Source: an uncultured bacterium
Lineage (GTDB): Bacteria > Patescibacteriota > Minisyncoccia > Phycocordibacterales > GWA1-40-21
Length of the DNA stretch: 64,000 nucleotides
Assembly (NCBI GenBank): GCA_903831305.1
Contig: CAIKXE010000002.1
Coordinates: 15,934 to 79,933, forward strand
Direction of reading: 5' to 3'
Part shown: piece after piece, positions 1 to 64,000 of the stretch
Position numbering within the stretch: position 1 is the stretch's first letter
Layout of the letters: each line of letters opens with the position of its first letter
Notes under the pieces: generated by a model
What the model was told of the DNA's origin: nothing
Database searches by the model: none
Seen by the model: only the letters and a program-made list of their open reading frames with translations
Made by a program: the position numbers and the translations under genes

Positions 1-1731
1 CACGGAGGTAGCCACTAGAATATGGATTTTACCATCCTTAAATTCTTGCATCACATACTCTTTATCCGCGGGCAACATCTTGCTATGAAGAATCCCGATT
101 TTATAATTTTTAAAAATGTCACGCTCCAGTCTCTCAGCTTCCTCAGTAACTGATTTGGCAATCACGGCCATCTCCTTAGCCGGATCAGGGACATCTATCC
201 GCGGGCAGATCACATAAGCTTGCCGGCCAGCTTCTAATTCTTTTTTAATTTTATCATAAGTATTTTCTCGTTCACCGGGTAGGACAATCTCCGTAATAAT
301 CGGCTTTCGGCCCGTGGGCATTTGATCAAGCAAGGTGAGATCCAAGTCCCCATAAATAGTCAGGGCCAGAGTCCGGGGGATAGGGGTGGCGGTCATAGAA
401 AGTAAATGCGGATTTATGCCTTCCTTTTGGGCTAGCTTTTGGCGCTGGGCAGTACCAAAGCGGTGTTGCTCATCAATGATCACATAAGCCAAATGCTTGA
501 ATTTGACGGACTTTTGGATCAGGGCATGCGTGCCAATGAGAATCGGTATCTCACCATTCTCCACCCATTTTAACAATTGGGGTTTGGATATATGGGTCCA
601 CTCTTTTGGATTAGTTTTGGAGGGAAATTTACGGCACTCCTTGCCAGTGATGAGGCCGATATTTATGCCGAGGTAAGTAAAGTATTGGATAAAACTTTCA
701 AAATGTTGCTTGGCTAGAATCTCCGTCGGTGCCATATAAGCAGTTTGGAGGTTACCAAAATCCTGCCCTTTAGGCCGGGAGGTGATTATAGAGTAAGCGG
801 TCGAAGCGGCCACAGCGGTTTTACCAGAACCCACATCACCCTCGAGTAGCCGAGACATGGCGTGACCACTTCTAAAATCCGTCATGATATTATCTATGGC
901 TTTTCTTTGCGCATCGGTCGCCGTAAAAGGGAACCTCTTCACAAACTGTTCAATCTCGGCGGGAGTTTTCTCTATCACAAAGCTCGGCTCTTTTTGCCAA
1001 AGTAGGCGGTCTTTCTTTTTTTGGAGTTGAATAAAAAAGACTTCTTCAAAGGCAAACCTTTTTCGAGCGGAGAGGGCATGCTCTCTTTTTAACGGGGCGT
1101 GAATCCAGACCAAGGCCGTGGCGAGCGTGGGGAGGTTGTAAGTCTTTAAAATATACTCCGGGATCGGGTCAATTAAATTATCCAACACTCCTTCTTTAAA
1201 AACTTTTTGCACGGCGTGATAAAGCCAGTTTGTAGTCACCCCCTGGCTCTCTGGGTAGACAGGGTAGAGGGAGTGGGCTTCACCTTCTTCACCGAAGAGG
1301 GAGTCACCTACGCCGGTTGGTATTTTGGTCATGGTTTCAATCTTGGGGTTCATCATGCCGAGTACCTCTTTTCTTTCTGAGACTTTTCCTTCCACTCGGA
1401 CCAGGGCGCCCTCGTGAATCATCTTGGCAATGTAAGGCTGGTGGAACCAGATGGCTTTTATTCGGCCGGTTTCATCTTCAATATAGCCTTCAGAAATAGG
1501 TGTTCGTTTGATAAAAGCTTTACCGGTTTTTAGCCCGCTGATCTTGCCAAAAATGACGACATTTTCTCCGGCTACTAAACTGCTGATGTTTTTCATCTCC
1601 GAGGTATCTCCGTAGCGGGTGGGGAAATGATATAGTAAATCCTCAATGGTTTTAAGGCCAATCTTCTTTAGGGCCTTCTTTTGGCTCTCTTGTAGGCGGA
1701 AGTTTTTCTCTAATAAATCGGTTAAGGGCAT
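1..1731 (-). CDS. recG: ATP-dependent DNA helicase RecG (3' end outside window)
   Basis: Not in ORF track. Minus frame from ATG at 1731 gives RLLEGDVGSGKT, IIDEQHRFG, MTATPIPRTL and ILVATSV. Confidence 0.95.
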   Translation of the reverse strand, partial: MPLTDLLEKNFRLQESQKKALKKIGLKTIEDLLYHFPTRYGDTSEMKNISSLVAGENVVIFGKISGLKTGKAFIKRTPISEGYIEDETGRIKAIWFHQPYIAKMIHEGALVRVEGKVSERKEVLGMMNPKIETMTKIPTGVGDSLFGEEGEAHSLYPVYPESQGVTTNWLYHAVQKVFKEGVLDNLIDPIPEYILKTYNLPTLATALVWIHAPLKREHALSARKRFAFEEVFFIQLQKKKDRLLWQKEPSFVIEKTPAEIEQFVKRFPFTATDAQRKAIDNIMTDFRSGHAMSRLLEGDVGSGKTAVAASTAYSIITSRPKGQDFGNLQTAYMAPTEILAKQHFESFIQYFTYLGINIGLITGKECRKFPSKTNPKEWTHISKPQLLKWVENGEIPILIGTHALIQKSVKFKHLAYVIIDEQHRFGTAQRQKLAQKEGINPHLLSMTATPIPRTLALTIYGDLDLTLLDQMPTGRKPIITEIVLPGERENTYDKIKKELEAGRQAYVICPRIDVPDPAKEMAVIAKSVTEEAERLERDIFKNYKIGILHSKMLPADKEYVMQEFKDGKIHILVATSV

Positions 1732-1778
1732 TGCTGTATCTTAGCAAAGATATGCTATAATTAAAAATGAGGATTTGG

Positions 1779-1897
1779 ATTTCTCGTCGAACCATCTTCC
1801 TTTGGAGGGGCTTTTGAGCCTGACTGAGGCGAAAACGGAGAATTTTTTTAGCAGAAAAAATTCGTACCCGGAAAAGGATGTGGTGAGAAAGAGAAAT
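1779..1897. repeat. Structured intergenic element with T-run/AGCA/A-run hairpin
   Basis: Imperfect terminal arms (atttctc...gagaaat) enclose aattttttt-agca-gaaaaaatt; related hairpins at 21470, 31640 and 60441. Confidence 0.55.
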
Positions 1898-1922
1898 AAA
1901 ATTATTAATTAATTAAAAACAA

Positions 1923-2411
1923 ATGGAACTTTCAACAATTGATATCTTGATTCGTTTAGCCGTGGCGATGGCTTTGGGTGGGCTAGTGGGGATGGAGCGC
2001 ACGATAGCCGGGAAAACTGCCGGGATGCGGACTTATGCCTTGGTCTCCATAGGCTCGGCCTTGTTTGTACTTATTTCTCAAGTCGTGATGCTTACTTTAG
2101 CTAACCCGCTTAGTCTGGACCCACTACGTATTGCCTCTCAAATTATCGTCGGCATTGGCTTTATTGGTGCTGGTTTAGTTTTCCATAATGACCGTGATAT
2201 GAAAACTTCTGGCCTTACCTCCGCCGCTGGCCTGTGGGTCTCAGCTGGTATTGGTATGGCGGCCGGTTTTGCTTTGTATGACTTGGCAGTCATTGCTTCT
2301 ATCCTCACCTTAGTGGTCTTTACCGTGCTCTGGTATGTGGAGCGAAGTTTCAAGAATGTTACTTATGGGGAAAAATGCCCAGAGGTAAAAACTCCAGGGA
2401 AAATATCATAA
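1923..2411 (+). CDS. MgtC/SapB family membrane protein
   Basis: GMER..AGMRT, RIASQIIVGIGFIGAG and GLTSAAGLW motifs. Confidence 0.93.
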   Translation: MELSTIDILIRLAVAMALGGLVGMERTIAGKTAGMRTYALVSIGSALFVLISQVVMLTLANPLSLDPLRIASQIIVGIGFIGAGLVFHNDRDMKTSGLTSAAGLWVSAGIGMAAGFALYDLAVIASILTLVVFTVLWYVERSFKNVTYGEKCPEVKTPGKIS

Positions 2412-2424
2412 TAGTATTTTAAGG

Positions 2425-2511
2425 CGGAGACGGCTGGATTCGAACCAGCGGGGGCGATTAAACCCCACTTCTTTAGCAAAGAAGCACATTAGACCACTCT
2501 GACACGTCTCC
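2425..2511 (-). tRNA. tRNA-Ser(GCT)
   Basis: GGAGACG acceptor, CTTCT-TT GCT AA-AGAAG anticodon arm, long variable arm, GGTTCGAATCC. Confidence 0.95.
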
Positions 2512-2591
2512 TTCAGGAATAAATCTAGCATAAATTCTTTAATAAATCTAGAAGCGTGATATACTATTCATATATTAGCTAATCTAAAATT

Positions 2592-2990
2592 ATGAATGAA
2601 ACATACACTTGGTACTCAAAATTAATCAAACCCTCTTGGGCGCCACCGAGCTGGGTGTTTGGTCCAGCGTGGACTTTTTTGTATACTTTGATTGCTATTT
2701 CCTTTGGCCGAGTGTTTTGGCTGGCTTGGCAAGGGAAAATCGGTTTTATCATTGTTCTGCCATTTATTTTAAATTTAGTTTTTAACTTTGCTTTTAGTCC
2801 AATTCAGTTTACGTTGCAGAATAATTTTCTAGCGGCTATCGATATCCTTCTGGTTCTTGGGACATTGATTTGGGCGATGATCGCCATCTACCCTTATGCC
2901 AGCTGGATTACTTATATGCAAATACCGTATGTGCTCTGGGTTACCTTTGCTACTACAGTACAACTAACAGTTACTTATTTGAATAGGTAA
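2592..2990 (+). CDS. tspO: TspO/MBR family tryptophan-rich sensory protein
   Basis: WYSKLIKPSWAPPSWVFGPAWTFLY and PYVLWVTFAT. Confidence 0.92.
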   Translation: MNETYTWYSKLIKPSWAPPSWVFGPAWTFLYTLIAISFGRVFWLAWQGKIGFIIVLPFILNLVFNFAFSPIQFTLQNNFLAAIDILLVLGTLIWAMIAIYPYASWITYMQIPYVLWVTFATTVQLTVTYLNR

Positions 2991-3059
2991 TTAGTCATCC
3001 TCTTCATCCTCGTATTCACCACTGATAGTGGCGGAAGTGTTTTCGTTTGAATACTTCAT
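2991..3059 (-). CDS. Candidate 22-aa acidic microprotein MKYSNENTSATISGEYEDEEDD
   Basis: TATAAT 6 nt upstream of ATG, the same leaderless spacing as many genes here. Confidence 0.35.
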   Translation of the reverse strand: MKYSNENTSATISGEYEDEEDD

Positions 3060-3085
3060 GGGGTGATTATAGTATAAACCGATAT

Positions 3086-3865
3086 TTAGTGAGCCAGGGC
3101 ATAACCGCGGATTTTTTGGGGGTTATAGCCGGCGGAGTTGAGGGCGCGGAAAGCCTCGTTCATGGTGGCGCCGGTGGTGATGACATCGTCGATTAGGATG
3201 AAGCATGAGTTTAAGCCCCGCCCAAAGCTTTCTTCGCTTAACGCTCCGCTAATCGCTCTGAAAGCTTTGGGCGGGGCTTTTTTATAACTAATCGTTACAA
3301 GTGTTTCCCCGAGGCTTTGGTGGCTGCTTACCGAAAAAGACCCACGGAGATTTTCCAGGCGCTTTTTACGATTACTGACTTTGGTTTGGTGCGGGGTGTC
3401 CACTTTTTTAATTAAGAAATTTTCTAGCAGTCGGAAATTATCTCCCTTTCTCTCTTGATCAATTTTTATTAATTCACGAACGATCAGTTTGCACTGATTA
3501 AATCCCTTTTCTTTCTCTCTTTCTCGGGAAGAGGGGATAGGAACCAAAAATGGTTTTTTAAAATTATTAAAGGTTTCTAAATCACTCAAGTCTTCCAAAA
3601 TATATTCATATAAAAGTAAGCTAAAATCTCGAATCAGCTTTTTATTAGCCCGGTATTTTATCTCCCAGATGGCCTGTCTACATAAGGCCGTTTTATAGTT
3701 AAAAATAGCCTTGATTTTACTAGTCTCAAAATCAAAGTTGTCAGAGCGCGGAATTTTATCAAATAAGCCGTCTGGACCCAGGGTCTCTAACTGTCGAACT
3801 CTTTCTTCTTTTGGTAAGATTAGGTCGGTTATTTTGTTCCAAAACGTGATTAGGCTGTTATTCAT
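3086..3865 (-). CDS. comF: ComF family phosphoribosyltransferase-like competence protein
   Basis: VPIP..KGFNQ, R.ENL.GSF and LIDDVITTGAT; contains an in-frame palindromic insert. Confidence 0.88.
   Translation of the reverse strand: MNNSLITFWNKITDLILPKEERVRQLETLGPDGLFDKIPRSDNFDFETSKIKAIFNYKTALCRQAIWEIKYRANKKLIRDFSLLLYEYILEDLSDLETFNNFKKPFLVPIPSSREREKEKGFNQCKLIVRELIKIDQERKGDNFRLLENFLIKKVDTPHQTKVSNRKKRLENLRGSFSVSSHQSLGETLVTISYKKAPPKAFRAISGALSEESFGRGLNSCFILIDDVITTGATMNEAFRALNSAGYNPQKIRGYALAH
3213..3279. repeat. Perfect 20-bp inverted repeat inside comF
   Basis: aagccccgcccaaagctttc (3213-3232) / gaaagctttgggcggggctt (3260-3279). Confidence 0.9.
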
Positions 3866-3905
3866 TTCTAATTATGATATAATATAAAGCGTAAATAGTA
3901 AAAAT

Positions 3906-5030
3906 ATGATTAATATTCCGGATTTTATAAAAAGTATTTTTTCCAGTGATCAGGGTAAAAGTGTGCTCGGTATTGATATTGGTCCTTCTTCTATCAAGAT
4001 CGTTCAGCTGAAAAAGAGAAAGGGCCGAGCCATCCTTGAGACTTATGGTGAATTATCACTTGGTCCATATGCGGGGCTAGAAATCGGACGGTCCACTAAT
4101 CTGACCACCGAACAGCTTGCTCAGGCGGTAGTGGATGTTTTGCGTGAGTCTAATGCCACCACTAACCGTAGCGGTATTTCTATTCCGATGGGGTCAAGCT
4201 TGGTTTCCTTTATCAAATTACCCAAGGTAGACGAAAGCCAGTTGGCCCAGATGATTCCACTGGAGGCACGTAAATATATTCCAGTTCCTATTTCGGAAGT
4301 CAGTATTGATTATTTAGTTATTCCCAGAAATGACAGTATCGCTTCCGAATATCAAAACAGTGAAGAAAAACCTGAGGAGAAAACTATTGATGTCCTCTTG
4401 GTGGTTATTCACAATGACGCCATGGCACGTAATAAAGAGATCACCCGCATTGCTAAGCTGGAGACGACTTTTTCCGAAATTGAAATCTTTGGTTCTATGC
4501 GTTCTGTTTTAGATCAGGGTACAGCACCACAGATGATTATTGATTTTGGTTCTGGTTCTACTAAGATCTATATTGTGGAGCGGGGGATATTGCGGGTCTC
4601 GCATATGATCAGTCGGGGTTCACAGGATATTACTCTCGCTATTTCCAAATCACTCGGTATTAGTGTGGATGAAGCTGAGAAAATGAAACGCGAGAGAGGA
4701 CTACTAAAAAAAGAAGGTGAGCAGATGGATATTAATGAAATCACTTCTTTGACCTTGGATTATATTTTCTCTGAGGTTGGCCGGGTGTTACTGAATTATC
4801 AGAAGAAAAACGAGCGGAATATCAGTAAAGTGTTTTTGACCGGTGGTGGGGTCCTGCTCAAAGGCTTGAGAGAGAAGGCAGAAACTAGTTTTAATGTGCC
4901 AGTGGTGATGGCGGATCCTTTTTCCAAGGTGGAGTTTCCGGCTTTTTTGGATGCCGTTTTAAAACAAGCCGGGCCATCTTTTTCTGTGGCTATTGGTTTG
5001 GCTTTGAGACGCTTGCAAGATTCGGAGTAG
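3906..5030 (+). CDS. pilM: Type IV pilus assembly protein PilM
   Basis: LGIDIGPSSIKIVQL, EARKYIPVP, IDFGSGST, LTGGG and AIGLALR. Confidence 0.93.
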   Translation: MINIPDFIKSIFSSDQGKSVLGIDIGPSSIKIVQLKKRKGRAILETYGELSLGPYAGLEIGRSTNLTTEQLAQAVVDVLRESNATTNRSGISIPMGSSLVSFIKLPKVDESQLAQMIPLEARKYIPVPISEVSIDYLVIPRNDSIASEYQNSEEKPEEKTIDVLLVVIHNDAMARNKEITRIAKLETTFSEIEIFGSMRSVLDQGTAPQMIIDFGSGSTKIYIVERGILRVSHMISRGSQDITLAISKSLGISVDEAEKMKRERGLLKKEGEQMDINEITSLTLDYIFSEVGRVLLNYQKKNERNISKVFLTGGGVLLKGLREKAETSFNVPVVMADPFSKVEFPAFLDAVLKQAGPSFSVAIGLALRRLQDSE

Positions 5031-5077
5031 GTTTGTATAGCTTTTATTTTTGATTAGTATTATAATAGTACAAGAAT

Positions 5078-5716
5078 ATGGAAGTAAAAATGCAAACATC
5101 TTTTATACCGAAGAAACCGATTATCGAAAGCCGTTCGGCTGGTTCGAGTATCAGTTTATTCCTCCTACTCTCTATTATTGTTTTTATTGTAACTATGGCG
5201 GCCGCTTCTGGTGTTTGGCTGTGGCGGGAATCATTGATAAAACAAGTTGATAAGGATATTGAGGATCTGGCGGCGGCCAAAAAAACTTATGTTGACAGCA
5301 CGATTGATGATCTCATCAGATTAGATAATCGGATTGAAGTATCTAAAGTTTTATTACAGAATCACCTAGCCGTATCTCCCGTGTTCACTTTTTTAGAAAA
5401 TAATGTCTTAAAGTTTGTCAGATTAAAATCCATGAGGTTTTCTTATGCTGGTAGCGAGAAAATAAAGATTGATCTTTCAGGTACGGCTGGTAGCTATGGG
5501 GTATTGTCAAAACAGTCTGACGCCTTTGGTGATTTGAGATTAAAAAGTCTCATCTCTCAACCGGTCATATCAGATTTTAGCCCACTTGCTGACGGCGGAG
5601 TCTCCTTTAATTTTTCTGCTTCTATTTATCCTAAACTCGTGACATATGCTGATATCGGTGATACGGGGGATAGTTCCGCTGTGGATATTAATAATGCCTC
5701 TTCTACGACTCAATAA
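5078..5716 (+). CDS. PilN-like alignment protein
   Basis: TSFIPK N-terminus, one TM helix, coiled coil; follows pilM. Confidence 0.7.
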   Translation: MEVKMQTSFIPKKPIIESRSAGSSISLFLLLSIIVFIVTMAAASGVWLWRESLIKQVDKDIEDLAAAKKTYVDSTIDDLIRLDNRIEVSKVLLQNHLAVSPVFTFLENNVLKFVRLKSMRFSYAGSEKIKIDLSGTAGSYGVLSKQSDAFGDLRLKSLISQPVISDFSPLADGGVSFNFSASIYPKLVTYADIGDTGDSSAVDINNASSTTQ

Positions 5717-5724
5717 ATAATTAA

Positions 5725-6288
5725 ATGAATATTATAACATCAATCATTTTAATAATCATTTCAATCGGGACATTTTTTATCTATATTGATCCAACCTATC
5801 AAGGTGCTAATTTACCCAATGATAAACTGAGCGTAAAAGATTTGCTAGCCAAAGATGCTAAATACCAAAAAGCGCTAGCCGATACTAATATGATTCGTGA
5901 AAACAGACAGAAGTTACAAGATAAAAAAGCCCAATTTGATTTAGTTGATCTTGAGCGCCTAGAAAAGCTTTTACCAAATAATATTGATAATATCAAATTA
6001 GTAATTGATATGAATCAGATTGCCCAGAGCCATGGTTTGGTGCTTAAAAATATTAAGTTGGACACGGCAGCCAAGTTAGAAACTGGCAAGATCGGTCAAG
6101 ACAACAGTAAATACGGCACTGTCGGGCTTTCCTTTACTGTCACTTCTTCCTATGACAACTTTCAGAATTTCTTGGGTGATTTAGAGAAGAGTCTCCGTTT
6201 GGTAGACATCACTGATCTATCAGTTACAAGTAATGATACCGGTGTTTATGATTTTTCTGTCGGTCTGAAAACTTATTGGTTAAAATAA
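5725..6288 (+). CDS. PilO-like alignment protein
   Basis: TM helix, LEKLLP, SYDNFQNFLGDLEKSLRLVDI and C-terminal TYWLK. Confidence 0.8.
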   Translation: MNIITSIILIIISIGTFFIYIDPTYQGANLPNDKLSVKDLLAKDAKYQKALADTNMIRENRQKLQDKKAQFDLVDLERLEKLLPNNIDNIKLVIDMNQIAQSHGLVLKNIKLDTAAKLETGKIGQDNSKYGTVGLSFTVTSSYDNFQNFLGDLEKSLRLVDITDLSVTSNDTGVYDFSVGLKTYWLK

Positions 6289-6298
6289 TATTATTAAT

Positions 6299-6610
6299 AT
6301 GAATCAGAAAACCAAACAAATAATAATAGCTATCATTATCATCAGTATTGCTTTTGTTATTTTTAAGGTTTCTTTTCCTAACGGCGGGGTAGAGACTGAT
6401 ACCGCCCTGGTAACTGATAATAATGCTCCGGCTGAAGTGATTGACGGGCAGATCATACTTACCTTATTGGAAAATTTAAAGAGGGTTACCTTGGATGAGT
6501 CTATTTTTGCGGACGCAGTTTTTACCAGTTTGATCAATTTTGAAAAACCGATAGAGTCTCAACCTGTTGGCCGACAAAATCCATTTTTGCCTATCGGTCG
6601 GGAATTTTAG
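6299..6610 (+). CDS. Small membrane-anchored pilus protein (PilP position)
   Basis: N-terminal TM, C-terminal GRQNPFLP; lies between pilO and pilB. Confidence 0.55.
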   Translation: MNQKTKQIIIAIIIISIAFVIFKVSFPNGGVETDTALVTDNNAPAEVIDGQIILTLLENLKRVTLDESIFADAVFTSLINFEKPIESQPVGRQNPFLPIGREF

Positions 6611-6634
6611 TTTACCTTTTTAAGTTTAACCTGT

Positions 6635-8377
6635 ATGAGTATATTAGATATTTTAGCCCAAAAAGAAGTAATAAAAAGGGGTGATATTGGCCGGATCAAG
6701 ACTGAGGCTGAATCCGCCGGTGTTCCTCTGGAGCAGATCCTGATAAAATTTGGCGTAAATGAAGATGCTGTTTTAGATGCCAAAGGCGAGTATTATAATA
6801 TTCCGACCAGAAACCTAGAAGGACAGCAGATCCCTTTTTCTATCTTAAAAAATATTTCTGAAGACTCGGCGGTCCATTATAATTTCGTGCCGATCGGGGT
6901 AAAGGACGGGCTATTAGAGGTTGGTATTGTGGATCCTGAAAATATTGAAGCCCGAGATGCGCTAAATTTTATTGCTAGTAAGCTCAATATGCCATTTAAG
7001 CTTTATTTGATCTCAATGGCTGATTTTCAAAAGGTGCTAGATGATTATAAAGGTCTCTCGGGGGAGGTGACAGAGGCCTTGACCGAGCTTCAGTCTGAAT
7101 TAGCCCAAGACTCCGCTAATGTGGAAATCGAGGCCAAGGCGGCAGCTGAGGATCCATTTGAAACCAAGATCGTGGAGGATGCCCCAGTGACCAAGATAGT
7201 ATCAACTATTTTACGTTATGCGACTGAGGGCGGGGCTTCAGATGTTCATATTGAACACATGAAGGACAAGATTCGCGTTCGTTACCGAGTGGACGGCACC
7301 TTAAATACCAGCATTCTTTTACCAGTAGCTGTGCATTCCGCGGTAGTCGCTAGAATCAAGATTTTGTGCAACATGAAGTTGGATGAGAAACGTAAGCCCC
7401 AAGACGGTCGTTTTTCGGCCAAGATTGATGGCCGTAAGATTGATTTTCGTGTTTCTACTTTTCCCACTTTTCATGGAGAGAAAGTCGTGATGAGAATTTT
7501 AGATCAAGAAAAAGGTGTCCAGTCTTTGGACCAGATCGGCTTATCAGAAACTAATTTGGCCTATATCCGTGATGCCATCAGACGGCCTTACGGGATGATT
7601 TTGATTTCTGGTCCAACCGGTTCCGGTAAAACTACCACCATGTATTCTATGTTGAATGAAATTGATAAGGAGGGTTTGAATGTTTTGTCACTGGAGGATC
7701 CGATCGAATATAATATTGAAGGAGTATCTCAATCACAGGTTTTTGCAGACATTGGCTATACTTTTGCCAATGGTCTCCGTACTACTTTGCGCCAGGATCC
7801 AGATGTGATCATGGTCGGAGAAATCCGTGATAAGGAAACAGCTCAGCTGGCGGTGCAAGCGGCTTTGACCGGCCATTTGGTTTTAGCTACTATCCATACT
7901 AATAATGCGGTGGGGGTTATTCCACGACTCATTGATATGGGGGTTGATCCGTATTTGATTGCTCCGACTCTGATTTTAACTATGGCTCAGCGCTTGGTGC
8001 AGACTTTATATCCGGGCACGGGCAAGGCTGTAGCCGTCGATGGTAGCATAAAGGCTATGTTAGATAAGGAGTTTCAGGATTTGCCAGCTGAATATAAGAG
8101 CAAATTACCTAAATTTGAGTCAGTCTATGATCCAGAGGCTTCGGCCATGTGTCCGACCGGTATCAAGGGCCGAATAGCCGTTTTTGAGGCCTTTAAGATG
8201 AATAAAGAGATTGAAAAGCTTATTTTGACAGGTCCGACGGAGGCTAATATTTTTGAATCCCTTCGTAAGCGGGGGATGCTCACCATGAAGGAAGATGCTA
8301 TTATTAAAGCCTTGAATCGGCAAGTACCTTTTAGCGAGGTGGACGGTTTAGGGATGATGGAAGATGAGGAGATCTAG
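6635..8377 (+). CDS. pilB: Type IV pilus extension ATPase PilB
   Basis: ASDVHIE, RYRVDG, PQDGRF, GPTGSGKTTT, LRQDPDVIMVGEIRD. Confidence 0.95.
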   Translation: MSILDILAQKEVIKRGDIGRIKTEAESAGVPLEQILIKFGVNEDAVLDAKGEYYNIPTRNLEGQQIPFSILKNISEDSAVHYNFVPIGVKDGLLEVGIVDPENIEARDALNFIASKLNMPFKLYLISMADFQKVLDDYKGLSGEVTEALTELQSELAQDSANVEIEAKAAAEDPFETKIVEDAPVTKIVSTILRYATEGGASDVHIEHMKDKIRVRYRVDGTLNTSILLPVAVHSAVVARIKILCNMKLDEKRKPQDGRFSAKIDGRKIDFRVSTFPTFHGEKVVMRILDQEKGVQSLDQIGLSETNLAYIRDAIRRPYGMILISGPTGSGKTTTMYSMLNEIDKEGLNVLSLEDPIEYNIEGVSQSQVFADIGYTFANGLRTTLRQDPDVIMVGEIRDKETAQLAVQAALTGHLVLATIHTNNAVGVIPRLIDMGVDPYLIAPTLILTMAQRLVQTLYPGTGKAVAVDGSIKAMLDKEFQDLPAEYKSKLPKFESVYDPEASAMCPTGIKGRIAVFEAFKMNKEIEKLILTGPTEANIFESLRKRGMLTMKEDAIIKALNRQVPFSEVDGLGMMEDEEI

Positions 8378-8430
8378 GGTGCTGTACGAGGTCTGTTTTA
8401 TTAGTTAATAATTATGGTATAATTAAAAGT

Positions 8431-8826
8431 ATGGAAAATATAAAACCAAAGGTACTAATTGTAGATGACGACAAGTTCTTGATAAATATGTATTCTATCA
8501 AGTTTAACAAAAGGGAATTTGAAGTAAATTCGGCAATGTCTGGTGAAGACGCTATTAGCAAGCTCAAGGGTGGCTATACGCCGGATATTATTTTATTGGA
8601 TATCGTGATGCCGGTGATGGATGGTTTTGAGATTTTGGAGGCTATTCGGACTAATAATCTGTCACCGAAGTCTCTGATCATCATGCTTACTAATCAAGGC
8701 CAGCTTACGGACATTGAGCGCGCAAAGAGCTTTGGTATTAACGGCTACATTATCAAGGCAACTACTATTCCTTCTGAGGTGGTAGCCGAGGTAGAAAAGA
8801 TTTATAATTTGGCAAAAAAATCATAA
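8431..8826 (+). CDS. Single-domain response regulator
   Basis: LIVDDD, LLDIVMPVMDG, MLTN, YIIK. Confidence 0.92.
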   Translation: MENIKPKVLIVDDDKFLINMYSIKFNKREFEVNSAMSGEDAISKLKGGYTPDIILLDIVMPVMDGFEILEAIRTNNLSPKSLIIMLTNQGQLTDIERAKSFGINGYIIKATTIPSEVVAEVEKIYNLAKKS

Positions 8827-8830
8827 AAAT

Positions 8831-9892
8831 ATGACCGATTATAAAATATATTTAGCGGAACTCGTAAAAACAGTTGTTAATGAAGGAGCTTCTGATATGC
8901 ACTTATCAGAAGGGCGTCACCCAACGATTCGGGTATCTGGTATGCTTTTACCCCTGGTCAAACATGCCGTACTTTCCAAGGCAGACACCGCTGGTTTGCT
9001 AGCAGAGCTCTTAACCGATAAAAATAAAGAATTATTTTATAGTACCAAGGAGGTAGATTTTTCCTACAGTTTAGATAGCGCCCGTTTTCGTGGTAATGCT
9101 TATTTTCAACAAGGGGCGGTGTCTATTTCTTTACGTCTAGTTCCTCGGGAGATCAGAACTTTTGAAGAATTAAATTTGCCAGATATTTTAAAGACTTTTG
9201 CGGAGAAACAGCAAGGTTTTTTCTTGGTGGTGGGACCAGTGGGGCATGGTAAAAGCACCACTCTGGCAGCGATGATAGATTATATTAATACTAGCCGAGC
9301 AGAACATATTTTAACCATTGAGGATCCGATAGAATATATTTATGAGCAAAAGCGTTCAGTGATAGATCAGCGTGAAGTGCGGATTGATACGGATGACTTT
9401 CCTAATGCTTTACGTAGTATGTTCCGTGAGGACGTAGATGTGGTGCTTATTGGGGAGATGCGTGGGATAGAGACTATTTCCACGGCCGTTACCGCCGGTG
9501 AGACTGGCCACTTGGTGTTTTCTACTTTGCATACAAACAGTGCTTCACAGACGATTGATCGAATCATTGATTCCTTTCCTGGTACTCAGCAAGATCAAAT
9601 CCGTAGCCAGCTGGCTAGTAGCTTGAACGGTATTTTCTCTCAGCGTTTGATACCGCGTATTTCCGGGGGTCTGATTCCCGCTTATGAGCTTTTGATAAAT
9701 AATAGCGCTATCGCAAATTTGATTCGTGAAAAGAGAACCCATGAAATAAACACCGTGATTGAGACCAGCTCTCAAGATGGGATGGTGGATATGAACCGCT
9801 GTTTGGCTGACTTGGTAGCGAGGGGAGAGATCACCATTGAAAATGCTTACCAGTTTTCCTTCAACCCTAAAAACCTAGAACGTCTTTTGTAA
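8831..9892 (+). CDS. pilT: Pilus retraction ATPase PilT
   Basis: ASDMHL, GPVGHGKSTT, GETGHLVFSTLHT and AIANLIRE. Confidence 0.95.
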   Translation: MTDYKIYLAELVKTVVNEGASDMHLSEGRHPTIRVSGMLLPLVKHAVLSKADTAGLLAELLTDKNKELFYSTKEVDFSYSLDSARFRGNAYFQQGAVSISLRLVPREIRTFEELNLPDILKTFAEKQQGFFLVVGPVGHGKSTTLAAMIDYINTSRAEHILTIEDPIEYIYEQKRSVIDQREVRIDTDDFPNALRSMFREDVDVVLIGEMRGIETISTAVTAGETGHLVFSTLHTNSASQTIDRIIDSFPGTQQDQIRSQLASSLNGIFSQRLIPRISGGLIPAYELLINNSAIANLIREKRTHEINTVIETSSQDGMVDMNRCLADLVARGEITIENAYQFSFNPKNLERLL

Positions 9893-9957
9893 ATTCTTAT
9901 TTGTTGGTCGATTCGTATCATTTGTTCATTTGTAGATTCGTTAATTAATTAGTCAAT

Positions 9958-11163
9958 ATGATTTTTAAATACAAAGCCATAGACACTAGTAATAATCAGA
10001 AGGAAGGCACCATTGAGGCTGTCAGTTTGGAGGTGGCTATTGCTTCCTTGCAAAAAAGAGGCTTGGTGTTATCAAATATCAGTCCAGTAGAGCAAAAGTC
10101 TTTTTTGGAAAGAAATGTCTCTTTCTTAGAGCATATCTCAAGTAAGGATATCGTCATTCTATCTCGTCAGATGGCTACTTTGTTTGAGGCTCAGGTTTCT
10201 GCACTACGCGTTTTTGAGCTTTTGTCCAGTCAGGCCGAGAAGAATTCCATCAGGCAAAAACTATCTGAAATTGCAGGTGATCTCCAGGCGGGCAGTACTA
10301 TCTCAGATGCTTTAGCAAAGCATCCAGATATGTTTTCACCATTTTATGTGAATATGATAAAGTCTGGTGAAGAGTCTGGTAAGCTTGATCAGACTTTGCT
10401 TTATTTGGCGGATTATCTGGACCGGACTCATGAAGTGACCTCTAAAGTGAAGAGTGCTTTAGTCTATCCGGCTTTTATTGTTTTTACTTTTATTGCGGTG
10501 ATGGTTTTGATGCTGACCGTGGTGATACCAAAAATCAGCGCTATCCTGGTGGATTCCGGTCAAGACATTCCCGTCTATACTAAAGTCGTTCTTGGTATTT
10601 CTGGTTTTTTTGTGAGTTATGGGATGTTTATTTTGATAATCCTCGTGGTTGGCGGCTTTTTCCTCTGGCGTTATATTAAGACCGAGGCTGGGCGGTACTC
10701 CTTTGATTCCTTAAAAATTACCTTTCCAGCGATTCAGGTTCTTTATCGCAAGCTTTATTTGTCCAGAATTGCTGACAATATGAACGTGATGTTACTTTCT
10801 GGTATACCTATTGTCCGGGGCTTGGATCTGACATCCAAGGTGGTGGATAATAAGGTGTTTGAAAACTTAATAAACCAGGTGGTGGAAGATGTAAAGACGG
10901 GCAGTTCTATCTCTGATGCAATGATGAAGTCCGGAGAAATCCCCAGTATTTTTATTGCGATGATCAAGATCGGTGAGGAGACCGGTCAGCTGGGTAATAT
11001 CTTGAAAACCTTGGCTTTATTTTACCGCCGAGAGGTGATGAACGCCATAGACACTTTGGTGGGGCTTATTGAGCCAGTGATGATTGTCCTTCTGGGTTTT
11101 GGAGTAGCCTTCTTACTCGCTTCCGTACTTATCCCTATTTATAATCTATCTGGGGCGATGTAG
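9958..11163 (+). CDS. pilC: Pilus platform protein PilC (GspF family)
   Basis: GEESGKL, ALVYP, GEETGQL, LIEP. Confidence 0.95.
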   Translation: MIFKYKAIDTSNNQKEGTIEAVSLEVAIASLQKRGLVLSNISPVEQKSFLERNVSFLEHISSKDIVILSRQMATLFEAQVSALRVFELLSSQAEKNSIRQKLSEIAGDLQAGSTISDALAKHPDMFSPFYVNMIKSGEESGKLDQTLLYLADYLDRTHEVTSKVKSALVYPAFIVFTFIAVMVLMLTVVIPKISAILVDSGQDIPVYTKVVLGISGFFVSYGMFILIILVVGGFFLWRYIKTEAGRYSFDSLKITFPAIQVLYRKLYLSRIADNMNVMLLSGIPIVRGLDLTSKVVDNKVFENLINQVVEDVKTGSSISDAMMKSGEIPSIFIAMIKIGEETGQLGNILKTLALFYRREVMNAIDTLVGLIEPVMIVLLGFGVAFLLASVLIPIYNLSGAM

Positions 11164-11165
11164 GG

Positions 11166-11297
11166 CACAACCGCCCCGGTTCGCAAGGCCTCACCACCCC
11201 GCCTTGACCAAGGTGGGGAAAGGGAACTCAAACAACGAGGGTCTGCTTTCTCCTCCTTAGTCAAGGAGGAGTGGCATTCTGATGACGAGGTGGTGTG
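11166..11297. repeat. Double-hairpin palindromic element, copy 1
   Basis: ~80-nt core nearly identical to 13503-13585; hairpins ccccgccttgaccaaggtgggg and tcctccttagtcaaggagga. Confidence 0.9.
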
Positions 11298-11300
11298 AAG

Positions 11301-11344
11301 TTTTCCACACCTCTCATTGTTGCTTATTTTAGATGTGCTATAAT
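11301..11344 (+). promoter_or_regulatory. Major pilin promoter with DnaA-box-like TTTTCCACA
   Basis: TGcTATAAT with hexamer at 11339-11344; TTTTCCACA at 11301-11309. Confidence 0.6.
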
Positions 11345-11482
11345 ATCTAGCATAAGCTAATTTTATTTTAGCTTTCCCGAAATTTTTGGTCGATCTCGTT
11401 TTGTCACTCTTACGTAAAGTGGTAAAGGAGTCAAAAATAAAAGGAATTTATAAGGTTTTAGTAATTTAATAATAAATATTAT

Positions 11483-11923
11483 ATGAAAAAAGGTTTTACA
11501 CTTATTGAACTTCTCGTCGTTATCGCTATTATTGGTATTTTGTCTTCTGTCGTTTTAGCTTCTTTGAATTCAGCTAGAAGTAAAGGTGCAGATGCTGCAG
11601 TGAAAGGTAATGTCGCGGGAATCCGGGCACAAGCAGAGCTATATTATGATGATTCTACAAAAGGTAATCAATCATATGGTATCGTTACGGCAAGCTGTAC
11701 AACTGGTATATTCTCAGATTCAAATATTACCAATGCAATTAATGGTGCCAATGCACAAAAAGGGACAGGAACTACCTTGTGTTTTGCTAGCTCCACTGCC
11801 TGGGCAATATCAGTACCTCTAAAAGGTGATGCTGGAAAGTGGTATTGTGTTTCTTCTGATGGTGTAGCAACCACAACATCTGTTGCTGCAGCTATTAGTG
11901 CTTCAGACCCATCTTGTAATTAA
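11483..11923 (+). CDS. Type IV pilin, probable major pilin
   Basis: KKG|FTLIELLVVIAIIGIL; own promoter, long leader and terminator. Confidence 0.93.
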   Translation: MKKGFTLIELLVVIAIIGILSSVVLASLNSARSKGADAAVKGNVAGIRAQAELYYDDSTKGNQSYGIVTASCTTGIFSDSNITNAINGANAQKGTGTTLCFASSTAWAISVPLKGDAGKWYCVSSDGVATTTSVAAAISASDPSCN

Positions 11924-11940
11924 TTTATCTTAATTTCAAA

Positions 11941-11969
11941 CAAAAAACCACCCGAAAGGTGGTTTTTTG
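11941..11969. terminator. Bidirectional intrinsic terminator
   Basis: caaaaaaccacc-cgaa-aggtggttttttg. Confidence 0.85.
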
Positions 11970-11985
11970 TTTGGTGGTTTTGAGG

Positions 11986-12091
11986 CAACCGCCCCTAACC
12001 CCTCCTTAACTAAGGAGGGGAAGAGACGTGACTCTAACTGGGTTACTCTTTCACCTTCCCGCCTCAGTTGAGGAGGGACTGAGGGAAGTTG
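11986..12091. repeat. Double-hairpin palindromic element, divergent member
   Basis: caacc start, cccctccttaactaaggagggg hairpin, second imperfect hairpin, gttg end. Confidence 0.75.
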
Positions 12092-12123
12092 GCTCTTGGA
12101 GCAGGTTAGTGTATAATGTCACC

Positions 12124-12639
12124 ATGAAAGCAAACAAAGGTTTCACTATTATTGAAGTCCTGGTGGTCATAGCTGTCATTGCTGTATTGACCATCCTTAT
12201 TTTTCCGTCACTGAACAATATTCAAAAGAAAAATCGTGATGCTGAGCGGATTGCGGACATTTCATCCATCCAGCTGGGTCTACTTCTATATTATAGCCAA
12301 CACCCAACAGGGGGTTACCCTGAAGATATTTATAATTCAGATTTTAGTCCCCAATACGTCACGGCCGAGGTTTTGGTCGGTCCCGATGGTAAAAATTATA
12401 CCTATGTCCCTTTGACCCACATTACCACACTAAATCCTAAATGTTCCTATTATCATTTAGGCACAGCCCTAGAGCTTCCGAGCGCTCAGATAGATGCCAA
12501 TGATGATTTTGATTCTACTAATGATCCTGACTCACCCCCACCTATTAAAAAAACATTGTCAGGCGGCTACTTGTATTGTGATCCAGAAAATAACACTGGC
12601 CTAGCTCCTAGCCCTACAAATTATAACGTCCATCCCTAA
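12124..12639 (+). CDS. Type IV pilin (GspG-like)
   Basis: KG|FTIIE, RDAERIADI; ATG 12124 lies 6 nt after TATAAT. Confidence 0.9.
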   Translation: MKANKGFTIIEVLVVIAVIAVLTILIFPSLNNIQKKNRDAERIADISSIQLGLLLYYSQHPTGGYPEDIYNSDFSPQYVTAEVLVGPDGKNYTYVPLTHITTLNPKCSYYHLGTALELPSAQIDANDDFDSTNDPDSPPPIKKTLSGGYLYCDPENNTGLAPSPTNYNVHP

Positions 12640-12643
12640 TATC

Positions 12644-13477
12644 ATGCCCACTCAAATTTTATTTTACCTTTTAGTTTTTATCTTTGGCACTATTGTGGGG
12701 AGCTTTTTAAATGTCTTGGTTTTGCGTTATGGCACCGGTATCTCACCCATGAAGGGGCGGTCATTTTGCTTTTCCTGCGGTAAAAAGCTAGGGGCTCTCG
12801 AGCTTATTCCGGTTTTCAGTTTCCTTTTCCAAGGCGGTAAGTGTAAGGGCTGTCAGAGTAAAATCTCTTGGCAGTATCCGGTAGTAGAGGCTATTGCCGG
12901 CTTGCTTTTTGTGGCCGTTATTTTACGTTATTCTGGTTTGGTAGGGTTGATCTTTGATTCATGGTTGGTCGTCATTTCTTTGTTAGTCATTGCGGTCCTG
13001 GTGGCTATCACCGTCTATGATATAAAGCACAAAATAATTCCTGATGGGCTGACTATTACCTTTGGTCTTCTGGCGCTCACTAAAATAGTACTAGATTATA
13101 ATCAGCTGACTTTGACTCCAGAGGCCAGCAAGATCCACTTGATTTCATATTTACTGGCTGGTCCGGGTCTGGCCTTACCCTTTTTCTTCCTTTGGTTATT
13201 TTCCAAAGGCCGGTGGATGGGGCTAGGGGATCCCAAACTGATGGTTTGTATGGGCTGGTTTTTGGGGCCGATTATGGGTTTGTCTGCCATTATTTTGGCT
13301 TTTTGGAGCGGGGCGCTTTATGGGCTAGTCCTTCTCGCTCTATCTAAATTCAGTTGGCATGGTCTGAAAATCACCGGCAAAACAGAGGTTCCTTTTGCTC
13401 CGTTCCTGGTTCTTGGCTTTCTTTTAGTCTTTTTCTTTCAGATTGATATTTTGAACCTTGGTTTCTTGTTACCCTGA
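12644..13477 (+). CDS. pilD: Prepilin peptidase PilD
   Basis: GSFLNV, two CxxC, YD.KH.IIP, MGLGD.KL, PFAPFL. Confidence 0.95.
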   Translation: MPTQILFYLLVFIFGTIVGSFLNVLVLRYGTGISPMKGRSFCFSCGKKLGALELIPVFSFLFQGGKCKGCQSKISWQYPVVEAIAGLLFVAVILRYSGLVGLIFDSWLVVISLLVIAVLVAITVYDIKHKIIPDGLTITFGLLALTKIVLDYNQLTLTPEASKIHLISYLLAGPGLALPFFFLWLFSKGRWMGLGDPKLMVCMGWFLGPIMGLSAIILAFWSGALYGLVLLALSKFSWHGLKITGKTEVPFAPFLVLGFLLVFFFQIDILNLGFLLP

Positions 13478-13478
13478 C

Positions 13479-13611
13479 CAACCGCCCCGTCCATCAGAAT
13501 GGCCACCCCGCCTTAACTAAGGTGGGGAAAGGGAACTCAAACAACGAGGGTCTGCTTTCTCCTCCTTAGTCAAGGAGGAGTGGCGAAGCTTTGTGAGCCG
13601 AGGTGGTTGTG
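13479..13611. repeat. Double-hairpin palindromic element, copy 2
   Basis: Direct repeat of the copy 1 core with reciprocal arms. Confidence 0.9.
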
Positions 13612-13624
13612 TTATAATGTAATG

Positions 13625-14233
13625 ATGATATTTAGGAAAAAAGTTAATTCCGGTTTCACCCTTGTAGAGCTTTTGGTCACTATCACTATCTTTACTGTCC
13701 TGACCGGGGTGGTGCTTTTTAGCCAGAGTAAATTCAATAGCTCTATTTTACTTACTAATTTGGCCTATGATATAGCTCTCACTACCCGCCAAGCGCAAAA
13801 TTATGGCATAAATATTAAGGAATATGATGCTGGTGAATTTTTACCATACGGCGTGCATTTTGATTTGTCTAGTACAAAATCTTTTATTTTATTTGCTGAT
13901 CATGGTTATTATAATAATAAAGAAAAGGTTAGTCCTTATGACGGCGGAGTAACTTTTTGTGATTTAGGACACGGTTGTGTAAACCGGTATAATATCCAGG
14001 GTGGTAATTTTATTTCTGCTCTTTGCGTGACGTCTGGAGAAGGGGAAACGTGTGATCTTGAAAAGCTGGATATTATTTTTCAAAGGCCAGATCCTGATGC
14101 CAAGATTTATGCTGGTGGGGTTACTGACACTACTTATTCTAAAGCTGTCATTGTGGTCACGGGTTCTGATGGAAGCACTAGAGAGGTGGTGGTTCAAGCT
14201 AACGGCTTAATCCAAATTGGAGAAAATATATGA
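13625..14233 (+). CDS. Minor pilin (FimT/FimU-like)
   Basis: SG|FTLVE; start at 13622 or 13625. Confidence 0.88.
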   Translation: MIFRKKVNSGFTLVELLVTITIFTVLTGVVLFSQSKFNSSILLTNLAYDIALTTRQAQNYGINIKEYDAGEFLPYGVHFDLSSTKSFILFADHGYYNNKEKVSPYDGGVTFCDLGHGCVNRYNIQGGNFISALCVTSGEGETCDLEKLDIIFQRPDPDAKIYAGGVTDTTYSKAVIVVTGSDGSTREVVVQANGLIQIGENI

Positions 14234-14835
14234 TGAAATATTTTAATTTTAAAAGAAAGTTAGTGTGTGGGTTTACGCTCGTGGAGATGATGGTGGCTAT
14301 TGCCGTTTTCTCCATTGTGATGGTGGTAGCCATGAGTGCCTTGATCAACGTGATTGATGCCAATAATAAAGCTCGGTCTATCAAAACCGCTATTAATAAT
14401 ATTAGCTTTGCTTTAGAGGGTATTTCCAAGGATATGCGCATGGGGGAGGAATATGCCTGTGGAAATGACGTTTCTAATCTATCAGGTAATTGCCTTGATG
14501 GAGGAAGTGCTATTAAATACCGCTCACAAAGGGCTTATCTAGACACGACAACCGGTAAAAACAGTTTTGCCTATTACAAATTTTCAGGAACACAGCTTTA
14601 TGAGTGCTTAGAAAAAGAACTTAATGATAATTGCAATGGTGTAACTGCAGTTTTTAGCCCCGTTACTTCTTCTGAGGTTACCCTAAAAAAGGTTATATTT
14701 TATATTCTTGGTGTTGGTGAGGCAGGTAAACAACCCAGGATGATTATGACCATCAGCGGTGAAGCGGGGACGAAGGAAAAGATCAAAACTACTTTTGATT
14801 TGCAGACCAGTGTGTCACAGCGAAAAAGAATATAA
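14230..14835 (+). CDS. Minor pilin (PilW-like)
   Basis: G|FTLVEMMVAIAVF; C-terminal LQTSVSQR. Confidence 0.88.
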   Translation: MMKYFNFKRKLVCGFTLVEMMVAIAVFSIVMVVAMSALINVIDANNKARSIKTAINNISFALEGISKDMRMGEEYACGNDVSNLSGNCLDGGSAIKYRSQRAYLDTTTGKNSFAYYKFSGTQLYECLEKELNDNCNGVTAVFSPVTSSEVTLKKVIFYILGVGEAGKQPRMIMTISGEAGTKEKIKTTFDLQTSVSQRKRI

Positions 14836-14836
14836 T

Positions 14837-15349
14837 ATGATGAAGACAAATATAAAAAATAATAATGGGTTTACTTTACTTGAGGCCATGGTGGCCATTT
14901 CTATTCTCATGGTGGCCGTCGTCGCCCCTATCACTATCGCCCAGAAGGGACTTTCTTCAGCTGTTTATTCTAAGAATCAAATGATTGCTTCATATCTCGC
15001 CCAGGACGCCCTTGAGTATATTAAAAATGTGCGGGATGAAAATATTAAGAATAGCCAATTATGGCTGGAGAGTCTTGATTCTTGTGTCGGCGAATCAAAA
15101 TATTGTCAGATAGATACTATAAAGCCCGTCACTGATTTTGGGGTGGTAAAACCCTATAACAGCGCAGTTTTATCACTAGATAGCAATGGTTTTTACGGCT
15201 ATGATGGGGGAACACCTACAAATTTTATGCGGAAAATTAATATTATAGTAGATCCTTTTGGGAATAATTCTGATGAAGCTCAGGTTACGGCAACTGTCAG
15301 TTGGAATACAGATAAAGTAGAAGTTAAAACTTTAATTTATAATTACTAA
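14837..15349 (+). CDS. Minor pilin (PilV-like)
   Basis: NG|FTLLE and ASYLAQDALEYIKNVRD. Confidence 0.88.
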   Translation: MMKTNIKNNNGFTLLEAMVAISILMVAVVAPITIAQKGLSSAVYSKNQMIASYLAQDALEYIKNVRDENIKNSQLWLESLDSCVGESKYCQIDTIKPVTDFGVVKPYNSAVLSLDSNGFYGYDGGTPTNFMRKINIIVDPFGNNSDEAQVTATVSWNTDKVEVKTLIYNY

Positions 15350-15350
15350 A

Positions 15351-15926
15351 ATGATAATTTTTGACTTAAAAAAGAATAAAGGGACCTGCCCCGCGAAGCT
15401 GAAGCGTATTGGGGGGTTTGCCCTTCTTTTTTCAGTTTTGGTGGCCAGCCTGCTTTTGACCATCGGCCTCTCTATCTTTAGAATCGCCCTAAAAGAGCTA
15501 GCTATCTCTACCGCCACTAGACAGTCTATCCACGCTTTTTATGCGGCGGACAGCGGGCGAGAGTGTGCACTATATTGGGATAATAAAGAAAAGGTTCCGT
15601 ATCTTTTTAATTCGTATATTTCCCTTGCCCCAAAAGTCTCTGGTGGCGAAATATTCTGTGGTGGAATGTCCATTAATCTTGCTTTGACACAGAGCTTTGA
15701 AAACCCAATGGTTGATAAGATAGAATCTTTTATCCCGCAAAGTGCTAGTATTAATAATATAATTTCTGTTTCTGCTGATTTGCTAGGGCCGAATTTCTAT
15801 GTGCTTATTGATAGAACTAAGGTTGTTTTAAGCCCAGTATCAAAAGTGTTTACCACAATCAAATCGTACGGCCAAGATTCAGTGGGGGGAGACAGAGTAC
15901 AGAGAGCTATTATTGAAACATATTAA
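15351..15926 (+). CDS. Minor pilin (PilX-like)
   Basis: G|FALLFS lacking Glu5; AFYAADSG.ECA. Confidence 0.82.
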   Translation: MIIFDLKKNKGTCPAKLKRIGGFALLFSVLVASLLLTIGLSIFRIALKELAISTATRQSIHAFYAADSGRECALYWDNKEKVPYLFNSYISLAPKVSGGEIFCGGMSINLALTQSFENPMVDKIESFIPQSASINNIISVSADLLGPNFYVLIDRTKVVLSPVSKVFTTIKSYGQDSVGGDRVQRAIIETY

Positions 15927-15930
15927 ACTG

Positions 15931-17937
15931 ATGAAAGAGCGTTATGAAAAATTGATACGGGCCATAGAGCATCATCAGTATCTCTATCATACTCTGGATC
16001 AGCCAGAGATTACCGATGAAGCCTATGATTCCCTGATGCGGGAGTTACTCGAGATAGAGGCCAGACACCCGGAGTTCATATCACCTTTGAGTCCTAGCCA
16101 GCGAGTGGGTGGAGTACCACTCTCAGAATTTAAAAAGGTCCATCATCAGGTCCGGCAGTGGTCTTTTGATGATGTTTTTGATTTTAACGAGCTTATAAAG
16201 TGGGAGGAAAAGATAAAGCGCCTGATGCTAAAAGAGCCTAGCTTAAAATCCGAGAGATTAGAATATTGTTGTGAATTAAAAATAGATGGTCTAAAGGTTG
16301 TTTTGACTTATATAAACGGAGAGTTTGTAGAAGGGGCTACGCGCGGTGACGGGCAGGTGGGGGAAAATGTGACCGAGAATCTAAAGACTATAAAATCTAT
16401 TCCGTTTTTTCTGCAAGAAAAGGTGGATATAATAGTGGTGGGAGAAGCTTGGATGAATAAAAGTGAGCTGGCCCGGATAAATAAAGAACGAGAGAAAAAC
16501 GGCGAACAAATATTTGCCAATACTAGGAATGCTGGCGCCGGCTCTATCCGTCAGCTGGATCCTAAGGTCACGGCAAAAAGAAGACTTGATACCTTTATCT
16601 ATGATATTGATGCTCTAGGCTGGGAGTGGCCCAAAACTCAAGGTGAGGAATTGGAATTATTAAAAAAGCTAGGTTTCAAAACCAACCCATATTTTCATAT
16701 TGCTAAAGATTTAGCGGAAGTCCAAAAGTATTATCTGGAATGGACAAAGAAAAAAGATAAAATGGATTACGGTTTGGATGGAATTGTAATAAAAATAAAC
16801 TCGCGTAAAATCCAGGAGGTCCTGGGTTATACGGGCAAGACTCCGCGCTGGGGTGTGGCTTATAAATTTCCAGCGGAACAGGTGACGACGGTGGTGGAAG
16901 CTATTGTGCTTCAAGTGGGGCGGACCGGGGTACTTACTCCGGTAGCACATCTCACACCGGTCCGGGTGGCCGGGTCTCTAGTCTCACGAGCTACTCTGCA
17001 TAACGAGGATGAAATAAAACGCCTAGACGTGCGGGTGGGTGATACCGTCATTTTGCAAAAAGCGGGGGACGTGATTCCGGATATTGTGGCGGTTCTAAAA
17101 GAGTTTCGAACTGGTAAGGAAGTAGCTTATGAGTTTCCAGCTACTGTGGCGGATTGTGGTGGTGATGGCCGGATTGAGCGGGTGCCAGGACAAGTAGCTT
17201 GGCGTTGTGTAAGTAAGGATTCTTTTGCTCAGAAACGCCGGATTTTTTATCATTTTGTGTCAAAAAAAGCCTTTGACATGGATGGCTGTGGACCAAAGAT
17301 AATCGATGTCTTATTGGACAACAATTTGATTGCAGACTTTGCTGACATTTTCACTTTAAAAAAAGGTGATCTTTTAGCCCTGCCTCGTTTTGCAGAAAAG
17401 TCCGTGGATAATCTCTTGGCATCTATTGAGAAATCACGACCGGTCAGCTTATCAAAATTTTTGGTGAGTTTGTCTATTTCTCAGGTGGGGGAGGAAACCG
17501 CTATTGATCTGGCCAAGCATTTTGGTAGTATAGAAAAACTGCGAGTGGCTTCCTTTGAGGATTTGCAACAGCTTGATGGCGTGGGGCCGGTAGTGGCGGA
17601 GGCTCTCACTCTCTGGTTTGGAAATAAAAATAATAAGCGGATCCTGGACGACCTATTTGCCCAAGTAAAAATATCAAGGAAATTCCTTGATGAAGATAAA
17701 GGTAAAAATGGAAAATTAGCAGGTAAAACCTTTGTGATTACTGGCACACTTTCTGCTTTGTCCCGAGACCAAGCCAAGGATAAAATCCGGGCCCTGGGCG
17801 GAGAAACTTCGGAATCTATATCAGCCAAAACCTCATATTTAATAGCGGGGGAAAATGCCGGTTCCAAACTTGAAAAAGCTCAAGCTCTCGGGGTGGCAAT
17901 ACTAAAGGAGGGAGATTTTCTTGATCTACTTAAATAA
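15931..17937 (+). CDS. ligA: NAD-dependent DNA ligase
   Basis: ELKIDG, ATRGDG, AYKFP, RATLHN and C-terminal BRCT domain. Confidence 0.97.
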   Translation: MKERYEKLIRAIEHHQYLYHTLDQPEITDEAYDSLMRELLEIEARHPEFISPLSPSQRVGGVPLSEFKKVHHQVRQWSFDDVFDFNELIKWEEKIKRLMLKEPSLKSERLEYCCELKIDGLKVVLTYINGEFVEGATRGDGQVGENVTENLKTIKSIPFFLQEKVDIIVVGEAWMNKSELARINKEREKNGEQIFANTRNAGAGSIRQLDPKVTAKRRLDTFIYDIDALGWEWPKTQGEELELLKKLGFKTNPYFHIAKDLAEVQKYYLEWTKKKDKMDYGLDGIVIKINSRKIQEVLGYTGKTPRWGVAYKFPAEQVTTVVEAIVLQVGRTGVLTPVAHLTPVRVAGSLVSRATLHNEDEIKRLDVRVGDTVILQKAGDVIPDIVAVLKEFRTGKEVAYEFPATVADCGGDGRIERVPGQVAWRCVSKDSFAQKRRIFYHFVSKKAFDMDGCGPKIIDVLLDNNLIADFADIFTLKKGDLLALPRFAEKSVDNLLASIEKSRPVSLSKFLVSLSISQVGEETAIDLAKHFGSIEKLRVASFEDLQQLDGVGPVVAEALTLWFGNKNNKRILDDLFAQVKISRKFLDEDKGKNGKLAGKTFVITGTLSALSRDQAKDKIRALGGETSESISAKTSYLIAGENAGSKLEKAQALGVAILKEGDFLDLLK

Positions 17938-17939
17938 TT

Positions 17940-18152
17940 TTACATACTCAATAACTGACTGTAAGCTGAAATATCAAAACTGGACATAAAGCTCGGTAAT
18001 ACAAAAAGAAGACCGATCAAAGGGAGAACGGTGACCACGATGGTGATAATGAGAGTCCAGAGAAAAAAGTTTTTTAGGAACTTGATATATTTACTAATGA
18101 CGTCTATTTTTCCTTCCAATACATCTAGTCTATTTTTTAATTCGTTATCCAT
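17940..18152 (-). CDS. Small membrane protein
   Basis: 70 aa with hydrophobic segment; TGtTACAAT 6 nt before ATG. Confidence 0.7.
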   Translation of the reverse strand: MDNELKNRLDVLEGKIDVISKYIKFLKNFFLWTLIITIVVTVLPLIGLLFVLPSFMSSFDISAYSQLLSM

Positions 18153-18209
18153 CTATTCATTGTAACATATTTTTTTTGTTTTGGACGGTTTTTATGCTAC
18201 AATTCAATG

Positions 18210-18497
18210 ATGGAGATAAAGGATATTGAGAAATTGGCTAAACTGGCTCGGATCGAGCTCTCTGAGGCGGAAAAACAAGCTTATCTAAAGGATATGAGCG
18301 CTATTTTGAATTATGTAGATCAAATCAAGGAAATAGTGGGGACCACCAGTGAGGAGAAAAAGGCCGGTGATCTCCGTAATGTCACTCGTCTGGATGAGTC
18401 CCAAGATCAAGACCAGGATAAGGCTCGGGCCATAATTGCTGAATTTCCCAGACAAGAAAGAAATTACTTAAAAGTAAAAAAGATATTAGAAAACTAG
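18210..18497 (+). CDS. gatC: Asp/Glu-tRNA amidotransferase subunit C
   Basis: KLAKLARIEL, LRNVTR.D, YLKVKKI; precedes gatA. Confidence 0.92.
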   Translation: MEIKDIEKLAKLARIELSEAEKQAYLKDMSAILNYVDQIKEIVGTTSEEKKAGDLRNVTRLDESQDQDQDKARAIIAEFPRQERNYLKVKKILEN

Positions 18498-18499
18498 TT

Positions 18500-19939
18500 A
18501 TGATTGATTTAAAAAATTTAACAATAAAACAAGCACATGAATCTTTACTAAGTGGTAAATACACCGCGGTGGATTTGGCCCAAGCCTATTTGGAAAATAT
18601 AAAAACAAAAGACAGTAAAATCCACGCCTATCTGGAAGTTTTTTCTGATGTTTTGGATCAGGCTAGGGAATCAGACAAACGTATTGCTAGCAAAGACCGG
18701 GTTACGGTTTTGACCGGAATACCTATTGCAGTAAAAGATAATATTTTAATCAAGGGACGGATTGCTAGTTCGGCCTCAAAGATGCTAGAAAATTATCACG
18801 CCACCTATGATGCCACTGTCATAAAAAAGCTAAAAGAGGCTGGGGTGATTTTCCTTGGTCGGACAAATATGGATGAATTTGCGATGGGTGGCTCTACGGA
18901 GAATTCTGCTTTTGGCGTAACTCACAATCCTTGTGATTTAGAGAGGGTAGCGGGTGGTTCTTCTGGTGGGTCGGCGGCGGCTGTTGCCGGGGATATGGCC
19001 CTGGCTGCTTTAGGGTCAGATACTGGTGGTTCTATCCGTCAGCCAGCGAGCTTTTGCGGTTTGGTTGGATTTAAGCCTACTTATGGGGCCGTTTCTCGTT
19101 ATGGGGTGATGGCGATGGGCTCATCCTTTGACCAGATTGGTCCTTTTGCTAAAAGCACCGAGGACGCGCAAATCCTTTTTGATTTTATTGCTGGCTCGGA
19201 TATCATGGACTCCACTAGCGTTAGTCCCCAAAGCTTGGCCTTGGGTATTCACAAAGGCCTAGCCTTGGGGCCAATAAAAATTGGTATTCCGAAAGAGGTG
19301 ATGAAAGTGGAGGGGATGGATGAAGCGGTCCTCGCTAATTTTAATCAGTCAGTGGAAAAGTTAAAAAAACTTGGTTATGAAATACAGGAAGTCAGCTTGC
19401 CAAACTTGCCGTACTCTCTAGCGGTCTACTATACTTTGATCCCAGCTGAAGTGTCATCAAATATGGCGCGTTTTGATGGAGTGCGTTATGGTTTGCATGT
19501 GGAGGGGGCTAATATGACTGACGATTATTTTAAATCCAAGCAGACTGGTTTTGGTCCAGAAGTAAAACGCCGAATTATTTTGGGTACCTATATCTTATCT
19601 TCTGGCTATTATGATGCTTATTATAATAAGGCTAATATCGTTCGGGATCTGATCCGAGCCGACTATAAAAAAGCCTTTGAGATAGTAGATGTGATTATTA
19701 CCCCGACCACGCCTAGTCCAGCCTTTAAAATTGGGGAGAAAATAAATGATCCATTGAAATTATATTTGGAAGATATTTTTACTGTTCCTGCTAATTTGGC
19801 TGGTATACCAGCTGTGTCTATCCCATCTGGTTTTAAACCTGTCGGAGCCAGTAAATTACCCCTTGGGTTACAGCTGTTGGCGGCCTCGGGCAATGACAAA
19901 TTATTATTTACTGTTGCTGCAGACTTTGAAAGTAAATAA
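18500..19939 (+). CDS. gatA: Asp/Glu-tRNA amidotransferase subunit A
   Basis: VKDN, NMDEFAMG, GGSSGGS, GSDTGGSIRQPA. Confidence 0.97.
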   Translation: MIDLKNLTIKQAHESLLSGKYTAVDLAQAYLENIKTKDSKIHAYLEVFSDVLDQARESDKRIASKDRVTVLTGIPIAVKDNILIKGRIASSASKMLENYHATYDATVIKKLKEAGVIFLGRTNMDEFAMGGSTENSAFGVTHNPCDLERVAGGSSGGSAAAVAGDMALAALGSDTGGSIRQPASFCGLVGFKPTYGAVSRYGVMAMGSSFDQIGPFAKSTEDAQILFDFIAGSDIMDSTSVSPQSLALGIHKGLALGPIKIGIPKEVMKVEGMDEAVLANFNQSVEKLKKLGYEIQEVSLPNLPYSLAVYYTLIPAEVSSNMARFDGVRYGLHVEGANMTDDYFKSKQTGFGPEVKRRIILGTYILSSGYYDAYYNKANIVRDLIRADYKKAFEIVDVIITPTTPSPAFKIGEKINDPLKLYLEDIFTVPANLAGIPAVSIPSGFKPVGASKLPLGLQLLAASGNDKLLFTVAADFESK

Positions 19940-19960
19940 TTATCTGGTATTATATAAGTA

Positions 19961-20599
19961 ATGGACCCACTCGCTAAACAACCATTTGATCTAGTTTCGC
20001 TTTTAACTTCAATCATCAATAATTTTTTAATTAATATCTTTGGCCAGGACTGGGGGAAGTCTGTAGAAAACCTTTGGTCACTTTTGCCGGATTATGCGGT
20101 AGCGGTTATGCTCCGGGTCATAACTTTTTCTTTTGTGCTTTCGGTTATTTTGATTGTCATCGTTGTTTTGTTAATTAGAAGTATGATGGGTTACAGAAAG
20201 AAGATGAATGATACTTTGACCTTCCCCGGGGATAAGGCGGACCAGGAGGTAAAGCCAACTTCTCTTCGAACGCCACCACCAGTAATAAATGAAAAGTGGC
20301 AGAATGTGCTGGCCCATATCAATTCGGAAAACGCCAGTGATTGGAAGCTGGCCATTTTGGAATGTGACATTATGCTTGGTGACCTCCTGGAAAAGATGGG
20401 GTATATGCAGGAAAGCATAGGGGAGAAGCTAAAGGTGATTGAGCCTAGTGATTTTACTGGTATTGAATATGCTTGGGAGGCGCATAAAATCCGCAACGCC
20501 ATTGCTCATGATGGTTCAGACTTTATGATAAATGACCGGGAGGCTAAAAGAGTCATCGGCCTATATGAAGCCGTTTTTAGAGAGTTTGAATATATCTAG
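19961..20599 (+). CDS. Hypothetical membrane-anchored protein
   Basis: 212 aa; TM plus C-terminal WKLAILECD..AHKIRNAIAH domain. Confidence 0.75.
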   Translation: MDPLAKQPFDLVSLLTSIINNFLINIFGQDWGKSVENLWSLLPDYAVAVMLRVITFSFVLSVILIVIVVLLIRSMMGYRKKMNDTLTFPGDKADQEVKPTSLRTPPPVINEKWQNVLAHINSENASDWKLAILECDIMLGDLLEKMGYMQESIGEKLKVIEPSDFTGIEYAWEAHKIRNAIAHDGSDFMINDREAKRVIGLYEAVFREFEYI

Positions 20600-20613
20600 T
20601 AGTCTTACTTTTG

Positions 20614-20684
20614 TGCCGATGGATGGAATTGAACCATCTTTTGAGGCTTATGAGTCCCCCGTTCTACCATTGAACTACATCGGC
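20614..20684 (-). tRNA. tRNA with CAT anticodon (elongator Met or Ile2)
   Basis: GCCGATG/CATCGGC acceptor, CT CAT AA loop, GGTTCAATTCC. Confidence 0.88.
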
Positions 20685-20818
20685 GTTATTTAATTTTCCC
20701 TAGAATCTACCAACAACTACATCGGCGTTATTTAATTTTCCCTAGAATCTACCAACAACTACATAGGCATATTACTTTACCCTATGTCCAACACCAATAA
20801 CTACATCAACATATTATG
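20673..20818. repeat. 42-bp tandem repeat containing the tRNA 5' end
   Basis: Units start at 20673, 20715 (identical), 20757 (degenerate) and 20799 (partial). Confidence 0.9.
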
Positions 20819-20894
20819 TCTGCTTAATATAGCATTTTGAGGCAAAAAATCAAACCAGTATTGCTATTTGGCCAAAAAATGATACTATGTGATT

Positions 20895-20965
20895 AGCGGG
20901 GTAGAGTAACAGTAATTCGCGAGGCTCATAACCTTGAGATGTACGTGCGAATCGTACCCCCGCAA
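20895..20965 (+). tRNA. Initiator tRNA-fMet(CAT)
   Basis: AGCGGGG/CCCCGCA with unpaired 1:72; CGAGG-CT CAT AA-CCTTG arm. Confidence 0.85.
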
Positions 20966-21074
20966 CAATTAATTATTTTTGTGATCTAGTACTTGTTATT
21001 GGTGTATTTTATTGCTCAAATGTAGATTTTGTGTATAATAATGAGGATCTCATTTTTTTGAGATTCATCGCCAC

Positions 21075-21380
21075 GCGGGCGTAGCTCAACGGTAGAGCAC
21101 TCCCCTGTAGACGTGCAGCTTTCCGCCGAGATGCGGATTGAAACTCTCTGGGATAACGGTGAAGGCTAAGTTCCATTTTGGAATATGCGAACACCGTGGG
21201 AACTCTTGTGAGATTTGGGGCCATCGGTCCCGAGTGAAACGAGGGAGCGCCGTAGAGACTAGATACCGGAGTACCCTAACTCACTGTGTGTGAAGGGTAA
21301 AGATATAGTCCATGCCACTATGAAAATAGTGAATTAGTGCACGGGAGAGGCCGTGGGGTCAGCACCCATCGCCCGCGCCA
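21075..21380 (+). tRNA. tRNA-Asp(GTC), intron-containing (exons 21075-21108 and 21340-21380)
   Basis: Joined exons give GCGGGCG/CGCCCGC-G-CCA and CTCCC-CT GTC AC-GGGAG. Confidence 0.92.
21109..21339 (+). ncRNA. Group I intron, 231 nt, no ORF
   Basis: P1 CUGU/GCAG with U-G pair at splice site, R CGTAGAGACTA (21251), S AAGATATAGTCC (21300), terminal G. Confidence 0.92.
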
Positions 21381-21410
21381 GTAAAAGCCCTGAATAAGGG
21401 CTTTTCTGTT

Positions 21411-21587
21411 GCGCGGGCGAAGCAAGCAAATGATTTTGCTTGCGTTGGGTTGCTGACCGGCGGAGCCAGATTTTTTCAGTAGAAAAAATAGGTGAGCCGG
21501 TGTCCAACCCGAGCCGAGCGACGGCGAGGGGAGAGGTGCGGACAAGCACCCACATTGTTTTGTGCGAGGGAGAGTCCATCGCCCGCG
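21411..21587 (+). repeat. tRNA-3'-derived element after tRNA-Asp
   Basis: Inverted tRNA 3' copy, core shared with 31616-31731, direct copy ccatcgcccgcg at 21576-21587. Confidence 0.8.
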
Positions 21588-21590
21588 GTT

Positions 21591-21617
21591 AAACCACCCC
21601 AGAAGGGGTGGTTTTTG
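21591..21617 (+). terminator. Intrinsic terminator
   Basis: aaaccacccc-agaa-ggggtggttt followed by T-run. Confidence 0.85.
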
Positions 21618-21679
21618 TTTTTTAATTATTTTGTTTGTGTTATAATATGAAGGGTTATTAGTAATTTATTTATAAAAAT

Positions 21680-22093
21680 ATGGGTACTCAAAAAATTGTC
21701 TGGGATGAAAAATATAGTGTGGGGGTAGAGGAGATTGATAACCAGCACAAGCGGATGTTTGAAGTGATAAATGAATTATTAGAGGCTATAAATACTAATA
21801 CCACTGAGGATCATCTCGGTAATATCATTGACGGGCTTATAAAATATAAGGTATTTCACTTTGCGACTGAAGAAAAATATTTTAAGCAGTTTAATTATGA
21901 AGGAGCAGAAGAACATATACTAAAGCATAAAGAGTTTAATGATAATTTGATGGTTCTAAAGGATAAGTACCCCATCTATAGTGTTGAATTTGCTTTTGAA
22001 TTAGTTGATTTTCTTGAGGATTGGCTTATTGATCACCTCATGATTGTAGATCAAAAATATAAAAAGTGTTTTGCTGAACATGGCTTAAAATAG
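21680..22093 (+). CDS. Bacteriohemerythrin
   Basis: W...YSVG..IDNQHK, HFATEE, H...H, WLIDHL..D. Confidence 0.93.
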   Translation: MGTQKIVWDEKYSVGVEEIDNQHKRMFEVINELLEAINTNTTEDHLGNIIDGLIKYKVFHFATEEKYFKQFNYEGAEEHILKHKEFNDNLMVLKDKYPIYSVEFAFELVDFLEDWLIDHLMIVDQKYKKCFAEHGLK

Positions 22094-22107
22094 AAATATT
22101 ATTTATT

Positions 22108-22600
22108 ATGTATTCTCTTTTGAAAAAATCATTAAAAAAAACATTCTCTATCCTTTTTGGTTTCCAGTTGTTATTAATCTTAATATTAGGGATTTTAATT
22201 TTTGTTTTATATAAAAATCAGGGTAATTTGGCAAAAAGCCGGGATAATCAGTATGCTTCATATCAGTTGGCTGACCAGCTACGCCAAAGCTCGGATGATC
22301 TTACGCGTATGGTTAGAACTTATGTAGCCACCGGTAATCCTGAGTTTGAGAGGGAATATTGGGCCGTTTTGGATATCAGGAATGGTAAAATTCCTCGTCC
22401 GGATGATTACGATAATATTTATTGGGATTTTGTTTCCGCCACTGGTCAAAAACCACGCGCTGATGGAACCGCCGTTTCTCTGTATGATTTGATGGTTAAA
22501 GAGGGTTTCACTGAAGAAGAATTAAATAAACTATCTTTGGCTAAGAAAAATTCTGATGGCTTAGTAAGGGCAGAGACTGTGGCTATGAACGCCATGAAGC
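22108..22600 (+). pseudogene. Truncated membrane sensor (kinase/chemoreceptor-type extracellular domain)
   Basis: TM plus LADQLRQSSDDLTRMVRTY..YWD domain; runs out of frame into pilB sequence near 22600; no signalling domain. Confidence 0.6.
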
Positions 22601-23699
22601 GGTTATTCGTTTCCGTATTGACGGTATGCTGCGCCTCGCCGGTTCGGTGACGATGGAGTATTATGAAAATGTTTTAAATCGCATAAAGATTCAGTCAAAC
22701 TTGCGCACCGATGAGCACTTCTCACCTCAGGATGGAGCTATCCGTTTTATAAATAAGGATTCATCAGTAGATTTGCGTGTTTCTATCGCCCCGACCCTTG
22801 ATGGTGAGAAAGTCGTAATCAGGATTTTAGCAGAATATGTTAAGGGTTTAACCTTTGTGGATTTAGGTTTTTCTGATTATCATATCAAGCTGATTGAAGA
22901 GGCCTCTAAGAAGCCCTTTGGTATGATTTTGGTTTCCGGGCCAACCGGTTCTGGTAAAACCACATCTCTCTATGCTTTGATAAAAAAGTTGAATACTCCA
23001 GAAGTAAATGTCACCACTATTGAGGACCCAGTAGAGTACCGGATGTTTGGAGCTAATCAGATTCAAGTCAATCAAAAAACTAATTTAACTTTTGCCAAAG
23101 GTCTCCGGGCAATTGTTCGTCAAGACCCCAATGTCATTTTGGTCGGAGAAATACGTGATGGAGAAACTGCCGAAACGGCTGTAAACGCGGCTTTAACCGG
23201 ACACTTATTACTTTCTACTTTTCATGCTAATGACGCTGCTACTAGTATTCCTAGATTGCTAGAAATGAATATTGAGCCTTTCCTTTTAGCTTCCACTTTG
23301 GAGCTCATTATCGCTCAGCGTTTGGTCCGCCGGGTTTGTGAGTCCTGCCGTTATGGCTATAAAGAAAAGATATCAGCCATGAAGGAAACATTTCCACAAG
23401 CAAAGGACTATTTTGCGGGGACTGAAATTACTCTGTATAAGGGCAAGGGCTGTTCTACTTGTAATGGGACTGGTTATAAGGGTAGAACCGCCATTGTGGA
23501 GATGATCAATGTCACAAGGGCAATTAAGGAGTTGATTAATAACAAGCCTTCTTCCGAGGAGGTGTGGAAGTTAGCTAAAGCCGAGGGGGCTAAGTCACTC
23601 TTTGCTGACGGAATAGAAAAGGTGAAGATGGGCGTGACTACCCTAGAAGAGGTGATCCGAGTGGCCTCACCAGGTGAGATAGTTGATTTTAAAATTTAA
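22599..23699 (+). pseudogene. N-terminally truncated PilB/GspE ATPase
   Basis: Homology starts at VIRFRIDG; lacks SDxHIE and the ~200 N-terminal residues of the two full paralogues; Walker motifs and CxxC pairs intact. Confidence 0.8.
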
Positions 23700-23702
23700 A
23701 AT

Positions 23703-24812
23703 ATGAAATTTGATTTTAAAAAAAGTCCAAAATCTTTTTGGCGCGGATCCTTCATTAAATTACGTTCTTTTGGTCTGCATAATGAGTCAAACTTTTTTAT
23801 TCAAAACTTAGCGGTACTGATTGGAGCGGGGATCGGTATTCCAGACGCTTTGGAATCAGTGCAGCAGGAAATAAAATCCTTTCGCATGCGCTCGGCCAAT
23901 AAAGAAATTATGGAAAGTGTAAATGAGGGCTTATCACTTTCCCGGGCGATAGAAAGAGCCGGTATCGTCGCTCCACACACCTTGGCCCTTATCTCTTTGG
24001 GGGAAGTATCTGGTCGTTTGTCAGCTAATCTCCAGGTGGCCGCCTTGCAAAATGAAAAAGAAGCCGCCTTTCGTTCTCGTATTCGTTCAGCTTTAGCTTA
24101 TTCTTCCTTTGTCTTTGTGACCGCTCTCGTGGTGGGAATAGGTGTGGCCTGGTTTGTATTACCAAAGATTGCTTCATTCTTTAGCGACCTGAATGCGCCA
24201 CTTCCGTTTATAACTAAATGGATTATCGCGGTGGGAGTTTTTCTCCAGGATTATGGTTACGTCTTTGTCCCATTATTTTTAATTATCATTGGTATCCTGT
24301 TTTACTTCCTCTTCTCTTTTCCCAAAACTAAATTTGTGGGCCACACTATTCTTTTTCATATCCCGATTATAAGAAAACTTATTTTAGAAACAGAAGTCTC
24401 TCGTTTTGGTTTTTTTTCTGGGACTATGGTGTCCGCCGGTATCCCGATCCAGAATGTCTTTGATCTCTTGCCGTCAACTACCACTTTTGGAAATTATAAG
24501 GATCTCTATATCTATCTAGCTAAGAGCGTGGGGGAGGGGTCATCTTTTCAGAGAATGTTTTTAGAATATAAGAATTTAAATTCTCTTTTTCCTTTGCCGG
24601 TTCGGCAGATGATTGTGGCCTCGGAAAAGTCTGGAACCTTGTCAGAAATCCTGCTGAAAATCGGAGCTCTATATGAGGCCAAGGTAGAGACCACTTCTCG
24701 TAACATTCCAGCCTTCCTCGAGCCAGCCCTGCTTCTGTTTATTGGAGTCGTCGTGGCTATTTTAGCTTTGGGTATTCTTGTTCCGGTCTATAATTTAGGT
24801 CTTTATTTTTAA
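23703..24812 (+). CDS. PilC/GspF family platform protein
   Basis: GEVSGRL, ASEKSGTL, FLEPALL. Confidence 0.92.
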   Translation: MKFDFKKSPKSFWRGSFIKLRSFGLHNESNFFIQNLAVLIGAGIGIPDALESVQQEIKSFRMRSANKEIMESVNEGLSLSRAIERAGIVAPHTLALISLGEVSGRLSANLQVAALQNEKEAAFRSRIRSALAYSSFVFVTALVVGIGVAWFVLPKIASFFSDLNAPLPFITKWIIAVGVFLQDYGYVFVPLFLIIIGILFYFLFSFPKTKFVGHTILFHIPIIRKLILETEVSRFGFFSGTMVSAGIPIQNVFDLLPSTTTFGNYKDLYIYLAKSVGEGSSFQRMFLEYKNLNSLFPLPVRQMIVASEKSGTLSEILLKIGALYEAKVETTSRNIPAFLEPALLLFIGVVVAILALGILVPVYNLGLYF

Positions 24813-24818
24813 TTTAAT

Positions 24819-25247
24819 ATGAAGAAAGGCTTTTCTCTAATTGAAATGATTGTAGTCATCGGTATTATAAGTATTGTTGGTTCTATTTCTCTGGTGACTT
24901 ATAATACTTTGCGTTATGTGGGTGATGCTCGGCATGCCGCTTATGTTTTTGTGGATGCTCTAAAGGAAGCTCAGAATAAGGCTAAAATAATGGAGTATGA
25001 TACCGCCTGGGGGGTAAAAGTTAATACTGCTGATGCTGTGGTTTTTAGTGGAGCCTCATATTCCGGCCGTGAGACGTCACGAGACAAAGTCTACATAATA
25101 CCAAAAGATTTAATAATTTCTGGACCCACGGAAATAGTTTTTGCCAAGTTTACTGGTCTGCCAAATACTTCTGGTACCACTACTTTTTCTAATGCTTTTA
25201 GCACGAGCACGGCTTATGTTTGGTCCAGTGGAGTAATCGGTTATTAA
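24819..25247 (+). CDS. Minor pilin (FimT-like)
   Basis: KKG|FSLIE. Confidence 0.88.
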   Translation: MKKGFSLIEMIVVIGIISIVGSISLVTYNTLRYVGDARHAAYVFVDALKEAQNKAKIMEYDTAWGVKVNTADAVVFSGASYSGRETSRDKVYIIPKDLIISGPTEIVFAKFTGLPNTSGTTTFSNAFSTSTAYVWSSGVIGY

Positions 25248-25250
25248 TTT

Positions 25251-27728
25251 ATGTTTAATTTTTTTTCAAAAAAAGGTATGACAGTGGTGGAGACGGTAGT
25301 GGCCGTTGGTATCTTTGCTATTTTGTCTACTGTTGCTTATGAAATCTATATTGGGGTGGATAATCTGGTCAAGCGGGCGGATCAAAAGTCTACCGCCTTA
25401 TGGTTAGCTGAGGAAGGAATAGAAGCCGTAAGGTCAATTCGGGACGAAAATTTTACTAGCCTAGCTGATGGTACTTATGGTCTATCAGCCTCGGGTAATA
25501 AATGGGTTTTGGCTGGTAGTTCTGATGTGGTGGATAATTATACGCGTGTTTTAAATATTTCCACTATCTCGGCAAACGAAAAAGATGTCTTGGCTACTAT
25601 CAGTTGGAATTATAAAACCCAAAATAATTCTTTAAGCTTGAATAGTCGGCTGACAAATTGGCATAAGGTGGATTATAATGCTGGCTTGACGGTGGAAAAA
25701 GTGATTATTAATCACGGTGGTAATGCTACCTCGACTACCTTTGCTCCTTACACAGTGAGTATTACGGTCGGTACTAGCACCACTGATACGGTGGTAGAAG
25801 CGGGAGCCACTAATCAGTTTATGCCTGGTACTTATACGGTGACGGAAACAGCAGATCCAAATTATACTCAGTCCTTTGATCTGGATTGTAACGCCCTAGG
25901 TGAGGTGACTGTAGCCACCAGTAGTACCAAGGTCTGCCGTATTATCAATGAAGAAAAGCCGGCTAAATTACGGGTAAACAAAACCGTTATTAATCATGGT
26001 AATAGCAAGGTTGTTTCAGACTTTTCCTTACGAGTGGATTCTAACCCCGTTACTTCTGGGGCTTTAAATACTTTTGACTCTGGAGTGCATACTGTTTCTG
26101 AAGTGGTGGATGCTGAGTATGATACGACGATCGGCGGTGATTGTAATAGTGGTGGTTTAGTCACTCTGGTGCCTAATGTGACTAGGACCTGTTCGGTCAC
26201 TAATGAAGAAAAGTTATCTTATGTGACGGTTTATAAAAATATAATTAATCATGGGGGGACCGCGGTTACGGCAGATTTTGCTCCTTATAAAGTGGGGGCC
26301 ACGACTGTGACCTTAGGAGCTACGACCACCAAAAATTCCGGCACCTATACCGTGACAGAGACGGTGGATCCGGCTTATACTCAAACTTTTAGTGGGGATT
26401 GTAATGGTTCTGGTTCTATCACCCTCATTGGTGGTATGACTAAGACTTGTACCATTACTAACGAAGAAAACTTTGTCGTTCCGACGGTGACGATTCCTAC
26501 TGTTACCTCCATCACTCAGACTACGGCTACTTTGGGAGCGACAGTGGCTTCCTTGGGCGTGCCACACAGTATTTCCGCTCGGGGTACTTGCTGGGGGACA
26601 ACATCAAATCCAGTTACTAACTGTGTGGCAGAAGGCGGAACGACTACCGGTGTCTTTACTCAGGCTCGCACCGGATTCACCGCGGGTACGACTTACTACT
26701 ATCGCGGTTACGCTACAAATAGCACCGGGACTGGTTATTCTGCCGATGGGACCTTTACTACTTTGACGGCCAATGTGGTGCCAACAGTCACTACGCCGAC
26801 GGCAACTGCTATTACTTCAAATTCTGCTACTTTGGGGGCGGATGTTACTTCTCTTGGTATTCCCGCTACTATTACGGCTAGGGGTACTTGCTATGGTACA
26901 ACACCAAATCCAGTTACTAACTGTGTGGCAGAAGGTGGAACTACTACCGGAGTTTTTACTCAGGCTCGCACCGGATTCACGGCGGGTACGACTTACTACT
27001 ATCGCGGTTACGCCACCAATAGCACCGGGACGGGTTATTCAGCCGATGGGATGTTTGCCACTGTTGCTATCTGCTCAGTGGCAGCCGCAACGGTGGGTAC
27101 TCCTACGACTTATGATAATGCCGGATCTGTTTCGGCGGTGGTGGCTAAGCCAACTGGTGTGACTCAGGGTGATATTATGTTTGCTCAAGTTTTTCATTTT
27201 AATAGTACGGATCGATTTACTACCACACCAGCGGGTTGGACGGAAATTGGTCGTCATAAAAATGGTAACTATAATCAAGCTCTGCTCTATAGGGTCGCCA
27301 CCGCTGGTGAGGGAGGAGTTTCAAACTATACCTTCAGTCTTGTTTCAAGTTCTAAATTAGCGGTTACTATTTCTGCCTATCGCGGTTGTTTTGACATTGC
27401 AAATCCGATTGATAGTTTCTCTAATGTGGAGTATGTGGTAAATAATACTACCTATCGGGCTGGTAGTATTAATTTGTCAGCCGCTAGCACCACCGTTTTA
27501 ATGTTTCCAAGTGTTTATAATGGTTCGGTTAGAACTTTTTCTCCTCCTTTGACACAAGGTGGGGGCTGGACCGAGGATCATGATCATGGAACAAATACGG
27601 CTGACTTCTCTCGAGCCGGCTATCGTAAATTTATTTCCAGCGCAGGAGCTACCGGTGTGATAGACAGTATAGGAAACTCTAATAATAATGCTAAGCATGC
27701 TTTTGCTGTCGGTTTGCATCGTTTATAG
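25251..27728 (+). CDS. 825-aa PilV-like pilin with Ig/prealbumin-like repeats, two FN3-like repeats and C-terminal domain
   Basis: KG|MTVVE; three K.(V/I)INHG..C.I.NEE repeats; two YYYRGYATNSTGTGYS repeats. Confidence 0.85.
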   Translation: MFNFFSKKGMTVVETVVAVGIFAILSTVAYEIYIGVDNLVKRADQKSTALWLAEEGIEAVRSIRDENFTSLADGTYGLSASGNKWVLAGSSDVVDNYTRVLNISTISANEKDVLATISWNYKTQNNSLSLNSRLTNWHKVDYNAGLTVEKVIINHGGNATSTTFAPYTVSITVGTSTTDTVVEAGATNQFMPGTYTVTETADPNYTQSFDLDCNALGEVTVATSSTKVCRIINEEKPAKLRVNKTVINHGNSKVVSDFSLRVDSNPVTSGALNTFDSGVHTVSEVVDAEYDTTIGGDCNSGGLVTLVPNVTRTCSVTNEEKLSYVTVYKNIINHGGTAVTADFAPYKVGATTVTLGATTTKNSGTYTVTETVDPAYTQTFSGDCNGSGSITLIGGMTKTCTITNEENFVVPTVTIPTVTSITQTTATLGATVASLGVPHSISARGTCWGTTSNPVTNCVAEGGTTTGVFTQARTGFTAGTTYYYRGYATNSTGTGYSADGTFTTLTANVVPTVTTPTATAITSNSATLGADVTSLGIPATITARGTCYGTTPNPVTNCVAEGGTTTGVFTQARTGFTAGTTYYYRGYATNSTGTGYSADGMFATVAICSVAAATVGTPTTYDNAGSVSAVVAKPTGVTQGDIMFAQVFHFNSTDRFTTTPAGWTEIGRHKNGNYNQALLYRVATAGEGGVSNYTFSLVSSSKLAVTISAYRGCFDIANPIDSFSNVEYVVNNTTYRAGSINLSAASTTVLMFPSVYNGSVRTFSPPLTQGGGWTEDHDHGTNTADFSRAGYRKFISSAGATGVIDSIGNSNNNAKHAFAVGLHRL
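26475..27062 (+). repeat. Intragenic 300-bp tandem duplication (FN3-like)
   Basis: Near-identical DNA at 300-nt offset, e.g. 26607 vs 26907. Confidence 0.9.
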
Positions 27729-27741
27729 TATTATATTTTAT

Positions 27742-28263
27742 ATGGTTATAAAAAAATTACATAAAAAAAGCGGGGGGATGACCTTGGTGGAAACGCTAGT
27801 GGCTATTGCTATTATGTCCCTGCTGATGCTTACGGTGGCTTCTTTGTTAGCTAGTACTTCTAAAAGTGAAAAGAGGAACAGAGTGATTACCGAAGTAGAA
27901 TATCAGGCTTCCGCTCTTATTTATGAGATTGCTCAGTCTGCTCGTAATGCAAGCTCTATTGTGAGTCCGCTTGTGGCCGCTACTTCTACTACCTTAAATT
28001 TAGTTTTGTCTTCAGTGCCGGCCGAGAGCCCAACTATTTTTTCTTTGACCGATCAAGCCCTATATGTGTCTCGTGGGGGAGCGGCGGCTGAGCCGATATC
28101 AAGTGACACCATACTCGTGACGGGTCTGACCTTTGAAAATATTTCTGCCTTAAATACCCATGGGGCTATCAGAGTCACCCTCAATGTCCAGGGAGCAAAT
28201 CCAAATAATAAGCCCGAGCTTGTTTATGCCACTAGCCGGACTACCACAATCACATTAAGATGA
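27742..28263 (+). CDS. Minor pilin (PilW-like)
   Basis: GG|MTLVE; C-terminal TTITLR. Confidence 0.85.
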   Translation: MVIKKLHKKSGGMTLVETLVAIAIMSLLMLTVASLLASTSKSEKRNRVITEVEYQASALIYEIAQSARNASSIVSPLVAATSTTLNLVLSSVPAESPTIFSLTDQALYVSRGGAAAEPISSDTILVTGLTFENISALNTHGAIRVTLNVQGANPNNKPELVYATSRTTTITLR

Positions 28264-28658
28264 AAATTATTAATTACAAAAATAATAAAGAAGGATTTGC
28301 CTTGCTTTACGTTATGCTGGTCTTGGCTAGCATTATTGTGGGTCTAGCTTTATCCGCTAATCAGTCGGCTTTTTTCTCGGCTAATCGGTTGAAATCATAT
28401 TCTAATTCGGCGGAGGTAAGGATGATAGCTGGTTATTGTGGGGAAAATCTTTTGATGCAGATTAGGGATAATCCAGCGCTTGTTACCACTGGTACTCTTA
28501 GTTATGCTGGTGGGTCTTGCACTTACAGTATTTCCGGTACCGTACCAGTCAAAGTGATAACCATTATTGCTTCAAAAAATAACATTTATAAAAAGCTCAC
28601 TATCACCACTTCGCAAATTTACAGCACTATTGAGGCTACCTGGGTAGAGACAAATTAG
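28260..28658 (+). CDS. Minor pilin (PilX-like)
   Basis: EG|FALLY lacking Glu5; CGE motif; homologous to 48980. Confidence 0.78.
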   Translation: MKIINYKNNKEGFALLYVMLVLASIIVGLALSANQSAFFSANRLKSYSNSAEVRMIAGYCGENLLMQIRDNPALVTTGTLSYAGGSCTYSISGTVPVKVITIIASKNNIYKKLTITTSQIYSTIEATWVETN

Positions 28659-28705
28659 TGGTCATAATTGAAAGAAAGCGGTAAATAAGCTATTATCAGC
28701 GTGTA

Positions 28706-28779
28706 GCCAAATTAGTTCAGTGGTAGAACACTACTTTCGTAAAGTAGAGACGTGAGTCCGATTCTCACCTTTGGCTCCA
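28706..28779 (+). tRNA. tRNA-Thr(CGT)
   Basis: CTACT-TT CGT AA-AGTAG; GCCAAA/TTTGGC-T-CCA. Confidence 0.92.
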
Positions 28780-28780
28780 A

Positions 28781-29686
28781 ATGTCAGAAAAAGATATACA
28801 GAAGAAAAAGCTGGAAGAATTAGAAGCCTTGATGAATCAGGTGGATTTTTGGGCTGATAAGGCCCGCGCGCAAGCGGTGATTAAGGAGATTGCGGATTTA
28901 AAAACAGAGATTGCCGGCGTGGGTAAATATGATAGTGGTGATGCTGTGCTTACTATCATTGCTGGAGCTGGTGGCGTGGATGCTGAGGATTTTGCCCGAA
29001 TGCTTTTGGAAATGTATTTGAAGTTTTTTACTAAAAAAGGTTTTGGTTATCAGACAGTTCATCAGAATGAAAATAATCACGGCGGTTTTAGAAATGTCAC
29101 TATTGAAGTGACCGGCCATTCGGCTCTGAGAGCCTCAGGCTCGATGAGCAAGGGAGCTTACGGATTGCTAAAAAATGAGAACGGCGTACATCGGTTAGTG
29201 CGGACTTCACCTTTTAACGCTAAAGGTTTGCGCCACACTTCTTTTGCACTAGTAGAATTTATTCCTAAATTTGAAAAAGCGAGTGCTAGTGATTTAGTCA
29301 TCCCCGAGGAAGATATTCGCTACGAGTTTTCTCGCTCTAGTGGTCCGGGTGGGCAAAATGTAAATAAGCGGGAAACCGCTGTTCGGGTTGTCCATATTCC
29401 GACCAATATGGCCGTGCATGCTGAGGGTGAGCGTTCTCAGGCCCAGAACAAAGAAAAAGCCTTACAGATATTGCGCGCTAAACTGTATGTGAAGCAGGAG
29501 GAAGAGAGAAAGAAAAAAGAGCAGGGTCTGTATGTAAGTAAAACCATGGAAATAGAGTGGGGTAATCAGATCCGCTCTTATGTCCTGCACCCTTATAAAA
29601 TGGTCAAGGATCACCGGAGTGGAGTAGAAACCGCCCAGGTGGATGAAGTGCTTGATGGTGATATTGAGCGTTTTTTGGTACAATAA
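28781..29686 (+). CDS. prfB: Peptide chain release factor 2 (short N-terminus)
   Basis: GVHRLVRTSPF, GPGGQNVNK and WGNQIRSYV. Confidence 0.93.
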   Translation: MSEKDIQKKKLEELEALMNQVDFWADKARAQAVIKEIADLKTEIAGVGKYDSGDAVLTIIAGAGGVDAEDFARMLLEMYLKFFTKKGFGYQTVHQNENNHGGFRNVTIEVTGHSALRASGSMSKGAYGLLKNENGVHRLVRTSPFNAKGLRHTSFALVEFIPKFEKASASDLVIPEEDIRYEFSRSSGPGGQNVNKRETAVRVVHIPTNMAVHAEGERSQAQNKEKALQILRAKLYVKQEEERKKKEQGLYVSKTMEIEWGNQIRSYVLHPYKMVKDHRSGVETAQVDEVLDGDIERFLVQ

Positions 29687-29696
29687 CTACATTATA

Positions 29697-30287
29697 ATGC
29701 TAGAAAATATCATACAGCTCATTATTTACCACAAGTACCTGATAATTATTCCGGTTACCATAGTTGAAGGACCAATCGTTTCCTTTTTGTCTGGGTTTTT
29801 GGTTCAGCTTGGAGTCCTCAACTTTTTTTATGCCTATATATGTCTCATGATAGGTGATCTTATTGGAGATGTTGCCTGGTACTGGTTGGGCTGCAAATGG
29901 GGGATGCCCTTCATCAGAAAATTTGGAAAATATTTCAGTCTCTCTGAAGAAAAAATTCAACCCATACATAAATTATTTCATAAATATCACACCTCAGTTT
30001 TATTCATCTCAAAACTGACAACTGGTTTTGGTTTTGCTCCGGCCGTCCTCTTTACGGCTGGAATGACAAGAATCCCATTTTCACGTTATCTAACTCTAAA
30101 TTTTTTTGGGCAGTTTATTTGGACAGCGCTACTTCTCTTCCTTGGATTTTTCATAGGGCACCTCTATGAAAGTTTTAATTCAATACTCGAGCGAGTTTCT
30201 ATTTTTGTTATTGTTGCTGCATGCTTCTTTTTAATAGTCGGTTTTGGTAAATATCTCCGAGGCCGTATAATAAATAAAACCATATGA
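29697..30287 (+). CDS. DedA family membrane protein
   Basis: VEGP, GDLIGD..WYWLG, AGMTRIPF. Confidence 0.85.
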   Translation: MLENIIQLIIYHKYLIIIPVTIVEGPIVSFLSGFLVQLGVLNFFYAYICLMIGDLIGDVAWYWLGCKWGMPFIRKFGKYFSLSEEKIQPIHKLFHKYHTSVLFISKLTTGFGFAPAVLFTAGMTRIPFSRYLTLNFFGQFIWTALLLFLGFFIGHLYESFNSILERVSIFVIVAACFFLIVGFGKYLRGRIINKTI

Positions 30288-30970
30288 TATCTATCGTTAT
30301 ACCAGCGCATAATGAGGAAAAGTATATCGGGCGAACACTCAGGGCGGTTTTAGATTTGGATTATCCAGATTTCGAGGTGATTGTTATTGATAACGCTTCG
30401 ACTGATAATACCAGTGCTATAGCAAAGTCTTTTCCTGGAGTAAAGGTTTTTTTTGAAAAACAAAAGGGCACTCAATTTGCCAGAGAACGCGGAAGGGTAG
30501 AGTCAAAAGGAGAAATTATTGCTGGTATAGATGCTGACTGTATTCCAGATAGAGACTGGCTCAAGAACGGTGTGGTTTATTTTAATGATCCAAATGTGGT
30601 TGCTGTCTCTGGTCCTTATTATTATTATGACACTGGCTGGTTTTTTCGTTCCGTCTCTCTTTTTATCCAGAGGACGTATGCCATAACAAATGATATCCTT
30701 CAGTTTTTTCATCACGGCGCTGTCCTAATTGGTGGTAATTGGCTCATTCGAGCTTCGGCTATGGAAAAGATAGGCGGGCATGATACCAGTTTTGTTTTTT
30801 ATGGTGATGATACTGATACAGCAAAGAGGCTTTCAAAAGTCGGTAAAATCATATTTTCCACCAAGTTCGTAATGCAATCATCTGGCCGGCGATTTGAAAA
30901 TATAGGTCTCCTCAGAACACTTTATAATTATGCTTTAGGTTTTTTAAGAGTCACGTTAAAGAAAAACTAG
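30284..30970 (+). CDS. Glycosyltransferase family 2
   Basis: ISIVIPAHNEE, DNASTD, DAD. Confidence 0.93.
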   Translation: MISIVIPAHNEEKYIGRTLRAVLDLDYPDFEVIVIDNASTDNTSAIAKSFPGVKVFFEKQKGTQFARERGRVESKGEIIAGIDADCIPDRDWLKNGVVYFNDPNVVAVSGPYYYYDTGWFFRSVSLFIQRTYAITNDILQFFHHGAVLIGGNWLIRASAMEKIGGHDTSFVFYGDDTDTAKRLSKVGKIIFSTKFVMQSSGRRFENIGLLRTLYNYALGFLRVTLKKN

Positions 30971-31073
30971 AAGAAGACGGTATCCTCTTAATCCCACATA
31001 TATGGTTATTTGTCTAGTTGTATAAATATAGCATATATGCTATACTCTCTGTGAGATAAGAGATTGAAAGAAA

Positions 31074-31200
31074 AAGCTACTTGATAATTAAAGAACAGAG
31101 ACCCTTCCTGGGGAGCTTTTAAAACGTTTGAGATTTCCCCGGGGAGGGGATATGGGTCACTTAGCTACCCAAGACGTTGTCGGACGTCTTAATAGCCCCC
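31074..31200 (+). other. Candidate structured leader or ncRNA
   Basis: Stems cccttcctgggga/tccccggggaggg, gggt..accc and aagacg/cgtctt downstream of TGcTATACT. Confidence 0.35.
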
Positions 31201-31210
31201 TTCTTCTAAA

Positions 31211-31384
31211 ATGATGAAAATTTTAGGAGCCCTGGGACTAGGTTTAGCTATTCTGATCCTCCGCTCACTTATGCCAACGGTCTTTCAGGCATTTGAGCAT
31301 ACCCTTCTCGTGTTCTTTAGCTTAGCAGGCTCGCTACTTGGTAAAGCCCAAGTTTTAGTGAACAACCTGCCCGTCTCTCCTTAA
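31211..31384 (+). CDS. 57-aa hydrophobic small protein
   Basis: MMKILGALGLGLAILILRSLMPTVFQAFEHTLLVFF; below ORF-track cutoff. Confidence 0.55.
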   Translation: MMKILGALGLGLAILILRSLMPTVFQAFEHTLLVFFSLAGSLLGKAQVLVNNLPVSP

Positions 31385-31513
31385 TCCGCTTTACGCTGAT
31401 TAGGAGAACCACGACCTTGATCCCAGTTTGCCTCGCGCAACCTGGGATCTTTGTGTTTTGGTTGAAAAAAAATGAGAAATAAGGTATCTTTAGGAAGTGC
31501 TTATTTGTAATAA

Positions 31514-31589
31514 GCCAAGATAGCTCAGCTGGTAGAGCACGTCATTGGTAATGACGAGGTCCCGGGTTCAAACCCCGGTCTTGGCTCCA
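31514..31589 (+). tRNA. tRNA-Thr(GGT)
   Basis: CGTCA-TT GGT AA-TGACG; GGTTCAAACC; CCA end. Confidence 0.96.
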
Positions 31590-31615
31590 ATCACAAACAA
31601 ACTTATTTGTTTGTG

Positions 31616-31731
31616 CCGGGGTTTGAACGGCGGAACGATGTTTTGATAGCAATTAAAACCGTGAGCCGGTGCCCAGTCTAAAATTTTTGACGCGAAATTT
31701 TAAGGCGAGGGCTAGTCCCGGTCTTGGCTCC
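31616..31731 (+). repeat. tRNA-3'-derived element after tRNA-Thr
   Basis: Inverted T-arm ccggggtttgaac, shared core, direct copy cccggtcttggctcc at 31717-31731. Confidence 0.82.
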
Positions 31732-31778
31732 CAAAAGTGTTTGGAGGAATATCACTTTGGTGATATAATCTAGGGGAC

Positions 31779-32459
31779 ATGATTTACTTTGATAAAGTTT
31801 CTAAAATTTATTCTGATGATTGCTCGGCTTTGGAAGATATCAGTCTAAAGATTGAGCCCAAGGAGTTTGTTTCCATTGTCGGTCACTCCGGCGCTGGCAA
31901 GACCACCTTGATCAAGATGATTTTGGCTGAGGAAAAGCCGACTAAAGGAACGGTCTTTTATGAGTCGGCCAATGTCCATAAGTTGAAGGGGAAAGAGATT
32001 ACGGCTTTGCGCAGAAAGATCGGTACAGTTTTTCAGGATTTTCGGCTACTCCATAATAAAACGGTTTATGAGAATATTGCTTTTGCCATGGAGGCGGCGG
32101 GCCGGACAGATGAAGAGATCGAGGCTGATGTGCCGCATGTTTTAGAGCTCGTGGATATCAGTAAGAAGATTTATAGCTTCCCAAGCGAACTGTCTGGTGG
32201 GGAGAAACAGCGCGTGGCAATTGCCAGAGCTATTGTGAACCAGCCAGATGTGATTATTGCGGATGAGCCGACCGGTAACCTAGATCCGGCTAACACCTTT
32301 GAGATAATGCAGATTTTAAAAAAGATCAATGATTTGGGGACGACCGTGATTATCACCACGCATAATCGAGGGGTAGTGGAGTCACTTGGTAAGCGGGTGA
32401 TCAGTATGCAAAACGGTAAGATCGTTCGAGATGATAAAAATGGTTCATTTATGTTATAA
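31779..32459 (+). CDS. ftsE: Cell division ATPase FtsE
   Basis: [26 protein letters not shown]; precedes ftsX. Confidence 0.95.
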
Positions 32460-32467
32460 TTTACATT

Positions 32468-33403
32468 ATGTTTTTCACTAAAATAAAAAGAACTTTTAGG
32501 GCGGGGGTGACGAACTTTTGGCGTAACGGTTTTGTCTCCCTATCGTCACTCGTGGTGATGTTTATCACCCTCTTTATGATCTGCTCGCTGATTTTTATGA
32601 GCGCTATTTTGAAATTTTCCTTGGCTGAGATAAAAGATAAAGTAGATATCAACGTTTACTTTACTACTAAGGCCAGTGAGGCTGATATTTTAAGCTTAAA
32701 AAAATCAACAGAAGCTTTATTAGAAGTAGAAAAAGTTGACTATCTGTCTAGTGAGAATGTTTTGACTAATTTTAAGGAAAGGTGGAAGGATAACGGCTTA
32801 GTGCTCGAAGCGTTAGATGAGCTTGGAGAAAATCCTTTTGGGGCACAAATGAATATCAAAGCCAAGGATCCATCACAGTATGAGGGTATCTCTAATTTTT
32901 TTGGCTTGAAAGGAACTGACTGTAAATCATTTGAGAGTAAGTTTCCTGTAATTGAAAAGGTAAATTATTGCCAAAATAAAGTTATAATAGACAATCTAGT
33001 CAAAGTTACAAATGCTGTTAACACTGTCGGTTTTTGGATCGCACTAATTTTATTGATAATTTCTATTGTCATTACCTTTAATACTATTCGTTTGGCCATC
33101 TTTATCTCTAAGGAAGAAATCTCCGTGATGCGCCTAGTGGGGGCTTCTGGCCGGTATGTGAAAGGACCGTTTGTTGTGTCCGGCATCCTTTATGGTATTG
33201 TTTCGGCTACTTTAGTGTTGGCGGTTTTCTTCGGTCTCACTTATTGGCTGGGTAGTTTGTCCAAGGACTTTTTTGTCAGTCTAGACCTCTTTGCTTTTTA
33301 TCTGAAAAACTTTGGGCAAATCTTTCTCATAATTTTTGGTTCGGGTATTGCCCTCGGTGCCGTGTCTAGCTACTTGGCTGTGAGACGGTATTTGAAGATC
33401 TAG
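32468..33403 (+). CDS. ftsX: Cell division permease FtsX
   Basis: [26 protein letters not shown]. Confidence 0.93.
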
Positions 33404-33490
33404 TCTAGACAATTTTCTATAATCTGTTAGTCTTTTACTAGATTTGATGTCTGACGTTCGGTGTCTTAAACCTGAGAAAATGGGGGTACG

Positions 33491-33748
33491 GTGATGCAGA
33501 TTTTCTTGATGAGGAACCAGGACTCGGTGTACTTTCTGGTACTAGCGGAGAGTGAGGATGAAGCAAAGCGGAAACTCGAAGCTTGGAAGCCTGGAACCTA
33601 CGCCTACGCTGGCGAGACGCTCATTCTTTCCATTACCCGTATCGGTCCGATTGCTATGGTGGAGAACCACTTCATGGTTCGGCTACCGCAGCTGAGTCTT
33701 GGGCTTCAGACGGCCCAGATTGAGTACAGTACTCCTCCGAAAGGTTGA
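33491..33748 (+). CDS. Hypothetical protein
   Basis: 85-aa stand-alone ORF followed by GC-rich hairpin. Confidence 0.5.
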   Translation: MMQIFLMRNQDSVYFLVLAESEDEAKRKLEAWKPGTYAYAGETLILSITRIGPIAMVENHFMVRLPQLSLGLQTAQIEYSTPPKG

Positions 33749-33770
33749 ATCAGGGTCTTCTTTGTACCTA

Positions 33771-33808
33771 GAGCCACCGCGTCCGCGCGGTGGCTCCTTC
33801 CTTTTTAT
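33771..33808 (+). terminator. Probable intrinsic terminator
   Basis: gagccaccgcg-tccg-cgcggtggctc then pyrimidine run. Confidence 0.7.
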
Positions 33809-33846
33809 ATTGAAAAAAAACTGATAATAAGGTATCCTGTCACTAT

Positions 33847-33917
33847 TGCGGGTTCGTCTAAAGGTAGGACACATCCCTCTGAAGGATGGTATTGGGGTTC
33901 GAGTCCCTGACCCGCAG
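33847..33917 (+). tRNA. tRNA-Gln(CTG)
   Basis: TGCGGGT/ACCCGCA-G; CATCC-CT CTG AA-GGATG; GGTTCGAGTCC. Confidence 0.95.
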
Positions 33918-33958
33918 CAAAATTTGAGGCCTAGGTATTTTATGTTAGAATAGTACTA

Positions 33959-35818
33959 ATGAAATATATCAAATGGTGGGTGGCGGATACAGTACTTATG
34001 GTCTTTCTTCTGGTAGTCCTACTCCTTGAGGGTTTGAATAGTTTACATGTGGACATTCATAATCCGCTTATTGCTATTGTGGCCGTGATCGGGACTATAC
34101 CCGTGGCTTGGAGCGCTATCAAGGTGGTTTATAGTAGAAAAATTTCCATTGACCTTTTAGCAGCGATTGCTTTGATCTTTTCTTTGATTGAAAAACAGTG
34201 GCTATCCGCTATCTTTATAAACTTGATGCTTACCTCCGCCCGCCTGCTTTTGGCTTATAATGAAGCACGCGCCAGGAAGAATCTGGAGAGCTTGCTCAAA
34301 CTAAAGCCATTAAATATCAAAGTAAAAACGGAGGTCGGAATAATAGAGGTAAAATATCAGGAGGTAAAAGTGGGTGATGTGGTAATGATAGATTTAGGTG
34401 AGCGTATACCGGTGGATGGTACGGTGATCTCGGGGTCAGCATCCATAGATGAGTCATCTTTGACCGGCGAGTCTATACCCGTAAATAAAACGGCGGGTGA
34501 TATGGTGGCGAGCTCTGGTTTGGTGGTTTCTGGTAATCTGATGATTCGGACGGAGAAGGTAGCGGGGGACACCACCCTGGAGAAGATAATCAAAATGGTG
34601 GAGCAAGCCCAGATTGACAAGCCGGATATTCACACGGTGGCCGAAAAGTTTGCCACTTGGTATCTGGCGATTATTTTTGTTTTGACTGTTATTTTGTATT
34701 TTTTTACGCAGGATATGACCTTGATTCTGGCCGTTCTCTTGGTCATCTGTGCGGATGATATTGCGGTGGCTATGCCTCTGACTTTCCTCACCGCCATCAG
34801 TTTCTCTGCTAAAAAGGGTATTATTATAAAAGGAGCAAGTTTTTTAGAGGCTTTACGGGATATCAAGGTGATTTTTGTGGATAAGACCGGGACTCTGACC
34901 AAGGGCAAATTAAAGGTGGAGGGTTTTATCTCTGAATTACCAGAGCAAGATGCTATTTTAAAATACGCTGGTATCTGTGCTGAGCTCTCTGATCACCCTA
35001 TGTCCAAGGCCATCGCTTTATATTCTATCGGCACCAAGGGACAGGGTGTTGAAATACCGGAAACCTTTAGTGAAGTCAGTGGTAATGGTATGCGAGCGAT
35101 TTTTGCCGGTCAAGAGTTACTTTTAGGTCGGCAATCATTTTTGGAAAATAACAATATCAAGATTTCTCCCAAGGTTTTAGCAGAAATAACAGCAGAAGAG
35201 GAGAAGGGTTTTAATGTAACCTTTTTGTCTTACGGTCAAAATTATGTGGGTTATTTTATTATTGCGGATGAGATAAAAGAAAATATAAAGTCCTCTATGG
35301 AGGAATTAAAAAAACTTGGAGTGGAAAAGATCATCATGCTCACCGGGGATAATGAGCGGGTAGCCAGGCGGATAAAAGAGGTGACGGGTATTACAGATTT
35401 TTATGCTAATTTATCACCCGGGCAAAAACTGGAGCATATTAAAAACAGTCTAAATAAAAAATACAAAGTGGCCATGATCGGTGATGGTATCAATGATGCC
35501 GCGGCACTCTCCTTGTCTGATGTGGGGATTGCCATGGGGGGAATTGGCTATGATGTAGCCATTGAATCCGCTGATGTGGTGCTTATGAAGGATGATTTCT
35601 CCAGGGTGCCACAAATGATTAAAATATCAAAGTATGTGATGAATATTGCGGAGCAGGACTTTTGGATCTGGGGGTCCACAAACCTCATCGGTTTAACCTT
35701 GGTTTTTATGGGTATTTTAGCTCCTACGGGTGCCTCAGCCTATAACTTCCTGACAGATTTTCTGCCCCTTTTTAATTCCACCCGTATCTTTCAGGTCTAT
35801 TTGAAGGAAAAGGTTTAA
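33959..35818 (+). CDS. P1B-type cation-transporting ATPase with atypical metal-site motif
   Basis: LTGES, DKTGT, SDHP, GDGIND; VICADD in place of CPC/SPC. Confidence 0.93.
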
Positions 35819-35866
35819 ATTTATATTTGTATTGCATTATATTTTAGCTGATATATAATACTAGGT

Positions 35867-36271
35867 ATGGAAAATACACAAAAATTTACTCCTGGGACCA
35901 AGATCGTCATTGTGGAAGATGACAAGTTTCTTGGTGGTTTGGTTTTTAAAAAATTAATTGAAGAGGGTTGTACTGTCCGTCATATTGAAAGTGGAGAGAG
36001 AGCTCAGGCCTCAATTGAATCAGAAATACCAGATTTGATATTTTTGGACTTACTTTTGCCCGGCGTTAGTGGTTTTGATATTTTGGCTGGTTTAAAGAAA
36101 AATGATGATACCAAAGATATTCCAGTGGTTCTTTTGTCAAACTTAGGTGAGAGGGATGATATCCGAAAAGGTCTGGATTTAGGAGCAACTAGTTTTCTAA
36201 TCAAGGCGTCTATGACGGTAGATAGTATTATTGCTGAGGCCTCAAGAATCCTTCGAGCCAGGAAGAAATAA
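35867..36271 (+). CDS. Single-domain response regulator
   Basis: IVEDD, FLDLLLPGVSG, LSN, LIK. Confidence 0.92.
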   Translation: MENTQKFTPGTKIVIVEDDKFLGGLVFKKLIEEGCTVRHIESGERAQASIESEIPDLIFLDLLLPGVSGFDILAGLKKNDDTKDIPVVLLSNLGERDDIRKGLDLGATSFLIKASMTVDSIIAEASRILRARKK

Positions 36272-36272
36272 G

Positions 36273-36989
36273 CTAATTTTTTTGTAAGAATAGTAGATAC
36301 TCTTTATTCCCTGATCCGCCTAGGATCGGGGAATCAATAGTTTTAACTACAGCCAAATGGTTTTGTGCACAAAAGTTCTTGATTTTTTCTAATACTTTTT
36401 CTCGGATCTGATCATTTTTAACAACACCACTTTTATTTTTATCTATATTAGCACTTTCAAATTGTGGTTTAACTAAAGCAATAATCTTGCTTTTTTCTTT
36501 GAGTAAATCAGATACTTTTTGTAAAACCAGTGCCAGTGAGATAAAAGAGACATCAATCACTGCTAGATCGGCTTTCTCCGGTAATTTATTAATTTTTCTG
36601 ATATCGGTTCTTTCCATAGAAATTACGCGCGGGTCAGTTTTTAGTTTGGAATCTAATTGATCAGTTCCTACGTCCACCGCGTAGACTTTTTTAGCCCCAG
36701 CTTGTAATAGGCAATCCGTAAAGCCACCAGTAGAGGAACCAATGTCTAAAACCGTTAGACCAGTGGGGTCCACTTGAAACTCCGTCAGGGCCTTTTCCAG
36801 CTTGAGTCCGCCCCGTCCGACATATTTAGGCTGGGCTGTTATCTCGATATCTGTTTCTAACGGGTATTCTTTGGCTGGTTTAGTCACTACTTCACCATTA
36901 GCCTTGACTAGACCTTTTTTAATTAAGTCCACTGCTACCGCCCTACTTTTTGTCAGTTTCTTTTTGGTAATTAATATATCTAATCTCAT
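36273..36989 (-). CDS. tlyA: TlyA family rRNA methyltransferase
   Basis: S4 domain, YVGRGGLKL, DIGSSTGGFTD, LVKPQFE. Confidence 0.95.
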   Translation of the reverse strand: MRLDILITKKKLTKSRAVAVDLIKKGLVKANGEVVTKPAKEYPLETDIEITAQPKYVGRGGLKLEKALTEFQVDPTGLTVLDIGSSTGGFTDCLLQAGAKKVYAVDVGTDQLDSKLKTDPRVISMERTDIRKINKLPEKADLAVIDVSFISLALVLQKVSDLLKEKSKIIALVKPQFESANIDKNKSGVVKNDQIREKVLEKIKNFCAQNHLAVVKTIDSPILGGSGNKEYLLFLQKN

Positions 36990-37034
36990 AAATACATATT
37001 AGTATATTTTTAAAAAATTTGATACACTAAAAGA

Positions 37035-37814
37035 ATGAAATGGAGACATTATTTATCTTTGGCTGGTTTAGCATTTTTTTTGAGTATTTTTGCCCTTATT
37101 TACACAGGTATTATTGATGTAAACTATCTGGATCTGAAGTCTAGGATTAATTGGCTACCACTACTTATCGTGGCAGCGGCTTTTGTGGATAGTATTAATC
37201 CTTGTGCTTTCTCTGTCCTGTTTATCACTTTGGCTTTTTTATTTAGTCTCGGGCATAGCCGGTCACAGATTATTAAAACTGGTTTGGTCTATGTCGGGGG
37301 AATATTTTTGACTTATATTTTAATTGGCCTGGGGATATTAAAGGTTCTGACTATTTTCAATATTCCAAACAGTATGGCCAAGCTGGGAGCCATCGCTATT
37401 ATTATCTTTGGTGTCATTAATCTTTTAAATGAGTTTTTTCCCAAATTTCCGATCAAGCTTAAAATGCCAGACGCCTCACACAGTAAAGTGGGGGAGCTGA
37501 TTGCCAAGGCTACTGTGCCGGCTGCTTTTATTCTAGGACTGCTCGTGGGGATGTTTGAGTTTCCTTGTACCGGGGGCCCGTATTTGCTGGTGTTGGGCTT
37601 ACTACATGATGAAGCTAATTTTATGAAAGGTTTTTGGTATTTAGTTTTGTATAATTTTATCTTTGTTCTGCCATTACTTATTGCTATCTTTATCTCCACG
37701 GATAAGCCCATCTTAGAAAAGCTGGATAAATTACGCCGACTGGAGACTAAAAAGGGGCGCGTGTGGGTAGCCCTCATTGTTATCGCTATGGGTTTATTAG
37801 TTTTTATAATATAA
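37035..37814 (+). CDS. CcdA/DsbD-like thiol-redox membrane protein
   Basis: DSINPCAF and EFPCTGGPY in a multi-TM protein. Confidence 0.82.
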   Translation: MKWRHYLSLAGLAFFLSIFALIYTGIIDVNYLDLKSRINWLPLLIVAAAFVDSINPCAFSVLFITLAFLFSLGHSRSQIIKTGLVYVGGIFLTYILIGLGILKVLTIFNIPNSMAKLGAIAIIIFGVINLLNEFFPKFPIKLKMPDASHSKVGELIAKATVPAAFILGLLVGMFEFPCTGGPYLLVLGLLHDEANFMKGFWYLVLYNFIFVLPLLIAIFISTDKPILEKLDKLRRLETKKGRVWVALIVIAMGLLVFII

Positions 37815-37821
37815 TTTAAAT

Positions 37822-38325
37822 ATGACTGAAGACACAAATATAAAATATGCCGAGATTTATAAGAAGGTAGAGGCTATGAAAGCCAGTGGAACTTTGGATT
37901 TATCTACTGAGGAGGATCTAGCTATAGCGATTATGAATTTGATTTCTTTGGAAGAGCATTTTTACTTTACCGGGGCCAAGACAGATAAGCCAGAATATTT
38001 TGATTTGATGAACGAAGTCCGTCTAATGCGCACCAAACTTTTGGCTCGGCTGATAGATAAGAAGGAAGGCGAGGTCTGGTGTATCTCTAAGCATTTATTG
38101 GCTACTTCTATGCGTCTGATGGAGGTCGGTACCAAGCTACAGAAGGAGGGTAAAAAGGATGAGGCCAGGGATTTTTTCACTGATTCTCACAAGATGTTTA
38201 ACTTATTCTTTGCTCTGAGACTTAAAATTGTCAGTATCCCCGATTTGAAAAAGGTGGCAGAAGCAGAACAACCAATGACTCTGAAGGATGTGATGTCTAA
38301 ATTAGTAGATTGTTGTAATGAATAA
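37822..38325 (+). CDS. Hypothetical helical protein
   Basis: NLISLEEH, WCISKHLL and C-terminal DCCNE. Confidence 0.7.
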   Translation: MTEDTNIKYAEIYKKVEAMKASGTLDLSTEEDLAIAIMNLISLEEHFYFTGAKTDKPEYFDLMNEVRLMRTKLLARLIDKKEGEVWCISKHLLATSMRLMEVGTKLQKEGKKDEARDFFTDSHKMFNLFFALRLKIVSIPDLKKVAEAEQPMTLKDVMSKLVDCCNE

Positions 38326-38713
38326 TGATATGAAAAATAAAAGTGAAATTATTGTTCCTGTTATCGTTGGTATATTGACGCTCGTTTTCGTCGGACTTTT
38401 TGCTTACTTTGGTAGTAGTGGTGGGGTTGTGAAAAATGATAAAACTGGCCTTTTTGAAGGGCAAATGAGTTTGGAAAAGCTTTCTGAAATAAGTACTTGT
38501 CCATTGACCAGTGATAAGGATAGTTTTGCTAAATGTTTGACAGAAAAAGGTTGGACCATGTATGGGGCCAAGTGGTGCTCTCATTGCCAGGCACAAAAAG
38601 ATTTATTTGGTGATTCATTTCAGTATGTTACCTATGTGGAATGTCCGGACAACGCAGAATTATGCGTGGCGGAGGGAATAAACGGTTATCCGACCTGGAA
38701 AGTCAAAAAATAG
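38318..38713 (+). CDS. Membrane-anchored thioredoxin-fold protein
   Basis: YGAKWCSHC, YVEC, GYPTW. Confidence 0.85.
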   Translation: MNNDMKNKSEIIVPVIVGILTLVFVGLFAYFGSSGGVVKNDKTGLFEGQMSLEKLSEISTCPLTSDKDSFAKCLTEKGWTMYGAKWCSHCQAQKDLFGDSFQYVTYVECPDNAELCVAEGINGYPTWKVKK

Positions 38714-38719
38714 CCGGCT

Positions 38720-38764
38720 TGTGGATAACCTTTTCCTTGCATCTTTCTGTGGGCTTGATACAAT
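38720..38764 (+). promoter_or_regulatory. Pilin promoter with consensus DnaA box
   Basis: TGTGGATAA (38720-38728), TTGCAT-16 nt-TACAAT. Confidence 0.6.
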
Positions 38765-38867
38765 ATATAGCAAGCTTAAAAAGCGTTTATTAATTTATCA
38801 GCCTAATTAACAGCCCCGTAAAATTAATAGCGGGACAATGTTCTCAGAAAAATTGAGAAAATATAAA

Positions 38868-39371
38868 ATGCCCAAAATAAATATGTCAAAGTGTGCTAAT
38901 TCCCAAAAAGGTTTCACCCTTTTGGAAATCCTGTTGGTTGTCGGTATCATTGCTATCTTGGCTGGTATCGTCATTTTGGCTATCAACCCTACCAAGCAGT
39001 TGGGTGATGCCAGAAATGCTCAAAGACGAGCAGATGTCCTCACTATTTTAAATGCCATTTATCAATATACTATTGATAACAATGGTACTATCCCTGCTAC
39101 TATTACCTCAACTTCTGCTTGCGCCTTAGGAGCAAGCCTGGAGATTGCCACTGGTACGGCTACTACTACCGGAAGCCTGGTTGGACTATACTCATACCTT
39201 GTCGGATCAGCCGCCGCTTCTTCTACCTATATCGTTTCTATTCCTAGGGATCCACTTGCTACCTCTACTGGTCCTGGTTCTGGCTATTCTGTCACTAAAA
39301 CTGCTTCAAGTCGGATTACAGTTTGTGCTCCGCTTGCTGAAAACGCTGTTTCTATTTCTGTCACCAGATAA
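38868..39371 (+). CDS. Type IV pilin, probable major pilin of third cluster
   Basis: KG|FTLLE, AINP.KQL..ARNAQR; start uncertain (38838, 38868 or 38883). Confidence 0.9.
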   Translation: MPKINMSKCANSQKGFTLLEILLVVGIIAILAGIVILAINPTKQLGDARNAQRRADVLTILNAIYQYTIDNNGTIPATITSTSACALGASLEIATGTATTTGSLVGLYSYLVGSAAASSTYIVSIPRDPLATSTGPGSGYSVTKTASSRITVCAPLAENAVSISVTR

Positions 39372-39440
39372 TCATATCTTTGTCCGCTTGTCTTGGACGA
39401 GCGGATTGTAGGTTTGGCTATTTTTATTGAAACAAAAGAG

Positions 39441-41135
39441 ATGCCTTTAACACTAGAAAAATTAAAAGAAATACTAGTTTCGGGCAACTATGTCAATGAA
39501 CAAAGTTTGGAAAATGCGGCGGCCACCGCTTTAAAAAAAGGTGAGCCTATAGAAGTGGTTTTGGTGCGGGAAGAAATGATTAAGGATGAAAAGCTGGGGG
39601 AGGCAATTTCCAAGTATTATAATGTCCCTTATACGGATTTGCGAGAGGAAAATATTCAAAATGATTTATTGGAAATGTTACCTGAGGCGGTAGCTTTGAA
39701 GCAAAATGCCGTGATTTTTGCTAAAACTGATGAGGGTTATAGCTTGGCTACTTCAGAACCGACTAATCTGAGTTTTATAAAAAGCGTGGATCAGTCTACT
39801 GAAGGACGAATCAAGATTTATTATGCTACTCCTTCCGGGATGCTTGAGGCTTTTAAGGCCTATAAGAATAATATCTTCAAGAATGTCTTGGATCTGATTG
39901 AAAACTATAAAGTGCACAATGATGAAAATAGTGTGGTGCTTCTGGTCAATCAGTTTTTGGAATATGCTTATGATAATAATGCTTCAGATGTACACATAGA
40001 GCCTTTGGCAAATAATGTGGTGTCTGTTCGTTTCCGTATTGATGGTATTTTGACTGAGGTGGTGCGTTATCCGATCGAGATGCATGACAAGATTATTTTT
40101 CGGGTAAAGATCATGTCTCACCTCCGTACGGATGAGCGCGGAGCGACGCAAGACGGTCGCTTTGAATATAAAACTGATCAGATGGAGTTTGACGTGCGTG
40201 TCTCTATTTTGCCAATTACTAATGGAGAAAATATTGTTTTTCGTATTCTCTCTGAGCGAGCCAAGAAAGTCCAGCTTGAGGATTTGGGTTTGAGTACTTT
40301 TGACTTAATAAAGGTTAAAAGGGCTATTGCTCAGCCTTATGGTATGATACTCGTGGTGGGGCCAACGGGGGCCGGTAAGACTACTACTTTATATTCTCTT
40401 ATTCAGATTTTAGCCGCCTTACCTATCAGTATTGTGACCATTGAAGATCCAGCAGAATACAGTATTGATAAGGTTCAGCAGATTCAGGTAAATCTGAAGA
40501 AAAATATTACTTTTGCCAATGGTCTACGTTCTATTGTGCGTCAGGATCCAGATGTGATTATGGTGGGAGAAATCCGTGATAGTGAGACCGCCAGTATTGC
40601 AGTGAACGCCGCTATGACTGGTCACCTTTTGTTTTCTACTTTGCATGCCAATGATTCGGCCACTATCTTTCCACGTTTGTTTGAGATGGGGGTGGAACCA
40701 TTTTTGGTAGCTTCCTCCATTAACGTGGTAGTAGCCCAGAGACTAGTCAGAAAAGTCTGTCCAAATTGTCGGATTAATTATCCTAAAACAGCGGCTGATA
40801 TCCCAGCCATTTTAGAGCAAGAAAAAACACCACAGTTTAAGGCTATGATGTCTAGGTTTTTTCCTAATAAGGAGCTTAAGGATATCAAGCTTTATCGGGG
40901 AACTGGTTGCAAGGCCTGCAAGCATACCGGTTACTTGGGGCGTATTGCCGTGTTTGAAGTGATGGAAGTGGATGATGATGTGCGAGCTTTAATCAGCGTC
41001 AAATCTTCCTCTTCAATGGTTAAAAATAAAGCCGAAGCCAATGGTATGACGCTTATGTATTACAATGGTTTGGTGCACTTGTTTAATGGTATCACCACCT
41101 TTGATGAATTAGAGGGGCTTTCCAATTTTGATTAA
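39441..41135 (+). CDS. pilB: PilB/GspE ATPase
   Basis: ASDVHIEP, RFRIDG, GPTGAGKTTT, two CxxC. Confidence 0.93.
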   Translation: MPLTLEKLKEILVSGNYVNEQSLENAAATALKKGEPIEVVLVREEMIKDEKLGEAISKYYNVPYTDLREENIQNDLLEMLPEAVALKQNAVIFAKTDEGYSLATSEPTNLSFIKSVDQSTEGRIKIYYATPSGMLEAFKAYKNNIFKNVLDLIENYKVHNDENSVVLLVNQFLEYAYDNNASDVHIEPLANNVVSVRFRIDGILTEVVRYPIEMHDKIIFRVKIMSHLRTDERGATQDGRFEYKTDQMEFDVRVSILPITNGENIVFRILSERAKKVQLEDLGLSTFDLIKVKRAIAQPYGMILVVGPTGAGKTTTLYSLIQILAALPISIVTIEDPAEYSIDKVQQIQVNLKKNITFANGLRSIVRQDPDVIMVGEIRDSETASIAVNAAMTGHLLFSTLHANDSATIFPRLFEMGVEPFLVASSINVVVAQRLVRKVCPNCRINYPKTAADIPAILEQEKTPQFKAMMSRFFPNKELKDIKLYRGTGCKACKHTGYLGRIAVFEVMEVDDDVRALISVKSSSSMVKNKAEANGMTLMYYNGLVHLFNGITTFDELEGLSNFD

Positions 41136-41144
41136 CCCTAAAAT

Positions 41145-42209
41145 ATGAAAATCAATTTATCATTTTTTAATAAAATATCACTGGAGGACCAAATCAGTTT
41201 TTCCAAAAATTTGGCGGTACTGCTTCGCGGTGGAGTGACGATCAATGAGGCGGTGGATTCCTTGGCTAGCCAGTCCAAGGGTAATATGCGCAAGGTTTTG
41301 TATCGTATCAAAGGTCATTTGGAAAATGGTGTTTCTCTTTATTCGGCTATCAGTGAAGAACCAGGGGCTTTTGGCCAGATTTTTATGAGTTTGGTCAAGG
41401 CGGGCGAGCTCTCAGGTTCCTTGTCTGAAAACTTGGAGTTTTTAGCCACCTGGCTCGAGCGGGATAGTAATCTGAGGCGAGAGATCAATGGTGTTTTGCT
41501 TTATCCCAAGATCGTTTTGACCGCCGTGGTCCTGCTTGGTGGTGGGTTATCTATTTTTATTTTGCCTAAATTAGTACCGATGTTCACCAGTCTTAACGTG
41601 ACTTTGCCCCTGATTACTAGAATAGTTTTGGCCGTTTCGGTCTTCCTACAGTCTTATTGGGTAAAGGTTATTGTCGGCACTTTCTCCACCATTACCGCCA
41701 CTTTTTTAATTTTTAAAATCCCTGTTATGAAGTACCTTTACCATAAAACCTTGGTTCATTTCCCTTATATTCAGAAATTTATTGTAGGGTATCAGCTGGC
41801 TCTCTTTTCTCAGTTGATGGGGACCCTGCTAAAGTCAGGTATCCCGATCGACGAGGCTTTAGAAGTAGCTTATGTAGGGACATCAAATTTGTATTATAAA
41901 AAAGTATTAAAGGAAATAATGGATCGGACTAATATGGGGGTATCATTGGTGGGAACAATGCATCTTTATCCCGAGCTTTATCCGGCAAACTCTTTGAGTA
42001 TTTTGTCTGTAGGAGAGAGTAGCGGAACGTTGGAGGACTCCTTTTTTAAGATTTCGGAATTTTGGACTAAAGATATTTTGGATCGGACCAAGCTCTTACC
42101 AACCATTATTGAACCAGTTCTTTTGGTAGTCATTGCGGCGGCGGTGGGAATGATCGCTCTTTCTATTGTCATGCCGATTTATAAACTGACCGGAAATTTG
42201 AAGAATTAG
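41145..42209 (+). CDS. PilC/GspF family platform protein
   Basis: GELSGSL, LLYP, GESSGTL, IIEP. Confidence 0.92.
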   Translation: MKINLSFFNKISLEDQISFSKNLAVLLRGGVTINEAVDSLASQSKGNMRKVLYRIKGHLENGVSLYSAISEEPGAFGQIFMSLVKAGELSGSLSENLEFLATWLERDSNLRREINGVLLYPKIVLTAVVLLGGGLSIFILPKLVPMFTSLNVTLPLITRIVLAVSVFLQSYWVKVIVGTFSTITATFLIFKIPVMKYLYHKTLVHFPYIQKFIVGYQLALFSQLMGTLLKSGIPIDEALEVAYVGTSNLYYKKVLKEIMDRTNMGVSLVGTMHLYPELYPANSLSILSVGESSGTLEDSFFKISEFWTKDILDRTKLLPTIIEPVLLVVIAAAVGMIALSIVMPIYKLTGNLKN

Positions 42210-42246
42210 ACAACCTCACTGGGCTAAAGTATGTTATAATAATCTT

Positions 42247-45200
42247 ATGAAGAGAGGTTTTTCTATGTTTGAACTTTTACTCGTAGTAGCTATTGCGGCG
42301 GTGATTTTTACTATTGTGGCCCCGGTGGGTATTAGCCTTTATCGAGCACAACTAGTGGAGGAGGTGCGGAGCAACATTATTGATGCCCTGCAAAAAGCTC
42401 GTCATAACTCTATTTTGCAAAAAGGGGATACGGCTTATGGAGTGCGCGTGGTAGCCGGGAGTTATACTATATTTCAGGGTGTGACATATGACACCAGGAA
42501 TATTGATGGAGATGAAGTTTTCCCGGTTGCCAGTAACGTCTCTTTTTCCGGTTGGCAGGATATTATTTTTGCTAAACTGACTGGCTTACCAAATGCTACG
42601 GGGACCCTGGCTATAAATTATAATGATATGAATCGTGGTATTGCGGTGGATATTTCTGGTGGTATTTCTAAGGTGGATGTGGTGGGCGGGGTGGAGGTGG
42701 TTACCGCTACTTATAGTGTCACTTTTGATGCAAATGGTGGTATTGGTAGTATGTCAGCTCAGACCTTTGATTCTGGGTCCACCGCTAATCTGAGTATTAA
42801 CACTTACACACGCTCTAGTTATGTTTTTGTTGGTTGGGCCACGAGTGTTGGTGGAGCAGTGTCTTATGCCGATGGTGCAAGTTATACTATGGGCTCTGCT
42901 AATGCCACACTATATGCCAAGTGGATAACGGTTCCCGGTGCACCCACTATTGGCACAGCTACTGCTGGTAATGCCACCTCTAGTGTCACATTCACTGCTC
43001 CGGCATCTGATGGTGGGGCAACTATTACTGGTTACACCGTCACTTCTAGCCCTGGTGGTCTCACTGGTACTGGTTCGGCTAGCCCTATTATCGTCACTGG
43101 TCTTTCAAATGGCACGGCCTACACGTTCACTGTCACCGCCACAAACTCTGTTGGCACCGGTACTTCTTCCGTCGCTTCAAACTCCATCATTCCTTCGGCT
43201 ATTTCAGCTGGTGGTCTAGTTTCTTACTGGCCGTTTGACGGTAATGCTAATGATATTATTGGTTCAAACCACGGCACAGTCTATGGTGGAGCATCTCTTG
43301 CTTCTGGTCTTAAGGGGGTCACCGACACGGCCTACAGTTTTGATGGTGTGGATGATTATATCAATGTAAACTCTTCATTTGGTAATCCAAATACAGTTAC
43401 TATTTCAGTTTGGTTTAAAACAAGCAGTAATGGAATTATATTTAATCAACATGATACCGTCTCACCTCCTACTAGCGCAAACTCTCATGTGCCAGCTCTC
43501 TGGGTGATTCCGGATGGTAGGCTTAGGGCTGAGTTATGGTCCGGAAGTATTGGAGCGATTTATAGTTCTAATAGTGTTGCTGATAATAATTGGCATCTTG
43601 CTACTTTAGTTGGTAATACTAATATTCAGTATTTATATCTTGATGGTGTTTTAGTGAATAGTAGAAGTGGTAACCTCAGTCAAAGCTGGTGGGCCAGAAC
43701 TACTTTTGGTGTCGGTTATGCAGCAAACCGTGAGGGCTCTGCTTCCGTTTGGAAATATTTTCCTGGATCGCTTGATCAAGTACATATTTATAACAGGGCC
43801 TTGTCTGGTTCAGAAATTTTGGTTATTTATAATGAGGAAAAACCGACCATCGTTGTCCCTGGTGCGCCCACTATTGGCACAGCTACCGCTGGTAACGCCA
43901 GCTCTAGTGTCACATTTACTGCTCCAGTTTTTAATGGTTATGAAAATATCACTAGCTATACGGTGACCTCTAGCCCGGGTGGCCTCACCGGTACTGGTTC
44001 GGCTAGCCCTATTATTGTCACCGGTCTTTCAAATGGCACGGCTTATACTTTTACTGTTACTGCTACTAATTCAGCTGGTACAAGTTTGTCTTCAGGCGCG
44101 TCCAACACGGTAATGCCGACGGTTGTTTCTGGAGGGCTTGCTTCATTTTGGCCGTTTGATGGTAATGCTAATGATTTGGCATCAACTAGTAATGGAACGG
44201 TTTATGGGGCTACAGCGACAACTGGTACTAGAGGCATAGCTAGTACGGCTTATAATTTTAATGCTAACACTGATTATATAGGAGGATTTGGGGATAATTT
44301 TGACATGGGGACCAATAATCAGACTATCTCTGCTTGGTATAAGGGAGGGACTTTGTCACAGATAGGGATGATTGTTGGTAAATCTCGTTATGCTGGCGGT
44401 GCTGGACGTTGGGCGGTGTATTTAACCACTGCCGGTAAGGTCGGAATGTTTATGAACTGTGGTGGTGCGGATATTGATGGTATTGGAACTAATTCTCGGG
44501 TCATAACTGATAATGTTTGGCATCATATTGTGGGAGTGTGGGACCGAGCCGGTAATTTTACTACTTATGTTGATGGTGTAGCTGATGGAGTAGTATCTAT
44601 CTCATCGTGTAATGGCTACAATATGGATAACCCTTATTACTTTTTGATTGGTACTTATGGTGATGAAACTGGTACGGGTGGTATAAAAACAATTTTGACG
44701 CTCAAGGGTAGCTTGGATCAGATTCGCTATTATAACAGGGCTCTTTCAGCTTCGGAAATTCTAGAAATTTTTAACACCGAGAGCCCTTGGTATAACAGTG
44801 CTTGGGCTTACCGCACCAGAATCACCATTGACCGCACCAAGGTAGCAAGCTCCACTGGCACGTTACTCGCTAATTTCCCCGTACTTATAAGTACTACCAG
44901 TGCCATGTTTAAAGATACGTCAAACAGTGGACACGTGGGGCAGGCGGATGGTGGGGATATTGTTTTCACTTCCGCTGACGGTATTACCAAGCTGGATCAT
45001 GAGATAGAGAGTTATACGCCCGCTTCTGGTAACCTCATCACCTGGGTGGAAGTGCCATCAGTTGCTACCACCACGAACACGGATATTTATATGTATTATG
45101 GCAATGCCAGTGTGGCAAATCAGTGGAATGCCTCAGGCACTTGGGATAGTAATTATAAAGGCGTGTGGCATTTATCTGATGCTGGTAATTCTACTAGTAC

Positions 45201-45873
45201 GGATTCTACTAGTAATGGTAACAATGGCACGAATAATGGTGTGACCGCTACTTCTTCAGGTCAAATAAACGGAGGATCATATTTCAATGGTGCGGGTTAT
45301 ATTAATATTCCTAGTAATTCTAACTTAAATGCTGGCAATAGCGGAACAACTTTGACTGTTTCTGCCTGGGTTAATCCAACAACTGCAGGCACTGATCAGA
45401 CAATTGCTTCAAAGTGGGATTATAATACTCAAGCTTCATGGGGTTTTCAAACAGGGGCAGGAGGTGAAGGTGGTGCAAGTAATTTACAAACATATATTCC
45501 CTCAACTGTTACTGATATAGGAGATAAAAAAGTATGGACGACAGATAATGGGCTATCATCAGGGTCGTGGCAGTATGTTCTTTTTGTTTATGATGGAAGT
45601 CAAACAGGAAATACAAATAGAGTTAAAATATATATTAATGGTAATTTAAAATCTGAAGCATCAGGTGGTACAGTACCATCCTCAGCCTCCGGAGGTTCTG
45701 CTTCAGTTAAAATTGGTAAATTTGGTGGAAACCTCACAAGATATTTTTCCGGTTCAATAGATGAAGTTCATATATCTTCCGTTGCCCGTTCTGCTGATTG
45801 GATAAAGACGGAATATAATAATCAAAGCGCACCGAATACTTTCTACACCATCGGCTCTGAGGTGACGTATTAG
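42247..45873 (+). CDS. 1208-aa pilin: FimT-like body, InlB-B-type repeat, FN3, LamG, FN3, LamG, DUF2341-like, LamG
   Basis: RG|FSMFE; VTFDANGG..LYAKW; two PGAPTIGTATAGN; YWPFDG..YNRALS; NFPVL..DIVF..IYMYYGN. Confidence 0.88.
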   Translation: MKRGFSMFELLLVVAIAAVIFTIVAPVGISLYRAQLVEEVRSNIIDALQKARHNSILQKGDTAYGVRVVAGSYTIFQGVTYDTRNIDGDEVFPVASNVSFSGWQDIIFAKLTGLPNATGTLAINYNDMNRGIAVDISGGISKVDVVGGVEVVTATYSVTFDANGGIGSMSAQTFDSGSTANLSINTYTRSSYVFVGWATSVGGAVSYADGASYTMGSANATLYAKWITVPGAPTIGTATAGNATSSVTFTAPASDGGATITGYTVTSSPGGLTGTGSASPIIVTGLSNGTAYTFTVTATNSVGTGTSSVASNSIIPSAISAGGLVSYWPFDGNANDIIGSNHGTVYGGASLASGLKGVTDTAYSFDGVDDYINVNSSFGNPNTVTISVWFKTSSNGIIFNQHDTVSPPTSANSHVPALWVIPDGRLRAELWSGSIGAIYSSNSVADNNWHLATLVGNTNIQYLYLDGVLVNSRSGNLSQSWWARTTFGVGYAANREGSASVWKYFPGSLDQVHIYNRALSGSEILVIYNEEKPTIVVPGAPTIGTATAGNASSSVTFTAPVFNGYENITSYTVTSSPGGLTGTGSASPIIVTGLSNGTAYTFTVTATNSAGTSLSSGASNTVMPTVVSGGLASFWPFDGNANDLASTSNGTVYGATATTGTRGIASTAYNFNANTDYIGGFGDNFDMGTNNQTISAWYKGGTLSQIGMIVGKSRYAGGAGRWAVYLTTAGKVGMFMNCGGADIDGIGTNSRVITDNVWHHIVGVWDRAGNFTTYVDGVADGVVSISSCNGYNMDNPYYFLIGTYGDETGTGGIKTILTLKGSLDQIRYYNRALSASEILEIFNTESPWYNSAWAYRTRITIDRTKVASSTGTLLANFPVLISTTSAMFKDTSNSGHVGQADGGDIVFTSADGITKLDHEIESYTPASGNLITWVEVPSVATTTNTDIYMYYGNASVANQWNASGTWDSNYKGVWHLSDAGNSTSTDSTSNGNNGTNNGVTATSSGQINGGSYFNGAGYINIPSNSNLNAGNSGTTLTVSAWVNPTTAGTDQTIASKWDYNTQASWGFQTGAGGEGGASNLQTYIPSTVTDIGDKKVWTTDNGLSSGSWQYVLFVYDGSQTGNTNRVKIYINGNLKSEASGGTVPSSASGGSASVKIGKFGGNLTRYFSGSIDEVHISSVARSADWIKTEYNNQSAPNTFYTIGSEVTY

Positions 45874-45909
45874 TTTTTAGTTTGAGTTTTTTAATGATAT
45901 AATTTAATC

Positions 45910-47016
45910 ATGACTATTACTCAGATCAAGCATAGCCAAGGATTTTCTCTTTTAGAGCTGGTTTTGGCGATCGCCATTTTTGCCTTTGGTTCTTTTGCCA
46001 TGGGGGCCATGCTCATTGATTCTAACGTGAGCACTAATGTAAGTATTGAACGTACCGCCGCCCTGCTTTATGCCAAGGAGGGGATAGAGGCAGTGCGGTC
46101 TATCCGGGATAATGACTGGAATACTATCTCTGCTCTTACCGATGGTAATCACGGTCTGAGTATTAATACCGCTAGCAGTACTTGGTCTCTAAGTGGCATT
46201 GCTGATTCATTGGACAGTAAGTTTACCCGGACGGTAAATATCTCAGCTAGTTCTACTGCTTCCTTTTTAAAAAATGTGGCAGTGACGGTGGACTGGCCTC
46301 TGCAATCTGGCAAGCTGGCTACCACCACCTTAAATACCTTGGTGACAAACTGGATTAATGTGCGTAACTTACCGAGCCAAATCCCTACGGATGGTTTAGT
46401 GGCTTATTGGTCCTTTGATGACGCTATGGCCGGTACGGCCGTGGACAGTGTGGGGACAAGTACCGGTACTGTCTATGGTGCTACTTCTACTCCGGGGGTC
46501 AGGAGTTACGGGTATAGTTTTGATGGAGGGAGTGGCTATGTTGATACTAAACAAATTAACTTTAATTACTTAGCAGTGTCTATGTGGTTTTATATGAAAA
46601 CTAATAATGGGACTGGTCAGTATGTATTGGCAAGTTCCGACGATGGGTCAAGTAGAAATTGGGCATTGTATTTTAACCCATCAGGTGCGCCGAACATTAT
46701 TCGTTTCTTTGTTTTTGTGAATAGTGTTGCTCAAATGTATGATGTTCCTTTTATTCCTTCGTTAAACACTTGGTATCATGTAGTAGCCACTGCTGATGGC
46801 TCATATTTAAAAATATATGTAGATGGTGATGTTCAATCACCGCCATTTGCTTATTCTGGGCTTATTGATAAAACAGGTGTTACTGTAAAGATAGGAAAGG
46901 GTTCTAATTCCTACTCACCGAATTATTTTGATGGCAAACTTGATCAAGTCCGTATTTATAACCGTGCGTTGACGCCTTATGAAGTAGAGGTGATTTATAG
47001 TGAGGAGAAGCCCTAA
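45910..47016 (+). CDS. PilV-like pilin with C-terminal LamG domain
   Basis: QG|FSLLE, EGIEAVRSIRD, GLVAYWSFD..IYNRALT. Confidence 0.88.
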   Translation: MTITQIKHSQGFSLLELVLAIAIFAFGSFAMGAMLIDSNVSTNVSIERTAALLYAKEGIEAVRSIRDNDWNTISALTDGNHGLSINTASSTWSLSGIADSLDSKFTRTVNISASSTASFLKNVAVTVDWPLQSGKLATTTLNTLVTNWINVRNLPSQIPTDGLVAYWSFDDAMAGTAVDSVGTSTGTVYGATSTPGVRSYGYSFDGGSGYVDTKQINFNYLAVSMWFYMKTNNGTGQYVLASSDDGSSRNWALYFNPSGAPNIIRFFVFVNSVAQMYDVPFIPSLNTWYHVVATADGSYLKIYVDGDVQSPPFAYSGLIDKTGVTVKIGKGSNSYSPNYFDGKLDQVRIYNRALTPYEVEVIYSEEKP

Positions 47017-47041
47017 TAATTAGGTGGTATAGTATAATAAT

Positions 47042-47431
47042 ATGCAGAAAAATTTTAAAGAATGGCATAAGAATAAAAGTGATATACATGAAAATAAGCA
47101 AAGACCTTTTTTTCATGAACAAGAGGTCTGGTTTGCTTCACTTGGATCAAATATTGGTTTTGAACAGGATGGTGTTGGGGAAAGTTTTTTAAGGCCAGTG
47201 GTTATTATTAAGAAGTTTAATAACGAAATATTTTGGGGTATTCCGACCACTAAGAAAAATAAAAAAGGAGTGTACTATTTTAGATTTAATTGGGGTAAGG
47301 ACAATGGCAGTTCGGCAATTCTTTCTCAAATAAGGTTGGTTGATAGTAAACGGTTATTTTATAAAATAGGCCAGATTAGTGATAAAGATTTAAAAGAAAT
47401 CAAAAAGCGTATTATTTCTTTGTTAGAATAA
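47042..47431 (+). CDS. PemK/MazF family endoribonuclease, no adjacent protein antitoxin
   Basis: EVWFASLGSNIGFEQDG..RPVVII, IPTT, SQIRLVDSKRL..IG.I. Confidence 0.88.
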   Translation: MQKNFKEWHKNKSDIHENKQRPFFHEQEVWFASLGSNIGFEQDGVGESFLRPVVIIKKFNNEIFWGIPTTKKNKKGVYYFRFNWGKDNGSSAILSQIRLVDSKRLFYKIGQISDKDLKEIKKRIISLLE

Positions 47432-47480
47432 TACGCTTTTTGTTTGGACCCCCTTGCGGGGGAGGGCCGAAGCCATTTAG
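47432..47480 (-). ncRNA. Candidate small RNA convergent on the MazF gene (3' end unknown)
   Basis: Minus strand GGC-UUCG-GCC and CCCCC-GCAA-GGGGG just downstream of a minus-strand promoter. Confidence 0.55.
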
Positions 47481-47486
47481 AGTATA

Positions 47487-47514
47487 AGTATAACAAACAA
47501 ATGATTTGTGTCAA
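47487..47514 (-). promoter_or_regulatory. Sigma70-type promoter on minus strand
   Basis: TTGACA-16 nt-TATACT with extended TG. Confidence 0.7.
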
Positions 47515-47549
47515 GTCTAAAATAAGGTTATAATATCAGTATAAAATAC

Positions 47550-48812
47550 ATGAAAAAAAGAGGGTTTACATTACTGGAGGCGGTTTTATATCTGGCGATC
47601 GCTGGGGTGGTCATCTACTTTATCAGCGGGTTTGCGTTCAACGCCATTTTTGGTAAAGCCAAGATTGAATCCATCCAAGAGGTGAGTGAGGGTAGCCGGT
47701 CCGTGCTGGACCAGATCAGTAGCGCCATCAGTAATTCTTCTGAGATCAATGGTTTGGAGGTGGACGTTCCGCCAGGGGAAACTGTTCCTTGGTATGATGT
47801 CTCTTGGATCTATCGAAAAAAGATTACTATTGATAAAACCAAGGTACCTAATACTGATCAGACTAATTTTCCGGTGTTGGTGTCACTCACTGGTCTCTCA
47901 AATATAAATGCAAACGGTACCGATATTAGATTCACTGATTCAACCGGTACTGGAGAACTAGCTAGAGAAATTGAATCATATTCCGCTGGCACATTGGTGG
48001 CTTGGGTCAAAGTGCCCGTACTTTCTACTTCTGCCAATACGGATATTTATATGTATTATGGCTCTTCGGGAGCCTCAGAGCCTTCGCCAAGATCGGCCTA
48101 CGGTTCACAAAAAGTTTGGGATGATGGTGGGAGTAATTATTTTAAAGGCGTGTGGCACTTAGCCGACCCGACAAATCCAGTTGATTCTACAGATGCGAAT
48201 AACGGGACAAACAGTGGATCGACAGCTACGGTTGGTCAGGTTGATGGCGGTGCATATTTTACTTCAGCAAATTATATCTCTCTTGGAGCATCAAATTTAT
48301 TTACTCCAACAACAGCATCAACTTTAAGTTTTTGGGTCAAAACATCCAACACGCACTACCAAAGATTATTTGTTTTTGAAAGGGCGTCTGGTTCATCAGC
48401 TATGGCTTTAAATATTGCAGTTAGTACTGGCGCCGGTGACGATAATAACGGGAAACCTTATGCTTTTTATCGCAATAGCTCAGATATATTGCTTTCAATG
48501 ATTGGTCCGTCGTCAATTGCTGATGGCAACTGGCATTACTTATCATATACTATTAATAATACAGTGGGCAGTTTATATGTCGACGGAATATCAGCTGCAA
48601 CTGCCAGTGATATTAGCGTTTCAAAAACTTTCAATTTTTCGAGCGATAATGCTCTTATTAACTATTTTACTAGCAATGGCCTTAATCCGGGATATCTCGA
48701 TGAGTCCAGATTTTCTAACACTGCCCGCTCGGCGGATTGGATAAAAACAGAATACAATAACCAAAGTTCACCAGCGACTTTTTACACCGTGGGGTCTGAG
48801 GAGACACCCTAG
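47550..48812 (+). CDS. PilW-like pilin N-terminus fused to DUF2341-like and LamG domains
   Basis: RG|FTLLE; W.YRKKITID..NFPVL; ARSADWIKTEYNNQ. Confidence 0.86.
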   Translation: MKKRGFTLLEAVLYLAIAGVVIYFISGFAFNAIFGKAKIESIQEVSEGSRSVLDQISSAISNSSEINGLEVDVPPGETVPWYDVSWIYRKKITIDKTKVPNTDQTNFPVLVSLTGLSNINANGTDIRFTDSTGTGELAREIESYSAGTLVAWVKVPVLSTSANTDIYMYYGSSGASEPSPRSAYGSQKVWDDGGSNYFKGVWHLADPTNPVDSTDANNGTNSGSTATVGQVDGGAYFTSANYISLGASNLFTPTTASTLSFWVKTSNTHYQRLFVFERASGSSAMALNIAVSTGAGDDNNGKPYAFYRNSSDILLSMIGPSSIADGNWHYLSYTINNTVGSLYVDGISAATASDISVSKTFNFSSDNALINYFTSNGLNPGYLDESRFSNTARSADWIKTEYNNQSSPATFYTVGSEETP

Positions 48813-48813
48813 T

Positions 48814-48934
48814 CAACCTCTCCCGCCAGCCGACTGGTGACCTCCCCTCATCTGATGGGGGGGGTGCGGAGAGTAACGTCTTCTCCCTCACATTAGTTAA
48901 GGGGAGGGTGTCGTTCTGACGACCGGAGAGGTTG
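48814..48934. repeat. Double-hairpin palindromic element, divergent member
   Basis: Perfect arms caacctctcc/ggagaggttg with two internal C-run/G-run hairpins. Confidence 0.75.
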
Positions 48935-48979
48935 TGTTTGTGTGTTGGTTTTGAGAGCGGATGTGGTATAATTTAAAAT

Positions 48980-49414
48980 GTGGAGAAGTATTTTAATCAG
49001 CGGAAAAATAAGCAAAGGGGTTTTTTGGTCTTGACCCTAGTGCTTCTGGTCTGTGCCACGGTTCTCGCTATCGCTTCTGGTATCTTTCTCCGTTCCATCG
49101 GCAAAGTAAGTGAGACCGGTGATTCAGAAAACTCTTTTAAATCCTGGAGTGCGGTGAATGCTTGCGGGGAATATGCCCTGGGGCGTATGGCCTCTATTGC
49201 TAGTGGTCAGCCAGGCTGGGCCTATCAAGGAAATGAGCTTTTGACCATCGGGGGTGAGACATGCTATATTTATGGCATAATTACCCAGGGAGAAAGCAAA
49301 ATCATTCAGGCTTCAAGTACGGTTTCCAATTTTACTAAAAAGATTGTTATTGAAGTGGCCACTAATACTCCCAAGGTCGTGATTAGTTCCTGGCGGGAAG
49401 TGGCGGATTTTTAG
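48980..49414 (+). CDS. Minor pilin (PilX-like)
   Basis: RG|FLVL, ACGEYAL, SWREVADF. Confidence 0.78.
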   Translation: MEKYFNQRKNKQRGFLVLTLVLLVCATVLAIASGIFLRSIGKVSETGDSENSFKSWSAVNACGEYALGRMASIASGQPGWAYQGNELLTIGGETCYIYGIITQGESKIIQASSTVSNFTKKIVIEVATNTPKVVISSWREVADF

Positions 49415-49426
49415 TTTAAATAGTTT

Positions 49427-50812
49427 ATGGATTATAAAGAAAAATTAAGAGAAATTCTGAGTGTAAAGTTTGATAATGCCTTTGGTTTAGACATTGGTGA
49501 TGGCTCCGTGGAGATTATTCAGTTGCAAAAGTTTTTTCGCTACTCTATTACCACTTATGGTCGGGAAGAATTGTCAGCGGGAGTTGTAGAAAACGGCCGA
49601 ATCCTTGATCCTAATGCTCTGGCGGAGAGCCTTAAAAAGTTGCTTCGCAACGCCAAGCCCAAGAGAGTGTCCACTAACAAGGTGATTGTTTCCTTGCCAG
49701 AGTCTCAGGTCTTTACAAATTCTTTTGAAGTTGATTCCAAGCTTAAGGCCGGAGCTTTATCAAATGTTATTTTAGAAAAAGTTGGCCTTTCAATGCTTGT
49801 TAATGTGGATAAAACATATTGGGATTATATGGTCAGTCCTTTGCCGGACAAGACAAAAAAACTGGTGACTTTTTTCTGTGTTCCAAAGGAGATCGCAAAT
49901 AGTTATGTCAAATTTTGTAATTCTATCGGGCTTGAGGTGGTGTCCCTCTGTCTGGAGCCACTAAGTTTGGCTAGAGTCATTTTAAAAAGTGCTTCTAGAC
50001 AAAGCCTGATAATTGATATCGGTTCTGGTGCTACCAACCTTAATTTTTTTGATAGTAATGATAAGTTAAATGTCTCTATTACTTTGCCGGTTGCGGGAGA
50101 GCAAATGACCAAGGCTATAATGGATAGGTTAAAAATAGAGAGGGACGAGGCAGAGACATTAAAGGTCAAATTTGGTTTTCAAGATGTACCAGAAAACACC
50201 ATTCGCCCTATTATCCAGCCCGTTTTTGAGGATATCATGTCTGAGATAAAAAGCGCTATTACTTACTATGAGGAATCATTTAAACAAAAGCTAGATGATA
50301 TTTACCTTATTGGTGGCTCGGCTCTTTTGCCGGGGTTATTAGAGGCAATGCGCGTGGGTTTGGCAAGGACAGTTGTTTTTGGTGCTTGTACCCATAATAT
50401 TGATTTTACAGTTATGACTGGTAAAAATAATCAGTTTGTTTTATTTGCCAATGTTTTAGGTTTGGGGATACTTGGCTCAAGCACTGGGTATCGGGACATT
50501 AACTTTTTAAAGAAGATGCCACGAGTAGAGTCAAATTCAGTAAATAAGCTTAATCTGCTAAAATTAGGATATCTGAGTAAAGTGAATACCTTGCGTACCA
50601 TTATGAATAATAAGTTGATTTTGATATTGATGATCGCCGTAATTGCCACCATTTTTTACTTTATGCTTTTACAGATAGAAAGTTATGAAAAGAAATTGGT
50701 AGAAGAAAATACCTTGAGTGAGGTGTTACTACCTTCACCGGTAAGCCGTGGTGGAGTTTTGTCTACTAGTACTGAGGCAAACATTATTAGCACCTCAACC
50801 ATAATCAAATGA
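49427..50812 (+). CDS. PilM-like protein with C-terminal membrane extension
   Basis: FGLDIGD, IDIGSGAT, LIGGSA, then DINFL and a TM helix. Confidence 0.85.
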   Translation: MDYKEKLREILSVKFDNAFGLDIGDGSVEIIQLQKFFRYSITTYGREELSAGVVENGRILDPNALAESLKKLLRNAKPKRVSTNKVIVSLPESQVFTNSFEVDSKLKAGALSNVILEKVGLSMLVNVDKTYWDYMVSPLPDKTKKLVTFFCVPKEIANSYVKFCNSIGLEVVSLCLEPLSLARVILKSASRQSLIIDIGSGATNLNFFDSNDKLNVSITLPVAGEQMTKAIMDRLKIERDEAETLKVKFGFQDVPENTIRPIIQPVFEDIMSEIKSAITYYEESFKQKLDDIYLIGGSALLPGLLEAMRVGLARTVVFGACTHNIDFTVMTGKNNQFVLFANVLGLGILGSSTGYRDINFLKKMPRVESNSVNKLNLLKLGYLSKVNTLRTIMNNKLILILMIAVIATIFYFMLLQIESYEKKLVEENTLSEVLLPSPVSRGGVLSTSTEANIISTSTIIK

Positions 50813-51978
50813 CTAATACCCTAAAAAACAACGGTTTGTTTTCGGTTTATCTTCTGGGTTTCCTTTTTGCTTTTCATACGGCTCTTCCGACCTATATTAA
50901 CTCCAGTTTTTTGAACACTTTTATTTCTGAGAAAATGATCGGAATTATTTATATTATTGCTTCTATTTTTACCATCTGCTGTTTTTTATTTATGCCTCTG
51001 GTTCTAAAAAAGTTTGGTAATTATCACACGGCCCTGTTTTTAATTTTTGTAGAAATTTTGGTTTTACTGGGCTTGTCATTCTTTGATTCCTTTTCATGGC
51101 TAATCCCTCTTTTTATTGCAAATTTAGTGGCCATTCCGCTTATTTATTTTTCTACGGATATATTTTTAGAGGGTTATTCTAGTAACCGCGCCACTGGTAG
51201 AATCCGGGGTATATATCTCACCTCAGTGAATCTAGCGTGGGCCATATCACCACTTGTGAGTGGTTTGATTTTGGTTGAGGGTGACTATTCAAGGATATAT
51301 TTTGCTTCTTTTATTTTTATGTTGCCGGTGCTACTTATTTTGGTGTCTCGGCTCAAGCGGTTTAAGGACTCGCCGTATGAGGCTACCCATGTTTGGCAGA
51401 CGATCAAAGTTATTTCTCGGAGTAGAGATTTGCGGAATATTTTTATGGCTAATTGGTTTTTGTTTTTCTTTTATTCCTTGATGACTATTTATACTCCGCT
51501 TTATTTGTCAAAAAATATTGGTTTCTCATGGGGGGAGATCGGTATTACTTTTAGTATTATGCTTTTGCCATTTGTTCTATTCCAATTTATTCTGGGTCGC
51601 TTGGCTGACAAAAAATGGGGGGAGAAGGAGATGCTTTCTTTAGGCTTTATTATTATTGCTATTTCCACCAGTTTGATTTCTTTTATTACAGACAAAAATA
51701 TAGTACTGTGGGCCACCATATTGTTTGTTACGCGTATTGGTGCCAGTATTATAGAGGTGATGTGTGACACTTATTTTTTCAAAAAGGTAGATAGCTTGAA
51801 TGCCAATATAATTAGTTTCTTTAGGATGTCTAACCCCATTGCTTACATCGTGGCTCCACTTTTTGCGGTTATCATGCTTAATTTCTTTTCTCTGGAACTC
51901 CAGTATCTTTTCTTGGCCCTGGGCCTGATTATGTTTATTGGTCTTAAATTTAGCTTATCATTAGAAGATACCAAATAA
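50809..51978 (+). CDS. MFS transporter
   Basis: About 12 TM segments; GRLADKKWGEK. Confidence 0.88.
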   Translation: MTNTLKNNGLFSVYLLGFLFAFHTALPTYINSSFLNTFISEKMIGIIYIIASIFTICCFLFMPLVLKKFGNYHTALFLIFVEILVLLGLSFFDSFSWLIPLFIANLVAIPLIYFSTDIFLEGYSSNRATGRIRGIYLTSVNLAWAISPLVSGLILVEGDYSRIYFASFIFMLPVLLILVSRLKRFKDSPYEATHVWQTIKVISRSRDLRNIFMANWFLFFFYSLMTIYTPLYLSKNIGFSWGEIGITFSIMLLPFVLFQFILGRLADKKWGEKEMLSLGFIIIAISTSLISFITDKNIVLWATILFVTRIGASIIEVMCDTYFFKKVDSLNANIISFFRMSNPIAYIVAPLFAVIMLNFFSLELQYLFLALGLIMFIGLKFSLSLEDTK

Positions 51979-52034
51979 GCTCTTAGCTATCTTTAGGTGT
52001 TGCTTTTATCGTATTTATATGTATAATTGTCCAC

Positions 52035-52718
52035 ATGTTTAAATTACACGTTGAAAAGAGGGATTTAAAAGAGGCTTTGGTGCCATTGCGTGAATCTGGT
52101 AAGGTACCAGCCGTTTTTTACGGCCCTAAGGAACCGTCAACCGCTATTAAAATGACTTTGTCAGATTTTAAAAAAGCTTGGAAAAGCGCCGGTGAATCCA
52201 CTGTGGTATCACTCGAGGGTAACGGTATTCTAGCTGAGGTTTTGATCCATGATGTGGACCTTGATCCTGTGACTGATGTCCCTATCCATGTAGATTTTTA
52301 TGCCATTGAAAAAGGTAAAAAACTGACTGTGGATGTGCCTCTAGAATTCATCGGTGTCTCACCAGCCGTTAAAGAGCTTGGAGCCGTGCTCGTCAAGGTA
52401 CTTCATGATGTGGAGATTGAGGCCTTACCAAAGGATTTACCGCACAAATTAGAAGTGGATATTGCTAGCCTGGTTACCTTTGATAGTGTGTTGACCGCCA
52501 AGGATATCAAATTACCAGAGGGTGTTGCTCTTAAAATAAAATTGGATGAAGTTATTGCCTCAGTGTATGAGCCAAAGGAAGAGGTGGTGGAAGCCGCTCT
52601 AGTGGATCTTTCTGCTATTGAGGTAGAGAAGAAGGGTAAGGAGGCTAAGGAAGGAGAGGCTGGTGCTGAAGTAGCTGATGCCCCAGAGAAGAAGGATGAA
52701 AAGAAAGACAAGAAATAA
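52035..52718 (+). CDS. rplY: 50S ribosomal protein L25/Ctc
   Basis: G.VPAVFYG, HVDFY, ALP.DLP; acidic tail. Confidence 0.95.
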   Translation: MFKLHVEKRDLKEALVPLRESGKVPAVFYGPKEPSTAIKMTLSDFKKAWKSAGESTVVSLEGNGILAEVLIHDVDLDPVTDVPIHVDFYAIEKGKKLTVDVPLEFIGVSPAVKELGAVLVKVLHDVEIEALPKDLPHKLEVDIASLVTFDSVLTAKDIKLPEGVALKIKLDEVIASVYEPKEEVVEAALVDLSAIEVEKKGKEAKEGEAGAEVADAPEKKDEKKDKK

Positions 52719-52762
52719 TTCAGACCGGGCTAAAACCTAAAATTTATGCTAAAATAACAGTG

Positions 52763-54181
52763 ATGAACAAATTTGTCACTGTTATTTTAATTTTGTTAAT
52801 TTTATTTTTAGGCTTTTTTGGTTTAAAAAATGTTTCTTGGGCGGAGACACAATCATGCCCAGCGGGTATGGCTATTTCTGAGTGCTCAAGATTAATGGCT
52901 GAATATGATGCCTTGCAAAAGGAAATTGCCGAATGGCAAAAGGTATTAGATGAGACAAAAGCTAAAAAAAGCACTTTGCAGGGAGATGTGACTATTTTAA
53001 ACGCTCAGATAGCTAAAGCCGAGAAGGAGATAAAACAGCGCACCATCACGGTCACTACTTTGACGTCAGAAATAAATCAAAAAGTGAAGAATATCAGCTC
53101 CTTGGAAACGCGGATTGAGAATGACCGGAATCTTTTGGCTAATCTATTAAAAAAGAAGGATCAAAATGAAGTGGAGCCTATTTTTTATCTTTTACTTTCA
53201 TCTCAAGATTTGGCTAATATGATTGTGGATGTGGACAATGTGCAAATGGTTAATAAGGGTCTACAGGATTTGTTTGCGGAGTTGCGTGATGTGAAAGCTT
53301 TAACTCAAAAGGAAAAGGAAGCTTTAGCTGTTAAAAAAGATCAAGAGCTTGATGCTCAATATGAAGTAGAGCAAAAAAAGAAGCAAATTAGCCAAAACCA
53401 AATACAGAAAAAAGAGCTTTTGACTATCACGACGAAAGTTGAGTCTAATTATCAAGCCGTACTATCAGAGCGGCAGCGTCAGGCAGAGGTGATCAGAAGT
53501 GCTTTGTTTGATTTACGTGATACGACCGGTATTTCCTTTGCTAAAGCTTTGGAGTATGCCACTTATGCTGGTGAAAAAACGGGGGTTCGACCAGCCATTA
53601 TTTTAGCAATTTTGTCACAGGAATCAGACCTGGGGAAAAACATTGGTTCCTGCTACGTGTCTGACTTAATCACCGGGAATGGTGTGGGTAAGAACACCGG
53701 GACAAAGTTTGAACGAGTGATGTATGCTCCACTACCTGGATCTACCAGTAATCGTCCAAGTGACACGGCTTATTTTGAGCAAATTACTAAGGAGCTCGGA
53801 TTGACTTGGGCCACAACCCCTGTTTCTTGTCCGCCGGGGGCTACTTATTATGTAGGTAGAGGCTTTGGTGGTGGTATGGGTCCGACTCAGTTTATTCCTT
53901 CGACTTGGGCTGGTTTTGTATCACGCCTGAAGAACACTTTAGGGGTTTCGACTCCTAACCCATGGGATCCCAAGCACGCTATCATGGCAACCGCTATATA
54001 TATCTCTGATTTGGGTGCCGGAACACAGACCTACACGGCTGAACGAAATGCCGCCTGTAAATATTATTCCGGCTCGGTTTGTACGCCTGGGCGCAAACCC
54101 GCTAACACTTTTTATGGTGATCAGGTGATTGCTAAGGCGGAGAAATTTCAAGCCGATATTGATTTCTTAAAAAATATTTAA
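52763..54181 (+). CDS. Secreted coiled-coil protein with lytic transglycosylase-like domain
   Basis: Signal/TM, long coiled coil, AILSQES, GGMGPTQFIPSTW, NPWDP. Confidence 0.85.
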   Translation: MNKFVTVILILLILFLGFFGLKNVSWAETQSCPAGMAISECSRLMAEYDALQKEIAEWQKVLDETKAKKSTLQGDVTILNAQIAKAEKEIKQRTITVTTLTSEINQKVKNISSLETRIENDRNLLANLLKKKDQNEVEPIFYLLLSSQDLANMIVDVDNVQMVNKGLQDLFAELRDVKALTQKEKEALAVKKDQELDAQYEVEQKKKQISQNQIQKKELLTITTKVESNYQAVLSERQRQAEVIRSALFDLRDTTGISFAKALEYATYAGEKTGVRPAIILAILSQESDLGKNIGSCYVSDLITGNGVGKNTGTKFERVMYAPLPGSTSNRPSDTAYFEQITKELGLTWATTPVSCPPGATYYVGRGFGGGMGPTQFIPSTWAGFVSRLKNTLGVSTPNPWDPKHAIMATAIYISDLGAGTQTYTAERNAACKYYSGSVCTPGRKPANTFYGDQVIAKAEKFQADIDFLKNI

Positions 54182-54273
54182 AAGCTATTTTGACTATTGG
54201 GCCTTTTTAGTATAATCTTAAATCAGAATAGAGTTCTTATTATATTGGTTAAACAAAAGACAGGGGAGACGAG

Positions 54274-54738
54274 ATGATAGTTAATTGTGGTTCTCAGGAT
54301 GGCTACGGTTTTGAAAGAGAGGCCTTTGGTATTGCTTCACCAGATGTGGATGAGCGCCTTCGGTCTGAGCGGGTTCGTTCCTTCACTGAAGCTATACAAA
54401 AGGTTATGCGGTGTCAACATTTTCTGGACTGGAACCCTAGGAAACCGAAGACGCCACTGATACAGAGTCTCTTCCGGCGGGTGGCTCACGGCTTACGAGA
54501 TCATCGGGATTTGCGTTTTTACATCTCGGTCGGTACCTGGCTTGATCCCATGGGCGTTGATTGCTTTTTTGAACATCAAGATCGAGTCGTCACTATTGAC
54601 CTGACCGTCCGGCCCTTCAAACATGATCTGCGGGCAGATTTTCTGCTTTCGCGCCTAGATTTTGTGTTGGACTGCCATTATCAGTTGGCGGATCGGATGG
54701 CCAAAAAACTGTCCAGAAGACAGAAACTGGTTGCCTAG
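54274..54738 (+). CDS. Hypothetical protein
   Basis: 154-aa stand-alone ORF with GGGGAG upstream and 3' hairpin. Confidence 0.6.
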   Translation: MIVNCGSQDGYGFEREAFGIASPDVDERLRSERVRSFTEAIQKVMRCQHFLDWNPRKPKTPLIQSLFRRVAHGLRDHRDLRFYISVGTWLDPMGVDCFFEHQDRVVTIDLTVRPFKHDLRADFLLSRLDFVLDCHYQLADRMAKKLSRRQKLVA

Positions 54739-54748
54739 AAAAAGGAAT

Positions 54749-54782
54749 GGACCGCGCTTGCCAGATGTGGCAGGGGCGGTCC
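54749..54782 (+). terminator. GC-rich hairpin, possible terminator
   Basis: ggaccgc..tgcca/tggca..gcggtcc. Confidence 0.5.
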
Positions 54783-54902
54783 TTAAAGTTTATATTTAGT
54801 TATTTTTGACAAAATAGAGTTTATTAAATCTGTTATGGCTTGTGACTAAACAAAAGGCAAAAATATGATAAAATACGGCTTCTCTTATTTATAAATTATT
54901 AG

Positions 54903-56210
<1,308 letters not shown>

Positions 56211-56214
56211 ATTA

Positions 56215-57756
56215 ATGTTAAGTCCGGAAATTAAAAAACCTGTGGCTTTGATTGTGCTTGACGGCTGGGGATATCGGGAAGAGAAAGAGCACAATGCTAT
56301 TGCTGAGGCCAAAACCCCTTTCTTTGATGAGCTGTGGCGGGATTATCCGCATTCCTTGCTGGAGGCTAGTGGTTTGGCGGTGGGATTACCAGAAGGACAA
56401 ATGGGTAATAGCGAAGTGGGGCATACTACTATTGGCGCTGGTAAAACGGTTTTTACTGATCTGGTGCGAATCAGTGAATCAGCCAAAAGGGGTGGGTTTG
56501 GTGATAACGAAGCTTTACAGAAATTATTTTCTCATGCTGTAAAAAATAATTCTACCCTGCATCTCTTAGGGCTTATTGGTACTGGCGGAGTGCATGCACA
56601 TAGTGATCATCTGATAGCCGTACTAAAATCAGCCAAAGAGGCCGGGGTAAAAAGAGTAGCGATCCACGCCTTTGCGGATGGCCGAGATACGCCACCAGAA
56701 AGTGCCGGCGGTTATTTAGTGGACTTAGAAAAAGTCCTAGTAGATTTAGATTACGGCTTTATCTCTACTCTGGCCGGCCGGTATTATGCCATGGACCGAG
56801 ATAATAATTGGGACCGTTTGGTGAAGGCCGAGCAAGCAATTTTCACTGGAGCCGGGATGCAAGCTGGTAATCAGAGGGCCTCAGTGGTGGCTAAATTATT
56901 TTATTCTAAAGGGAAGACGGATGAGCACTTTGAACCGGTAGTGTTTCTGGATCAGACCGGACAAAAGGAAACAATAAAAGAAAATGATGCCGTCTTTTTC
57001 TTTAATTTCCGAGCAGATCGAGCTAGGATGCTGGCGCAGAAAATAATGGAATATGCCGTCGGTAAAAATATCTTATTTGGAACTATGACGCAGTATGATA
57101 AAAGTTTTGCTTGCCCGAACCCTGATGGTACTAGGGCTTGTCTGGTAGCTTTTTCACCAACCGTCATTGAAACGACTCTGGCTAAAGAAATATCAAAGGC
57201 CGGCCTATCCCAGGCCCATATTGCCGAGACGGAGAAATTTGCTCATGCCACATACTTTTTAAATGGCGGAGAAGAAAAGCCTTATCCTAAAGAGGAGCAT
57301 ATTCTCGTACCGAGCCGGAAAGATGTACCAACTCATGATTTGGCTCCAGAGATGATGGCTGAGGAAATTGCTAATAAGGCGATTATGGAAATAAACAAAG
57401 GAACTGATTTTATTTTTATTAACTTTGCCAATGCGGATATGGTGGGCCATACGGCGAATAAGGAGGCCATAATTAAAGGAATAGAGAGGGTAGATTTAGA
57501 ATTAAAAAGAGTAGTACTGTCTATCCAAGAAAAAGGCGGAGTGGCTTTTATTACAGCTGATCATGGTAATGCCGAAATAAATGTAGATACTAAAACGGGG
57601 GAGAAACACACGGCTCATACCTTGAGTCCGGTACCGTTTATTATTACGGATAAAACAAAAACGTTAAAAAATGGCACTTTAGCGCAAATCACCCCGACAA
57701 TATTGAAGATTCTGGGTATTGAAAAGCCGGATATAATGACCACGAGTCTCTTTTAG
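56215..57756 (+). CDS. gpmI: 2,3-BPG-independent phosphoglycerate mutase
   Basis: LDGWG, MGNSEVGH, GRYYAMDRD, ADHGNAE. Confidence 0.97.
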   Translation: MLSPEIKKPVALIVLDGWGYREEKEHNAIAEAKTPFFDELWRDYPHSLLEASGLAVGLPEGQMGNSEVGHTTIGAGKTVFTDLVRISESAKRGGFGDNEALQKLFSHAVKNNSTLHLLGLIGTGGVHAHSDHLIAVLKSAKEAGVKRVAIHAFADGRDTPPESAGGYLVDLEKVLVDLDYGFISTLAGRYYAMDRDNNWDRLVKAEQAIFTGAGMQAGNQRASVVAKLFYSKGKTDEHFEPVVFLDQTGQKETIKENDAVFFFNFRADRARMLAQKIMEYAVGKNILFGTMTQYDKSFACPNPDGTRACLVAFSPTVIETTLAKEISKAGLSQAHIAETEKFAHATYFLNGGEEKPYPKEEHILVPSRKDVPTHDLAPEMMAEEIANKAIMEINKGTDFIFINFANADMVGHTANKEAIIKGIERVDLELKRVVLSIQEKGGVAFITADHGNAEINVDTKTGEKHTAHTLSPVPFIITDKTKTLKNGTLAQITPTILKILGIEKPDIMTTSLF

Positions 57757-57834
57757 ATTAGATTTGTTTATGTTATTATTAGCTTATATCAGGCTTAATT
57801 AATAATCTCTCGAAAACTCGAGATAAATAAAAAT

Positions 57835-58251
57835 ATGTTTAAAAAAATAGCGCAATTTTTTGATAAGCTGGAGGATCGGGTGAGGGCCAGGCTCAGCCAC
57901 CGGTCCATCCTTTATGCTTTGATTGGCGGTACTTGTACTGTTCTTTTTTGGCGCGGGATTTGGCACTCCGCTGATATTTTAATGGTTCGGGGTGGGTTTT
58001 GGGGTGACTTTTTCTATGAGCCGACCTCTATCATTTGGACTTCAGTGATTCTTTTGATGACTGGCCTTTTTGTCTCAAACTTTATTGGAGAAAGAATTGT
58101 TATTTCCGGACTTAAGCGAGAGAAGAAAGTGACTGATAAAACAGAGTTGGAAGTCCAAGAGGAGGAGATAAGGATTAAGAGGTTGGAAGATAAAATGGAC
58201 ACACTGCTCAAAGAAATTTTAACCATAAAAGATGACTTGGCTAAAAAGTAA
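57835..58251 (+). CDS. Hypothetical membrane protein
   Basis: FDKLED, LFWRGIW, two TM segments and coiled coil. Confidence 0.75.
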   Translation: MFKKIAQFFDKLEDRVRARLSHRSILYALIGGTCTVLFWRGIWHSADILMVRGGFWGDFFYEPTSIIWTSVILLMTGLFVSNFIGERIVISGLKREKKVTDKTELEVQEEEIRIKRLEDKMDTLLKEILTIKDDLAKK

Positions 58252-59125
58252 AAAGACGGTCGCCGTTCACTCTGGTAATTTTCATGCTGATGACATTTTT
58301 TCGGTAGCTCTTTTATCACTATATCTTAAAGAGAAGGTAAAAATCATTAGAACGCGAGATGAGGCTGTCTATGGGCAGGCAGATTATGTTTTTGATATTG
58401 GGCAAGTTTATGAGCCCGAGCATAAACGGTTTGACCACCATCAGACGGGTGGAGCCGGTAATAGGGTAAATGGCATTCCTTATGCTACTTTTGGTTTATT
58501 GTGGAAGGAGTATGGGGAGAGTTTAACCGGTTCAAAGGAAGCTAGTGATATGATAGATAAAAAGCTTGTGGCTCCAACAGATGCTGATGATAACGCAGTG
58601 GATATTTGCGCAGATTTTACTTACGGTGTTAGGCCATACACTGTTTCGGACTATATTGTCTACCGTAATTCTATTTGTGAGGAAAAAGATCGTCAGATAG
58701 TTTTTGAAGAGCTTGTAGAGTGGGCCAAGAATATTGTTCAGATGGAAATTAAAGTTGCCAACAAGTTCCTGATTGACCGAGAGAAGATAGTGACCGTTTA
58801 TAATTCAACGACAGACAAAAGGCTGATTATTTTAGATGAAGATTATGAGGAAGTGCAGGTTCTTGCTGACTATCCGGAGCCTTTGTTTGTGGTCAGACCA
58901 GCGCCGGCTATCAGTGCTTGGAAGGTATACGCGGTCAAAGTGAAAGGAGAAAAATTTAAAAATCGGATTGATTTACCGGTTGCTTGGGGGAGTAAAAGGG
59001 GTGTGGAATTCGCCCAGGTTACTGGTGTGGCTGATGCCCTATATTGTCATCACCAGCTCTACATGGCGATTGCTAAATCTAAGGAAGGTGCTATCAAACT
59101 GGCCCAAATCGCTTTAGAAAAGTAA
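58232..59125 (+). CDS. MYG1 family exonuclease
   Basis: HSGNFHADD, RTRD, FDHHQ. Confidence 0.92.
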   Translation: MTWLKSKKTVAVHSGNFHADDIFSVALLSLYLKEKVKIIRTRDEAVYGQADYVFDIGQVYEPEHKRFDHHQTGGAGNRVNGIPYATFGLLWKEYGESLTGSKEASDMIDKKLVAPTDADDNAVDICADFTYGVRPYTVSDYIVYRNSICEEKDRQIVFEELVEWAKNIVQMEIKVANKFLIDREKIVTVYNSTTDKRLIILDEDYEEVQVLADYPEPLFVVRPAPAISAWKVYAVKVKGEKFKNRIDLPVAWGSKRGVEFAQVTGVADALYCHHQLYMAIAKSKEGAIKLAQIALEK

Positions 59126-59147
59126 GATAGTGTGTTAGTATCTATTT

Positions 59148-60116
59148 ATGGCATTTATTGATGAATTAAAATTGCATATTCGCGCCGGCCGGGGTGGTGA
59201 CGGTGTGGTGCGCTGGCTCCATGAAAAAGGCAAGGAATTTATGGGTCCGGCTGGTGGTAATGGTGGTCAAGGGGCCGATGTTTATGCTCGCGCTACGCGG
59301 GATATTGGTATTTTGAATAATTATAAAAACCTCAAGGAAATAGAAGCGCCGAAGGGTGGTGATGGTGGTAATAAGAGCTGTCATGGGGCCAACGGGGTGG
59401 ATTTATATTTGGATTTTCCGGTGGGTTCTGTTATTACCAATTTACAAACCGGGGGGAAAGTTTTTCTTGATAAAGAAGGGGAAACTAAACTATTGGCTCA
59501 GGGAGGTCGCGGGGGGATGGGTAATGAAAATTTCAAATCATCCACGAACCAGCGTCCAGAACAGTCTAGTCCGGGAAAACCGGGTGAAGAATTTGATTTT
59601 TATATTGAAGTAGAGCTTGTGGCGGATGCGGGACTCATCGGTTTGCCAAATGCCGGTAAATCCAGCTTGATCAATGAACTGACCAATGCAAAATCCAAAG
59701 TGGGAGCCTATCAGTTCACCACGCTTGAGCCAGCCTTGGGTGATATGTACGGTTTTATCTTGGCGGATTTGCCGGGGCTCATTGAGGGCGCCTCAGAAGG
59801 TAAGGGACTCGGTGATAAATTCCTCCGTCATATAAAAAGAACCAAGATTCTTTTCCACTGTTTGTCCCTGGAGAGCACTCGTCTGATTACAGATTATAAA
59901 ACTATTAGACGTGAGCTTAAGGCTTACAGTCAGGAATTGGCGGACAAGAAGGAAATACTCGTTTTAACTAAGACGGATATGCTGACGGAGAAGGAGCTTA
60001 AAGAGATAGTGAAAAAGCTTCACAAACTTAATCCAAATATTTTAACGGTGACCATTTTAGACGATGCTTCTGTTAAAAACCTCAAGGATAACCTGATCAA
60101 GATTTTACGAGGCTAG
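59148..60116 (+). CDS. obgE: GTPase ObgE
   Basis: Gly-rich Obg fold, GLPNAGKS, FTTL, DLPG. Confidence 0.96.
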   Translation: MAFIDELKLHIRAGRGGDGVVRWLHEKGKEFMGPAGGNGGQGADVYARATRDIGILNNYKNLKEIEAPKGGDGGNKSCHGANGVDLYLDFPVGSVITNLQTGGKVFLDKEGETKLLAQGGRGGMGNENFKSSTNQRPEQSSPGKPGEEFDFYIEVELVADAGLIGLPNAGKSSLINELTNAKSKVGAYQFTTLEPALGDMYGFILADLPGLIEGASEGKGLGDKFLRHIKRTKILFHCLSLESTRLITDYKTIRRELKAYSQELADKKEILVLTKTDMLTEKELKEIVKKLHKLNPNILTVTILDDASVKNLKDNLIKILRG

Positions 60117-60156
60117 GTTTGCTTTTTAGCTAATAATCTGCTAGAATTTTAAAACT

Positions 60157-60378
60157 ATGAAAAAAGATATACATCCAACATATTTTCCTAAGTCAGAGAC
60201 CACTTGTGCTTGTGGGGCTAAATTTAACGTCGGTTCTACCAAGGAGGCTATTGAGGTAGAAATCTGCGCAGTTTGCCACCCATTTTACACTGGTAATGAT
60301 AAGGTGCTTGATACCGCTGGCCGGGTGGAGAAGTTCAAAGCTCGCAAAGCCGCTGGAACCAAGAAAACCGCTAAATAG
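60157..60378 (+). CDS. rpmE: 50S ribosomal protein L31
   Basis: MKKDIHP, CACG, C..CHPFYTG. Confidence 0.97.
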
Positions 60379-60380
60379 CG

Positions 60381-60498
60381 AACTGGGAGTAGAATATTGT
60401 GTTTGTGAGCCTCTCGGAAGACGACGGTCTGAGAGTGAGAGATTTTTTCAGCAGAAAAAATACTCGTGCTCAAAAAACATAATATTCTACTCCCAGTT
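60381..60498. repeat. MITE-like element with 18-bp perfect terminal inverted repeats
   Basis: aactgggagtagaatatt / aatattctactcccagtt; internal attttttc-agca-gaaaaaat. Confidence 0.85.
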
Positions 60499-60521
60499 TT
60501 GTTTTATGCTACAATAATCAC

Positions 60522-61505
60522 ATGACAATAGAAGAATTCAAAAATAATAAAAAAACGGAATATCTGGCTGATGAGTATTTAAGACTAGATAAGGAAGAAA
60601 ACTCGGTTAAAGAAATGCTCACTGCTGACCCCAGTATGGCGGAGATGGCCGGTGAAGAACTGGCGACTTTGACGTCTCAAAAAGAAGTCCTCTGGAAGCA
60701 GATGGAAGAGATTTTGACTGAAGAAAAACAGGAAGAAGAATTCCCGAATGAAATAATTATGGAAGTGCGCGCCGGGGTGGGTGGGGATGAAGCGGCTTTG
60801 TTTGCCGAGGTACTCGCTAAAATGTATGCTGGTTATGCGGGGATTAAAAACTGGAGTTTTACCGCTATTGATGAATCCCGTAATGATTTGGGTGGTTATA
60901 AGGAAGCGTCATTTGAAATAAAAGGTTTGGGTGTATATAAGGAACTGCGTTATGAGACCGGGGTGCATAGGATACAAAGGATCCCCGAGACGGAGAAGAA
61001 TGGCCGGGTGCATACTTCTACTGCTTCCGTGGCCGTCTTACCGATCAGAAAAAAAAGCTCGGTGGAAATCAAACCATCGGACTTGCTGATTGAATTTTCC
61101 CGGGCTGGTGGTAAGGGTGGACAGAATGTGAACAAAGTGGAGACCGCCGTGCGCATAGTGCACAAGCCGACCGGTATTGAAGTGCGTTGTGTGGCCGAGC
61201 GTAGTCAGTCCAGGAACAAGGAAAAAGCCATGACTATTTTGACGGCTAAACTGGAGTTACAAAAGTCTGAAGCGGATGCGGCACAGTTTGCTAAAGAGAG
61301 AAAAGATCAGATCGGTACCGCCGACCGGTCAGAAAAAATCCGCACTTATAATGTTTTACAGGACCGGATCACGGATCACCGGGTCAAACAGTCTTGGTAT
61401 AATATTGAAAATATTTTAAATGGTGAAAAGGTGGGGGATTTGATCAAATATGTGGGGGAAAATATCGGCAAACCGGTGGATGGTAAGACTGAGGATGACG
61501 AGTAA
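60522..61505 (+). CDS. prfA: Peptide chain release factor 1
   Basis: HRIQRIPET (PxT), [16 protein letters not shown]. Confidence 0.96.
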
Positions 61506-61510
61506 AAAGT

Positions 61511-61539
61511 TTGACTTCTATAATAAAAAGGTGTATAAT
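61511..61539 (+). promoter_or_regulatory. Sigma70-type promoter
   Basis: TTGACT-17 nt-TATAAT. Confidence 0.75.
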
Positions 61540-61653
61540 AGTAGTTAGATAGTTACAAGATGTTTGTTAGCCGTAAATGAGCGGATGCTCGTTCGGCTGT
61601 GTGTCAGGTGGACACTGTCCAAGACTGGACAAGTCCAAAGTGGGAGAAGGACA

Positions 61654-62229
61654 ATGAGCAACGAACTGATGCTCGATGTCGGTCAGGCGAATGAGCTGAA
61701 GATGGCTTTTCGTCGTGAGGGTTCGTGGACGAATGAGCAGATCAAGAGGTTCTGTGAACTCCGTGGTTTGCTCAGCCAGGTTCTGGAGGTGCTCGAAGGC
61801 CGCGCTGAGATCAAACCCATGGAGTATGTCGTGGATCTCGACGCCGCTCCGTTCATCCCGAATGGTTGGACGGTGGAGTCCCACAAGCAGGGTGGACAGT
61901 GGAAGTATGATGCCACGAAGGTGTCGCTCTACCTGTCCGAAGGCCAGAAGGGCGGCAAACGTCTGGTCGGCACCAAGCTCCGCGAGGAACTGGAAAGCCT
62001 GCCAGTCATGAACGCCAACTTGTTGGAGTTCTACCTGGCTCACCCCCACCTCATTCCCGAAGAATGGAAAGGTGAGTATATCTTCTTCTGGGGAACGGTC
62101 TACCGTGACGCCGATGGCGACCTCTACGTTTGGTGCCTCTTCTGGAACGGCGAGAGGTGGTACTGGGGCTGCCGCTGGCTTGAGGACGACTGGGCCGGCT
62201 ACGACCTGGCGGTTCTGCTCGGCGAGTAG
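61654..62229 (+). CDS. GC-rich hypothetical protein, candidate DGR variable protein
   Basis: GGAG upstream of ATG; Trp-spaced C-terminus with NNC codons. Confidence 0.7.
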   Translation: MSNELMLDVGQANELKMAFRREGSWTNEQIKRFCELRGLLSQVLEVLEGRAEIKPMEYVVDLDAAPFIPNGWTVESHKQGGQWKYDATKVSLYLSEGQKGGKRLVGTKLREELESLPVMNANLLEFYLAHPHLIPEEWKGEYIFFWGTVYRDADGDLYVWCLFWNGERWYWGCRWLEDDWAGYDLAVLLGE

Positions 62230-62286
62230 CCAAGGCACCAGCCCAACAGGTAAAAAGATAGATACCTGGAAATTCTATCGCTCACA

Positions 62287-62321
62287 ACACCCCTCGCGGC
62301 TTCGGCCACGCGGGGTGTTTT
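62287..62321 (+). terminator. Intrinsic terminator
   Basis: acacccc..ggc-ttcg-gcc..ggggtgt then T-run. Confidence 0.7.
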
Positions 62322-62375
62322 ACGTTTAGTATTTTCTTGCTTTTTTTGGCTATATTTGGTAAGCTACTGTGACAT

Positions 62376-63083
62376 ATGGAAGAAACAAAAAAGATAAATA
62401 ACGAGCGAATTGATCAGATGTTCTCCGTCGGGGCCCATTTTGGCTACTCCAAAACCCGCCGTCACGCTAGCGTCGCCCCTTATATTTTCGGGGTAAAGAA
62501 CAAGGTAGAGATCATTGACCTAGAAAAGACTGATGATTTACTGGAAAAAGCCTTAGCTTTTGTTTCTACCCTTGCTCGAGAGAACAAGCAAATCCTCTTT
62601 GTGGGTGGTAAGAATGAAGCCCGCGCGGCTTTGAAAATCGCTGCTGAGTCCATCGGTATGCCATTTGTGGATGGTCGCTGGATCGGAGGAACTCTCACCA
62701 ACTTCCCAGAAATCAAGAAGAGACTAAACAAGCTGGAAGATTTAACTAAACAAAAAGAACGCGGTGAGCTTTCAAAATACACCAAGAAAGAGAGACTGAT
62801 GATTGACCGCGAGATTGCTAACTTGGACCGCTTTTTCTCTGGTATCTTGCCAATGAAAGATTTGCCTAAGGCCATGGTGGTAGTAGATTCTAAAAAAGAG
62901 ATTATCGCCGTCACTGAAGCCTTGAAGATGAAAATCCCTGTTGTGGCTCTCTGTGGTACGGATACCAATATTTCTGATATCAATTATCCTATCGTCGCTA
63001 ATGACGCCTCCGTTTCTAGCATCACTTTTTTTGTGAATGAAATCGCCAAGGCTTATCAAAAAGCCAAGGTGCTCAAGGCCTAG
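62376..63083 (+). CDS. rpsB: 30S ribosomal protein S2
   Basis: GAHFG, RWIGGTLTN, AND. Confidence 0.97.
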   Translation: MEETKKINNERIDQMFSVGAHFGYSKTRRHASVAPYIFGVKNKVEIIDLEKTDDLLEKALAFVSTLARENKQILFVGGKNEARAALKIAAESIGMPFVDGRWIGGTLTNFPEIKKRLNKLEDLTKQKERGELSKYTKKERLMIDREIANLDRFFSGILPMKDLPKAMVVVDSKKEIIAVTEALKMKIPVVALCGTDTNISDINYPIVANDASVSSITFFVNEIAKAYQKAKVLKA

Positions 63084-63176
63084 TTTTCTCTAAAGCTTGG
63101 GTCTCTCAGTTATTAGTGGCTTTTTATGGTAGAAACTAGTATAATTATAGTTACTTAAAAGTTAATTAAAATTTAT

Positions 63177-63779
63177 ATGGCAACAATCACTACAGAGCAA
63201 ATCAAGGAGTTAAGAGATATGACTGGTCTCTCTATTATGCAATGTAAGAAGGCCCTGGAAGAAGCAGAAGGTGATATCTCCAAGGCAAATATTTTGTTAC
63301 AGAAAAAGGGCGCCGGTATTGCTGCCAAGAAGGCTGACCGTAACTTGGGTGCCGGCCGGGTAGCCTCTTATGTCCATTCTAACGGTAATATTGCATCCTT
63401 GGTAGAATTACTCTGTGAGACGGACTTTGTGGCCAAGAATGATGAATTTGGGGCTTTAGCCTATAATATTGCCATGCAGGTAGCCGCCACTAATCCACTT
63501 TATTTAAAGATGTCTGATATCCCTGAAGCCACCAGAAAGGAAGCCGAGGAGGTGTTTGTGAAGGAGGTGGAGGGCAAACCAGCGGAGATGAAAGCCAAGA
63601 TCTTGGAGGGTAAGCTTAATTCTTATTTTAAAGATAAAGTGCTTTTGGAGCAAGAATATATCAAGAATCCTGAAGTGACCGTGAATGGATTGATCGAAGC
63701 CTTCATTCAGAAATTTGGCGAGCGTACGGAGATCGGCCGGTTTAGCCGGATTGGTGTCGGGCAAAAATCATTATGCTAA
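63177..63779 (+). CDS. tsf: Elongation factor Ts (short form)
   Basis: IKELRDMTG..CKKAL, ELLCETDFVA. Confidence 0.97.
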   Translation: MATITTEQIKELRDMTGLSIMQCKKALEEAEGDISKANILLQKKGAGIAAKKADRNLGAGRVASYVHSNGNIASLVELLCETDFVAKNDEFGALAYNIAMQVAATNPLYLKMSDIPEATRKEAEEVFVKEVEGKPAEMKAKILEGKLNSYFKDKVLLEQEYIKNPEVTVNGLIEAFIQKFGERTEIGRFSRIGVGQKSLC

Positions 63780-64000
63780 CTTTTGTTGTATTTATAATTT
63801 CTCTTGTTTTGATTGCTTTTTTGTTCATGCAAAAGAGCTTTGAGATATCTTATGGTAAGAAAGTACTTTTGGAGGAGACTTTTCTCAAATGCGATATTGG
63901 GATTCACAATATCTTACTTAAAATCAAGTATTGGTGGAGTCATGTAAATTTCAAGAATACTAGGCTGGTTTTTATGTGGGTTATGGTTAATGTAAGGAGA
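63773..64000 (+). CDS. Hypothetical membrane protein (runs off window)
   Basis: MLTFVVFIISLVLIAFLF.. open to the end. Confidence 0.6.
   Translation, partial: MLTFVVFIISLVLIAFLFMQKSFEISYGKKVLLEETFLKCDIGIHNILLKIKYWWSHVNFKNTRLVFMWVMVNVRR

Follow-up and report, generated by a model that had tools for sequence, protein, structure and literature searches.

Within the window, the whole 64,000-nucleotide stretch of Patescibacteriota DNA analysed here, a 129-aa open reading frame on the plus strand (47042-47431) encodes a member of the MazF/PemK toxin family, as established by its Pfam match and its fold. The match to PemK_toxin (PF02452), the only family that Pfam returned, has an E value of 4.7e-10 and scores 40.1 bits against a cut-off of 23.1; PADLOC and NCBIfam gave no family above cut-off. 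The protein model (pLDDT 80) has MazF/PemK structures as its best matches (Z 14.0, rmsd 2.0-2.1, 101 aligned; Foldseek E 1e-6 against MazFs), with Z scores of 9.6 for CptN and 6.2 for ToxN. In alignment with B. subtilis MazF, R51 matches the RP motif, and we take R51 and T69/T70 to be the catalytic residues. Among 107 full-length genes of the clade, 100 retain the presumed catalytic Arg and 90 have Thr or Ser at the presumed catalytic site, the other 17 being unparsed. All 107 full-length homologues carry the motif F/Y-x-x-W-x-x-x-K (here F5-x-x-W8-x-x-x-K12) in an N-terminal helix, which spans residues 5-18 in the model. Ordinary MazFs appear to lack this helix, because the structural matches begin near residue 19-23. 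Net charge does not separate the RNA-linked clade from ordinary MazFs.

The genes on either side of the toxin gene both encode prepilin N-methyl motifs and LamG domains, and 25 nt separate the stop of the upstream pilin-like gene (47016) from the toxin ATG. Sequence and Pfam thus agree with the description in an earlier note on this DNA, a 129-aa MazF-family gene between two pilins with no antitoxin ORF in the 25 nt before it. The surroundings (41145-50812) form a type IV pilus-like cluster of giant prepilin-leader proteins with LamG and DUF2341 modules, inside which the toxin-RNA module is inserted. Nearby, at 48813-48940, lies a 128-nt multi-hairpin element with a long inverted repeat (-69 kcal/mol); it is REP- or MITE-like and has four partial copies on contig C4. 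A predicted toxin promoter with an extended -10 box (TG-n-TATAGT, 47025-47033, plus strand) can be read 8 nt before the ATG, and the toxin mRNA is predicted to be near-leaderless. A similar -10 box occurs 4-9 nt before the ATG in 47 of the 103 homologues with enough upstream DNA. Our promoter scan requires a -35 box, so the toxin's own -10 box is absent from its list. Boxes of this kind stand a few to ~15 bases before the start codon in four consecutive genes of the window (45895-45910, 47025-47042, 47525-47550 and 48965-48980), which suggests that these genes have leaderless or near-leaderless mRNAs.

Facing the toxin gene is a predicted sigma-70 promoter on the minus strand (47487-47514) that agrees with the consensus at 11 of 12 positions, with TTGACA (47514-47509), a 16-nt spacer and TG-n-TATACT (47492-47487). 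Of 14 promoter-like sites across 3.5 kb, it ranks first. The earlier note had drawn attention to this promoter and to the lack of a minus-strand gene for it to serve, and both observations hold. We considered a 51-codon minus-strand ORF (47514-47359) as the promoter's client and rejected it, because its first codon falls within the -35 box and hence before the predicted start site. That start site, the seventh base after the -10 box, opens a predicted single-stranded 6-nt leader, CUAAAU (47475-47480; family consensus ACAAAY). The leader is followed by hairpin P1, GGC-UUCG-GCC (47465-47474), the dinucleotide CU and hairpin P2, CCCCC-GCAA-GGGGG (47449-47462), all on the minus strand. The cUUCGg and GCAA tetraloops lie where they had previously been placed, read on the minus strand, and are strand-specific in homologues. 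The cUUCGg loop of P1 occurs in 88 of 102 parsed loci, and the P2 stem is 4-12 bp long in homologues.

Beyond P2, a 42-nt inverted repeat (P3, 47401-47442) covers the toxin's last codons and stop. It folds on both strands, with U-runs on both, and is predicted to be a two-way intrinsic terminator; because of these U-runs the RNA probably ends near 47400, not far into the toxin gene. Promoter and terminator together predict a small RNA of ~80 nt (47400-47480, minus strand; leader-P1-P2-P3) with a fold of -32.5 kcal/mol, our candidate antitoxin, which overlaps the toxin ORF by about 31 nt. P3 is the only region surely common to the toxin mRNA and the small RNA. A look-up of RNA sequencing runs covering 46800-47800 listed none. 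The antisense entry into the toxin's 3' end that had been proposed does exist, but it is short, and the overlap is itself the P3 hairpin, which had been missed.

P1 and P2 alone (53 nt) are not unusual when compared with shuffles (z -0.70); the full 87 nt including P3 give z -5.84. Because the small hairpins by themselves do not beat shuffles, the proof that P1 and P2 are not chance has to be comparative. An RNA model (R1) built without the window sequence finds the locus at 36.1 bits (E 1.1e-8), its only strong match in the window. Rfam has no family near threshold here or in nine homologue loci, and the Rfam pemK RNA motif (RF02913) is absent among matches up to E 10 in 46900-47700. A genome-wide search for RF02913 gave no match, but the controls of that search also gave none.

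Conservation was assessed on 110 distinct homologue genes chosen by protein alone (E 1e-5), and in the initial homologue searches every homologue with a named source was from Patescibacteria. A parser recovered the -10 box, P1 and P2 at 102 of these 110 loci. Of the eight loci that it missed, two are truncated at the edge of a contig, and the hairpins can be made out by eye in every one of the eight, which brings the count to 110/110. A weak MazF match without the element (26%, locus L050) fell below the E limit that defines the set. Among 105 parsed homologues, the distance from the -10 box to P1 is exactly 12 nt in 93, the -35 box reads TTGACA or TTGACT in 83, and the promoter score is at least 10 in 79, versus 20 of 2,200 random stretches. 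The start-site base is A in 88 of 94 homologues, and the leader begins with ACA in 76 of 94. Farther out in the clade, at loci with 33-45% identity or a broken gene, the convergent promoter and hairpins are visible by eye in 24 of 24 cases, with diverging sequences. The earlier note's expectation that promoter and hairpins would be conserved downstream of CPR homologues is borne out by the parser (102/110) and by eye, the convergent element following 143 of 144 Patescibacteria clade genes, in counts that come from loci related by descent and therefore overstate independence. The genome's only other PemK gene (contig C9), 45% identical, has the same convergent promoter and P1 and a longer P2. 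A protein profile matches 1,798 clusters at 50% identity (E up to 1e-10), a count made by protein only.

The terminator is more variable. P3 is present in 83 of 98 loci, a count that leaves out four loci with odd stops or long inserts; it includes the toxin stop in 79 and has a U-run on the RNA strand in 77 and on both strands in 66. In 14 of the 15 loci without P3, a U-run follows directly after P2, 1-15 nt from the stop. Some loci have doubled RNA units. In L097 a single transcript holds the P1-P2 unit twice, a closing pair being altered, promoter-RNA units form a tandem pair in L010 and apparently in L032, and P2 is partly doubled in L082. Up to eight module matches can occur in one small genome (G013); in places two lie less than 1.5 kb apart, and every copy has an RNA subtype of its own. 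L004/L041, L085, L101 and L108 are further multi-copy loci. Module insertion sites include the ends of housekeeping operons.

Loop identity and base changes both point to an RNA read from the minus strand. Among 73 distinct cores, a GNRA or cUUCGg loop closes P1 on the RNA strand in 64 and on the mRNA strand in one, and a GNRA or UUCG loop closes P2 in 59 and none, respectively. In 19 equal-length sequences all 190 cells pair, and five of seven P2 pairs change on both sides; the P2 covariation score was reached by none of 500 shuffles, and slid controls were 34-58% paired, statistics that ignore kinship and use a structure derived from the same 19 sequences. Covariation was counted on these 19 rows because MAFFT alignments (78 RNAs; 26 rows) misaligned P2. 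P1 is invariant in the 19-row set and so contributes no covariation evidence. The covarying hairpins anticipated earlier are hence found as compensatory changes in P2, but not in P1. Might the transcript instead be a short mRNA for a peptide antitoxin, translated from an AUG in the leader (MASALPRK..., 17 aa here)? An AUG does precede P1 in 57 of 94 loci, but 31 of 94 have ACG, the peptides would range from 10 to 56 residues, and no reading frame relative to the toxin stop is preferred (20/19/18). Stem lengths also vary in 2-nt steps. Given the ACG variants, variable lengths and equal frame use, we rejected this reading, which we regard as exceedingly improbable.

The RNA unit is linked to one clade of MazFs. 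A metagenome search by RNA motif only returned 119 loci, of which 101 face a clade toxin and three are too short; 12 of the other 15 retain the toxin's C-terminal codons, some as internal deletions. Across 61 related genomes, model R1 made 20 matches (three of them training sequences) in 15 genomes, all among the 26 that bear the toxin and none among the 35 without it. Nineteen of these matches adjoin the toxin and the remaining one adjoins a toxin remnant. The model is narrow, detecting RNAs in 15 of the 26 toxin genomes and missing divergent subtypes that are visible by eye. Selection by Pfam across the phylum gave 29 PemK loci, 19 ordinary MazFs and 10 clade members, and the element is present in nine of the 10 clade members and in none of the 19 ordinary MazFs. 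All 19 ordinary MazFs have an upstream ORF that ends within 23 nt of the Pfam match; it is 70-115 aa long in 17 of them, and many are MazE- or Phd-like by eye. No small upstream ORF is common to 103 clade genes, whose upstream neighbours are unrelated genes. RNA subtypes cluster on the toxin tree, which came from a quick search and leaves many forks unresolved (nine changes versus 48.8 when shuffled), as expected from linkage and with no proof of co-evolution. No viral contigs were matched by a single protein query, and two were matched by an alignment query. The gene L028:413-919, with an NYN domain (PF01936, E 2e-12), adjoins a clade toxin, and the 70 nt that follow the gene hold a TTGACA promoter pointing towards it and hairpins that differ in sequence. 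This gene is possibly a second nuclease with a convergent RNA and may hint that the layout extends to other nucleases.

The earlier note recognised that its RNA reading would fall if a protein antitoxin encoded elsewhere neutralised the toxin, in which case the downstream element might be only a terminator block or a DNA operator. No gene of the MazE family (PF04014) occurs in the genome (760,696 bases, 98.7% complete), a search that covered this one antitoxin family. A single homologue of 103 (L075) has an upstream ORF that presumably belongs to an antitoxin-like family. The fixed distance of the promoter (93/105), the strand-specific loops and the covariation all indicate an RNA, transcripts have been mapped at two Campylobacter homologues (below), and the upstream neighbours of clade genes are unrelated. 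We therefore think control by a distant protein antitoxin highly improbable.

Exceptions to the linkage are uneven. One intact-looking clade gene, L295 (G187:C12:3084-3374, 137.6 bits), has no element in the 170 nt downstream and no strong model match in its genome, which counts against an absolute dependence of the toxin on the RNA element. In the L295 protein, PS replaces the usual LT/LS after the conserved Pro. The toxin has been lost and the RNA kept in 12 remnants among the 119 RNA-first loci and in L243, whereas a toxin without RNA occurs once in 144. That RNA without toxin is commoner than toxin without RNA is the asymmetry expected for a toxin and its antidote. Six loci (L134, L180, L194, L226, L243 and L267) have a toxin inactivated by internal deletion beside an intact RNA gene, and several deleted toxins join N-terminal and C-terminal KDF-like stretches. 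Protein and RNA could alternatively form a stable ribonucleoprotein with another job, for example phage-sensing or regulatory, the protein not being poisonous alone. L295 would fit such a role, the up to eight matches per small genome suggest a mobile or defensive cassette, and homologues occur on prophages and plasmids. Yet toxins are lost with the RNA kept far more often than the reverse, the presumed catalytic Arg persists in 100 of 107 genes, and no PADLOC model matches. On this evidence we judge the ribonucleoprotein explanation improbable.

Clade homologues also occur on plasmids of Campylobacter, Helicobacter and Nitratiruptor and in CJIE4 prophages. Of six such homologues that we retrieved, one is interrupted by an internal stop, and the other five show hairpins and a -10 box in the convergent orientation. 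The pVir plasmid of C. jejuni 81-176 encodes a PemK homologue (NC_008770 30634-31038; 37% identical, E 9e-12) with the same N-terminal W..K helix and no upstream antitoxin ORF. Downstream of this gene lies CJpv3, a Northern-detected sRNA of 77 nt on the minus strand (31119-31043), as tabulated by Dugar et al. 2013 (PMC3656092 Table S12). CJpv3 is convergent, has three hairpins and ends 5 nt short of the toxin ORF. Its tabulated start equals the start that we had derived beforehand from the -10 box, with spacing as in the Patescibacteria loci. The start-site step in Table S5 of the same paper (PMC3656092) is 16,164 for CJpv3 versus 28 for the toxin mRNA. At the RM1221 CJIE4 homologue an antisense start was also mapped, weaker than the toxin's (74 vs 221; PMC3656092 Table S4), and it lies behind the same promoter sequence as in locus L118; the paper's sRNA list returned nothing for CJIE4 terms. 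By eye, CJpv3 is unlike the Patescibacteria RNA in sequence and lacks ACAAAY-GGC-UUCG-GCC. The cjrA/cjpT pair of the C. jejuni 81-176 plasmid pVir is reportedly the subject of Shen et al. 2016. Passages in later papers state that pVir of 81-176 carries CjrA, the RNA antitoxin of a type I system (PMC7826846, PMC10470494, bioRxiv 2020.01.02.893479). CJpv3 is probably CjrA and the pVir PemK gene probably cjpT, and the pVir pair and the Patescibacteria pairs very probably belong to the same family.

Other relatives vary in architecture. The toxin is in three pieces on many large Campylobacter plasmids (H24-H40, H44; L116), and the same toxin domain is fused to a cytidylyltransferase in Campylobacterota and to an HTH domain in Bacillota. 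On a Lacticaseibacillus plasmid (L241:1-1256 and downstream) a DUF3800 gene precedes a PemK gene whose product shares the N-terminal W..K helix, and Rfam gave no match there; DUF3800 genes are elsewhere noted to go with RNA motifs (PMC5737381, in part).

So, is this an RNA-antitoxin system? The candidate reading of the earlier note gains support from the conservation, the compensatory changes in P2, the lack of a MazE-family gene and, as far as the published tables go, the convergent RNA of Campylobacter. Taking toxin binding and antisense action together, we put the probability that the locus is an RNA-antitoxin system at roughly 85%. Between the two modes we favour direct binding, although both may act: the RNA would use its conserved 5' domain to bind the toxin protein and so neutralise it, a proposal to which we give about an even chance. 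The toxin would be an active ribonuclease and the RNA would be made from its own near-consensus promoter, with both transcripts ending at the shared hairpin P3. Leader, P1 and P2 would be read by the toxin, probably via the N-terminal helix that is invariant in the clade. Were the RNA gene lost, or its transcription halted, the toxin would be freed, and addiction or abortive infection would follow. Pairing across the short overlap may add a second layer. More speculatively, the 5' ACA-type leader might occupy the active site and mimic a product without being cleavable, because several MazFs cut just before ACA (PMC7781912, in part) and a transcript that starts at the leader's A could fill the site uncut. 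The idea is speculative because the window locus has CUA in place of ACA, as CJpv3 has GUU, and we think it unlikely.

One argument for binding is where the conserved bases lie. Over 91 loci, pairwise identity is 84% in the leader and P1, 42% in the last 16 coding bases and 36% in the promoter spacer, and a cis-antisense RNA could work without any conserved sequence. Pairing nucleates poorly at closed tetraloops. That the loops of P1 and P2 are predicted closed tetraloops thus argues for binding and counts against antisense. Binding would also suit the overlap, which, barring read-through of the mRNA, is little or none in the 15 of 98 loci without P3 and includes none of the ORF for CJpv3, and the repetition of the P1-P2 unit in two loci, L097 and L010. 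There is precedent, as MazF-fold toxins bound by RNA exist in ToxN and CptN (PMC5086642, in part). Against binding stand the convergent layout, kept everywhere and not required by pure protein binding, and the antisense start at the CJIE4 homologue, weaker than the toxin's in the published table (74 vs 221). Citing papers also call CjrA an antisense type I antitoxin.

The rival is a type I-like mode in which the convergent RNA, being abundant, pairs with the 3' end of the toxin mRNA, either at P3 or, on read-through, along the whole 3' UTR. RNase III would then degrade the duplex, and the sole role of P1 and P2 would be to stabilise the RNA. The convergent layout is invariant, and 83 of 98 loci have 24-40 nt of ORF overlap. 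A duplex across P3 (-67.5 kcal/mol) would be more stable than the separate folds (-19.3 and -32.5 kcal/mol). Read-through of P3 by the mRNA would make the whole RNA complementary, and a ribosome on the last codons could block P3; the ORF runs through the RNA's 5' domain in L248, L251, L253, L254, L255 and L259, and the pVir mRNA has no U-run after its hairpins. RNase III is present in the window genome and in 60 of 61 genomes, and CjrA is described as antisense type I (PMC7826846, PMC10470494, bioRxiv 2020.01.02.893479, in part). This has to be set against the conserved bases, which lie outside the overlap (84% vs 42%), against the folding of the overlap into strong hairpins in both partners, and against its range from about none to the whole RNA. 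We regard antisense action as plausible but on balance doubtful, and direct binding remains our preferred reading.

The module bears on how MazFs are understood. MazF is the textbook toxin with a protein antitoxin, and annotation files genes of this clade as 'type II' despite there being no partner gene. The RNA described here is a candidate partner for them, and its family is missing from Rfam. Little is known of regulatory RNAs in Patescibacteria, where the module would be a frequent means of addiction or defence. If binding is confirmed, the clade would show how a MazF fold passed from control by a protein to control by an RNA, as has been asked ever since ToxN was seen to share the fold, and it would offer a two-part system of less than 500 bp that E. 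coli could host for tests.

How does the system compare with those already known? Like the pVir case, in which a PemK homologue is faced by a convergent three-hairpin RNA, it pairs toxin and RNA tail to tail. CjrA is classed as type I antisense and stands as a lone example on a plasmid, whereas the Patescibacteria system is chromosomal and widespread, and its conserved part lies outside the overlap. An RNA-controlled PemK probably has a published precedent in cjrA/cjpT, and the idea is not wholly new. On the Patescibacteria family, searches of an open-access library yielded no paper. AbiF with AbiFr/RCd22 is likewise a ribonuclease toxin bound directly by a cis-encoded structured RNA that was first noticed as a gene-associated motif, but it has a HEPN fold and an unrelated RNA, and no convergent terminator-sharing layout is seen in the available parts of the reports (PMC12737573, bioRxiv 2025.04.15.648962).

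The type III systems ToxIN, CptIN and AbiQ/antiQ share a MazF-fold endoribonuclease and a cis-encoded structured RNA with no protein antitoxin, and their RNA subtypes track toxin clades, as here (PMC5086642, PMC7781912). Type III RNAs are upstream on the same strand, as tandem arrays of pseudoknots in one operon with the toxin, from which a terminator separates them and which processes the repeats (PMC5086642). Here the RNA is downstream on the opposite strand, has its own promoter and is built of tetraloop hairpins. It is a single unit at this and nearly all loci, doubled only in L097 and L010. Given the closed tetraloops an H-type pseudoknot in the small RNA is unlikely, in a structure for which only nested folds were computed. 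The toxin belongs to the same superfamily as CptN and ToxN, and its fold is nearer MazF (Z 14.0) than CptN (9.6) or ToxN (6.2).

With type II mazEF/pemIK the system shares Pfam family, fold and the presumed catalytic Arg and Thr. It differs in the absence of an upstream antitoxin gene and in its extra N-terminal helix. Among type I systems, txpA/RatA and bsrG/SR4 have convergent 3' overlaps. These two and SymE/SymR share with our locus a convergent small RNA that overlaps the toxin mRNA, antisense to it by about 31 nt here. Unlike in those systems, the toxin is a 129-aa MazF-fold protein and not a membrane peptide, and the overlap is short, self-paired and variable. The system is neither type II nor canonical type III; it is type III-like if binding holds and type I-like otherwise. 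Tentatively, at somewhat less than even odds, we propose a fourth protein-RNA toxin-antitoxin architecture, in which a MazF clade of ~1,800 50%-identity clusters swapped MazE for one downstream convergent tetraloop RNA, which would bind the toxin through the N-terminal helix and block it with the leader. If so, this would be a common toxin-antitoxin module of Patescibacteria, CjrA/CjpT would be reclassified from type I to type III-like, and the clade would represent a living intermediate between type II MazF and type III ToxN/CptN.
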